Assembly: GCF_004010195.1 (NCBI RefSeq)
Contig: NC_057712.1
Coordinates: 62,430,539 to 62,494,538, forward strand
Direction: 5' to 3'
Length of the DNA: 64,000 nt
Origin: Chiloscyllium plagiosum
Taxonomy: Eukaryota
The notes under the pieces are model-generated. The model was given only the letters and a program-made list of their open reading frames with translations, searched no databases and was not told where the DNA came from. The position numbers and the translations under genes are program-made. Of this stretch, positions 1-64,000 are shown piece after piece (the first letter of the stretch is position 1; every line of letters starts with the position of its first letter).

Positions 1-1275
1 TCTCCTCTGTACAATTGCTCCTAACGTTTGTGTCATCAGCAAATTTGGAAAAATGTCTTTCAATGCCATTATCCAACTCATTAATAAATAATGTGAATAA
101 TTGAGGCCTGAACACAAATCCTTGTGGGACACCACTGGTTACATCCTGCCATTTTGAGCATCGACACATTATCCTTACTTTGTCAAACTCACCAATTTTC
201 CAGCCATGTCAGTAATTTGCTCTCTGCTCTACTTTAGTTGACTGCCTCTTATGTGGGACCTTATCAAATGTTTTCTGGAAATCCATTTCAACAACATTCA
301 TAGACATTCCCATCCATTACCATAGTCACTTCAATTAGGTTTCTCAGGCATGACATAACTGTCACAAACCAATGCTATCTGTCCCAGACTAATTGAAAAT
401 TTGAGGTATTGACTTACACCATGCTTGATCATAGACTCCAACAAGTTTCCCATGTCAGATGTTAGGCTACCTGGTCCATAATTCCCTGTTTTTTCTCTTT
501 TGCCCTTCTTAAAAAAGAATGGAGTGATGTGTGCAATCGTCCCATCCAGAAGGATGACGCCTGTATCTAGGAACTGTCAAACCGGGCATCTATGTGTGCT
601 GCCCTACTTCCTTTAACATCCTTGGATGAAAACCGTCAGGTTATTGTTTATTATTACTTAAGTCAATTTTACTCACTCCCTGATCTGTTGTTAATTTCTT
701 TGGGCTATCTAGCAAGCTATCCTTTTCTACTGCAAATACTAAGGCAAAGTAATCATTAACAGATCTTCCATTTCTCCACAGTCATTGACAGTATCCCCAC
801 TTTGTCTTTAATGGGCCAATACTATACTTGATGAACAGCTTCCCCTCTTTGTAACTATACAATTTCTTATTGATTTTGAAGTCCCTGGCAAGCTTCTTGT
901 CATAATCCTTTTCAGTGGCTCTAATAACCTGCTATGTGACCTGTTGCTGGTCTTTGTATCTTTCCCATTCGGCAGGATCTGTGCTGTTTTTCGCAAACTT
1001 TTTCTTTTGGTTTTATGCTGTCCCTTATCTCTTTAGTTGTCCATGGATTCTTTTTTCATTCCCCCCCCCCCCCCCACCCCTTGATGTGGAGCTTTACTCT
1101 CTCAGGGGTATAAACTGGTTTTGTATTATGTGACATAGGACTGGGAGTGGGCCATTCGGTCCCTCGAGCCTGCTCCACACATTCAATAGAATCGTAGCTG
1201 ATCTGAGATTCCTTACAAACACTGTAATGCCCTTACCCTGTTATCTTTGATTCCCCTACTGATTAAGAATCCAGT
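1..1275 (-). mobile_element. Degenerate CR1-like LINE ORF2 (RT) fragment plus a short CR1 3' end
   Basis: Minus strand encodes KFADDT near 27-46; decayed CR1-like RT sequence. Confidence 0.75.
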
Positions 1276-2034
1276 GCTGGTCAAGAATAAATGCTTGCAC
1301 AACCAACAATGCCCATATCCCTTGAAAAACATACAAACTCCCCCTCCAATTACCCTGCTGCAGCTTGCATTTACAATTTGTAAGTGGATGCAAGCAGCTC
1401 ACCAGCTCCTGTCAGTATTTATTTATTCACATTTAGATATTTAATCATCAGGCTGCATTCTGTAACTCAGTTAACCAATAGCACAAATTCAAATCACATT
1501 AAGTGTTTTTTAAACATCCTCCACTGTTCATCAGTTGTTTTACCCATGAGCAGTGGACAGTCTCGATCTCATTAAAGTAGGCCTTACCTAAATCATGACG
1601 ACTTTGCTTCACAAGAGAAATCCAACAAAGTGAGCTATTTACAATTTGTTTTGCAGTATGAAGTTAATTCCTGCTGCAGGAATTCACCACTACACAACTG
1701 TGCATTGTGGTAATACTGTTCATTTAGCTTAGTTAGTGCAATTGGATGCTTTGTGATAATCACTACACATTTTAAGAATGGTTTTAAAAAATGCATAAAA
1801 ATACAAAGGACATTCATTCCAATTACCAACTCCCACAAATCATAAAAAATATATCCTAATAGGGCGAAATTTTATTTATTTTATCTGTAGAAAATGAACT
1901 TCATGCAATCGACCCATTTTCACATCAAACTTATTTAACCATATCGAGGTATCTTCCATAGATAGCATTTTGGTCCAGCAGCAGAGAGAGACAAACATGT
2001 TCTGTGGATTGAGACTGTAGTCTGTATAAGCATG

Positions 2035-2154
2035 GAGAAAGTGAGGACTGCAGATGCTGGAGATTAGAGCTGAAAATGTGTTGCTGGAAAAGCGCAGCAG
2101 GTAAGGCAATACCCAAGGAACAGAAGAATCGACGTTTCGGGCATAAGCCCTTCT
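2035..2154 (-). mobile_element. Short Penelope-derived terminal-repeat insert
   Basis: 14-bp TSD TCTGTATAAGCATG (2021-2034 / 2155-2168). Contains GAAGAAGGGCTTATGCCCGAAACGTC on minus. Confidence 0.8.
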
Positions 2155-2829
2155 TCTGTATAAGCATGCCAAGGTCACAAATCCCGTGACTCTTACATAC
2201 ACTAAATTTCCCACTACCATCCCCTCAACAAGAAACAATTCAGGGTTGGAACAAGAGATAATTGAGGGGGTAAGGTAGGTTAGGGCAGATACTTTGGGCC
2301 AACACTGCTGCTTCTTGCATTTTAGGAGTCCATGCTAGTAACACACTTAGCTGCTGGATCCACAACTTGGTATTTTCCTAAATCTGCTGTGTTCCAAGCA
2401 TCCAGAGAACCAACTCGAAACCATTTGGATGTAAAGGCTAAGTTCTCCAGATGACTCATGACTGTACTAACCAGTCTCTCAGACACAGCTACTTTACTCT
2501 GATTTGAAGCAGTTTGGAGGCAAACAGAAGTAAATGCAGTTGTTTCACCTGTCCTCAATAAAGAGGTAGCTCATGCATTTTGTACTACTGACACTTGAAT
2601 GATATACAGTATTCCAGGCTATTGATACAGGGATGATGTGGAATCTTTAATATCATTTAAGGTCAGGATAGTGCGAGACTTGAGGGGAGCTTGTGGGTGC
2701 TTGTTTATCTACAGCCCTTTTCCCCCCGAGGCAGTTCAGATTGCAGGTTTTGGGGGTGCTTTTAAAAACATCTTGGTGAATAACTGCCATGCATCTTCTA
2801 GATGAAGGATCATAGATAGGAGCTGGAAT

Positions 2830-3165
2830 AATCACAGAATTCCTACAGTATGGAAACAGGCCATTTGGCCCAACAAGTCCACAATGACCCACCAAAAAGT
2901 AACCCACCCAGACTCATTCCCCTACCCTATTACTCTACGTTTCTCTTGACGAATGCACCTAACCTACACATCCCTGAACACCATGGGCAATTTAACAGTG
3001 CCGATTCACCTAATCTGCACAGAGGACTGAGGGAAGAAACACACGCAGACACTGGGAGAATGTGCAAACTCCACACAAACAAACAGATAGACAGTCACCT
3101 GTGGCTGGAATTGAACCCAGGTCCCTGGTGCTGTGAGGCAACAGCACTAACCACTGAGCCGCCCC
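2830..3165 (-). mobile_element. HE1-like tRNA-derived V-SINE
   Basis: Minus reads GGCTCAGTGGTTAGTGCTGTTGCCTCACAGCACCAGGGACCTGGGTTCAATTCC (A/B boxes), V-domain GTGTGGAGTTTGCACATTCTC, CR1-like tail. Confidence 0.85.
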
Positions 3166-3544
3166 AATGGTATAAGCTGCTACTGCACACATCTGTGGTA
3201 GAGGGAACAGATGTGATGTCAATCCAATGGGCTGCTTTGCTTTGGACGATGTCAACTATTGTCGTTGGAGCTGTACTCATGAAGGCAAGTGGGGAGTACA
3301 TTCCTAACTGGTGCCTTGTAAAGGGTGGGCAGGTTTTGGGTAGTCAGGTGGTGAGCTGCTCACCACAATATTCCTATCCTCAGGGTTGACCTCGCTCAGT
3401 TTGCCACTGTCATTTCCAATGCTAGGTGGTTCATCCAGTTTCACTTGATATTCCTTGACATTCAATAGTGTTATCACCACTGAATCTCCACTAACAATAT
3501 CCTTGGGATTACCATTGACCAGAAACTCAACTGGATTCAGCACA

Positions 3545-4140
3545 TTTTTTTTTAATTCATTCACAGGATGTGGGCATCCCTAGCTGGCCAGCATTTCCTG
3601 CTCCTCACTAATTGCTGTTGAGAAGGTGGTGGTGAGCTGCCTTCTTGAACTCTGCAGTCTACATGCTGTAGCTTGATCCACATTGTCACCTGTGAGGGAA
3701 TTCCAGAAATTTGACCCAGTGTCAGTGAAGGAACAGCAATATATTTCCAAATCAGGATGGTGAGTGGCTCGGAGAGGCACTTGCAGGTGGTGGTGTTCCC
3801 ATGTAAATGCTGCTCTTGTCTTCCTAGAAGGAAGTGGAAATGGGATTTGGAAGGTGCGGTCTGGGGAGTTTTGGTGAATTTCCATGGTGCATCTTGTACA
3901 CACTGCTAATACTGAGAGTTGGTGGTGGGGGAAGTGGATGCTTGCGGATGTGGTGCCAATCAAGCAGGGTGCTTTGTCCTGGATGGTGTCGAGCTTCGAG
4001 TATTGATAGAGCTGCACCCATACAGCCAAGTGGAGGTCATTCCATCACATTCCTGACTTGTACCTTGTAGATGGTGGACAGGACATGAATTACTCACTGC
4101 AGTATTCCTAGTTTCTAACCTGCTCTTGTAGTCACTGTGT
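3545..4140 (-). mobile_element. CR1/L2-group LINE 3' fragment (related pieces at 2560-2820, 3170-3540, 5920-6440, 44480-46090)
   Basis: Minus translates KLDTIQDKAPCLIGTTS...YKMH, a LINE ORF2 C-terminus; A-rich tail. Confidence 0.7.
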
Positions 4141-5206
4141 TTTTATTGACACAAGGTCACGGAGAAGACAACTAAAGAGAGTTGGGTCTATGTCATAACT
4201 CTCAGGAAGTCTGACAGGACTATCAAAGAAACACCTTGTTTTCAGTAATATTGAAAAAGGCACAAACATTACTTTGTGTCATCAATTTCTCAAGGGGGAG
4301 GGATGGAGGGCAGCTGAGGCAAGAAGCAGGAAAAATAAATGGAAAAAGTTATCCAAATCCATAAAATACTGACAAAAAAGCATAATGCTGAGGAACACTA
4401 GTTTTGCTCTAAGAACTTCGACCATGTAACACTTCATTCCACAGCAGAAATCCCTATTTTGTGTTCAATATACATTGAAATATTCAAGCTTTCATTAAGT
4501 TCCCGTATCTTGTAGATTAGGTTAGTTGTCCTTAGGACTACTGCAATGTTGCACTGGCCAGCCATAAAAAGACAAATCTTTTCAATCCTTCTCCAAAATG
4601 AACAGATGTTTAACTAACGATACAAGCAACATGGGAAAAAGATAACTTCCTGTTATTGTAGTTAGATACACCCTGTGCTATTGCTCAATTAACATGAAAA
4701 TCAGTGCGTGCTTTTTAAAAAGATATTTTCTAATCAACCTGTTCGTAGATGTTATTATACACCACTGAAGGTGGTGAGACTTGAACTCAGGTCTCCTGAC
4801 CCCGAGGTAGGAATATTACCATTGTGCCACAGGAATTCATAATGCTTTCTGTTCTATTGAAGCCTACGCAGAGAAAATACCATGTATTCACCAAGACATG
4901 AGCTGAAACTGGAATGTTTGCAACCAGTTTGGCAACTTCATGACGACAATTTTAAAACAGTTGTAATTGAATTAACTCAAGAGTGGAGGTCATCTTCAAG
5001 CAAGAAAATTTAAACACAAACTTTTCATTTTCCAAACAAACGTGTGTGCATGAGGTGGCAGGCAAACAGAACTACACAACTTTTGACAAAAGTTTATACA
5101 TCTCCCTTCCATTGCGTATTCCATCACAAAACAATTTTACATCGAAAATTTTTGACCACTGTTACCTACGGAAGAAAATATTTCAATTGACAAAAAAAAA
5201 CCTTAC

Positions 5207-5310
5207 CTCTTCAATTATTTCAATGAGATCTCCAGTCTTGATTTCCAATTCATCCTCATTTTGAGGGATATAATCAAACAGTGTTTCGCATTGCCTCTTC
5301 TTCAACCTTC
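5207..5310 (-). CDS. CD2AP: CD2AP coding exon (exon-4-like), start of second SH3 domain: (R)[34 protein letters not shown]
   Basis: 104-nt exon, acceptor cccaacAG and donor GTAAGG on the minus strand. Closely matches human CD2AP SH3[33 protein letters not shown] as I recall it. Phase-1 start fits the upstream exon. Confidence 0.93.
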
Positions 5311-6619
5311 CTGTTGGGATTGACATCACAAAGTTCCTTCAGTGGTATGAACTGGAATTGATTTTACAAGAAGCTCTGTCGCTCAACTATAACCTAATAA
5401 ATGACAATTTTAATCTAAAATTTGCAGAAAATTTGGTTTGCAAATTAAGTAGCTTTCCCGGGAAGCTCCTCACTTATCACCCTCCCACTCTCTGCTGCAC
5501 CAAGTTTCTGAAATAGCACCAAACTATCTAATTATAGTGCAAGAGTACAACAACACAAATTGCTGCACTTGTCAATTTCAGAACACATTTATGAAAAAGC
5601 TGAAGTCTATGTTTACCAACACTTAAAGTTCCAGATGTCACCATTGGAAACTACGTTTTTAAAACCATGACTGACCTTTGCTCAAAGTATAGCAGTTTGT
5701 ATTATCTGCTGAGTAATTCTCAAATTCTACAATATTCCCCTTTCAGAAAAATCCTCTGAAACTCCCTTTGGTGAAAACAATTTCTACTTTGAAGGCAACT
5801 CAACACATAATGCAGTGACATTTAAAATAAAAGTACTCGGAGTCCCAGGTTTTTGAGTCACTGATAAGAGGGGAATGGTGATAAGGAGGAAAATTTGCAG
5901 TTTGGAGAGAAATTTGCAGTTAAAAGGTATTTCCATGCATTCATAACCCCTGTCCTATTAGGAGGTTGCTGTCATGGATTCAAAAGGTGCTGTTACGTAG
6001 TGTCGGAGAAACTGTGCAGCCGATCTTATAAATCCAATGCTTCCTACACCAATGTGGAAAGCTGAAGTGGATGAATGTCAAAGGCGGTAGACGGGGAGCT
6101 AATCAAGCAGGCTGCTTGGATAACATTTTGGAACTGTACCCATCCAGGTAAGTGGAGGGTATTTCATTACACTCCTGATGAGCCTATAGAAATGATGGAC
6201 AGGCTACAGTGATTCAAGAGGTGAGCTATTCACTGCAGAATTCCCAGCCCCTGGCCTGCTCTAGCACTTCCAGTATTCATATGGTTGGTCCAGTTCAGAT
6301 TCGGGTCAAAGATAACCCCCTGCAATATTCATGGCAGTGGCTAAAGTAATGATATCAACGTTAAAAGTCATGGGGAGATGACAGCTAGGATGGGCAATAA
6401 ATGCTGGCCAGCGGGTAATGCCCACATCCCATGAGTGATTTAAGCAAAGCACTGACAAAAAACAGTGGGTAATGATATATACATTTAATCTTTTTCTGTG
6501 CTATACAGATGACAGTTAGTTAACACTTACTGTTGTTACCATTCGATTCAGCACCCCCACGGTAGGGAAGAGAACTTTCACTTGAGCGTCCATACTTGAC
6601 TACCAGGTGAACATGTTGG

Positions 6620-7720
6620 TAAAAAGAGTACAGAAGATAGGAGAAGGGTTAAGCCAACCAAGCCCTTAAGCCAGCTCCATTGTTTAATATGATTATAGCT
6701 TATCAAAGCTGAATACACTAGTCACATCCTCCATCTCCTCTTCTTCTCTGCCAGCCTCCATCACTTCCTCCAGCAGCTCGTTACATACACGCACCACCCT
6801 CTGCATGAAAAAGTTGCCCCCGAGTCCATTGTAAATCTTTTCCCACTCACCTTAAACCTATGCCCTCTAGTTTTAAGCTCCCCTACCCTGGGAAGACGAC
6901 CTTGGCTATCCATGCCAGTCTTGAATTTATAAACTTCGGTAAGGTTTATATAATCTCAGCCTCGAGCGCTCCAGGGGAAATAGTCCCTCTCTATTCAGCC
7001 CCTCCCAATAGCCCAAACCCTCCAATCCTGGCAACATCCTTGTAAATCTTCCCTGAACCCTTTCAAGTTTCACAACATCTTTCCGATAGCAGGGAGAATC
7101 TCCTCCCCAGAACTGTACACAGTATTCCCAAAGTGGCCTAACCAATGTCCCGTACAGCCACAACATGACCTCCCGACTCCTATACTGACCAATAAAGGCA
7201 AGTGTACCAAAGCCTGCTTCAATACTGTCTACCTGTGACTCCACCTTCAAGGAGCTATGAACCTGCAGTCCAAGGTCTCTTTGTTCAGCAACACTACCAG
7301 GATCCTACTATTAAGTGGATAAGTCCTGCTAAGATTTGCCTTTCCAAAATGCAGCACCTCACATTGACCTAAATTAATCTCCATTTGCCCCTCCTTGTCC
7401 CATTCACCCAACTAATCAAGCTCTCCTTGTACTCAGATATCCTCCTTCGCTGTCCACTATACAACCTGTTTTGCAGATAATACCAAAACAGGTTGTATAG
7501 TGGACAGCGAAGGAGGATATTTACAGATAACACCAAATATACTCACCATTCCTCCTATATTCACATCCAAATTACCTATATAAATGACAAAAAGCTGTGG
7601 ACCCAGCACAGATCCTTGCGGCACACTGCTGGTCACAGGCCTCAAGTCCAAAAAAAAAATCCTCCACTACCACCTTCTGTCTCCAACCTTCAATCCAATT
7701 GTGTATTCAAATTGCCAAAG
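6620..7720 (-). mobile_element. CR1/HER1-like LINE 3' fragment
   Basis: TSSVPQGSVLGPQLFVIYI and LVRPLWEYCVQFW...ERVQGRFTRMLPGL in minus ORFs. Confidence 0.85.
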
Positions 7721-8589
7721 CTTGGCCACATTTTGTATTCAAATTTTCATTCAATTTGGATCTGCTATTGTTTGCACTAAGTACTTGAGCTGTGCTCAGA
7801 ATCCCCAGGGAAGAAAGCATTCCCATGTCGTATACCCACACAAATTGTCTTTGTAATGCAGCCCTGGTATTTCACTTGTAAAACTTCACATTATCTCAAA
7901 TTAACTAATTTTTAAAGACAGTGTTTTGACTTCTTATTGTTATGTGAGTGCCACTGTTGGAATCAGCATTTATTGCTGATTGCTAATTGCCTCAGCTGCC
8001 AATCCTTACCCCTGCAGTATGTGGTGTCAGTTCTTTATAATACTGGGAAGTAGGGAGCTTGTTATAAAGCAATAGTTTTTCAAAATATTTAGGGAGGTGG
8101 ACATCTCCAGTTAGGCCATCATTTATCGCCCATCCCGAAATTCCTCAAGGGCAGGTAAGAGTCATTCACATTACTGCCAGTCTGGAGTTACATGTAGCCT
8201 ACACTGGGTAAAGATTGCAGTGTTTCTTCTCTAAAGGACCTTACTGAATGAGATGGGATTTTTGTCTAAAAGGACAGTCATAGATGATAACATGATCACC
8301 ATTAGACCAGATGTTTATTCCAGATTTTAACTAGATTCAGATTTCACTCCCTGCCATTGTGGCATTTGAACCTCTCTACAGAACATTGTCGACTTACAGC
8401 TTTTTATAGCCCATCATGTCCACATCAGTCAATAAAGTTCTGACTACACTAAGTCCATTTTCCACCTCTTGGCCCAAAGGCCCAGAAGCTATGGCAATGC
8501 ACATCCACATCTAAGTACTTGTTAACTGGTATGAGAATTACTGACTCAACCACTCTTCCAATGAGTTCTGGACTTGCATCCATTCTGAG

Positions 8590-9545
8590 TGATTCAATTT
8601 GGTATTGTCACATGTACTGAAATGGAGTGAAACACACTGTTTTCATGCTGTTCAAGTAGATCAAATCATACACAAATACATCAGGCGACTCGAACAAAAT
8701 GCAGAACAGTGGTCCAGCTACAGAGAAAGTGAAGAGAGAAATCAACTTCTATATTTGAGGGGTCTATTCAAAAGTTTGATAAGTGGGGAAGGAGCTATTC
8801 TTGAATCTGTTAGCACGTGTTTCCAAACGTTTGTATCTTCTGTGTGATGGAACAGGGTGGGAGAGAGTATGAAAATGTGTTGCTGGAACAGTGCAGCAGG
8901 TCAGGCAGCATCCAGGGAACAGGAGAATCGACGTTTCGGGCATATCAGAGCTGAAAATGTGTTGCTGGAACAGCGCAGCAGGTCAGGCAGCATCCAGGGA
9001 ACAAGAGAGAGTATGACTGGGGTGGCAGGGGCTTGAGGATATTGGCTGCTTTCCCAAGGCAGCGGGGAGTGCAGATGGCAGCAATAGAAGGAAAGCTGGT
9101 TTGCGGGATGGACTGCGCTGTGATCATGACTCTCTGTAATTTCTTATGGTCTTAGGCAGACCAGTTGTCATACCACATTCGGATGCATTTGGATTGGATG
9201 CTTTCAGTATAAAGTTTGGTAAGTGTCTTTCCTTAGCCTTCTAAGGAAATAGAGGTATTGTTTTGCTTTTTTGATCAGAGCAATGTGGGTGGACCAGGAC
9301 AGATTGTTGGTGATCATCATTCCCAGGAATTTGACACACTATCATCTCTCCCTCAGCACCATTGATGCAGATCAGGGTGTGTTCACCACTCAGCTTCCTT
9401 ATGTCGATGACAACCTCCTGCATTTTGCTGATGTGAATGGAGAGATTGTTATGTTCACACCATGCCTCCAAACACTCAATGACTCTGTCTTACCATTATT
9501 TGAGATCTGACCCATCAGTGGCATTGCCAGCAAACTTGAAAATAC
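8590..9545 (-). mobile_element. Rex1/Babar (L2-like) LINE 3' fragment, interrupted by a Penelope-derived insert at 8873-9004
   Basis: WCEHNNLSIHISKMQEVVIDIRK; RCLGKAANILK. Confidence 0.7.
8873..9004 (-). mobile_element. Tandem partial Penelope terminal-repeat insert
   Basis: 12-bp TSD GAGAGAGTATGA (8861-8872 / 9005-9016); two head-to-tail ~55-bp units. Confidence 0.75.
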
Positions 9546-9909
9546 TTCTCCTGAACTCTGTTTGAAATCTTGTGCCTCTGGTCTTAAATCCTGTGGTTTT
9601 TGACCCCAACATGGGAACAGGAGTGGTCCATTCAGCCCCTCAAGCCTGTTCCACCATTCGATGAGATCCTAATTTCATATACCTACCTTTGGCCTATGTG
9701 TCTTAATACATTGTTTTGACAAAAATGTATCCAGCTCAGAATTAAAATTAACAAATTTAGAGTTCCAAACTTTACCATTCTCTGTATGCAGAACTGCTCC
9801 CTAACCTCTCTCCTATAGGAGCAAGCAAAAATTCCCATCATCTAAGTCACTGGATAAGGCTCTAGACTTTTCCAAAATCTAAAATACTGATGTTTTGAAG
9901 GTGTAAGTG

Positions 9910-10602
9910 TGTAAGAGAAGGGGGAAACTAGCAAGGACTGACCAAAAACACAGAGACTGTGCTGAACAAGGTTAAAAAAAAAACTTGCTTGAATCAAATA
10001 GCTCGAGTTGGGTTGCCATGGAACAAAAACAAATTCATATTTGGCCAATTTTAATTATGCTCCAGATACCAAAATCTAATTGAATTTGAATTTAGTGTTT
10101 TGATAACATTAAACCAATGAAAGGATCTTACGTTTTAGGGTATAAAACCAGACAGACATTTTGAACAGTTAGGGGGAGAACTGCCAAGAAAACCAAGTAT
10201 AAACTGCTGGAGAAATAGCTCTCTGAAAGGTACCTGTCTGTAAGCAAAAGTTGTGCAACAGAAGAGGAGATGGCGGAGGAAAACCTACCAAGGAAAACCT
10301 GCAAAGCTGACTGGCTTTTAAATGTGATTTTATTTTTTAATTCTTAATCAGGTTTTTTTTTTAACATATTGGACCAGTATTGTAGAGTGGGAGGCAAAAG
10401 ATAAGTTTAAGAGAAAGGAGTTATAAATAGCGGTTTTAATGTTATCTGTTGGTCTTAAAGAATAAAATTGTTAATTTTTACTTTAAATAGTGAAATCTGG
10501 GATAGTTCTTTAATCTGTTAAATTTCAAGAGGCACAGTGCGAGATGAGCTTCTCTGTGTGTCAGCTTTAAAGTAGCAAAGGGGCTTATCCCGTTTCGGAA
10601 CA
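9910..10602 (+). mobile_element. Putative solo LTR (Gypsy-like)
   Basis: TGT...AACA ends, TATAAA (10141) and AATAAA (10461). TSD and exact 5' end not resolved. Confidence 0.45.
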
Positions 10603-11215
10603 CTGGGCAAAACCCTGGACTGATGAGGCTGCAGCAAAGAGATAGTAGAGCCAGGAGAAAGGAAATTTCTGTCTGGAACTATTGTTTCGCCTGGAATTCC
10701 ATTCTATACCTCCTCTCCAAAAGAATAATCAACGGACACTAACAAAGCTCTAGCCCAAGACAGTTTTTACACCTTGGGCTACCCAGCACAGACAGTATGG
10801 GGCCTACAGACATACCGGACATTCAACTTCAATCGAAATCCATTCACACTTATTCTTAATGATCGGGAAACCAATCTATATCAAAAGAAACACCAGATAC
10901 ACAATGGACAACACAGATTTGAGGGGTGGTAACAGGGTACAGTCGGTATAACTGGCAGCCCGATCCCACCTGGGACAGCACCTTTCTTTTCCCCCCCAAC
11001 AAGCTTCTGCACAAACTGCTTTCCCACAGGCTTTCACCCCAAGCAGCTTCGGAACCAAGAACCACAGAGGCCAAACAAAGAAGCTAATTGGGAAAACCAA
11101 ACCAAGAGCATCATCAAAACAATGGACATTCCGAGAGGAGGACGTCAACCAAATGCTGTCCAAACAACTGCTTCCAAACACCTGCCTGTTCCGAACGAAG
11201 AGAATCAACGGCTAG
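10603..11215 (+). pseudogene. Candidate endogenous parvoviral element: degraded C-terminal capsid (VP) coding fragment
   Basis: Manual translation with stops and frameshifts: FNRNPFT..RETNLYQKK..QGTVGI..PPGT, then AFTPSSF..GQTKKLIGKTKPRASSKQW. Collinear with parvovirus VP C-terminal motifs; A/C-rich, with retained CpGs. Confidence 0.45.
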
Positions 11216-11689
11216 AACCTCAACAATCGGGCACACTTTAAAACTGCTTTCCTCAATGGTGAACTCAAACTCCTAAAGGTCCCAAAGCTCCAAACTAGCT
11301 AGTGGGGAGGCGGGTGGTAACAGTGCATTGGGGCCTCAAAGGGTCAGAAGCCTGACTCAAGATCCTGCAATTAAAACTGCTGTTTTTAGGTTGTAATGGT
11401 GTCTGTTCAGTTAATAGTGCATTTAATAGTATTACGATCCTCAGTGTAGCTGACTGGGTCAATTTCAATGTCTATTGCATTTAACTGGATCTCTTGTATT
11501 ATACTTAGCTTCAGTATTTAATTTATATTCTTTTGCCCCGAAGCACCTGTCTACTGCCTTCCTCATTTCCCATTCCCTAGAAAAAGTCCAATATCTAGAA
11601 ACAAGGATCGGAGGGATTTTCCAACCACTTTAAAATCAGAAAATAACTGATTGCAAACCAGAACCCTACAATACTGAACTGTTTGACAT

Positions 11690-12700
11690 TAATTTTTAGA
11701 CTAGCAATTCTCATACCAGCCTCTCCAGTTCTACAGTCTCAAATTATTTCCACTAGTTTATCTTTATCTACCCTGTCTTTTGCTGTTACTATCTTGAAAA
11801 CCTGGATCAGATCATCCCTCAGCCTTCTAAATTCTATACAAAACAGGCCTATATAATCTCGCCTCATAACTTAACCTCTGAAGTAAAGGTATTATTCTGA
11901 TAAAGTTACATTGTATGCCCTTCAAAGCCAGTATCTTGATCCTAAGGTGTGGTCTCCAGATCTTCTCAGTGTTTCAAGTGCATCTAACTAGGGTTTTGTA
12001 TAAGAACATTTGTGTTCTTATACTCCACCCCCAAAATCTACTATTGGAACAAGCTCTTTCCAATCTACCCTCTCTATTTCTCTTATAATAGTACACACCC
12101 CTCTGGGGTTCCCTCTCGATCTTCATTGCTCCAAGACGATCCCAGTCTTTCTACTTAAACTTCAATCTCAGATTCTCCAGCCCAGACAGCATACTGATGA
12201 ATCTCCTCTGCACCCTTGTCAACACTTATGGTTAGTTCCACCAAAACTTCAAATCAAGTTTCTCAAGTACAACTTTCCCTTAAATTCATGCTGACTACCC
12301 CTGGTAAATCCACGTTTCTCTGAGCACAGCCTAGCAGAATTCTAATAGCTTTCCCACCACTATGGTTATATTGACTGACCTGTAATTATTTGTAATCACT
12401 TCCTAAAAGCATCCTGATAGTGTTAGCAGGCCTCCACTCCTCTGGCACCTCACCTGTGGCCAGAGAGGGGATTGAAAAATTATCGCCAAGCCCTTCCCCC
12501 ATGTCCTCCCTCATCTCAGTTAACAGTCTCTTATACATCACAACTGGGCCTGTAGATTTATCCACTTTAATGGCTGCTAAATGCATTAGTACCTCCTGTC
12601 TCTATGTAACTTTCTTCTAATATTTCAGAGTGCTCCAGCCTGATAGCGACACCTGCAGTGTCCTTTTCCATTGTGAAGGCCAATGCAAACTGTGCTGACA
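11690..12700 (-). mobile_element. Old CR1 fragments
   Basis: IKVDKSTGP...SLATGEVPEEWRPAN in the 12386-12586 ORF. Confidence 0.7.
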
Positions 12701-12734
12701 TCTCCTGAAGAAAAAAAAAAGGATGGACAAAGAG

Positions 12735-13120
12735 CTTTCTTGTCACTTATGTTGAGGGAGACACAATGAAAAAAAAGTATTGTGTCGCCATTGAGGTACA
12801 AAAGAATAAATAGAAAGTACTTAAATAGACTTCATGTTCATTGTCTTGGGTCCCAGACATAGCTCCAGGACTTGTACAAGTTCCCTGCTCTTGACCACTC
12901 CTGTCATCACTGCAGCCAAAATCCCGCAGCCAATTCCAGGAGTCCACGCAGTGGGCTAAAGAAGCCACAAGTCCCCACTCCAGTCACCACCACACTGCTC
13001 CCAGCCTCCCCCTAACATCAGGGGCACGAATAGAAAAAGACAAAAAGGAGAGAAGAAAAGAAAAGAATGTGGCCTGCCTGGAGCAGAAAGGCTTACAGTC
13101 CCCATGCCGCCATCTTGAAT
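12735..13120 (-). mobile_element. Short non-autonomous LINE-derived element with a YY1-like 5' end
   Basis: Minus strand starts AAGATGGCGGC (13106-13116) and ends GTGACAAGAAAG, similar to the Rex-like 3' end at ~34325. Confidence 0.4.
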
Positions 13121-13269
13121 CTATCTCTATCGTTTCTAATAGGTTCTGTTCTTTCACAATTATTCTCTAGTTGTAAATATATGTAAAAACACCTTTACGT
13201 TTTCCTTTATTCTACCCACCTCTTAACTCTTAGCTTTCACTTTTGAATTTTTAAAAATTTTATAGGTTT

Positions 13270-13810
13270 CTATGAGACTCAATCTCTCCTCATATCAGCC
13301 TTGCCATCCCAGGAATCAATTTGGTAAACCTTCAGTATACATGGTCTATACCAACAGTGTCCTTCCTCAGATAAAGGAGACCAAAACTGCACATGCGATT
13401 CCAGGTGTGGTCTCACCAATGCTTTTCTAACTGCAGCAAGCCATCCTTCTTTCCCTACTTGAATCCTCCCACTATGAAGGCCAACATACACTTTATCTTC
13501 TTTACTGCCTACATGCAGACTTACTTTCAGCCAATTGTGCTAAGGACATCCTGCTCTTGTTGAACGTTCGTCTCTTTCAATTTTCATTCATCCAAGTAAT
13601 AATCGGCCTTCCTGTTTTTGCTACCGAAGTGATACCCTCACATTATTCTGCATCTACCTTGGATTTGCCCACTTAGCCTGCCCAAATCATATGCTAACAT
13701 TTCTGCATCCTCCTCATAACTCCCTCTTCCAACTAGCTTTTCGTCATCTGTAAATGTTGACATATTACGTCGAATTCCCTCATCTAAATCATTAACAAAT
13801 TGTGAATAGC
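13270..13810 (-). mobile_element. CR1 fragment
   Basis: KALVRPHLESHVQFWSP. Confidence 0.75.
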
Positions 13811-13814
13811 TAGG

Positions 13815-15085
13815 CAAATAAAAACAGAAATTGCTGGATAAGCTCAGCAGGTCTGGCAGTGTCTCTGAAGAGAAATCAGAGTTAACATTTCAGGTCCAGT
13901 GATCCTTCCTCAGGACTGATGGTAGCTCGGAAAATGTTGGTTTATATGCAAAAGTCAAGGTGTGGGGTTGGGGTAAAAAATAAACAATAGGTGGGGATAG
14001 ACCCCAAAGAGATGATTTGATTAGATTAGATACTCTACAGTGTGGAAACAAACCCTTTGGCCCAATAAATTCACACCGACCCTCCAAAGAGTAACCCACC
14101 CAGACCCATTTCCCTCTGACTAATGCACTTCTTTGAACTGTGGGAAGAAACCGGAGCAGCCAGAGGAAACCCACGCTGACATGGGGTGACCGTCCAAACC
14201 CCACACAGACAGACACCCGCCCGATGCTGGAATCAAACCCGGGTCCCTGGCACTGTGAGGCAGGGGTGCTAACCACTGAGCCACTGTGCCACCCCGAGAG
14301 AGAAGAACACAGACAGACAAACTAACTAGAAGGGTGAATAGCTATTAATGAGGGTTGTTAGTGGCTAACAACGGGTAGTGTGTAATAGTAGATTACATGA
14401 TAACAAGGTCCGGCATGTGGGGGTTGAGTTAAGGACATGACAGAGCCTAAGCCCTAGAGTTGAATTCTATATTGAGTCCAGAAGGCTGCAGAGTTCCCAA
14501 GCAGAAAATTAGGTGCTTGTCTTCCAGCTTGTGCTAAGCTTTGACTGAGGAGTGCAGCAAGACTGAGCCTTAAATGTTGGCCAGGGAACAGGGTGATGTG
14601 TTCAAGCAGTAGGCAACTGAACATTTAGGGTCTTTGCAGGCAGAATACAGGCATTCCTAGTGGTCACTCACTGCATGCTTAGTTTCCCCAATGTAGAGGG
14701 AACAACACTGAGCAGGGAGTGCATTAATGAGATTGTGTCAAGTGCAGGTAAAGCATTGCTTCACTAGGAACGCGTGTTTGGGCCCTTGGATACTGAGGAG
14801 TGAAGAACTAAACAGACAGGTGCTATGCCTTCTGCAGTTGCAGAGAAAGGTGCTGTGGCAGGGTGTTGGGAGTAAAGGAGAAGAACAGGGTGTCCCGGAG
14901 GGAATGCTTTCCACAGAAGGTGAGGGGAGTGTGTGCGTGGTGATGGCAGCATCTCATTGGAACTAGCAGAAAGGCCAGCTAATGATCCTATGGACGTAGA
15001 CGCTGGTGGGATGGTAAGTCAGGACAAGGGGAACCCTTTCACCACTGCAGGAGACAAGAGAGGTGGTGAGGGCTGAAGTGCAGGA
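13815..15085 (-). mobile_element. Penelope-like element 3' part (GIY-YIG relic, 3' region, terminal repeat), interrupted by a SINE
   Basis: Decayed LYIGETK-like region near 14680-14700; terminal repeat with CTGAGGAAGGATCACTGGACCTGAAATGTT. Confidence 0.7.
14015..14295 (-). mobile_element. HE1-like SINE nested in a Penelope element
   Basis: tRNA-like head, V-domain, (TCTAA)-like tail. Confidence 0.85.
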
Positions 15086-15549
15086 GTATGAATAGGTAGG
15101 GTCCTAGTACCAATCCTTGCATGTCCCATATGTTCCCTTTATTAAATATCTCATTTTGTTTCAATTACATTTTTAGCAGTTAATAAGTCTACCTTATCTA
15201 CTGGCCAAAAATAATTTGGGAATTTGAGCCAAGATTGTTCTTAACTAAAATAACAGGAAAACATCTGCAAATACTACAATTATTATATGCGAAGTTGGAC
15301 AATCCCAGGATAATAAAACAAAGAAAACAGTCACATTCATGTCAGCTCTTGACAGGATACACCTAATTTTCTCACTACCTTGCCCACAGCCTTCAAAATC
15401 TTTCCATCTCAAGTATCTCTCCAATCAGCTTTCTGAACATTATAATGGAACTTTCTTCCATTATTTTGGGCAATTCATTCCACATCATCAGAATATACCA
15501 TACAAAAGTCTTCATGTCACCTTGAATTTTCTTCCAACATTTCTGTCCC

Positions 15550-16570
15550 TGAAACTGTTCAACCTTATTTACTCGTGATTCTTTTCATAATTTTGAACAC
15601 TTCACTCCAAGCCTCTTCCTTTGGTCTTCTCTACACAAAAGAGCAAAAATCCCAATTTCCTTTAGCTCTCCACTTTAAGCTTTTCACTATTGGCATTGCT
15701 CTATTAAATCTCTGCACCCTCACCAAGGCCCTGAAATACTTCCAAAAGCATGATGCCAAGAAATTGGTCACAATATTCCAGTGCCAATCAACTGTATACA
15801 CATAACCCCACAATTTTATTGTGTTTTTACATTGTCTCTCCATACTCTTCTTACCGAAATGTATCATTTCCCAGTTCCTCACATTAAACTTTATGCGTCA
15901 CATGTTGGCCTACTTCACGAGTTTGCCAATTCTTCCTCTGGCGTTTTGTTAGTGTATCATTAAATCTGGTTTAGCTTCGAATACAACTTGCTCCAGTCAC
16001 AAACAAGAATCTTACATTTGAACCTAGTTACACAGTTATGAGGAGAGAGCTGGCCTCAGGTAGTTTTGAGCAAGAGTCTACCAAGGTATGGAGATAAAAT
16101 AAACAACCATTTGAAGCAGCTTTTTAAGGTTAGTGGAATGTTTTAAAAACCAGATCAAGGACCTCATCAGACTGGGAAGCTAGATGACAGATAATGTCTG
16201 GGAAGGGCAGAGATGTTATAAAAAGATAGCCAAGCTATCTGAGTAGGCAACATGATGGGAGATGGGTCATTATGTGGCAAAGAGTGGAATTTTTCATTGT
16301 ACAAGAATGGAAAAGTAGATTTTTTTTAAATAAAGGCATGGAACCTGTAACTGCGGAGAGAGATTTGGGTATGCTTATAAAAGGAATACAAAGCTAGCCT
16401 GTTGCAGTGCCACTGTTTAGTGCAACCATATTTGGGATAGTGTAAGCAATATTGATCTCCATATTTAAGTAAAGATACACATCAATTTAAATTGGCACAC
16501 AAAAGTTCACAAAAATCAATCCCTGGGTTGAGGGGGTTATCCTTTGACAAGAGGCTGAATAAAACTGATC
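15550..16570. mobile_element. Old CR1 fragments in both orientations
   Basis: Decayed CR1 ORF2 C-terminal similarity (e.g. MIHFGKK, ALVRVQRF). Confidence 0.55.
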
Positions 16571-16781
16571 AAGAAGTCACATCACTTCACATTGCCCTCT
16601 GATCTGGTAAGTAATTATTTGCCACGATGCTCTCTGCTTTCTGTTCTTCAGCTAACTTTGTACCTGAGCAGACACCGCAACTTTAATCCCAAGGGTTTCA
16701 TTTATTTCATATATTTATTTATTTCATATAAATCTGTAATACATTACTTTTTAAAAGTTCACATTTACATCAATAACACTA

Positions 16782-16998
16782 CAGTCAGTTCTGCGATAAC
16801 GAGTGTTTCTTCAACGCAAATTAGCTTTAACACGATTGAAGTATTTAGACCATTATTTGTGGAATGCGAATTTTCCTGACCTGTATTGGCTATTAGCAAT
16901 CCAGCCCCACTGGTTTAAATGGCGCTGCTCTTATGCAATTTTCTTGTAACACAGGATCGCACAGGTGCAGAACTGCCATGTTTTATCAGAGCGGACTC
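16782..16998. mobile_element. Tc1/mariner-Tigger-type MITE
   Basis: TA|CAGTCAGTTCTGCGATAAC ... GTTTTATCAGAGCGGACTC|TA: imperfect TIRs with TA flanks. Confidence 0.6.
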
Positions 16999-19629
16999 TA
17001 CCTATGACAAACTCTCCTTGACTTCAAAGGCAGAAATCAAGATAACCAAAAAGAACTTGCCAACAAGAAAATCATGTTGTTATCATTATTAACTCATATT
17101 TCCACTTCAATTTTTGTTTTGTCTTGAAAATCTTCCTCATCAACTATAAACTAAGTGGTTTGTAGTTTTGGGACTTACTCCTCCGCCCATTTTAAAACAG
17201 ACATAATATTTACATATCTTTAGTCCTATGGAACCAATCTAAGGGGAACTGAATATTTTGGTCAGAGTTTCAGCAGTTGCTAGCCTTACTTCCCTCAGCA
17301 GCAAGGGGTGCATCCTATCTGGACCGATTAGCAGTTTTCAAGCAGAAACGTCAATCTTTAAGCATCTCTTCCTTGACTGTGCCACTGGTGGCATCCTTTT
17401 GTGAAGTCTGGTATAAAAAACCCATTTAGTATCTCAGTAACATTCTCTGTCCATATGATATCCTCTTAGGTCCCTAATCAACTCAACCCTTCCTTTGACT
17501 GCACTTTACTACATAGGTTTATAACATGGATTTTTTTTATTTTAAATCTATTTTCTTTGTCCTTTATTCTTGCTTTGTCATTTCTTTTCTGTACTTATGT
17601 CAAATTTGATGTACCGTTAAATTATTAATCAAAGTTTATCTTTTACTGCTTTACTTTAAGCTTTAGGCATGCAGGGAAGTCTAGTTTTCCCCATGGTGTT
17701 ATCAGTCTTCACCTGAATCTCTCTGAAGGAATCCCACTAGTCGGTTTCATGGAAACAAGTCAAAGAGATTATTAAAATCACATTTTGTTTAGCAGCTGTT
17801 TAAATAAAGGACAAAAGGCTTGCTTATAATGCTGTACATGACAGCTTTACATATTTGGGCTACTTTAAACAATACGTTCATGAATTAATTGTAACATAGT
17901 GGGTATATTACTCAGCGAAGTTCATTTTTAGTCATGTATCAAGTCTGGCCAACATGTGCAAACATTTTGAGCTGTTGAATACTACAAATGGTCCACAGCG
18001 CTTAAGTTGAAACAATATAGTTTAGATTAATTACTGCTCATTACTCAGGCAAAGGTGACAATTTGAAGTGCGCTCTCAGTACACAACAGTTGCCAGAAAT
18101 GATGGAAGACAATCACTCTCATCATTGAAGGAATGGAATCTGTCACCTCTTCTCAGTTTTCTGTTCATAATCTCATTTGCACAAGGTCTTATTTCTATAC
18201 TTCTCCAGAGTGGTCCAGAAAACTCTTTTATAAATTACACAACTGCTTAGGTAGTTGCAAACCTATTCAGGGCAACTAGGGATGAACAATAAAATGTAGT
18301 GGTGCCAGAATTAGCTACAGAACCAATAGTAAGTTCTAGTAAAGTAACTCATCCTGAAAATGTCCATTTATGCATAAAGATTCCAAAGGCAATTGAAATT
18401 GGCTCAAATCAACTGCAATACCAATTACTTCACTTTTGCCGAATGGTCACCAAACTTAAAATTACATAAAATTTTAGATGCTTCCAATAGGATTCCATTA
18501 AAGCTATGAAAAATGCATCCTTCACATAGAAAGTTGCTGGCCTCAAATAAGAGTGGTTTTTGTTTAAATATATTCCAGGCTCAATCTATTGAGTGCATAC
18601 ACACAGAAGTAAAACAAACTCTGGCTTAGTTTCATTTTGTCAAAACAATCCATCAAATTAGACTTTATTGATTGCCAAAAGTTACTGGCAACTTAATCCG
18701 ATATATTAAAGACATATATGAAATCAAAATCACAATATCCACACCTCATTCAATAGCATTCTCCAGCAACGCAATAGCATACTAATCACACACTTAGATA
18801 TTTCCTACACACATTTAGATATTTCCTAAACAACTTTTTCAGACATGTTATTACATACATTCCCACTAGAGCAGGTGGGATATCAACCCAAACCAACTCA
18901 TGTTTATCTAATCGCATGTCTAATCTATCTCATCACATACTTAACATCCAATATGATCATTAGAAAGCACCCAAAATGTTGATAATTGTCCAATAAAAAT
19001 CAGAAATATGTCACTCCAGTCAGAATATTTCAAGAACATCTAGCAAGCAACAGATGATCATCCAAGACTAGACTGCAGTCTTACTGCATCAACAGTTTGT
19101 AAAGACAAACAAACTGAGATATTACAATGATTCAGTTTACTGCTACACAAGCAATTCTGGAAACAATTTATAACCAGTGATCACAGAATATTAAAAGTTA
19201 CAAAATATAGTTCACATTGCACAATCTATATTCTCCAAAAAGACACAATACAGCTTCAATTGTAATTGTATGCAGGAATTTAAGTGAATTGATTTTGATC
19301 TTTAAGTGCTCATAAGCTGCAATTAACAATCATAGCTAAATTGCTTCACTTTTTGCTGAGACACACATCCGCTGTCTGCTGCTTCCAGTTCAAGACCAAA
19401 CTGCATGCATGCACTGTGTAATTAGTTAAATATACTGACTGGCAAAGCTACTATGACAGGCAGTGTGCACCAAAGATTATTGGAAAACATTGTAGAGGTT
19501 TGGAAAGATCAGATCATTGAAGGAATTGAAAGATATGTTCATATGAATAGGCAGGCCACTTAGAACATGAACATAAACAGGAGTAGGCATAGGCCATCTG
19601 ACCCCTCAAGCCTGCTCCCCCATTCAACA

Positions 19630-20550
19630 AGAAAATCATGTCTCAGTAACTTGATTGAGTTTTTTGTAACGAAGATGATTGATGAGGGCAGAGCAGTGGA
19701 AATGATCAATATGGACTTCAGTAAGGCATTCAACAAGGTTCCTCATGGCAGACTGGTTAGCAAGGTTAGATCTCATGGAATATAGAGAGAACTAGCCATT
19801 TGGATATAGAACTGGCTCAAAGGTAGAACGTGGTGGTGGAGGGCTGCTTTTCAGACTGGAGGCCTGTGACGAGTGATGTGCCACAAGGATCGATGCTGAA
19901 TCCGCTGCTTTTCGCCATTTACATAAATTAATGGCATAGTTAGTAAATTTGCAGAAGACACCAAAATTGGAGGTGTAGTGGACAGGGAAGAAGGTTACCT
20001 CAGAGTACAACAGGATCTTGATCTGATCTGCCAATGGGCCAAGGCATGGCAGATGGAGCTTAATTTAGATAAATTTAAGGTGTTGCATTTTGGAATGGTA
20101 AATCAGACCAGGACTGGAGGGTTTGAGGCCATAGAGAGAAGCTGAATAGGTGGGGCTGTTTTCCCTGGACTGTCAGAGGCTGAGGGGTAACCTTATAGAG
20201 GTTTATAAAACCACGAGAGGCATGGATAGGGTAAACAGACAAGGTCTTTTCCCTTGGTTAGGGAAGTCCAGAACTAGAGGGCAGTTTAGACTGAGAGGGG
20301 AAAGATTTTCAAGGGACCTAAGGGGCAACATTTTCACGCAGAAGATGGAATGAGCTGCCAGAGGAAGCGGTGGAGGTTAGTATAATTACAACATTTAAAA
20401 GCCATCCAGATGGATATATGAATAGGAAGGGTTTAAGAGGGATATGGGCCAAGTGTTGGCAAATGGGACTAGATTAAATTTCAGATATCTGCCCAGCATG
20501 GACAAGTTGGACCTAAGGGTCTGTTTCTGTGCTGTACATCTCTATGACTG
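19630..20550 (+). mobile_element. CR1/HER1-like LINE 3' fragment with internal deletion
   Basis: SCLSNLIEFF..MDFSKAFNKVPHGRL; LRGNLIEVYK; CR1 tail ending CTCTATGACT. Confidence 0.88.
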
Positions 20551-22229
20551 AGATCGTGGCTTGATCTTTTTTCATGGACTCAGCCCCACTTACCTATCCA
20601 CTCATCAAACCCTTAATGCCTTTATTCTTTGCCAATCCTACACAGCTGCTGGTTTTTAACTTCCAATCCTCTAGCAAGGAAGGATGATGTTTAATTTGCA
20701 TTCTTAATTACCTGCAAACCAACTTTTTGAGATTCATGCACAAGGATACCCAGGTCCCTCTGCACAACAATGATATGGCAAAGATGCTAATCACTATACG
20801 TACCTTATACTATGAGGAAACGACCAGGAAAACTTGCTGTCCTATCCTGGTATATAAGATGAGCATAAAGATCTCCACAGAACTAACAGGTAACAAGAGA
20901 GGAGGCTAATCTAAGGCAAAGAAACGGCTTTATACCTACAAGACACACAACAAAATGACTATTCGGACATGCACTTCACAAAGCTTCATAATGCTAGATT
21001 TATCTTGCAGAAACAGATAGGATAATAGATTGAGGAGTGTTGGAGCTCGTAAAAATCAGAGAATAGTTTCATATTTCTTGCATTAAACTTAACAAATTTT
21101 TGGCTCCAGGTCTCAATGATGGTAACCAGAAGTCACTGCAGATTAAAAACAAATGATTCTCATTAAACCTCAGCATCATAAGCATTCATCACTGTACTTG
21201 CTGTAGAGCATAGATGTTCAAACATTGCCTCAGGGATGACATGCAAATACTAACACATAAATAGACATGTTTGTCTTAGGTTTTCAAAAGGAAGTCTAAG
21301 CAGGACAAAGGAGAACAGGATGAGATTTAAAGAAAACAATGAGTAATAGGTCAAGATGATCATGTATGCCTTTATTGTTCCAAAGAATCTATACTCTACT
21401 TTCCAGAGAGAATTATATACAAAAATATAAGTTTTCTTCACATGAATCAATACTGTTACACACATCAAAACTCAGTTCAATACTTTAATATAACACGGAG
21501 GAGGACAGCACAATCAGAACTGACACTTTTCAAGTGAAACATGAAAATGAGACACAATCTGCCATATTAAGGGTTCATTGCCATTGTTTGATAAAGTAGT
21601 GATAGTTCCCCAAGCTAACATTTTTCCCAGTTTTTAAACTCCATCCCCCTCCCAAAGAAGGACAATATTCCATTTGTGTTCTTAGTAACCTGCAAACCAA
21701 CCTTTTGCGATTCATGCACAAAGACACCCAGGTCCCTCTGCATATCAACAACTAAAATATATTGCCTAATATCTATCCATTCTGATTACAGGTCATTTTA
21801 TGCAAATTAGCAGCCACAACAATGACTCAAACAGCCCTGAAGTATTTACGAAAAAACCTGGGGTCGGGGTCTAACATAAATGGATCCCACCTTGAGCACA
21901 CATTATCCAACTGCTTGCAACCTGTCTGCAGTGAGCTGGAAAAAAATTAGAGTGACAGAGAAAACCTGAGTTAATTGGCTGTTAGGAACTGCCAGTAGTA
22001 AACAGCTGTAAATTACAAATGTGTACAATTCAAGAAAGAGCTAAAATAATATCTTAGTATAAAAGGTAGCCAAATTAGAATAAGGGGAGGAAAGTGAAAT
22101 TAATGAAAGGGTGGCAACTATGAGACTAAGAAATTAAAGTGAGCAAGTGAGTGAGTAAGAAAGGTCAAGTTTAAAGTTTGAGTCAAGCCACCTCAGGTCA
22201 GTCGACCTGTAACATGTGAGAAATCATAG

Positions 22230-22840
22230 ACCCCAATGGTTTCCTTGGTTTTATTAATAAAGGCATTGTATACAAGAGCAAGGAGCGTAAGACACTTGTT
22301 AAATTTCAGCAGTAGTAATGTGCCCATTTGTGGGCACCACAGTACAGCAAAGATAGAATGCAGAGACTATGCAGATGTAATTTGCAAGAATAGTTTCAGG
22401 TGTAAGAAACTTCAGCTGTGAGGACAGACTGACTAAGCTGGAACCATTCTCCTTGGGAAGAAGGTAGAGAGGAGATTTGACAGAAGTGTTCAAAGTCATG
22501 CATGGGCTGAATAGAGTAAATACGGAGGTAGGGAAATGCTGCTTTCAATCGTTAAAGGAACGAGGCTGATAGGGGCATCGATTTAAAGTGACATACAGAA
22601 GAATTGATGTTGATCTGAGACAACAAGACGGTTATTCAGCTAGTTAAGGTATGAATTACACTGGCTGGAAGTGTGGTGGAGGCAAGTTCAATCGAGACAT
22701 TCAAGATGACATTGGATGATTGTTTGGATAGAAATAGCGGGCAAGGGCATGGGGAGGAAACAGGAGATTAACACAATCTCAATGTTTTCTTGAAGTGTCA
22801 GTGCAGACAAGATGAGCTAAATGGTCTCCTTGCCCACTGT
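22230..22840 (+). mobile_element. Old CR1 3' fragment
   Basis: AGAGGAGATTTGACAGAAGTGTTCAAA (RGDL.EVFK-like). Confidence 0.6.
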
Positions 22841-23229
22841 AGCAATTCAGATTGGTAAATCAGAGTATCTGAGTTGCCCTAAGCTTCAATTACAATTAAG
22901 ACAGAGCAAAATAATTCTGAAAATAAAATTCCTGCATTTTTTGGTCCTTGCTGACTATTAATAGTTTTTCCATGTCATGGACTTTGAAAGTCAGTCAGTG
23001 TCATCTCATAAACAAAACTGTAATTTATTCCAGTTCACGATGGCTACTGAGTGAAACATGTGTTTTCTATGGCTGCCATTCTCAACTGAATTAGATTAAA
23101 TGAAACATCAACAATCCCTCAGATTTTCAAACAACCAAACTATTGCTTGTTCCAGATTTTCTATTGAGGGAAGCAGAAAGGGTGGTGATAATTTTACAGT
23201 GGTGAGCTTAAAATGTAATTTGCCCATTC

Positions 23230-23425
23230 AGTTAGTCTGTTAGCTCAGTTGGCTGGAAAGCTGGTTTGCAATGCAGAGTAATGCCCAGAACATGGGTTCA
23301 ACTCCTACACCAGCTAAGGTTACAATAAAGGTGTCTCCTTCTCAACCTTTCCCCGCTCCTGAGACATGACGACCCTCTGGTTAAAACACCCAGTTGCCCC
23401 TCGCACATGAAAGAGCAGCCAAGCA
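23230..23425 (+). mobile_element. tRNA-derived SINE fragment
   Basis: A box TAGCTCAGTTGG and B box GGGTTCAACTCC; no complete cloverleaf. Confidence 0.55.
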
Positions 23426-24738
23426 CTTCACTTCTACTCTTCACCACTTGACTCCAATAGATGAAAACTTCACTGGAAAATAATAAAACTACAACATGTA
23501 CCACAAGTAGGTACTCGGACTGACTTTCTTTCAGCGAAAAGTATGACTTGGATCATTGCTTCTAGTCACTCAGGTCAATTTCAGCTGACATAGTACATGA
23601 CTGAAATACAAATAGCAGCAATATGCCATAAGTAAAATAATTTATATTGCTAGTACGTTACACCAAGATTATCCTTAATCAAAATTGGCACATCCTCTAG
23701 TTGATAGTGAGCCTGACTGAGGTGGGCGATATTTAAAAGAGGAGTGGCATTTTTTTAAAAAGCCAAATCCATTAAACATAAAGCCACATGGAAACAAACG
23801 TAAACATAAATGGTTGTTAAGAGTTGTTAAGAGTTTAGGAGTAGCACGTTCGTGCTAAAATGAAGGAGAGGTATGGCAAGTTATGCGAACCTTGGATAAC
23901 CAGGGACATTATGAACTTGATCAAAAAGAGAAAAGGAAACATATACAAGGTCGAGGAGAATGGGATCTGATGAAATCCTTGAAGCATATAAGGAAAATAG
24001 GAAATAACTTCAACAAGGAATTATAAGGGCTAAAAGAAGTCACAAAAAGTTGTAACAAATACGATTAAAGAGACACTGAAGGCTTTTTATGCAAGTATGA
24101 AAAGCAAGAGGGTAAGCCAGGGAAAGACTGGCCCACTCAAGGACAAAGGAGAATCTGTGTGTGGAACTAGAAGAGGTAGGTGAGATCCTAAACAAACACT
24201 TCTTGTACTCATTCACCAAAGAGAAAGAATTAGTGAAGGATGATATCAGGGAAGGGAGTATTGAATTCCTAAGCCAAGTTGCTATTAAAAAGGAAGAGGT
24301 GTTGTGCATTTCAAAAGTAGATAAGTCCCCAGGTCCTGATGGGATCTATCCTAGAATATTGAGGGAGGCAAGAGAACAATTTGCTGGAGCATTAACAGAC
24401 ATCCGTGTATCATCTTTGGCCAAAGGTAAGGTCCCAGAGGATGGAAGAATAGCTAATGTTGTCCCATTGTTTAAGAAGGGTAGCAGGGATAATCCAGGTA
24501 ATTACAGGATTGTAAGCCTCACCTCAGTAGTAGGGAAATTATTGGAAAAGATTCTCAGTGACACTATCTATACACATTTAGAAGCAAATGTGTATAGATT
24601 TTAGTGATAGCATGGTTTTGTGCAGGGGGATCATGCCTCACTGACTAGATGAGGTTTTCTGAGGATGTAACAAAGATGATTAATGAGGGAAAAGCAGTTG
24701 TCGTCGTCTACGTGGACTTCAGTAAATACTTTGACAAG

Positions 24739-24957
24739 GTTAAAAATCACACAACACCAGGTTATAGTCCAACAGGTTTAATTGGAAGCACACTAGCTTT
24801 CGGAGCGACGCTCCTTCATCAGGTGATTGTCCTGATGAAGGAGCGTCGCTCCGAAAGCTAGTGTGCTTCCAATTAAACCTGTTGGACTATAACCTGGTGT
24901 TGTGTGATTTTTAACTTTGTACACCACAGTCCAACACCGGCATCTCCGAATCATGAC
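24739..24957. mobile_element. Palindromic Penelope-derived insert with a perfect 85-bp inverted repeat
   Basis: Arms 24739-24823 and 24831-24915 are exact reverse complements, 7-nt loop; 12-bp TSD TACTTTGACAAG (24727-24738 / 24958-24969). Confidence 0.9.
24788..24828 (-). ncRNA. Candidate minimal type I hammerhead ribozyme (mirror copy on + at ~24828-24866)
   Basis: CAC-CUGAUGA-A-GGAGC(GUC)GCUCC-GAAA-GC-UA-GUG: core, stem II, CAC/GUG stem I, palindromic AGCU stem III. Confidence 0.55.
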
Positions 24958-25002
24958 TACTTTGACAAGTTCCTTCTTGGCAGAATGGTACTATAAAGGT
25001 GA

Positions 25003-25235
25003 ACCTTAGAGTGGTGCTGGAAAAACACAGCAGGTCAGGCAGCAAACAAGGAGCAGGAAAATCAACATTTTGGGCAAAAGCCCTTCATCAGGCATTAGGG
25101 CTAAATTCCTAATGAAGGGCTTTTGCCAAAGCGGTGCTTTTCCTGCTCCTCGGATGCTGCCTGACCTGCTGTGCTTTTCCAGCACCACTCTAATCTTAAC
25201 TCTGATCTCCAGCATCTGCAGTACCCAACTCTGCC
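25003..25235. mobile_element. Second palindromic Penelope-derived insert (different subfamily)
   Basis: ~85-bp imperfect inverted arms around 25095-25105; degenerate TSD TGGTAC..AAAGGTGA (24986-25002 / 25236-25250). Confidence 0.8.
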
Positions 25236-25699
25236 TGGTACAAAAGGTGATGTCACATGGTATTGTGTGTGTGGGTTTAAAAACATCTGGAACGTGTGGG
25301 TAGCACCTGGAACTTGTACCTGGATGAATATCAGAATAGGGAGAGAATAGAGGGATAAGAATCCTGTACATGAGACTAATTATAGTTTGGAAGGGCAAAA
25401 CATGGCACTGACTTGAAGGGCCTGCTCCGATGCTGTACTGTTTCTTGTTTGTCACATTGTCTATATTCTACAGAAATGGCTGCGAATGCTGCCCAAAAGA
25501 TGCAAAACCAGTGAATAGGTCGAAACTATATCAGTCACACTCCAGATAAAATGCTCACTGTGTATCTCTGGGCATAAGTTGCCAGACTTGGTCAAGCTTT
25601 ACTGAGATTTGTTCCAATGTTCACAGCATTCCGCATTCATTTATTACAAAATCAAATGCTCAATGCTTGAAGTCTTGTTACAACTCCACATGATTTTGG

Positions 25700-26200
25700 A
25701 GATACCACAAAGTACGGAGTACAGTTTTGGCCTCCATATTTAAGAAAGGATGTACTGGCACTGGAGGCTGTTCACGAGATTCACCTAGACCGAATACTGC
25801 AAGGAAGAGGTTAATAATCAAGAATGACTAAACAGATAAGGCCTTTAGTCATGACAGTTTAGATGAAATGAAGGGTAATCTTATTGAAATGTGCAAGATT
25901 CTGTGGGAGCTTCAAAGCGTAAATGTTGAGTAGATCTTTCCACTTGTAGGGAAATAGCAAAGTAGGGGACATTCATTTAAAACTGTGGTGCAAAAAGAGA
26001 TTTTCTACTCCAGAAATTGTGGCTGCTCAATCACTGAAAGTATTTCAAGAGGAGGTGGATAGATTTTTGAAGCACCACGGAGTTGAGAGTATAATGACCC
26101 ACCATATTCCTGAGATCCAGGAAAGATCAGCTATGCTCTTATAGAACACCAGGACAGATGTGAGGTGCCAAATGGTTATTCCTGCACCTATTTCTTATGT
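25700..26200 (+). mobile_element. Old CR1 3' fragment (another at ~26510-26910)
   Basis: GTACAGTTTTGGCCTCCATATTTAAGAAAGGAT (VQFW.PYLRKD). Confidence 0.65.
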
Positions 26201-26338
26201 TTTCATGTTTAGTGCTTTACCGCTCTGTTGTGCATTAAGTTTGCTATTGGAGTATCCCAAGTGTAATAATCACTATTTCTATGAAGTACTTTACTGTCTT
26301 AAATTACAATCAGTAATCATTGAAGTGCTGTAACTTAC

Positions 26339-26486
26339 TTCTTCTGACAGACTTTGGTTGAACTGGTAAACCAACAATTGGGAATCCAAAATGACTCATG
26401 CGCTGTACAAGATTGGCAACGTTTCCAGATTTTTCTCGTTTAGTCACTGGGCTTTCCTCTTTTGCATCTGCATCCTTTTTTACTTC
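26339..26486 (-). CDS. CD2AP: CD2AP coding exon (exon-3-like), SH3A-SH3B linker: EVKKDADAKEESPVTKREKSGNVANLVQRMSHFGFPIVGLPVQPKSVRR
   Basis: 148-nt exon, acceptor ttcctttcttgcAG and donor GTAAGT. Resembles human CD2AP KRERHGNVASLVQRISTYGLP. Ends in phase 1 (A) and joins GA of 5310 to give AGA, in frame. Confidence 0.9.
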
Positions 26487-27000
26487 CTGCAAGAAAGGAA
26501 AAATGTTTCAGGCATAAAGCAATAATCTGCTCCTTGCAGAAGAGAAGATTAAGAGGTGACCTTACTGAAGTGTTCAAAATGATTAACAAATTTTGACAGA
26601 GTAAAGGGTATACTCTGTTTCGACTAGTTGGTCTGTCAGTAACGAGGGTTCACAAGTTCAAATTGCCACCAAGATAGCTGGGAGTAAGAGGTGGATCAAC
26701 TTCTTTACTCAGTTGTTAGGATTTGGAATGCACTCTGTCTGGGACTGTGGTGGAGGCAGATTCAGTAAGAGGTTTCAAAAGAGACTGGATGTCTTTGAAA
26801 GTGATAAGTTCAGAGGGCTACAGAGCTAGGGTGCAGTTCTCAATCAGTTTGGTAGCTCTTTCAGGAGCCAGTAGATACAACGGACTAAATGGCTTCCTTC
26901 TGAACAAGAATGTTGTAGGATCCTGTGCAGAGGATTTTGCAATATGGATGCAAAAAATGCAACAAAATTTAAATACTACCATACTGCAGCACTTTCACAA

Positions 27001-27125
27001 CAAAGTTAAAAATCATACAACACCAGGTTATAGTCCAACAGGTTTATATGGAAGCACTAGCTTACGCAGCGCTGCTTTTTCAAGGTGGTTGTGCAGTATA
27101 AGATCATAGGACACAGAATTTATAA
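27001..27125 (-). mobile_element. Single-arm Penelope terminal repeat, same family as 24739
   Basis: GTTAAAAATCATACAACACCAGGTTATAGTCCAACAGG. Confidence 0.75.
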
Positions 27126-27842
27126 ATTCTTACAAAATCCTTGCAAAACAGTATGGATCTGATGTCAAAACTTTGATGCATGTCAGTTACCACCTGAGTC
27201 CCGCAATTCCTCTGCTCGCCTTCCAAACTCATCTTCAATCTCCATGAACCTCTGCTCATCCAAAAATCTACTACACAGACACCTTCTCGCCAACCTACAG
27301 GAACACTCCCTGTCAGCAGTTTAAGCTTCAACTGGGCCTTTCCTTCTTCCCCAGCCCAACAACCCACCATAAAGACGTTAAAATCTGTTGTCTCAGCATT
27401 TCCCCATGCTCTTCAATCCACATTCATGGATGTGCATTTAGCTGTCAAGGCCCTACAGATTGGACGTCCTCTCCACCTTTCCATTTTGTACTTTTAAAGT
27501 CGACTTCAAAACTACTCAAGGCGAAGATTTTAGTCCCATCTTGTCAGAGCTCCTTCTTTAGCTTATTCTGGTTTGTAACACAGCATGGTTATTTTCTAAT
27601 TACAGGCTCTCTATATAGAAATAATTATATGGAAGATGAAGCTCTCAGACTGTTTGGTCTAACCAGTCTACAATCAGTGTTATACTCCATTCCAACTTTT
27701 TTCTCCACCCCTCCCAAACTGCCCTCACTTCATCATCATCATAACCCTCTGTTCTTCTCTCATGATAACCAAACTTCCCATTAAACGGTTATACCATTTG
27801 CCGGAGCCTCTTCCTAGGAGAGAGATTTCCAAAACCTTCCCA

Positions 27843-28475
27843 GGAAGGCACGGTGGCTCAGTGGGTAGCACTACTGCCTCTCAGTGCCAGGGACCTGGGT
27901 TCAATTCCAGCCTTGGGCAACTGTGTGTGGAGCTTGCACATTCTCCCAGAGCCTGTGTGGGTTTCCTCCCACAGTCCAGACACGTGCAGGTTTGGTGAAT
28001 TGGCCAGGCTAAACTGCCTGTAGTGTTCAGGGATGTGTAGAAAAAGTGAGGACTGCAGATGCCAGAGATCAGAATTGAGAATGTGGTGCTGGAAAAGCAC
28101 AGCAGGCCAGGCAGCATCTGAGGAGCAGCAAAATCGAAGTTTCGGGCAAGTTAAGCCCTTCATCAGGAATGAGGCTTGTGGGCTGGGGTCGGAGAGATAA
28201 ACCCGGCCCCCATTTATCTCTCAGACCTTGGCCCACAAGCCTCATCCCTGATGAAGGGCTTTTGCCCGAAACTTCGATTCTGCTGTGCTCGGATGCTGTC
28301 TGACCTGTGCTTTTCCAGCACCCCACACACTTGACTCAGGATGTGTAGGCGAGGTGTGTTAATCAGGGGAAATGTCAAGTAACAGGGTAGGAGAATGGGT
28401 CTGGGTGGGATAAACTTTGGAAGGTTAGTATGGACTTGTTGGGCCAATTGTTTCCACATTGTAGGGATTCTAACA
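27843..28475 (+). mobile_element. HE1-like SINE interrupted by a palindromic Penelope insert
   Basis: GGCACGGTGGCTCAGTGGGTAGCAC head; SINE resumes after 28348. Confidence 0.85.
28041..28338. mobile_element. Palindromic Penelope-derived insert with hammerhead-like cores on both strands
   Basis: 10-bp TSD GGATGTGTAG (28031-28040 / 28339-28348); ~115-bp inverted arms; CTGATGAAGGGCTTTTGCCCGAAAC at ~28248-28272. Confidence 0.85.
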
Positions 28476-30116
28476 AAGTAGACATTTTCAATTTCTCTAT
28501 TTCTATCCAAAGTCAAAGCACACTCTATGCGTACTCTACCATAACAGTGAAAATCTCGGTTTGGTCACCTTTCTGCTTTAGTTTTTACGGTTCAGCCTGC
28601 TCAATAGCCCCCCGATAGATGTACCGTCACACTCCTGGCATTGCCAGTTCTTCAATTCTGACCATAATATATCCTTTATGCATTACAGTGACCAGAACTA
28701 TGCACAGTACTCCAAGCGTGGTTGAATTACCTTTCAAAGCATCTTTAAAATGAGCTCTCCACTTCTCAATTTTAACCTCTAGAAATAAATCTCAACTGTT
28801 CAGTTTGCTTTTTTAAAAAATGGCATTATAAACCTGTATGGCTCCTTAGAATAATTTCTATGTCTGGACAATCAGATCCTTTTGCTCTTCAACCATTTAG
28901 ATTCTTATTTTCCAAGAACCATATGATATCTACACTTTGCTAATCAAAAAATAATGGACCACATCTTCACTCAAGACGATAGTTGTCTTACAGTGCAGAT
29001 GGGAGTTGTGCACCCGAACTACTGCAGCGGACACCCTGGGAATTGCTCTGCAAGTTGAAACATCTGACGGGGGCTCAGTTAATTTCTGGATTCTGCTGAT
29101 AATGTCCCCACTACCAAGTTAGAGGATTCTGAGAGATCGAGTTATCCAGGAACAGTTAGAAGAATTACAGACAGCCAAATGCACCCACATCCCATGCCCA
29201 ACTCAGGCAAATTCCCTCACAAGCTTCCCTTGGGCCGAATACAACCCCCACCAAACCCGACCTCGGTTTCCCTGCCACCCCTCTATAATAAACTCCACCC
29301 AGCTCTCCCTTCAACCAACTCCCACTCCACTCACTCCTCCCAACTGCTTGTGGACTCCTGACATCGACTTTCTGCAGACTCCACCCCATTGAAACAACCA
29401 TCTCTGACTCCCCAGAGACCCAACCATACTCTCATAAGCAAACTAACCTGACTCCTCACCACAGCCCACTTCCATCCCATGACCATCTTAGCAACTAAGC
29501 AGGTACCAACACCACCCACCCCCAATATTAATCCAGCAAAGTATTCCGAGCTAATATCGCTGCCACCCCAACCCTTGCCCACCTGCCAATTCAAGCACTC
29601 TATACTTATCTGTTGCATTCATTCAAGTAAGTCTCTGAAAGCAGTTTCAAGAGCTTTCAATCCTAAAATACAGCAGGAATGGTCATGAAAAAACGGACAT
29701 GGGTTGGTACTGCTGGCTGTTTGGCCTACTGGGCTGTTGCAGTTAAGACGAACAACTATTGTGTCAGAAAATCAGATAAACGTACAAAACACTCCTCCAA
29801 AAAGAGTAAAAGTGTTTTGTTTTGGTCCAATCAGGATCAGAAATAGGTTTTCCACACCTGATCACAATATTTGGGGAAATATTTCACACTTAGCTACATC
29901 ATAAGTTTATAAACTAAATACTTATTTTGCAAGTTTAATAATTGCTCCTTGTAAATAATTGTAGTCATCCTCAAAATTCACAACCTCTCTCAATTTGATG
30001 CTATCGGCTAAATAAAACGTAGATTCGATTGCAAAATTTGAATCATCAAAACAACTTCTGCACATGTGGTTGCAAGAACCCACTTTCCACCTTCTGTCAG
30101 ATCTTCATTCACCGTG

Positions 30117-30455
30117 AGGCGACACGCTGACTCAGTGGTAAACACTGCTGCCTCACAGCGCCAGTGACCCAGGTTCAGTTTTACACTTCTCTATGTGGAG
30201 TTTACGCATTCTTGTCGTATCTGCATGGGTTTCTTCCAGGTGGTCCGGTTAACTCCCCAAAGATATGCAGGTGGATTGACCATGTTGAATTGCCCCGTAG
30301 TGTCCAGGTACGTGTAGGTTATGTGGGTTAGCCTTCGGAAATGCAAGTTTACAGGGATAGGGTATAGGGTTAGATCTGGGCGAAATGGTCTGCAGAGGGT
30401 TGGTGCTAACTCAATGGGTTGAATGGTCTCTTTCTGCACTGTAGGGACTCTATGT
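30117..30455 (+). mobile_element. HE1-like SINE (diverged)
   Basis: tRNA-like head, V-domain, CTGTAGGGACTCTATG tail. Confidence 0.8.
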
Positions 30456-31542
30456 TCTTTGCTCCCTGGCTCCGAACTCTGACCTTATTCATTGGTCAAT
30501 GTGGCACCACATCAAAGGTATTTTGAAAAGTTATTTAAATAATATTTACTTCACTACATTTAGCACATTGTCCGGTCTCAGTCGCTGCTTCAAATAATTC
30601 ACTGAAGTTTGTTGAATAAAACTTAATCTTTTGAATTCTGCCCCAATGTACTTCAATTTAAGTCTTCACGCTCCTGCTATCACTCTCAAATTCTTCAAAA
30701 ACGAGCAGATCATCAGCATCCCATCTAGACCAGGTGTTTCATCCTAAGGCAAATTAGTTGGTAGTATTTTTCATATTTAATTTAAATACAATTAGATCAT
30801 TTCCGACGTCAGATAATTTTATATTTCTGCCATTCTGCTGTCAGCCAAAAGCCAAGTTTGTTTCCTAAAGGAACACTTTAATTTGGCCGTTGTCTTATAT
30901 TATACAGATATGTCATCTATTTGTCAACCTTTGCAGTATCTAATCCACCTGTCACGAGTATTTCAGATGAAGTACAATACCAATCACTTAACCAGTGTAA
31001 ATAAATGAATAAATAATTAGTAGATTATAGATTTTTTTGTCTTTTAAAAGTCAGACTATTACTCAAAAAGCTGTAATTTAAGCTACAGAATACAAGGAAA
31101 CAGAAATGCAGCTTCAGGTCTGTCATCAATGCTGACTGTTACACGGGGGGAGCAGTCATGTGGCTATCACACAAGCGTGTATGCTTAGACTGATTACTTT
31201 CCTGCAGCATATGGATGTTTTATACTGCAAGCAATTAATTTATTAATGATTGATTTGGAAACTTCATTGACCAGTCTTTCTTAAAGTAAAGGCATCATCT
31301 AGTATAGCATTGAGACATACAACAAAGACATATCCCAGATTTAATCTTTCATCTCATCTCACCAAAGGATAGAATAAGGGAAAGTGCTTCAAAGATCCCT
31401 GTGCAAAGACGAAGAAGCAAAGAGGAGAAAAGATTTTGATTCCAACTGCTTCAGTGAATCACGCGTCCATGTGCAAATACACAGCTGGAACTCTCTAAAG
31501 AAGAGACATGATGTCAACAGTGTGTCTTGCACTAATTAGGCC

Positions 31543-32165
31543 TGAAATGGACCAGACCAAACCCCCTTAAAATAAATTAAAAAGGACAGCCTGGACCTTG
31601 ATTTTTTTCTTATTTTAAAGGCAAATACTAGGCATTAGGTTTTAGATGCAATTTCATTGGTCAATCTACCCGTCTTGAAGCAAAACATGTTTTATACATA
31701 AACCTCTAGTTAAAATCTAACAAAAAAATAAATTGGAATAACTTAACTATTGCAAAATTTAGCAATACGATAAATTATTTAACTATTAAACAGTAACATC
31801 CCATAACCACACTCTTGGCAAAGGCAAATTCAGCAAAATAGACTGCTTGACATGCAATTCTCCAGTCCAGAAGGAAAAACATCAAGAGAAAACTTAGAAG
31901 CAGAGAGGGTTATACTGCAGCTTCCAAACCCAGCTTCAAGACCCCAGCAACTTCCACTGAAAAATTAAAATCAAAAATCCTAGCTCTGTAGGAGTTTGTC
32001 CCCCACCCATTCAGGCTGCTTCTATTGTTCCAACTTTTTTTTGAAAAACTCCAAGACTTCACACTGTTTATTGGCACTGAGTCAATTAATCAGCACTTCC
32101 ATCTCAACCTTATGTCTTCATAAGAACCAGGACAAGATATACCTCAAAGACACAGTATCACCACA
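31543..32165 (-). mobile_element. Putative solo LTR
   Basis: TG..CA-like ends (minus: TGTGGTGATACT...GGTCTGGTCCATTTCA); AATAA/T-rich LTR-like composition; no TSD seen. Confidence 0.45.
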
Positions 32166-32959
32166 AATATAAAATATGAAACATTTTAATAATTAATAAG
32201 CTATGTATGCAGCATGAAAGGAGATGCTAATTGGTTGAGCTACGGTTGGCATAATGACACAGCAGGAACCGAATGTTATGTAAATGATTGAAATCAAACC
32301 AACCAAATAATTTCTGATTGGTCAGGGGATTACCCATGGGAATGCAGAGTTTGCTGGTCTCTGAAGCCCTTTCCTCAGTGAAAATGACACAATGTGTGAA
32401 TGTACAGCTTTTACCTACGAAGAAAAGGGTCCTGTGTGAAAATACATGCTGCTACATGCTGTGTGAAAATACATACATCTCATAATGAATCAGCCTTCAA
32501 GTCCTACTCCAATCTTAAAATGGTTTGTGGGGCAATTCTTTGTACACAGGTACAATTAGTAAATGTTCCCTAATAGTAGAATCACATTCAATGCTGGACA
32601 CAATATTTTTAGTTTGCAATCATAGGTTGGCTGAGCACAGTTGGCATGCTGAAAACTGTAGTCAAAGGAGTGCTTTTTGATTTAGTCTCAGGACTCATTG
32701 GAATTACAGCCTACATTGTTGGTATCACAAGCACTAAACCACAAGTATGTAATTAGTCATTTGCCTTGGAGATAGAACATCTTTTGGCTTGACAGTAGCA
32801 GTCTGTTGCTGGAGAATACCACTCGTATGTCAAATTAGCATCACAAGATTGCTGGCCTCTGATCATCTGATTGGCAGAACGTGAGAGTTGAGTTCTGCAG
32901 GAGTCTGTGTGGAGGCCTCAAACTTTCTCAACAGTTGATATCATGACTCAGATAAGGGG

Positions 32960-34260
32960 AGTGAAGACATGGTAACTAACTTGCAGGCACCACCAAGATA
33001 CATTGGAAAATGCATTGTGAAGACGACATAAGGAGATTGCAGATGAATTTCAATAGTTTGAATGAGCGGACAAGAATCTTTCCGATGGAGTATAATGTCA
33101 GGAAACGTGATCACTTTGCCGGGAACAACATAAAATAAGCAAACTGTTACTTAAGAAGAGAATGATTGCAAAATTCTGAGGTGCAGAGGATTTAGGTGTT
33201 CTCTTTTGCAGGAGTCACACAAACTTCGTATGTACATGCTGCACTTAATCAAGGCAGCTAAAGGGACACAAGATGAAATGAACTCAAAAGGATGATATGC
33301 CATGACCTGTGAACCCAGGAGACCTGGATTCAAGTCCTACCTCCTTCAGAGTGTCTGAAAACATTTCTCAACAGGTTGATTAGAAAAAGATAAAAAAAAG
33401 AGATGCTTTGGTGTAAGAGGCACTGGTGAAACCATATCTTGAATACTGTGCGTCGTTTCAGTCTCTCAATTTAAGTAAAGATGCAAATGTATTACAAGCA
33501 GTTCGAGAAAGATGAACGAGATTGATATCTGGAAAAAGTCAGTCAGTTGTTTTAATGAGGATATTTGGACAGCAGGACCCACTTCCACTGGATTGGGGGC
33601 AGCACAGTGGCTCAGTGGTTAGCACTGCTGCCTCACAGCACTCGGGTCCCAGGTTCAATTCCAGCCTTGGGCGACTGTTTGGGTGGAGTTTGCACATTCT
33701 CCCAGTGGGTGCGCTCCGGTTTCCTCCACAGTCCAAAACATGTGCAGGTTAGGTAGACTGGCCGTACTAAATTGCCCATAGCGTTAGGCACGTTAGTCAG
33801 AGGGAAACGAGTCTGAGTGGGTTACTCTTCAGAGGGTCAGTGTGGACTTATTAGGCCGAAGGGCCTCTTTCCACATTAAATAATCTAAAAAAAGTAATCT
33901 CATCTCAACAGTGACTTAATTTAAAGTTTAAGATCCTGATCTGACTTGACAAGTTGGAGGTGGAAAGAATGTTTCTTCTTGTGGACTGCACTGTTTGCAA
34001 CTTAGGAGTACCCTTGAGGGCCAAGGTGGTCTTTCTGTGCAACTTTGGAACTCTGTCAGAAGATGACAGAATTGGAATTACGAAATCTTTTTTTTTTACC
34101 AAGGCCACAGTAAGTTCTTGCTGTGCAAGGTTATCAGGGGTAGATGGGAATGTGGAATTCAAAACATACACAAACTTTAGCCATTGATCGTAATGACAGG
34201 AATGGCACAGCGGATGTGAGGGGTCACTTAGCCTATTTCCCCTCCTTGCATATTCACTTA
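32960..34260 (+). mobile_element. Old CR1 fragment with nested SINEs
   Basis: ALVKPYLEYC-like at ~33420; HE1 SINE inside. Confidence 0.6.
33595..33890 (+). mobile_element. HE1-like SINE
   Basis: GGGCAGCACAGTGGCTCAGTGGTTAGCACTGCTGCCTCACAGC head. Confidence 0.88.
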
Positions 34261-34304
34261 TTTCTCTAACATTTGAAACACCTTGCCTTTACAGGATAAT
34301 CCTG

Positions 34305-34890
34305 AATTGAATTGATTTGAATTTATTGTCATGTGTACCAAGACATAGTGAAAAGCTACGAGCAATACAGGCAGATCACATAGTTAAGTAGCATAGATAA
34401 GTAAATAATAGGTATACAGCAGCAAACACAAAACCACAGGTACAGGTGAATGCCAAGAGTTTGAGAGTGCATTCAGAATTCTAACAAGAGGAGGGCAGAA
34501 ACTGTTACGAAACCGGCTGGTGCATGTCTTCAGGCATCTGTACCTTCTTCCCAATGGTAGAGGTTGTAGAAAAACATTGCCAGGGTGGGATGGATCTTTG
34601 AGAATGCTGGCGGCCTTTCCTTGACAGCGGGCCTGGTAGATGGATTCTATAGATGGGAAGTTGGCCTTTGTGATTGTCTGGGCCAGGTTCACCACTCTAT
34701 GTAACCGTCTCCGAACGGTACAGTTGCCATACAAGATAGTGATACATCCGGACAAAATGCTCTTGATGGCGACCTATAAGATTTGGCAAGGGTATTTGCC
34801 ATCATGCCAGATTTTCTCAGCTGCTTCAGGGAAAAGACACGTTGTTGGGCCTTTATAACCAGTGTGTCCACATGAAGAGTGGGGACTCCA
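34305..34890 (-). mobile_element. Rex1/Babar-like LINE 3' end
   Basis: KAQQRVFSLKQLRK; SGCITILYGNC...LKDPSHPG...LPLGRRYR...RFRNSF; (TTCAA)-like tail. Confidence 0.85.
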
Positions 34891-35549
34891 TGCCCTTCCA
34901 TCAGTTAGCACAGTCAGTTAGAGCAAACAGTGATTCAAATCAGAATAGCTATGATTGCAGAGTTTTATTTTGACATGCCTAATCCTGGCATTAGGCTAAC
35001 ACAGCTAGAAAATGCTTGGAGCCTTGGTCTTAAAATTGCTAATCAAGCTGATCTAGGAGAATATGCAACTGAAGGAATCACAATGCATTTATTACATAAA
35101 TATTTGACAATATGCATTGTAAAACTGTACTCAATGCTTGCACGAGAAAGTATCTCAGCTTTTTACAAATACAAGTCTGTCTGAGAATTTTTCTAACTGC
35201 TTTGAAAATCTAAGTCATAAATAGATAAAAACAAATTTTTAATTTAGTTTCATTTAAGCTTCATACATTCTATTCAATTTAACAGCAGAATAATCCTTGC
35301 AATTTTTCTCTTGTTAAATGAGGTATCAATTCTTTTACAATCACCTGCTCACTTAATTATGGTTTACGTTCAGAGACACAACTGAAGCCCAGAGGGATTA
35401 TTACCCTGATTAAAATGAACATTTCCTTCAGACACACGCAATTAGATTAATTGCACTCTTTTAATCTGTCAACAATTATTGAATCATTCTAGGAGTTTTT
35501 GAAAAAAATAGCTTACTCTAGCAATGTATTTAATTGGAAAACTTAAGTA

Positions 35550-36350
35550 TAGGGTCATAGAAATATACAGCACAGAAACAACTCTTCAGTCCAACTCGCC
35601 CATATCAACCAGATTGCCGAAATGAATCTAGAGCCATTTGCCTGAACTTGACCCATATTTCTCTAAATGCTTCCTATTCATATACACATCCAGATGCCCT
35701 TTAAATGTTGCAACTGTACCAGTCTCCACCACTTCCTCTGGCAGCTCATTCCCTACACGCATGACCCTGTGCATGAAAAACTTGCCCTTTAGTTCCCTTT
35801 TAAATCTTTCTCCTCTCAATTAAACGTATGCCTTCTATTTTTGGACTTCCCTACCCTGGGAAAAAGATCTTCGATATTAACCTATCCATGCTCCTTATGA
35901 TTTTACAAACCTCCATAAAGTCAGCCTTCAACCTCCAACATGCCAAGGAAAATAGTCCCAGTCTATTCGGCCTTGCCCTATAGCTCAAATCCTCCAAAAC
36001 CTGGCAATATTCTTGCAAATCTTTTCTGAACCCTTTCAAGTTTCACAACATCCTTCTGATAGCAGAAAAAGAACTGCATGCAGTATACCAAAAGTGACCT
36101 AACCAGTATCCTGTGCAGCCGCAACATGACCTCCCAACTTCTATACTCTAACCAATAAAGGAAAGCATATTGAATGCCCTCTTCCTATCCTTTCTACTTC
36201 GGACTCGACTTTCAAGAAACTATGAACTTGCACTCCAAGATCTTTGTTCAGCAACACTCCTCAGGACCTACCATTAAGCGTACACATCCTGCCCTGATTT
36301 ACTTATCCAAAATGCCGCACTTCACTTATCTAAATTAAACTCCATTCTTC
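35550..36350 (-). mobile_element. CR1/HER1-like 3' fragment
   Basis: RGERFKRELKGKFF..RV..NELPEEVVE. Confidence 0.85.
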
Positions 36351-37544
36351 CTATACTCACATTCAAATCATTTGTAGATGACAAAATATTCTTAAGTCAT
36401 TACTAGTAAGCAGAGGCCCATACTCCTGAATTGTCTCTAGCCAAATATTTAATTTAAAACCTCAAACAAATTATGATCAATGATCCAGTATGGAATTTTG
36501 AACTCCAGGATAAGCATTGTTAAACAACACTGGTGGGGTAGAACAGAAGGACTGTTTACTTTATATCCAGTGATAAGCGCCGACTCGATGGTACTGCTAG
36601 ATACATAAAAATAGAAATTCTTTTTTTTACATGAGTACCCTTCAATATTTCATTTCCCTAAACTTTTCCAGATTTCCTCAAAGTGCCGGATTAGTTGAAC
36701 TATCAATGGAATAAAAAATAGGATTTTCAGCACAGTTTGAGAACGCATAAAGTGTGTAGATTTGAGGAACAGGGGAAAAAAAAGTGACAGAAACAAAACA
36801 AGTCTCTTCAACACTGAAAAATTCCTAAAAATTTTAAATATACTAGATCTGCGTGATGTTGACATACTGTAGGATAGTGCAGTGAAATAGTATAGTTAAA
36901 GTAACATACTCTTGGAGGATTTGTTCAATAATTAGTTTGTCGTTTACTTACACTTGATCAAGTAATCCAGTGTAATAATGAATGAATGCAATGTTATATT
37001 CCAGTTAATGATCATCAGTACAGGACACTAGTATAGAATGTGACTGACACTTATGCTGACAAGTGAGAAACACCACATGGCCTACAGTGTCATGACAAGA
37101 CAAACAGCGGAGTCCACTGCTATACTTAATGGTTTCATTAATCAAAACCTGTCAAGGTTGACTGAGCAAAGCTATGGGACCTGAATACTCCCAAAACTAA
37201 CCTTAACAACTCAAAGGCTATTTGTGTGAAGTGAAAACAATGATGTTTCAAAACTTTTAGCTCCATGTCCCAATTAGTTTAGTTTAATATAGTGTCTTCA
37301 AGTTAAACAGTTTCTTCCTTTTAAACTACATGATGAGCTAACGTACCCTTGCTTATAATTAAGCACTGAGCGGGCTGTAGTCAGTTTTTAAGAACAATGC
37401 AATTATTTTGACTTCTATTACTTAATGTCACACTGTATCAGTTCTAATAATCTGCTCACCTTAATGTATGACCTATACACTGTTTGCATTGATTACTTCA
37501 TAATTTCTACAAGTCTTACATTGCATGCAACTTTGTTACTTTTT

Positions 37545-38775
37545 GTGATATTGACCTATCTGTAAAAGTCAAATTTTGTAGACTATATTTTAAGTTAAAT
37601 TCATAGGGTCGACTATTACATGGATACTACTTTTGAGGGTCTGAAATTCATGCTGCAGTCCAAAATACCATATCAGTAGCAGAAGCCCAACTGATTTCTG
37701 AACAAATAAAGAAAAAATAAATAAAGTAACTATCAAATTGAACCAAAAATCAATTTGTAAGCTTTATTTATGCGTACAAAAAGTGCAGTAGAAATATAAT
37801 AGGGCTTTAAATCACAATTACATGCTTCATCTTAAACATGTCAAATAAAGTTCATTAAAATCCTGCAAAACCTCAACTCAACATCAGCACCAAAAACAGA
37901 TTATCAGGATAATGATATTGTATGGGTCCTCTTAATCGTCGCTGTTCGTAGTTAGCGGTAGCATGTGATCTGTTGTTTCTTCATCTATGTCATCCCATAG
38001 ATGATCATTCTCTGTATTGTCCAATGCATTCAAAATTCCACATTTCTTGAATGATTTGAAAATAGTGTCAGCTTTTATTTCCTTCCGTGAATCAATTATC
38101 CATTCACAGATCAGTGGCAGTGATGGAGCCCACATACTCCCTCTTTTCATGTATGTTTTTTCTCCATCATGCATCCAGTTATTCCTCTTCATTCTCATCA
38201 TGTCCTTAAATAGTTTATTGATACCAACATTTATTGGTTGAAAAACGCTTGTAAGTTCACTGGGAGTTACAACTACATCAGTGTTATGTGATCAACAACA
38301 TTCTTCACTAGATGTGGTCTAAACTAGTCCCAGACAAGATGAGCAAACTCTTTCCTTTGCATAGTTCATCAGGTTGTAAATTCCAAACATCCTCTATCCA
38401 TTTTCTACATCCACCTTCATAAATCCAGCACATGGATGACAATTCCTTTTGTAAATCTCTCCTTTGGCAAAGACTTTTCTCTTAAAAACAGCCATTAGTT
38501 TTAACTTTGTGCCATCAGCCATACAAGAAATAGCTAAAGTAAACCTAATTTTCTCTTGGCCAGTGGTTCTCACCAACTGTTTTTTTTCCCTCCTTTCATT
38601 TCCTTATCATAACATTTACATACACTATAACATATTGACTCTCAATTGTTGATCTGTTATCTGTGAAGAACTAGGGTCAACCTTTACACGACATAAATGG
38701 AAAATGCCAGATTTTTTGGACAAAAATAGGGGGTTGACTTTTACATGAGATCGACCTTTACTCGAGTATATATGG
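37545..38775 (-). mobile_element. pogo/Tc2-like DNA transposon relic (DDE_1 transposase pseudogene, internally deleted)
   Basis: TTGQEKIRFTLAISCMADGTKL, LVWD, PSELTSVFQPINVGINKLFK, KSFKKCGILNALD; end TA|CCATATATACTCGAG; subterminal repeats near 37550-37625. Confidence 0.85.
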
Positions 38776-39720
38776 TAATTAAGTCGATTCAAAGCACCGA
38801 CAGGCACTATCATAAACACACATTAGCAAACGTTAAGTTACATTCATTGATAAAAAAACACACTGATGAATGCCTGCCTGAAAGTTTTGTAGTACATTCA
38901 ATTTTGAAACCTGATCAATAAAGGTATATGGGCTAAGAAGTACAAAGACTGATCATGAACATTTGACAACACATTCTCTTATCTCAAAGAAGCAAACAGA
39001 AACTTTCTAAGACAATCCATTAAATTTTACATCTTCTACTCTGATATCAAAGAATCAGAAAGGCTACAACAAGGAGGAGGTGGATCACGCAACTGGCACA
39101 CCTTCAAGAGCCATTGAGGAGACAACAGGAAATGACATCTTCAACATCACCTTCAGAAACAAATAAACAGAAATCTCACACCATCAAGCCAATAAAAGCC
39201 TGAATCACGTGCTGCCCAAACCAGAGTTCAGGAAGATCACACACTCTAAACAGAGGGAGTGACTAGCAAAAGTTAATAGGCATCAAATTTTAGCAATCAA
39301 ACACTGAACAAACAAGGAGAATGATAGACTGACTTTGACCAGAAGAGACCATGCCACACAGCCCAAAGATGCAAGCCAATGTTCCAAAGTGGACAGACTG
39401 TTTACCAACTATGTTTGTTATGGTGGTACACATTGTACTTATTGCAGTTAACGTAATAAATTCTGCTAATCTTCTAAAGGCACACCCTTGCATAGTTAAT
39501 CATGAGTCACTGATATCAGCTTTCCCAGGTCAGTTTAAAATTCTCATCGACTTCAGTTTTACAATTAAAGCACTTCAAACAAAACTTGTGTAAAATTCTC
39601 CTACTGAAAAATAATCAAGTAGAGAGCTTTTGACAGCCTTGTGATGCTGCCAGCAGCGAAGAATGCATTCTAATGGCGTCTGAATTCTACTATGTATTTG
39701 GCCAGTTTCCAGATCCATAA

Positions 39721-39944
39721 TAAAAACTGAAAGAACTGAGTGTTGTAAATCAGAGACAAAAACACAAATTTCTGGAAAAGCTTAGCAAGTCTGGCAGCAT
39801 CTGTGGAGAGAAATCAGAGTTAATGTTTTGGGTTGAGTGACTTCTGTAGAACAGTCACTCGACCCCAAACATTAACTCTGATTTCTCTCTAAAGATGCTG
39901 CCAGACCTGCAGAGCTTTTCCAGCAACATTTGTTTTTGCCTCAT
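39721..39944. mobile_element. Palindromic Penelope-derived insert
   Basis: Inverted arms around 39842-39853; 9-bp TSD GATCCATAA (39712-39720 / 39945-39953). Confidence 0.8.
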
Positions 39945-40392
39945 GATCCATAACCTCCACTTAATACCAACGAAGAGGGTCGAAAATGCAACCTTATATT
40001 CACCTGATCTGCCAATGCACTTAAGTTTCAGGTAAAGCCAAGAAAAATGCATGGAGAAAACCTGGTGAGATTGAGGCAAGCCAGGTCTGGTTGCAATCAC
40101 CAATAGGAATCAAGGCTGACTTAGCTAATATTACGACAAGCCTCTCCTTTTAAAAAAAATCATAGAAATTATCTAAGTGACTCTGTTGCTGCTGATTGTG
40201 AAGAATGCAGGTAAGAAAGACCTACTAATCTGTGATGCTTATTTCCTCTTTCCTGACATTAGCTCCAAGTCAAAGAAAACTCCAGGCATCCAGCAACGAT
40301 GACATCATGTAATGCATGCAGCCAATCATATTCAAGCATTCTCACAGGCAGCAAGTAAAATGCACTGATTATCCTACACATGTTTACAATTA

Positions 40393-40418
40393 GAGAGAGG
40401 GAGAGGGAGAGGGAGAGG

Positions 40419-40482
<64 letters not shown>
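40393..40482 (+). repeat. (GA)n / (GAGAGG)n microsatellite
   Basis: Directly visible. Confidence 0.97.
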
Positions 40483-40485
<3 letters not shown>

Positions 40486-41382
40486 AATGGTTGATGTCAT
40501 GAAACAAATCTAAAACTTCAAACAAATATTAAACTTAATGTTCAAAGCATGGACACTTTTTAATCCAATTGGGGAAATTTGATATTCTATAGAGAAATAA
40601 ATTTAGTTTCCATACCAGAAAGACTTTTTAGAAGTAACTATGAACTCTGTGAACTGGTATAAACTTAGTTACACATCCTTGAAAAGATACCTCTTCAGTA
40701 CCAACCCCCCTGCTCCCCCCACCCACAACCCAGAGGGTTTCACAGCAAACCAGAAATATTAAGGGGCAATTTCCTGACACTTCCGTAATTTTTATTTAAT
40801 TATCTTTTTTGGAACTTTGGCAATGCATTTCGTGCAGGCGTGTGGAATCACTGACAGCAACCTCTGGATCTCTGCATAACTCCAGATGTACAGACTCCAC
40901 CAGTTGCTGACAATTTCTATAGGTGAATGAAGCAACGTGATAAATATCCATCAATTCAGATGAAAATTTCAACACGCACGTTCTGTTTAAGTCTCAAGAC
41001 AAAGGAAAATCCAGAAAGAGGATATTTTGTTGCAAGTGCTTTTTTTTCTTTAAAAGGCCATTCACAAGGCAAAACATTACATAAAACTTCTTCATGAGTT
41101 AATTCAAAAGTTCAAAACTTTGCTCTAAGCTAAGATGCCCTGAAAGCCTGAGAAATCATGTTCAGACTGACCTTTGATCTGCATAGAACGGCTCCTTCAT
41201 GTCAGACAGATCAAGAGTGGCTCTCAAAGTGGATTGAAGCCATCTTTCCAAAAATATTTACATTCAGAATGTGGAAAAAACATATTTCCATACCATCTTG
41301 GGACTATTATTTGGATGACCAAATCACTGACCCTTAAAGGTGGTTTGAACTAAATCTATGATAATAAATGGACAAGTTTTAG

Positions 41383-41712
41383 TGGGCAGCATGGTGGCTC
41401 AGTGGTTAGCACTGCTGCCTCACAGCACCAGGGACCCAGTTTCTATTCCCACCTTGGCCATCTGTCTGTGTGGAGTTTGTATATTCTCCCCATGTCTGCG
41501 TGTTTCCTCCGGGTGCTCCAGTTTCCTCCCACAATCCAGAGATGTGCATGTCAGATGAAGTAGCCATGCTAAGTTGCCCATAGTGTTAGGTGCAATAATC
41601 AAGAGTAAATGTAGGGTAGGGGAATGGGTCTGGGTGGGTTACTCTTCGGAGGGTCAGTGTGGACTTGTTGGGCCGAATGGCCTGTTTCCATACTGTTGGG
41701 AAACTAATCAAA
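41383..41712 (+). mobile_element. HE1-like SINE
   Basis: Full head, V-domain and tail. Confidence 0.9.
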
Positions 41713-42419
41713 TTGAGAGATAGAGATGGAGAATCAATCACATTAAATGCTTGAAGGTGCAAACAATTCAGAGTCATATTCTGATTCCATTTAATCCAAT
41801 TGTACAATGATTGCCTGGAACAACATTACACCATTGAATTATCCAAATATTCTCCATGGTCAAAATTTTAAACATTGCAAAAAATAGCTTAAAAGGAATA
41901 TCATTGAAAGAATAAACATTGTGTGACTGTTAATGATGAGATCTATGCTTTTTGTCTTCATTTCATTCTGAATGGGTGATGGGAAAAATGTGCTCATAAA
42001 CGGATGTGGAAAATGGATCATACTCAGACATGGCAAACTAAGGTTCAATGACTTAATCAGTGACATTTAGTAAATAAATTATGACATCACCCTGTTTGTG
42101 GTAAAAATGGCATTTAAGTGCAACATGTGGATGTAACAGAAACAGACTGAGTGCAACAAACATAACCTCATTGTCTACTTGACAAGCTATTTTTCAGGAT
42201 TTTCTGCAATGGCAACTATGAACGATCAAGACTTCCAAAGCTACAAAGGAAAAGCATGAGAACAGTGCAAGAGTTCAGATTTCTCTACTTGTAGTGCCAC
42301 TTTGATTCTTAACTTAATATCTTACACTTGAAGATGCACAAATTTCTCCAACTTAGTCAGGGGAATAAATATAACTGACAGGGCCAGAATTTCTCACTAA
42401 CCCCTCGTTGTGCTAGAAG

Positions 42420-43065
42420 CTACAGGAGCAAGCCCTTTTCTCGAACAGTCCTTCCAAGTGAGACACAGGTTCACCTGCCTCTCTTCAAACCTAGTTTACT
42501 GCATCAGGTGCTCCCGATGTCATCTGCTCTACATTGGGGAGATTGAACGTAAACTTAGGGAACGGCTCACTGAGCATCACAGCCAGGTCCGGAGGAGCCG
42601 ACTGGACCTCCCAGTCACCATCAATTTCAATACCTGCAACCACTCCCTTTCTGACATTACCATCTTGGCCTCTTCCATTGCCAAAATAAACCATGGCTCC
42701 TATTGGAGGAACATCGCCTTATCCTCTGCTTGAGCAGCCTACAACCTGGAGGATTCAATATTGAGTTCTCCAATTTCAAATAACCTGTCTCCCAACCCTC
42801 CAACTCCCTTCCCAGCTCCCCCCATCCCTTTTCACTGCTCCCTGCCACCAACCAGATTCATTCCTCCCATTGACCAACCAGTTTGTACCCTCCACCTGTC
42901 TTCACCAACACCCACTTCACCACGCTGCCCCTGCCACCCCCTTTATCTGCAGCTGCCCCCACCCCAGCCCCAGTCCTGAAGAAAGGGTACACCCGAAATG
43001 TCGTCTTCTGCACCTTCTGATGCTGCCTGGCTTCCTGCGTTCTTCCAGTCTCTTGCCTGACTACT
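42420..43065 (+). mobile_element. Penelope-like element 3' end with GIY-YIG endonuclease relic
   Basis: FTCLSSNLVYCIRCSRCHLLYIGEIERKLRERLTEH; terminal repeat with CTGAAGA..GGGTACACCCGAAATGTC. Confidence 0.9.
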
Positions 43066-43259
43066 TTTCTGAAACCACAGCAGACTTTGCTGTCAGAACA
43101 TCCCCAATGCTTTTAATTCCATTTATTGATTTAAACTGAAGGAACAGTAATGTACAGTTCCAAGGTAAACACATTGACTGCAGATGCTGAAAACCAGATT
43201 CTGGATCAATGGTGCTGGAAGAGCACAGCAATTCAGGCAGCATCGAGGAGCTTCAGCAA

Positions 43260-43296
43260 AATCGACGTTTCGGGCAAAAGCCCTTCATCAGAGATA
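43260..43296 (-). ncRNA. Candidate minimal hammerhead ribozyme, sense to CD2AP pre-mRNA
   Basis: CUGAUGA-A-GGGC(UUUU)GCCC-GAAA-CG-UC; stem I weak. Confidence 0.55.
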
Positions 43297-43400
43297 AAGG
43301 CAGAGAGCCTGAAGAGTGGAGAGATAAGCTAGGGGAGGGTGGGGGTGGGGAGAAAGTAGCATAGAGTACAATTGGTGAGTGGGGGAGGGGATGAAGGTGA

Positions 43401-43785
43401 NNNNNNNNNNNNNNNNNNNNNNNNNNNNNNNNNNNNNNNNNNNNNNNNNNNNNNNNNNNNNNNNNNNNNNNNNNNNNNNNNNNNNNNNNNNNNNNNNNNN
43501 NNNNNNNNNNNNNNNNNNNNNNNNNNNNNNNNNNNNNNNNNNNNNNNNNNNNNNNNNNNNNNNNNNNNNNNNNNNNNNNNNNNNNNNNNNNNNNNNNNNN
43601 NNNNNNNNNNNNNNNNNNNNNNNNNNNNNNNNNNNNNNNNNNNNNNNNNNNNNNNNNNNNNNNNNNNNNNNNNNNNNNNNNNNNNNNNNNNNNNNNNNNN
43701 NNNNNNNNNNNNNNNNNNNNNNNNNNNNNNNNNNNNNNNNNNNNNNNNNNNNNNNNNNNNNNNNNNNNNNNNNNNNNNNNNNNNN
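43401..43785. other. Assembly gap (385 N)
   Basis: N run inside the Penelope element. Confidence 1.
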
Positions 43786-45338
43786 TGGGGGGCATCTTTA
43801 ACCACGTGGGAAGGGAAATTTTTCCTTGTTGCGGTTGGAGGGGTTGGGTCTGAGGGCGGGGGTGCGGGATGTGGATGAGATGCGTTGGAGGGCATCTTTG
43901 ACCACGTGGGAAGGGAAATTGCGGTCTTTAAAGAAGGAGGCCATCTGGTGTGTTCTATGGTGGAACCGCTCCTCCTGGGTGCAGATACGGCGGAGGCGGA
44001 GGAATTGGGAATACGGGATGGCATTTTTGCAAGAGGTAGGGTGGGAAGAGGTGTAATCCAGGTAGCTGTGGGAGTCGGTGGGTTTGTAGAAGATGTCAGT
44101 GTCAAGTTGGTCGTCACTGATGGAGATGGATAGGTCCAGGAAGGGGAGGGAGGTGTTAGAGATGGTCCAGGTAAATTTAAGGTCAGGGTGGAATGTGTTG
44201 GTGAAGTTGATGAATTGCTCAACCTCCTCGCGGGAGCACGAGGTGGCGCCAATGCAGTCATCAATGTAGCGGAGGAAGAGGTGGGGAGTGGTGCCGGTGT
44301 AATTATGGAAGCTCCTCGGATGCTGCCTGAACTGCTGTGCTCTTCCAGCACCATTGATCCAGAATGTACAGTTCCAAGTCAGGTTGATGAATGGCAAGGA
44401 AGGGAATCTGTATATGGTAGTGTCTGTATGCATGAGGACTCCTCGTCCTTCCAAGTGAAACTGGTTGGGATGCAAAAGATGCTGTGCTAACAGCCTTGGT
44501 AAACTTTAGCAGTGCATCTTGTAAATGGTGCCTATTGTTACTGTTAGTGGAGGGAGTAAATGTTTCAGACTGTGAAGCCAATGAAATAGCAATTTGTCCT
44601 GAACGTTGTCAAGTTTGTTGTTGTTGGAGCCGCACCCAGACAAGTGATGAGTATTTCCTCACACGCCTGACTTATGCCTTATGGTCAGGCTTTAGGAAGT
44701 CAGGAAGTGAATAAGTCGCTGCAGTATTCCTCACCTCTGATCAATTCTTGTAGCCACCATATTTATATGTCAAGTCCAGTTCAGTTTCTAATCAATGGTA
44801 ATCCCAGCATATTGATATTGAGGTATCAAGTGATGGTAATTCCATTGAATTTTAAGGAGCAACAATTAGAATCACAGAGCAGGTTATCAATAAGTGCTAC
44901 TGGTACTTGTTTGGCTTGAATGTTACTTGCCACTTGTCAGCACAAGCCTAGACATTGTCTACATCTAGCTACATTCAAATATAGACTGATTCAATGTCTG
45001 AGGAGTGCCAAATGGAGCTGAACATTGCACAGTGAACATTCTCATTTCTAATGGAGAGAAGGTCATTGATGAAGCAACTGAAGATGGTTTGACCTAAGAC
45101 CCTGAGGAACATCTGCAGAGACATCCAGGAGGTGGGGTTACTGATCTTCATCAACCATCTTCCTCAATACTAAATTATGGTTCCAAAATCAGAACATTTT
45201 CTCCCAGTTCCTACTGATTCTAATTTTGCTAGGACTAATTTATGCCACAATACCAAATTTGGCCTGATATTAAGGACAGTCGCTCTCACCTCATCTCTTG
45301 AATTTAACTCTTCTCTCCACATTTGAACCAAAGCTACA

Positions 45339-45480
45339 TGGACTCTGGACTTTCCTGAAGAAGGGCTAATGCCCGAAACGTCGATTCTCCTGTTCCCTAG
45401 ATGCTGCCTGACCTGCTGCACTTTTCCAGCAACACATTTCCATCTCTGATCTCCAGCATCTGCAGACCTCACTTTCTCCT
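45339..45480 (+). mobile_element. Short Penelope terminal-repeat insert with an intact hammerhead-like core (45355-45382)
   Basis: 10-bp TSD CAAAGCTACA (45329-45338 / 45481-45490); CTGAAGA-A-GGGCTAATGCCC-GAAACGTC. Confidence 0.82.
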
Positions 45481-46659
45481 CAAAGCTACAAATAGGTCAG
45501 GGACTGAGTGGACCTGCCAAATCCAAACTGATAATCACAAAGCAGGTTATCGATAAGCAAGTGCTACTTGATAGCACAGCTAACGACCCCTATCACCATA
45601 CTGATGATTGAGAGTTGATCCATTTGGCAGTAACTGGTCAGAGTGCAGCCATTTCTGGAGTACAAGTCTTGTCTTGAGTACTATTGCCAGAAAGTAGTCA
45701 AAAATCTTCAGTATCCAATGATTTGAGTCATTTCTTGCTATCAATGTGGAGTGAATCAAACTGGCTGACGACTGGCATCTTGGATGCTGGAGACCATCTA
45801 ACTTGACACTTCCAGCTGAAGTTTACTGTAAATGCTTCAGCCTAATCTTTTGTGCTGACGTGCTCAGTGCCGCAATCAAGAATAGAGATATTTGTGGAGC
45901 ATCCTACTTATTCAGTCCAAACCATTCACAACTGGAATGCTGAGCTTAGATCTGATCCTGTGGTTGTACACTTAGCACAACCTTCTCTTTGCTATTAATG
46001 CAGTTTGCCATCCAAATTAGTTTGGCTTTGTAGCTTCAACAAGTTAATAGCACCAGGCATATCTAAAAATGCGATTCCTCCTGCACTCTTCCTATATCAA
46101 GTGTTAATACCCTAGTTTTTAAAAAAAAATGCTTCTTGCCCCAGAGTTCAGTCACACAGAAACAAAACAATCTTGGTGGTGAGCCAGTCAATATGGTAAA
46201 TGTCAGAGAGTGGAGGACTGTTGACCATAGATTTGAGGACTCAGTTGCTTGGAAATTGAAGTATTAGTTTATTTAGTTCACTTTTTTTCCCCATGACTTC
46301 AAAGAGATACTAATACTTTCTTTTGATATAGTAACTGCACAGAAACTTGCAGAAAGAAAACCAGTTAAAACTGGACCCATCCAAGTTTGAACAAGAAGTG
46401 ATAGAGATATAGTATAAAAGTAGTGCTAACTCTTCACTGAGGTTTGACGGTTTGCAGGGATATTACTGGAATGAAATAGTGTAAATCTGAATCCTTTTCA
46501 CATGTCTGTAAAGAAATCTTTCTAACCTTTAGTTCTATTGTAATATTATTCAGTTTTCCTTATTTAATACATTTTATTTATTGTGTTAGAATTACATTGG
46601 CAGTTCTTGTAAATATCTTCAATAAATGACCGCCATGGTTGAAAAGACAAAGTTTGGAT

Positions 46660-48360
46660 TTATGGACTTAGATTCTTAATGAGTACTTTGCATCGGTATT
46701 CTTGAAGGACAGGAACATGATGTTGAGATTAGGGATAGATGTTTGACTACTCTAGGTCAAGACAGCATAAGGAGGAGGAAACGTTTGGTATTCTAAAAGG
46801 CATTAATGTGGACTTGTCCCCAGGTCGGGATGGGATCTATCCCTGGTTGCTGAGGGAAGTGAGGGGGGAAATAGCTGGGGCCTTAGCAGATATCTTTGCA
46901 GCATCCTTGAACACAGGTGAGATCCTGGAGGACTGGAAAATTGCTAATGTTGTCCCCTTGTTTAAGAAGGGTAGCAGGGATAATCCAGGTAATTATTGAC
47001 CAGTGAGCCTGACATCAGTGGTAGGGAAGCTGCTGAAGAAGATACTGAGGGATAGGATCTATTTACATTTGGAAGGAAATAGGCTCATCAATGATAGGCA
47101 ACATAGTTTTTTTGCAGGGCAGGTCATGTCTTGCCAAATTAATAGAATTCTTTGTGCAAGTGACAAAGTTGATTTATTGATGATGGAAGGGCTGTAGATG
47201 TCAAAAACATGGACTTCATTAGGTGTTTGCTAAGGTTCTCCATGGTGGCTGATGGAGAAAGTGAAGTCGCATGAGGTCCAGAGTTTACTAGCTAGATGGA
47301 TAGAGAACTGGCTGGGCAGCAGGAGACTGTAGTAGTGGAAGAGAGCTTCTTAAAATGGAGAACTGTGACCAGTGGTGTTACAAGTGATCTGTGTTAGGAC
47401 CACCGTTGTTGGTGAAATACATAAATATCTGAAGGAAGGTATAGATGGTCTGATTAGCAAGTTTGCAAATGACACTAAGATTGGTGGAGTAGCAGATAGT
47501 GAAGGGGACTGTCAGAGAATGCAGCAGAATATAGATAGATTGGCGATTTGGGCAGAGAAATGGCAGATGGAGTTCAATCCAGGCAAATGAGAGGTGATGC
47601 ATTTTGGAAGATCCAATTGAAGAACAAGTTATACTGTAAATGGAAGAGCCCTGAGGAAAATTGATGTACAGAGAGATCTGGGTGTTCAGGTTCATTGTAG
47701 CCTGAAGGTGGCAATGCAAGTCGATAGTGTGGTCAAGGAGGCATGCGGCATGCTTTCCTTCATCATACAAGGTATTGAGTACAAGAGTTGGCAGGTAATG
47801 TTACTGTTGTAAAGGACTTTGGTTCAGCCACATTTGCAATACTGCATACAGTTCTTGTCACCACATTATCAAAAGGATGTCAATGCTTTGGAGAGGGTGT
47901 AGAAGAGGTTCACCATGATGTTGCCTGGAGAGTGCTAGATATGAAGAGAGGTTGAGTAGATTAGGATTATTTTCATTAGAAAGACAGAGTTTGAGGAGGA
48001 ACTTGATTGAGGTCTGCAAAATCATGAGAGATATAGGCAGGGTGGATAGCAAGAAGCTTTTTTTTCCCCAGAGTCAGGTACTCAATTACTAGGGGTCACA
48101 AACTCAAGGGAGTGGGAAAAACTTTAATGGAGATATGCATGGAAAGTTCTTTACACAGATGGTGGGTGACTGGAACGTGTTGCCAGCAGAGGTAGTACAG
48201 GCGGGCATGATAGCGTCATTTAAGACAGATACATGAATGGACAGGAAGCAGAGGATACACATCTTTGTACAATAGGTGACAGGTTTAGATAGAGGATCTG
48301 GATCAGCGCAGGCTCGGAGGGCCGAAGAACCTGTCCCTGTGCTGTAATTTTCTTTGTTCT
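46660..48360 (+). mobile_element. CR1 LINE ORF2 3' half (decayed)
   Basis: SPGRDGIYP..EDWKIANVVPLFKKGSRDNPGNY; ISKFANDTKIGG..WQMEFN. Confidence 0.92.
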
Positions 48361-50624
48361 CAACTGAAAAGGAATTACATTTAACATCCGAGTGGAAAAG
48401 GTTCAAGGATGAACAAGCAGAATGAGATGGAATTGAAGCTCAAATGACACAACAGTGAACACTAATGGTACTGAAGAAAATAGTGAGGAATACAAAAAAT
48501 ATGAAATGTCAAATGTGAAGGATAAGAAAAACAAAAGAAAAGGCCACTAATTAATGAGTTTTGTAGAATTCCTAAGAGTAGAGTTCTTCATGAGAGATTA
48601 TAGTCATTATCATGCGTGAAAGAAGAAACTCATTGTAAAGGTGGAAGACAAATATAACCCAGAGATGGGAAATAAATTCTTCGTGCATTTTACAAGCATA
48701 TAGAAAAAAGTATGTATTTAGAAAAAGTACGTTTCTCGAGAAAGGTAATGATCATTCAAATTAACTGTACAAAATCGAAATGTTTAACAAATGGATTTGC
48801 TATCAAGCTTTGTATATTAACAAACTCAACCTGTCCAAGGAAGCCAGACAGAAAAGAAGCATGAACCACAATTTCCTTTGAACCATTGAGATGCCAATTT
48901 TGCACATTGAAGTTCCACATTGACCAGCTCTTTTCAAAAAGGATCATACGCATGTTCGTTTATCAACTGAGTGAAAATTGCACAGCAGTGTTAGGAAAGG
49001 CTCTAATAAAAGCAGAATTAGTCAACATGCATTTGCTGAAGTATGGTGACAACCACATTTGTGTTTCAAGATGGTAGGGGGATGACATGAAACAGGAACC
49101 AGCTAAGGCATACAATGTTCCAAGCTGAATCAACTTGGATAAATAAACCAGCTGTCATAGTTGCAAGTTTTCAGAAAATTATCAGACTATTTTCTCTGGA
49201 GACAAGAAGGTTAAGAGACAATCTGATAAAAATGCTCAAAATCATCTTGAGGGGTCTACACAGAATGCATCAGGAGAAACTATTCCAATGCTACCTTCTA
49301 ATTCTCCATCCTTTTATCTGTGTTTTGCAAAAGAAGCAATTGAGATATGAGATTTTAAAAAGTCATTCATGCAGTGAGTATGGACTGAACTGGGTGAAAA
49401 CACATGGAAGTACATTCAACTAAGGCATTCAAGTATTAGATGATCATTTTAATAGAAAAAATGCACAAAATTACAGGAAAAGGCAGGAGTAGGGTACTAA
49501 GTTAAAATACTCAGTCAGTCCAGACAACACGGGCCAAATAGTCTGCTTCTGCAATTTAACAATTCTCAAATTCTGTGAAATTACTGACAAAGTTATCTAA
49601 AGAGTTTCAGTTTAAAAAAAATACATTGACTGATCCATCAGAATCCCTCCTGCTGCCCATCCCACAGTTATAATGAACAAGAATCACCATTTATAACATT
49701 CACTTTTTTCACCACGAGACATGTAAAAGATGAAAACATTGGTTTATTGTCAGGAAAGAACTGGTTCAAAAGAAAATGGGTATTAGTCTTTGTGGAAAAG
49801 GCACAAAATTATGATACAGGAATAGGGAATGCAATTCTGACAGCAGACAAGAAAGGTGAAAAGGAGAGTACAAGTCTTGAAAGCAAGGGTGTTAGCACAA
49901 GTCATTGACATTTGGCCCATGAATTTAAACATTGATGATGGTGAGTTAAAACATCTGGCAGGCTGTTGGGATGGACGGAGGGAAGACAAGATTTTGTAGA
50001 GCCATGTGAAGAAAGGGTTAAAAGTTGGCCAGAAACAAGAAATTCACCACTCTCCCAGACCAACTGTCCCCATCCATTCAAAGAAGTGGCACGAGATTTT
50101 ACATAACCACCCAAAGGGCATCACTATTCATAACACTGATCTCCACATATGTAGCATTCCCCACCCCCACCCCCCGACACACAACTCCCGCAAACAGTCT
50201 CGTTGGGGTGCGTTAGGCTATATTCTGGCAATATAGAAAGTATAGTATTCAACTTTTAAGTTCCACCATTTATTGAGATCAAAGCTGATCTGCACAACAC
50301 TGCCAAATAGCTGCATTACCTGGTGTCCCAAAACACACGACTTCTCTCTGTCACAGGTCTCAACCCCCAGCCTTTATCAAAAACATCATTTAGAAATACA
50401 ACTACCAGGAATTACTGCTGATCCAAAACAGTGCTTCATTAGGTTGTGGCAAGCTGCCTTCTTGAACTGCTTCATTGCTTGGCATGTCAGGAAACCTACA
50501 GTGCTATGAGAGAAAAAGTTTGAATAATTTGACCCAGTGACACAAAAACAAACAGTCCCAAGGCAGGATGGTGAGAGTCTTGGAAGGGAATTTGTAGTGG
50601 TAGTGTTCCCATGTACTTGCTAGA

Positions 50625-51255
50625 AGCAAGTGAGGCTGCAGATGTTGGAGATCAGGCTCGAAAAGTGTGGTGCTGGAAAAGCACAGCATCTAATGAGAAG
50701 GACAGTCGACGTTTCAAGCAAGAACTCTTCATTAGGACTGAGTGTGTGGCCAAAAAGGGATGAGAGCAAGGTAGCTGGGAAGACGAGAGGTAGATGAAGG
50801 TGGGAGGTGATGGTGATGGGTCAGAGAGGAGGGTGGAGCAGATCGAAGGAAGATGGACAAGTATAACAGTTCAGGAAGGCAATGACGAGTTGGAAGATTG
50901 GACCTGAGATAAGGTGGGGGTGGAGAGGAGAGAGAGAGAAAAATGAGTAAACTGGTGCAATCAATGTTGATCTCTTATGGTTGGAGGGTCCCAAGGCAGA
51001 AGATGAGGCGCTCTTCCTCCAGGCATCGGGTGGCTAGAGTTGACAGTGGAAGAAGCCCAGTACTTGCATGTTCTTGGCCAAGTGCAACAGGAAGTTAAAG
51101 TGCTCAGCTGAAGGGCAGTGGGGTTGTTTAGTGCGTGCATCCCAGAGACATTCTCTGAAATGTTCCGCAAGTAGGCGTCCTGTCTCCTCAACGTGAAGGA
51201 CACCATATCCAGAGCAGCAGAAACAGTCCAAGATGGGTGTGGAAATGCAGGTAAA
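50625..51255 (-). mobile_element. Penelope-like 3' end with GIY-YIG relic
   Basis: GVLHVEETGRLLAEHFRE..AEHFN; terminal repeat. Confidence 0.8.
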
Positions 51256-51439
51256 TTTTTAATAAATGCACAAAGACGCTCAGATCCCTTTGTATTTCAG
51301 AGATTTGAATCATTTAGATAGAATTTAAAAAAGGACAATTTTCACTTTCTATATTATACTTCATTGGCCAGATCTTTTCTCTTTTTATATCACTTCCTAG
51401 GCTCTTTATGCCCTCTTCACAAATCACTTTCCTACCCAT

Positions 51440-53240
51440 ATGACCACAGCAACAGGAGTAGGCCATTCAGATCCTTGGGGCTGCTCGGTCATTCAGTTGG
51501 ATCATGGCTGATTCGAGATTCCTCATGTCCATTTTCCCGTGCTTTCCATGTCACCCCAGATCCCTGGTTGATCAGCGATCTACCTCAACCTTAAATATGG
51601 ACAAGAACTCTGACCTCACTGCTCTCTGTGGAAATGAGTTTCAAAGACTCAACCCTCCAAGTAGAAAATGCTCCTCATCTCAGTCTTAGATTGGTGCCCC
51701 TTTCTGCTGAGACTTCATTCTAGTCATAAATTTTCCCACAAGGGCAAGTATGCTCCCAACATTTATTTTAATAATTCTACATGTTTCGATGAGATTATCT
51801 CATTTTTTCCCCAACACCAGTAACCTGTTTACGCGTCGCCCATGTGACAATCAGTGCATGGATCATTTTAGAGAACTTTCTCCGAATTGCCTCCAATGAA
51901 ACAACATATTTCCTTAAAGAGAAGAAAAAGTGCTTACAATTCTCCAGATGTCATCTTGCCAACACCTTGTATAGATGTACTAAGACTTCCCTATTCTTTA
52001 ACCCTCTTGAACTAAGGGCCAACATTCCATTAGCCTTCCTGATTACCTGCTGTACATTGTGTGCTAGCTTTCTGTGTTTCATGTGTAAGAAACCTCCAAG
52101 ACCTTAAGTGTTGCCGTTTTCTCTATTTAGATATTATATTATATTCTTTTGATCTCCTTTCCAAAGTGAACAATATTTTTTTTCTGCACATTATACTTCA
52201 ATTGGCAACGTTTTGACAACTAAAAACTGGTCTTTCAACCTAGTTTTGTGTCTCTACAAATATGGCTACAATATATTCTCCAATTTTATTAATATATTTT
52301 GTTAAATATTTGTGGTCCTTCTCCCCGAGAAGCTTATGATCACAGGTCACCAATCTGAAAAATAACTCCTTATACCCATTTGCTGTTTCCTGCCCATTAG
52401 CCAACTCTCTATCAATGCCAATATACACCATGGGCTCTTCTGACTTAACCTTTTGTAAGACAGCTTGTTGAACACAGTCTGGAAGTTTAAACACAATACG
52501 CTGTCTACTGGTTCCCTTCTATCCACCCTCTTTGAGGCTGGTTTGCAAAATTTTGTTAACATTATTTCCCATTCATGAATACATACTGACTCTGCTTGAT
52601 TAGATTATGATTTTCTAAGTGTTTTGCTATTATAGCCTTAATAATTAATTTTAATACTTTTCCCAATAGATGTTAGGCTAATCAGCCTGTAATTAACTGT
52701 TTTTTGCCTCCCCCACTTTTGGAATAGTAATGTCACCTTATTAGCTTTCCAATCCTCTGATTATACTTTTAGAATCCAACAATTATTGGAAAATTGCAAA
52801 TCAATGCATGATCTCTGCACTATATCTTTTAGGATCATAGGATGCAGGCCTTCAGGCTCTGGGGCTTCGCTGCCTTTAGCCCCATTAGTTTATTTAATAC
52901 TACTTCTTTAGTGATGGTCATGGAACTTAATTCCTACCCCATATTCTTTAGTATTAATGTAACGGTGTAAGTACAGGGTGACTGCCATATCTGCAGAGTA
53001 GGTTTCCGTGGTTTTAGCTACCCGCGGATTACCAAACATACTACATGGAGCATTCTAGAACCAAGGACCAGGAGACTGCTGGGGAGGTAAGTTTCCCATT
53101 CAAATGAATGGGTTCATTACTATCTGTGGTTTCAGGCTTCTGCGCTAAGTGTTGCAGCATATTCCCCCAGGGGTTCAGGGGTACCACTGTATATTCTACC
53201 ATAAAGTATCTGTTAACTCCTCTGTCATTTCTTAGTTCCG
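51440..53240 (-). mobile_element. Old CR1 ORF2 fragment
   Basis: LNFQTVFNKL..IESWLMGRKQ. Confidence 0.7.
52974..53189. mobile_element. Tigger2/MER8-like MITE nested in CR1
   Basis: TA|CAGGG ... CCACTG|TA; internal TTTCCGTGGTTTTAGCTACCCGCGG and TACTATCTGTGGTTTCAGGC. Confidence 0.65.
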
Positions 53241-53439
53241 CAAAATGTATCCACCCACGTCTACCCTTCCAGGCTGTTCTTTCCAGACACCACCGATCTC
53301 TAGGTGGAAAGGTCTTTCTTCAAGCCCCCTGCAAGCCTTTCACATTAAAGTTATGCCCCCTTGTGATTGACCCTTGGATTAAACGGGAACAACTGCTTTC
53401 TATTCCCTCTGTCCCTGCCCCTCAGATCCTATGCACATC

Positions 53440-54760
53440 TGTCATAGAGAATAACAGGTCCAACCTGTCCACGCCAACCAGACATCCCAACCCAAACTAG
53501 TCCCACCTGCCAGCACCCGGCCCATATCCCTCCAAACCCTTCCTATTCATATATCCATCCAGATGCCTTTTAAAATATTGCAATTGTACCAGCCTCCACC
53601 ACTTCGTCTGGCAGCTCATTCCATACACAGACCACCCTCTGTGTGAAAAAGTTGCCCCTTAGGTCTCTTTTATATCTTTCCCCTCTCATCCTAAACCTAT
53701 GCCCTCTAGTGCTGGACTCCCACACTGCAGGGAAAAGACTTTGCCTATTTATCCTATTCATGTTCCTCAATTTTGTAAACCTCTATAAGGTCACCCTTCA
53801 GCCTCCAACGCTCCAGAGAAAACAGCCCCAGCCTGTTCAGCCTCTCCCTATAGCTTAAATATTCCAATCCTGGCAATATCCTTGTAAATCTTTTCTGAAC
53901 CCTTTCAACACTCCCTAGGACCTTACCATTAAGTGTATAAATCCTGCTAAGATTTGCTTTCCCAAAATGCAGCACCTTGCATTTATCTGAATTAAACTCC
54001 AAATGCTAGTTCTCAGCCCATTGGCTCATCTGATCAAGGTCCTGTTGTAATCTGAGGTAACCCTCTTCACTGTCCACTTCACCTCCAATTTTGGTGTCAT
54101 CTGCAAACTTACTAACCATTCCTCTTATGCTCGCATCCAAATTATTTCGATAAATGACAAAAAGTAGAAGTTCCAGCACCGATCCTTGTGGCACTCCACT
54201 GGTCACAGGCCTTCAGTCTGAAAAACAACCCTCCATCACCACCCTCTGTCTTCTACCTTTGAGCCAGTTCTGTATCCCAATGGCTAGTTCTCCCTGTATT
54301 CAGTGAGATTTAACCTTGCTAATCAGTCTCCCATGGGAACCTTGTCTAACGCCTTTCTGAAGTCCACATAGATCACATCTACCGCTCTGCCCTCCTCATC
54401 AACCCTCTTTGTTACTTCTTCAAAAAACTAAAATCAAGTTAGAGACACATGATTTTCCATGCACAAAGCCACGTTGACTATCCCTAATCAGTCCTTGCCT
54501 TTCCAAATACATGTACATCCTATCCCTCAGGATTCCCTCCAACAACTTGCCCACCACTGACGTCAGGCTCACTGGTCTATAGTTCCCTGGCTTGTCTTTA
54601 CCACCCTTCTTAAACAGTGGCACCATGTTAGCCAACCTCCAGTCTTCCGGCACCTCACCTGAGACTATTGAATGATACAAATACCTCAAAGAGGCCCAGC
54701 AATCACTTCCCCAGCTTCCCACAGAGTTCTAGGGTATACCTGATCACATCCTGGGGATGT
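53440..54760 (-). mobile_element. Younger CR1/HER1-like LINE 3' fragment
   Basis: VPEDWRLANMVPLFKKG..NYRPVSLTSVVGK; TSGVPQGSVL..KFADDTKIGG. Confidence 0.92.
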
Positions 54761-54769
54761 GATCATTAA

Positions 54770-56000
54770 TGTATTTCATCTATCAGGTCCCCACTCAACC
54801 TTCTCTGCTCTAAAGAAAGCAATCTTATCCAACCTCTCCTCATTCCTGAAATGTTCCATCCCAGTGAAGGTTCTTCACATCCCCTCTAGTGTATGCGGGC
54901 ACCAGAAGTGAACAGAGTATTCCAACTGTGGCCTAACCAAAGCTCAGTACAGCTCCAACATAACCTCATGGTCTAATAATCTATACCACACCCCAGTCAG
55001 AGAGTCGGTCAACAACACAGGAACAGACCTTCGGTCCAACCTGTCCATGCTGAACATAATCCCAAATTAAATTAACCCCACCTACCTGCTCCTGGCCCAC
55101 ATCCATTCAAATCTTCCCTATTCATGTTTCCATCCAAATGTCTTTTAAACATTGTAATTGTATTCGCATCCACCACATCCTCAGGAAGTTCATTCCACAT
55201 GTGAACCACCCCCAGTATAAAAAAAATTAGCTTTTATTTTTCCAAAATTTCCTCCCACCTTAAAAACGTGCCTCCTAGTCTTGAAATTCCCCATCCTAGG
55301 AAAAAGACAACTACCATTAACTATCTATATCCCTCGTTATTTCATCAACTTCTATCAGGTCTCAACCTTCTATGCTCCAGTGAAATAAGTCCCAGCCTAT
55401 CTACCCTTTCTTTATAACTCAACTCCCATACCTGGTAACATTCTGGTAAATCTTTTCTGAAGCCTCTCTATCTAATATCCTTCCAAAACTGGTCAACCAA
55501 AACTGGACATAGTATTCCAGATGAGGACTCACCAATGTCCTGTACAACTTCAATGACTTCCCAAACTCCAACAATCAAACAAATGAGCAATAAAGGCAAA
55601 CGTGCCAAAAGCCTTTTTACCCACCCTGTCTATGTGTGATGCAAACTTCAAAGAATTATGTACCTGCACTCCTAGGTCCTTCTGTTCTACACCACTACCT
55701 GAGGCCCTACAATTAATTGAATCAGCCCTATCCTTGTTTGTTGTACGAAAATGTAATATCTAGCATTTTTCTAGATTGAACACCGTGTGTTATTTTTCAG
55801 CCCATTGACCCATTTGTAATGTTAGAAATCCTTCTGCACGGTCTACTGTGCCACCAATTTTGGTGTCATCTGCAAACTTACTAACCATGCCTTCTATATT
55901 CTCATCAAAATCATTTATATAAATGACAAACAAAGGAGGACCCAGAACCAATCCCTGTTGAACACCACTAGTCACAGGCCTTCAGTCCAAAATGCCACCC
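54770..56000 (-). mobile_element. CR1 3' fragments
   Basis: TSGVQQGLVLGPPLFVIYIND..KFADDTKIGG. Confidence 0.85.
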
Positions 56001-56920
56001 ACTATTGAGGCCCCAGTGCACCCCTGAGGGACACATGGATATCATGATCTCCAAAACTGCATTGCAGGCTGCATGAATCTGCCTTCATAAATTATTTAAA
56101 GTTGTCTAAATTTCAAAGCATCCAAATTTCAAACAAGATTGTGCCCTATAACCATCAGCTGTTTCACATACACAATGTGCGTAGAAAAGATAATATTAAA
56201 CTTGCTGGTCTGTCAATTTGCCTGCACAAGTCCAGTATCACATGCAATTTAAACACTATTTTTAAGAACACAACTGCTATGCTGGTGTAACCATATTTGC
56301 TCTTGGACAGTTTAATTAAAGCTCCTTTAATGGCCAAGGCAAAAATCGGCCACACACCATGCGTTGGATCTTGCCTCTTGATAGATGTTATTTAATACAA
56401 TCAGAAGCTGCTCTGTTTCTAATGAGCAAATTTTTTTAACCAGTAATACACGCTTTGTTGGATGCTTCCAAACTGACCAAGCATCCAATCAAAATATATG
56501 TGTACACCTGCTGAAAAGGCATCTTGGGCAATATTACTGAAACTGATCAGTTCATTGAAATTAGTTTCTTTACTTACATGTTTTGGGAAAAAATGAAATA
56601 AAATGTGGGTAAAATAAGTTATTAACCAAAATGCCAACATGAAAACGATAAATTAGTGTTCTACCATAATGCACAGCTTGATGCAATAATCTTGGTATCT
56701 TGCCAAGATAAAGTTCTATTTTACAGTACATCATTTTTCAAAATTAGTGGAAGCTCCTGTAATTCTCCATTAAATTATCTGAGTGACTGAGCACAAGAGT
56801 GGGTCAGGGAAAAGGAGGAGAAATATAGCATAATGAACAAAACAATAGCATGCTAATTTAAATTAGACATAGGCTACAGAAAATGCAACAGACAGAAAGG
56901 CAGCAGCATGGAATACTTAC

Positions 56921-56932
56921 ATAATTTATCAC
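56921..56932 (-). other. Candidate 12-nt in-frame CD2AP microexon (VINY)
   Basis: tatttcttctacAG|GTGATAAATTAT|GTAAGT; phase 0 fits this intron; repeat-free island. Confidence 0.35.
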
Positions 56933-57449
56933 CTGTAGAAGAAATACCTCTTTAAAACAATTGTGCATGCTAAATGATGGGAATGGGACAAAAAACAATT
57001 CTGGTGAATGTTACTTACAGAAATGTAAATCTGAATCTTTTGTCAGCTTTTCCATCAAACCAAATAACATTTCTCTCAAACTCAAAAAATGCATCACATT
57101 TATTTAAAATTTAGTCTGCACAGCCTTTTCAGTGAAAATAATTAAAATTAGTTGGGCTTTCTGAAAACATTTGGTTCAAACTAAATCTCAAATTGTCATA
57201 GTTTCAAATCTTAGTTTCAAAGATATTAACAAAAAAGCTGTTGGAAAAAACAAATTAACATTTGTAAGCAGTTCTATAAAGATATTGGGATTTCAATTGC
57301 ATTTCAGAGTTCAGTAGCATACAAGCTTAAAATGAGCAATTAAATTAATTATTTCTTTAGTTGCAGAAATTGCCAGAAAAATTACATGGAATAACAAAAT
57401 TAACAACCATTAATCTTCTGTGAAAGCAAGACACCACAGAGTCATCAAA

Positions 57450-58110
57450 CCATAGAATCGTACAGTACAAAAACAGACCCTTCAGTCCAACTCGTCCATG
57501 CCAACCAGATATCCTGAGTTAACCTGATGCCATTTGCCAGCATTTAGCCCAACTCCCTCTAAACCCTTCCTATTTATGTGCCCATCCAGATGCTTTTTAA
57601 ATAATGCAATTATACCAGCCTCCACCACTTCCTCTGGCAGCTCATTCCATACATGCACCACACTCTGCGTGAAAAAGTTGCCCTTAAGTGCCTCTTAAAA
57701 TCTTTCCCCTCTCACATTAAACCTATGCCCTCTGGTTTTGGAGTCCCCTACCCTAGAGGAAAAGACCTTGGCTCTTCAGCCTATCCATGCCCCTCATGAT
57801 GTGTTAAACCTCTAAAATGTCACCCCTCGACCTCCGAAGCTCCAGGGAAAAACAGCCCCAGTCTCTTCAGCCCCTCCCTGTAGTTCAAACCTTCCAACGC
57901 TGGCAACATGCTAGTAAATTTCTCAACATCTTTCCTATAGTACAGAGACACAAAACGAATGCAGTACTCCAACAGTGGCCGAACCAATGTACAGCCGCAA
58001 CATGACATCCCAACTCCTATACTCAATGCACTGACCAACAGGAGTGTACAAATTGCCTTCTTCACCACTCTTGTCCACCTGCAACTCCATTTTCAAGCAA
58101 TTATGAACCT
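57450..58110 (-). mobile_element. CR1/HER1-like 3' fragment
   Basis: LVRPLLEYC..LGLF; CR1 tail. Confidence 0.85.
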
Positions 58111-58397
58111 ATAAATATTGCACTAAGGGCTAACCCCTCCACTGAAACTATGTTAGAGATCGAGTCACTTGAGAATGCTGAGCTGCCTTCCACTGGAGAC
58201 TATCTACACAACATTATAAATGGAATACATAGATTACTCCTTGAACATTTCAATATAGCCAAACAAAAGTCAGGCATGATGGCCAGAACAATAAATCACT
58301 AGATATGTCACAATCATCGTTCGGCATTTTATCCTATTTTCATACAGACCTCTGGAGCAAACAACCGTTATGGTAGAATTCATGGATGCAATGGGTC

Positions 58398-58427
58398 TGC
58401 GCGCGCGCACGCACGCACACACACACT
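58398..58427 (+). repeat. (CG)n(CA)n alternating purine-pyrimidine microsatellite
   Basis: tgcgcgcgcgcacgcacgcacacacacac. Confidence 0.9.
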
Positions 58428-58980
58428 CAACTAATATTACTTTAAAAGCCCTGTTCCACTTGCGAATTATCACCTGCACAATCTTTCACAAAATAAAATC
58501 AGTCTGACCATATGAATCAAGTAAAATCACAATAAGAATTATGATACATAATTAATGATGTATTAAAGAGTAAAATTATAAAGTATGTCAAGGCAATAAC
58601 TCATTTAGCTTCAGGACAATACAAGCACCACTCTCAACTCCTCAGATACTAAAGCAATCCATGCTCAAATACAACAAGATCTAGACAAGATCCAGGACTG
58701 GGCTGAAAAGTTGCATGTAAAGTTTGAACCAAACAATTCTTTGTTCAACAAGTAGTCATAGCCATTCTAAGAGTTTAACAAAAAGGAATCTGTGACTAAA
58801 TTTGAAACCCAAAAGAAACCTGAACACCGCTTTTTTGGGATATTACTCATCATGTACAGTACTATACAACTTCCTGAGTGGCAAGAGGCCGATATACATT
58901 GTTGCATTCTGTTCTATTTATGATGCCTTCCATAAATGACAATACAATGCTCAAGGAATCTCACCTTATTGTAGTTAATA

Positions 58981-59180
58981 TTAAAAATCACAACAGTAGG
59001 TTATAGACCAATAGGTTTATTTGGATGCACTAGCTTTAGCAGTGCTGCGCCTTCATCATGTGGTTGTGGAGCAGTGCTCTGAAACCTAGTTCTTCTAAAT
59101 AAACCTGTTGGATTATAACCTGCTGTTGTGCAATTTTTAACTTTGTCCACCCCAGTCCAACACCAGCTTGTTCACATCAT
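58981..59180. mobile_element. Older palindromic Penelope-derived insert, same family as 24739
   Basis: Diverged inverted arms plus the same 3' tail CCCCAGTCCAACACC. Confidence 0.8.
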
Positions 59181-60159
59181 GCACTTAATTTGGCCTTGGT
59201 ACCACAAAGATAGTATTTTATATTTGTACAATCATACCATTAATGCGAAGAACAAATTCAACTAGCCAAGTAAGCAGCTTAAAACCTTACGAAAAGAGCA
59301 GACATATTTGCTCAAATCACACCCAGGTAATTGACAAAATAAAACATCACGGAACAAAGTCTAATAGGAGGCTTTGAAACAAGCCTTCTGGCTTTTTACA
59401 ACAGGCTTGCAGTTGCCCAATTACGTACTTATGCAAGCTTCCCTCGTCTCAGCAACTCATCTGCTGCTCTTCAACAAAGCAGAAATCAATCTAATAGTTC
59501 AGAGAAATCCAACTGTAGAAAATGTCAGGTTTAATAATGAGAATGTTCAAATTACCATCAATTCTCAACCAAAATACCCAAAGAATATGTACAGAACTGC
59601 ACAAAACGGCAGTATTTTTTCCATTTCTTAATTGGGCAATGTAACACACACAAATGCACCCATAATTTACATGGCAAAAACAAAAACAAATCTACAGGTG
59701 AAACCTTAGATGACATCAAGGCTTACTGATTACTTACATCATTCATTCTTGAACTTTTTCCAAATGGATTAAAAGCTTACACAGGCACCTCACCTGAACT
59801 TAATCCTTAAGACTGAAGAATTGACAGGTTGGACCGAAAGGTCTGTTCCATGCTGTACATCTCTATGATTCTAAATGCATGAAGAGAACGTACAAGTAGT
59901 GCTTTTCCGGAAACAGGTATTCAATTGCATTTATCAGTGAGATGGATAGCTATGCCTATTTTTCCACTGTAAAAGCTGGCTATACTTGGAGTAATGTTCC
60001 ACATTGACATTTACAAATCATTCAATATAAAAGCCAATATTTTTGCTCTTTGCATGGAAAAGTAAATGAAATTGTTCAATATAGTCCCCAAAAATACTTA
60101 TTTTATGTGATTGAAAATGATATTTGGATTTTCTTAAGCTAATATTGTGACCTTGGAGT

Positions 60160-60474
60160 ATAGATTAGATTAGATTACTTCGTGTGGAAACAGGCCCTTC
60201 GGCCCAACAAGTCCACACCGCCCCGCCGAAGCGCAACCCACCCATACCCCTACATTTACCCCTTACCTAACACTACAGGCAATTTAGCATGGCCAATTCA
60301 CCTGACCTGCACATCTTTGGACTGTGGGAGGAAACCAGAGCACCCGGAGGAAACCCACGCAGACACGGGGAGAACGTGCAAATTCCACACAGTCAGTCGC
60401 CTGAGGCAGGAATTGAACCCAGGTCTCTGGAGCTGTGAGGCAGCAGTGCTAACCACTGTGCCACCATGCCGCCC
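60160..60474 (-). mobile_element. HE1-like SINE (young)
   Basis: Intact head and V-domain; (TAGAT)n tail at 60161-60177. Confidence 0.9.
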
Positions 60475-63021
60475 ACTAAGACTGAGATACTCAGTCAAAA
60501 TGTGGTATCTCCAAGTTACAGGATGCCAATTTAAGCAGCTGCAAACTCACTGTAAAGGTCTTTTGTCAAACAGCTCTCATCTTCATCAGCAGTAGTCCGT
60601 TCTGCATGATGGTGAGTGGAGTTCCAAGATCTGACTTACCGACTTATCCTTCCAAGATCTGACCAAAGCACACTACACATACACATTAATGAATTTAAAA
60701 AACATACTGCCCACTCACAAAACTGATCCGACTCACTAAGCACTTGTACATTATTCTGCAGGTCCCCTGGAAAGTTTCCATGGGCTCCATTTTGAAAACA
60801 AGCGCTTGATTGAAGTTTTAATTGCAAATTTGGATATGGACATTTCCCTTACTTGTGGCACATTTTAATTGGACAAGTGTATTGCAAATAAGATAGTGGC
60901 ATTAGTTGTCATTGCCCTAAGATCAAAGTGCTCAAAATACTAGCCAACTGATAACACCAAGTACTTTGAGAAGTGAATAGGACTCAAAACAATTTAGTAC
61001 GGATATGTATTTATCCTGGAACACACAAAAGATTTCTCAACTCACGAACATTATTTGTAGGGCACTGTCAAAACACACCAATCTGCATTTCCCATTCTTA
61101 ATAAAATAACAATGGATCAGGAGCAAACTCAAGAAACAGAATGGAGGTTAACATAGATTTCAGAAGATGATCATCTGTGGGACCAATCATGCTGATTATT
61201 GGCTAGTTCAGGTGGACTGTGAAAATTCTCAATACTGAAACTTCCCAGCGAAGGCAAGACCATAACATCACTCCTGCTGTAGAGAATTAGGAAAGAAAAC
61301 TGCTAAAAAGTTGGAATATAACAAAGTTGGAGACAAGTGACCCAGAATGCCTGATAACTTTAAAAAAGATCCATAATGCCTCTCCATTTTTATCCCCCAA
61401 ACAGACCCAGGTCTGGCCACTCTCTGATGCTTCCATCACAGATTCTGTCTGAGCAGTGGCTTAATGCAAGAAGGTAAAGTCGTGACTCCACTCTTCCTCT
61501 CCCACCACTCTCATGATGCCAAACAAACTGGGAATGCCCTGCAAGGATAGCAGTAGACACTGTAAAGATTACCACAATACAAGAAGTGGATTGAAACATT
61601 TTATTGGTATAATACAGCTTTTGTATTTTTTCTGCATTTAATAATTTTATTAATTCTGATTCCAATGATTTTTAGGATTTCTTAAATGCACTGTTACTGT
61701 TAATATTACTGACAAATTTATTGTTACTACTACTTTAAATTTGTTATTAATTTTAAGATGCCATGTTACTTAATGATTTGTGGTGGATGAGCAAGTGAGC
61801 AAGATGGCAGGAAGGTGAATGAGGGCTAATCATTGATCGTGGAGAGTTGGCTCGGAATGGAAGTTGGAACTGAGTGCAGATGGGGTGGCAGGCTCATTAA
61901 ATGTCCACGGGGCCTTAGGAGATCAGGAAAGATGGGGAAGATCAGGAAAGGCAGGGCCCCAAGGAGTGCATCGTGTATAGCTGAATGTAAAAGGAGAGGG
62001 GCGGGTACAGGGTCAGTTTAATAGTAACAAGAGTTAGACTAACTTTGATAGTTTCCCAGTAAAGATTAAATGATCAAGCCAAGACATTCAGAACTACTGA
62101 ATCCTCCAACTTGCAATAAGAGTTAGGGACATTTTTAGAAGTGTCCAGAATGCAGCTGATTACCTATTAAAAGTTTCGACCTACTGAGCAATTCAGATGG
62201 AATCACTGAGTCGGGATACGTTTTAACACGTAACTCCTGTCTATGCCGCTGCTATCACGATCTTCTTATAAGGAGACCTGAACCAATATGTCAAGTTAAG
62301 AGCTGATGATTCTTGACAGAGGAATGTCCCAGGGCTATGAACTGGGATCAGTGTTTCCACGTGACGTGGGTTACATTTCTAATGTCAAAGCAAATTTGTC
62401 AAACTTCTTGCTGTCATTAAACTTCCTGATGCTATCAAACCAGAATGGGTGGGGAAATCAAAACAAGCAACTCAGAAATTATACAAACACTTGGCAGACC
62501 AAGCCTCAAGCACGTCTGTTCATGTCACTTCAAAACAAGACACAAACCGTAGAGGAGACGCACTGGATTGAACATTTGAAAATTTGAAAAAAGCTGAGCT
62601 TTTCAGCCTGGAAGGCAAACACCCAAAGAAAGATTTTACACTAGTATGCAGTGCAGTGAAGACCAGAGATGGAAAAATCAGGAATACTATGTGTAACAGG
62701 AGACCTATGTTAACGAGCACAAAACTACATTTAAAACGGATATTAAAAAAGTGATTCATCAATAACCCTACAGCATAGAATTTCAATGAATCACAAGCCT
62801 TGGTGAAAACATTTCTCCTCAGCTCCAACTCATTTGTAACTGATGGATCCCTAATCCAGAAAATGTGCGGCCATGTATTTGTTTCTGTTTGTCAGGGAGC
62901 CTCTCAAAACCCCTTCTGTATCTTTTGTTTCAATTTCATCACTTTTCCTTCTTTTAGATATCAGCAGATGCAAATACAATTTACTCAGCCCATCATCCTA
63001 GGCCAACCCTCTCCTCCTGAA

Positions 63022-63280
63022 GACCACGGGGGCTCAGTGGTGAGAACTGCTACCTCACAGAGCCAGGGACCCAGTTTGGACCCAGGTGACTGTGTGAAGT
63101 TTGCACATTCTCCCCTTGTCTGTATGGGTTTCCTCCAACAATCCAAACAGGTATAGGTTAGGTGGATTAGCTATGGGAAATACAGGGATAGGGTAGCAGT
63201 GTGCGTTTTGGTGGGATGCTGTTTGGAGGACAGGATGGGCCAAGTGGCCTGTTTCCATATTTAAGATTCTGATTCCATGA
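63022..63280 (+). mobile_element. HE1-like SINE (diverged)
   Basis: GGCTCAGTGGTGAGAACTGCTACCTCACAG head. Confidence 0.75.
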
Positions 63281-63289
63281 CCAATTTAA

Positions 63290-64000
63290 TGAACCTTTGC
63301 TGTACCACCCCTACTGAAAGCATATCCTTTTCTAAATGAGACCAAAACTACACACAGTATTCCAGATGCGGTTTCATCAAAGCCGCTGAGAACTGCAGCA
63401 AGACTTGTTGTTGCACTTCAATTCTTTTGCAATTAAATCTGATATGCCACTTGCCTTCCTAGCTGCTTACTACAATTGCATGCAAACAATGTTACTGAAA
63501 CCATTACATACAGGTGTCTCTGAACATTAACAATGTTTAAAGTTTCACATATTTGTATTACAATTACAGTTCTTCCATTTTGCTTGAAAAATTAAATAAC
63601 TTCATTCTTCCTCATTATACTTGATCTAGCTTATTGCCCGTTCATTGAACCGGTCGCTATCACTTTGCAACTTGTATCTTCTGTACAACTTTAATTTTCA
63701 CCTCATTTTACTCTTAGATTCATTATGCTGCCTCCTTGTCCAAGTCATGAGCATCAACTCTCGTTAACAAGGTCCTATATTGATGCTTAATTTATTTTTA
63801 AATACTCATACAACTATTATTTGAAACCACAGGAGTAGATAAACCTCAGACACTCACCAGATCCTTAAACAATTCTTTCTGCTGTGCAGTCAGTATCATT
63901 CTGTCATAAAGATATACAGCACAGAAACAGACTCTTCAATCCCACTTGCCTATACCAACCAGATATCCTAAACTTATCCAGTCCCATTTGCCAGTATTTG
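63290..64000 (-). mobile_element. CR1 fragments, including a 3' end running off the window
   Basis: GACCAAAACTACACACAGTATTCCAG (reverse of LEYCV.FWS); CR1 tail at 63905+. Confidence 0.65.

What the first reader, a model, noticed from the sequence alone, without database searches (positions are those of the whole stretch)
24727..24969. Perfect 85-bp hairpin retro-insert with mirror-image hammerhead cores
Seen: exact 85-bp inverted repeat, 7-nt loop, ~40-bp tail and 12-bp TSD, inserted in a CR1 RT. Each arm carries CUGAUGA-A-stemII-GAAAGCUA, so both strands encode a hammerhead-like core. The minus copy (sense to CD2AP) keeps a CAC/GUG stem I. Known: Penelope-like elements carry minimal type I hammerheads that can act as dimers. 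Inference: a very young non-autonomous unit whose long dsRNA stem would mask the ribozyme and could be an ADAR or Dicer substrate.
Basis: partly seen in the sequence, partly recalled or inferred. Interest (0 to 1): 0.7.

Follow-up and report, generated by a model that had tools for sequence, protein, structure and literature searches.

The report
Fold-back stub of Penelope-like retroelement
This perfect hairpin in a shark intron is two head-to-head end pieces of a very common Penelope-like jumping gene, each with that family's small hammerhead motif, so it is a tidy, fairly recent example of an insertion type already described.

Summary
Inverted truncated copy, one-sided tail, short TSD and opposite-strand minimal hammerheads are all published traits of Penelope-like element (PLE) insertions. 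Four older fold-backs in the window have other junctions or belong to sister families, and their arms have decayed to 80-86% identity. This points to a by-product, not a self-copying unit. A related species has the empty site, so the insertion post-dates a split of about 3.7% divergence. A different haplotype of the host carries it, so 'very young' is only partly supported. The hairpin would mask the hammerhead by about 60 kcal/mol, and one transcript holds only one sense copy. Editing, dicing and cleavage were not shown. Extra: the arm holds a poly(A) site that family transcripts use. This family's own ORF was not found. The scan noted this kind before, on other DNA of this genome.

The parts
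24727..24738 (.). Target-site duplication, left copy (12 bp); its last 5 bases match the start of the tail with one mismatch (possible priming microhomology)
   Evidence: single copy at the empty site in organism B (table 8, record 1)
24739..24830 (-). Inverted, tail-less PLE end copy (92 nt: 85-nt arm plus the 7-nt loop); begins 8 nt upstream of hammerhead C3; sense to CD2AP
24791..24825 (-). Minimal type I hammerhead motif: 3-bp stem I, core with C3 at 24822, unpaired A, 5-bp stem II, palindromic AGCU stem III, predicted cut after CUA (between 24795 and 24794)
   Evidence: traits listed in PMC4209133
24739..24782 (-). Poly(A) signal: hexamer 24782-24777, poly(A) added at 24765 or 24762 in family RNA reads, G/U-rich stretch downstream
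   Evidence: (table 7); the reads are family-level, not shown for this locus
24824..24830 (.). 7-nt loop; it belongs to the minus copy (upstream family sequence)
24831..24915 (+). Direct PLE end copy, cut 1 nt upstream of C3 (24832); core intact, stem I reduced to 1 bp
24916..24957 (+). One-sided PLE tail (42 bp); differs from the family majority at 24926 and 24948
24958..24969 (.). Target-site duplication, right copy
24100..24998 (+). Decayed CR1-type LINE RT fragment that received the insertion
24999..25240 (+). Older fold-back of a sister PLE family (arms 84 of 98 identical, tail on the right); already present in organism B
26339..26486 (-). CD2AP exon; its donor lies 1381 bp upstream of the element, in a 19.7-kb intron
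27000..27130 (-). Same family, older single tail-less copy that runs about 45 nt further upstream and ends in a 16-bp palindrome (27115-27130)
58981..59181 (+). Same family, older fold-back with tail; junction inside stem II; arms 57 of 71 identical

Best explanation
A dead-on-arrival mini-insertion of an endonuclease-bearing Penelope-like retroelement. SHOWN: the anatomy, the insertion into an empty site, and a very abundant family with variable junctions. INFERRED: the element's GIY-YIG nuclease cut both strands 12 bp apart. Its RT copied the terminal repeat of an uncleaved RNA from two start points 42 nt apart, one copy on each strand: the tail end at the right nick, and the internal site at the left nick, helped by 4-5 bp of pairing with the target end. 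Both copies stopped next to the hammerhead and were joined head to head. The hammerheads are passengers of the repeat. In the CD2AP pre-mRNA the antisense arm is made first, so the hairpin buries the hammerhead and the poly(A) signal. It is a passive dsRNA that should decay by mutation like its older neighbours.
For: Published PLE traits match: adjacent inverted truncated copy plus a 30-40-bp tail at one end, with an 8-10-bp TSD; dual minimal hammerheads about 100-700 bp apart on opposite strands; both strands nicked and extended, two RT start sites bounding the tail, hammerhead cleavage not needed. Both arms reach upstream of the predicted cut site, so the template was uncut. Many contigs end at 24916/24917 with unrelated flanks in X2 (195 and 170) and X14 (203 and 167), the tail-less end. 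Three family copies in the window, three junctions; paralog contigs show further junctions (table 5). Sister hammerheads lie downstream of GIY-YIG or PLE RT remnants. Older arms are 80-86% identical.
Against: No ORF of this family was found, so PLE membership rests on anatomy and on sister families. The tail is 42 bp and the TSD 12 bp, slightly above the published ranges I saw. One organism-B contig spans a very similar hairpin centre (81 nt, 5 differences, 1 gap), and some junction forms have depths in the hundreds, which re-copied hairpins could also give. Two separate cDNAs and fold-back self-priming cannot be told apart from the sequence.
Confidence: 0.85

Rival explanations
1. Same PLE origin, but the second arm arose by fold-back self-priming: the tail-less cDNA snapped back and copied itself, then joined the tail cDNA.
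For: Head-to-head PLE palindromes were read as self-priming in PMC3846280. The 58981 copy has a 4-nt match and a 16-nt loop at its junction. Identical arms follow automatically.
Against: This copy has no priming complementarity at its junction: the loop ends do not pair. The tail would need a second priming anyway. The purified PLE protein extends both strands without fold-back.
Confidence: 0.35
2. A dedicated non-autonomous hairpin retroelement: the 219-nt unit is transcribed and re-copied as a whole by PLE proteins.
For: Very high family abundance; a similar centre in one organism-B contig; some junction forms at high depth.
Against: Junctions differ among the 3 window copies. Polyadenylated family reads continue into upstream sequence rather than into a second arm (326 reads). 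The RT would have to pass a stem of -171 kcal/mol. It is not the tandem arrangement that defines non-LTR retrozymes.
Confidence: 0.1
3. A functional RNA switch or regulator kept by the host (masked ribozyme, editing substrate or siRNA source for CD2AP).
For: It lies on a transcribed intron and forms an ideal dsRNA. Lizard Penelope repeats are heavily A-to-I edited.
Against: Absent from a close relative. Older fold-backs lose pairing. All Rfam miRNA matches are below their cut-offs. Monomeric minimal hammerheads did not cleave in vitro.
Confidence: 0.04
4. An assembly artefact or a DNA-transposon MITE.
For: Perfect palindromes can be assembly errors; no contig spanning this centre was listed.
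Against: The inverted left junction is in a contig of a different haplotype, and the empty site has one TSD copy. The tail is one-sided, so the ends are not terminal inverted repeats. The same anatomy recurs in decayed copies.
Confidence: 0.02

Closest known systems
Insertion units of canonical EN+ Penelope-like elements: inverted 5'-truncated copy plus one-sided tail (Arkhipova et al. 2013, PMC3846280; Craig et al. 2021, PMC8557442)
   Same: Head-to-head inverted pLTR pieces, tail on one arm only, short TSD.
   Different: Reduced to the last 92 and 127 nt with no ORF; tail 42 bp and TSD 12 bp against 30-40 bp and 8-10 bp in the passages read.
Minimal hammerheads (min-HHR) of metazoan PLEs (Cervera and de la Pena 2014, PMC4209133)
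   Same: Core, unpaired base between 9 and 10.1, G10.1-C11.1 pair, palindromic 15.2-16.2, dual motifs on opposite strands.
   Different: Stem I is 3 bp (minus) or 1 bp (plus) against 4-5 bp in the Schistosoma families; the two cores start only 10 bp apart; no shark family was named in the parts read.
Poseidon element of Anolis (PAc; Frangieh et al. 2024, PMC11167929)
   Same: Two 3' ends bounding a tail; a template not cut at the hammerhead.
   Different: In PAc the ORF starts at stem II; here that frame closes after 8 codons (read from the sequence).
Non-LTR retrozymes (bioRxiv 10.64898/2026.07.22.740005)
   Same: Non-coding, PLE-related, type I hammerhead, found in a cartilaginous fish.
   Different: Retrozymes are head-to-tail tandems with two or more same-strand hammerheads; this is head to head with one per strand.
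Palindromic edited repeats, such as frog Harbinger and lizard Penelope (Porath et al. 2017, PMC5625713)
   Same: A self-folding repeat of about 200 nt inside a transcript.
   Different: Editing was not shown here.

Membership tests
EN+ Penelope-like element insertion | Inverted 5'-truncated copy directly adjacent, head to head | tested here: met
   definition
EN+ Penelope-like element insertion | 30-40-bp tail on one end only | tested here: met
   42-bp tail on the plus arm only, 2 bp over the range; two family 3' ends in contigs
EN+ Penelope-like element insertion | Short TSD with an empty site | tested here: met
   12-bp TSD; empty orthologous site in organism B
EN+ Penelope-like element insertion | Terminal repeat linked to an RT + GIY-YIG ORF | tested here: inconclusive
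   No ORF next to the three copies of this family in the window; sister hammerheads at 42976, 13913 and 43291 follow GIY-YIG or RT remnants; no genome held; no outside copies
PLE minimal type I hammerhead | Core, unpaired base after A9, G10.1-C11.1, palindromic stem III, NUH site | tested here: met
   4 cores in the window pass with a palindromic stem III against a mean of 0.12 in 100 approximate shuffles; core invariant in 9 aligned motifs except the 12-15 box in decayed copies
PLE minimal type I hammerhead | Stem I | tested here: inconclusive
   3 bp on the minus copy, 1 bp on the plus copy; 4-5 bp, 2 bp in D. virilis
PLE minimal type I hammerhead | Self-cleavage as dimer or with protein help | not testable with these tools
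   Needs in vitro assay; no pile of read ends was listed in the one RNA run (table 6)
Rfam hammerhead families | Covariance-model match | tested here: not met
   None at E up to 10 for the region, the single arm or a sister hammerhead control
Non-LTR retrozyme | Tandem repeat with at least two consecutive units that each hold a hammerhead | tested here: not met
   Head-to-head, one core per strand; definition
MITE or foldback DNA transposon | Inverted repeats at both termini, flush with the TSD | tested here: not met
   The right end is a 42-bp unpaired tail; the criterion is from my own knowledge
miRNA precursor | Rfam match at the gathering score, or phased small-RNA reads | tested here: not met
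   All matches are below their cut-offs; small-RNA data were not available

The most novel reading that the evidence does not exclude
The PLE terminal repeat carries a working poly(A) site. The head-to-head form silences it, and the hammerhead, because the antisense arm is always transcribed first. Fold-back stubs would then be tolerated in introns in either orientation, while single gene-sense copies risk premature polyadenylation and are purged. Tens of thousands of such hairpins would be a main source of intronic dsRNA and A-to-I editing in these sharks, and some might be re-copied as units.
Probability: 0.15. Interest if true: 0.5.

Novelty: new member of a known kind. Interest (0 to 1): 0.17.

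Why it matters
As a single locus it matters little. It is a clean, dated example of the PLE 'inverted copy plus tail' product, with an empty site in a related species, so it can serve as a lineage marker. The family as a whole offers a very large natural data set for the open question of how PLEs make inverted copies (two primed cDNAs or fold-back). It also allows a test of whether fold-back masking of the repeat's poly(A) site shapes where insertions survive.

Tried and rejected
No whole genome was held, so no direct copy count. Exact-pattern scans found 0 matches in viral contigs and 0 in metagenome contigs with two patterns; genome contigs was not scanned. Rfam gave no hammerhead match; the control shows this is uninformative. 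No RNA holder was listed for the stretch; the one raw RNA run laid (about 2 in 100 of it read) had no reads on unique flanks, which is no evidence on expression. A>G places in that run (15) were close to those in DNA runs (10, 12, 13) and come from paralogs, so editing could not be judged. Pfam on 358 stop-free stretches of 55 aa or more found no CD2AP domain; the exon was found by a splice-site scan. The Atlas search gave only scores under 0.9. A look-up of earlier notes by sequence, by nearby place and by poly(A) words returned nothing. Lunse et al. (PMC5785218) is not held; I know it only as cited. Rejected: intramolecular hammerhead dimer (cores on opposite strands), retrozyme, MITE, miRNA.

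Full report
OBSERVATION. The arms 24739-24823 and 24831-24915 are exact reverse complements over 85 bp, around a 7-nt loop. A 42-bp tail follows (24916-24957), and identical 12-mers flank the unit. The minus strand folds at -171.1 kcal/mol, and 0 of 200 shuffles reach that. Removing the insert and one 12-mer gives an RT reading that aligns across the site with other LINE copies in the window; the host LINE already has stops and frameshifts. 'CR1' is my recalled label. A splice-site scan found an exon at 26339-26486 on the minus strand. Its peptide is 100% identical to CD2AP of Chiloscyllium plagiosum and 98% to two other bamboo or epaulette sharks. Further exons lie at 6523-6600 and 5204-5308. 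The element thus sits 1.4 kb into a 19.7-kb CD2AP intron.

HAMMERHEAD. A descriptor scan found 6 cores with a stem II of 4 bp or more in the window. Four have a palindromic stem III (mean 0.12 in 100 approximate shuffles), and only one, at 24822 on the minus strand, also has a 3-bp stem I (mean 0.01). It shows the traits that Cervera and de la Pena list for PLE minimal hammerheads: unpaired base after A9, G10.1-C11.1, palindromic 15.2-16.2. The plus copy is cut 1 nt before C3 and keeps 1 bp of stem I. Rfam has no hammerhead match for the region, the single arm or a sister motif used as control. Forcing the hammerhead fold inside the hairpin costs about 60 kcal/mol. On either strand the antisense arm is transcribed first, and each RNA holds only one sense core, so neither co-transcriptional folding nor a dimer in cis is available. 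Both arms extend upstream of the predicted cut, so the RNA that was copied had not been cleaved.

FAMILY. Two more copies lie in the window. One, 58981-59181, has the same fold-back-plus-tail anatomy but joins inside stem II. The other, 27000-27130, is a single tail-less copy that runs about 45 nt further upstream and ends in a 16-bp palindrome. Of 9 inverted pairs of 25 nt or more within 400 bp, six belong to five such fold-backs from three families. Their arm identities are 85/85 (this one), 57/71, 84/98, 102/120 and 81/95. Sister hammerheads follow PLE coding remnants: a GIY-YIG stretch ending near 42780 before the core at 42976 (Pfam E 0.0028, below its cut-off), a second one near 14700-14470 before 13913, and an RT stretch at 44277 that lies across an N gap from 43291 (the peptide motifs are recalled). 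For this family no ORF was found.

READS (4 of the 24 runs listed were laid). In organism B (X14), one 631-nt contig at single-copy depth (17.9 against 17.8) joins 24726 to 24958 and goes on into the neighbouring fold-back up to 25034. That junction is locus-specific, so this is the orthologous empty site. The neighbour predates the split and our element post-dates it. Flank divergence is 35 of 951 bases, 3.7%. In X2 (organism A), whose listed flank contigs differ from the window at 11 of 1432 bases, a 90-nt contig holds the left junction without differences at depth 7.07 (single copy 7.2-8.0); only 21 letters lie on the element side. No junction contig was listed for X5, and 1388 joints were not shown, so polymorphism is open. 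Perfect arms have probability 0.04 if the insertion were as old as the split, but 0.46 at a quarter of that age: younger than the split, not necessarily very young. Summed depth over the element is 1.7-5.2 million against 7-18 on unique flanks. The tool warns that this is no copy number; allowing for up to about 31-fold overlap of short contigs, I infer about ten thousand copies or more.

RNA (X21, about 2 in 100 of the run read). 2448 reads lay almost wholly on the two PLE repeats, a few on the LINE, and none on unique flanks, so they are family-level. No pile of ends was listed. 350 and 273 reads carry poly(T) before 24762 and 24765, and 326 continue beyond 24827 into upstream sequence that this copy lacks. 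These places lie 15 and 12 nt after a hexamer at 24782-24777 (minus), followed by a G/U-rich stretch, and the element has no A-run there. About a fifth of the DNA depth carries the canonical hexamer variant (24873). I read this as a poly(A) site in the terminal repeat, used by longer family transcripts. Poly(A) from a 3'-truncated copy beside a genomic A-run is a less likely alternative that I could not exclude. One search returned a single review, of which I did not read those passages; I make no wider claim that this is unpublished.

MECHANISM. Craig et al. describe an inverted 5'-truncated copy directly adjacent to PLE insertions and a 30-40-bp tail at one end (passages). Arkhipova et al. 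describe the same with 8-10-bp TSDs and suggest self-priming (passages). Cervera and de la Pena report dual minimal hammerheads about 100-700 bp apart on opposite strands, no cleavage of the monomer and low cleavage of dimers (parts 1-2 of 4). Frangieh et al. show nicking and extension of both strands, two RT start sites that bound the tail, and insertion without hammerhead cleavage (parts 1-2 of 4). This unit is what those steps give when both copies stop beside the hammerhead. The last 5 bases of the left TSD match the start of the tail with one mismatch, which fits target-assisted priming at the internal site. Two cDNAs against fold-back cannot be decided; this junction has no priming match, the 58981 junction has 4 nt.

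OTHER PAPERS. The retrozyme preprint (parts 1-2 of 5) defines tandem same-strand units, which this is not. Porath et al. (passages) report over 40,000 editing sites in lizard Penelope and heavy editing of a palindromic frog repeat, so ADAR use has precedent. A review (passages) and Schostak et al. (passages) gave background. Searches for Penelope with shark or Chiloscyllium, siRNA or palindromic SINE terms (listings only) showed no paper on this family. No supplements or Repbase entries were seen; the supplements of PMC4209133 and of the preprint may list shark families.

EARLIER NOTES. This scan recorded the same kind many times on other pieces of this genome. These are unchecked AI notes and are not counted as support. 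One note says that 5' ends cluster 8-12 nt upstream of the core; the minus arm here starts at 8 nt, the plus arm at 1 nt.

VERDICT. Real, accurately described, and a new member of a known kind. PLE origin about 0.9, by-product reading 0.85; the fold-back rival is a variant within it. Interest 0.17.

Noticed in passing
window 24739-24782 (-), mirrored at 24872-24915 (+): Poly(A) signal with a G/U-rich downstream stretch; family RNA reads are polyadenylated 12 and 15 nt after the hexamer. A possible cryptic intronic poly(A) site in CD2AP if the hairpin were open.
   Followed up: partly
window 24999-25240: A second, older PLE fold-back of a sister family only 30 bp from the finding, in the same LINE; present in organism B.
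   Followed up: partly
window 28050-28330, 39700-39945, 58981-59181: Further fold-back PLE stubs with arms 80-85% identical.
   Followed up: partly
window 42430-43011 (+), 13875-14700 (-), 43177-44330 (-): PLE remnants with GIY-YIG or RT coding pieces upstream of minimal hammerheads; an N gap at 43401-43785 splits the last.
   Followed up: partly
window 2034-2168: Single sister-family copy with tail, cut inside the hammerhead core and flanked by a repeat of about 14 bp that looks like a TSD.
   Followed up: no
window 7437-7520: Perfect 37-bp inverted repeat with a 10-nt loop in LINE-like sequence, with no hammerhead motif.
   Followed up: no
window 24566-24599: 14-bp perfect inverted repeat in the host LINE, perhaps a template-switch mutation; the organism-B contig stops matching at 24579.
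   Followed up: no
window 37935-38291 (-): DDE_1 transposase fragment, Pfam E 4e-08.
   Followed up: no
window 8877-9006: Two head-to-tail truncated sister-family copies, a partial tandem.
   Followed up: no
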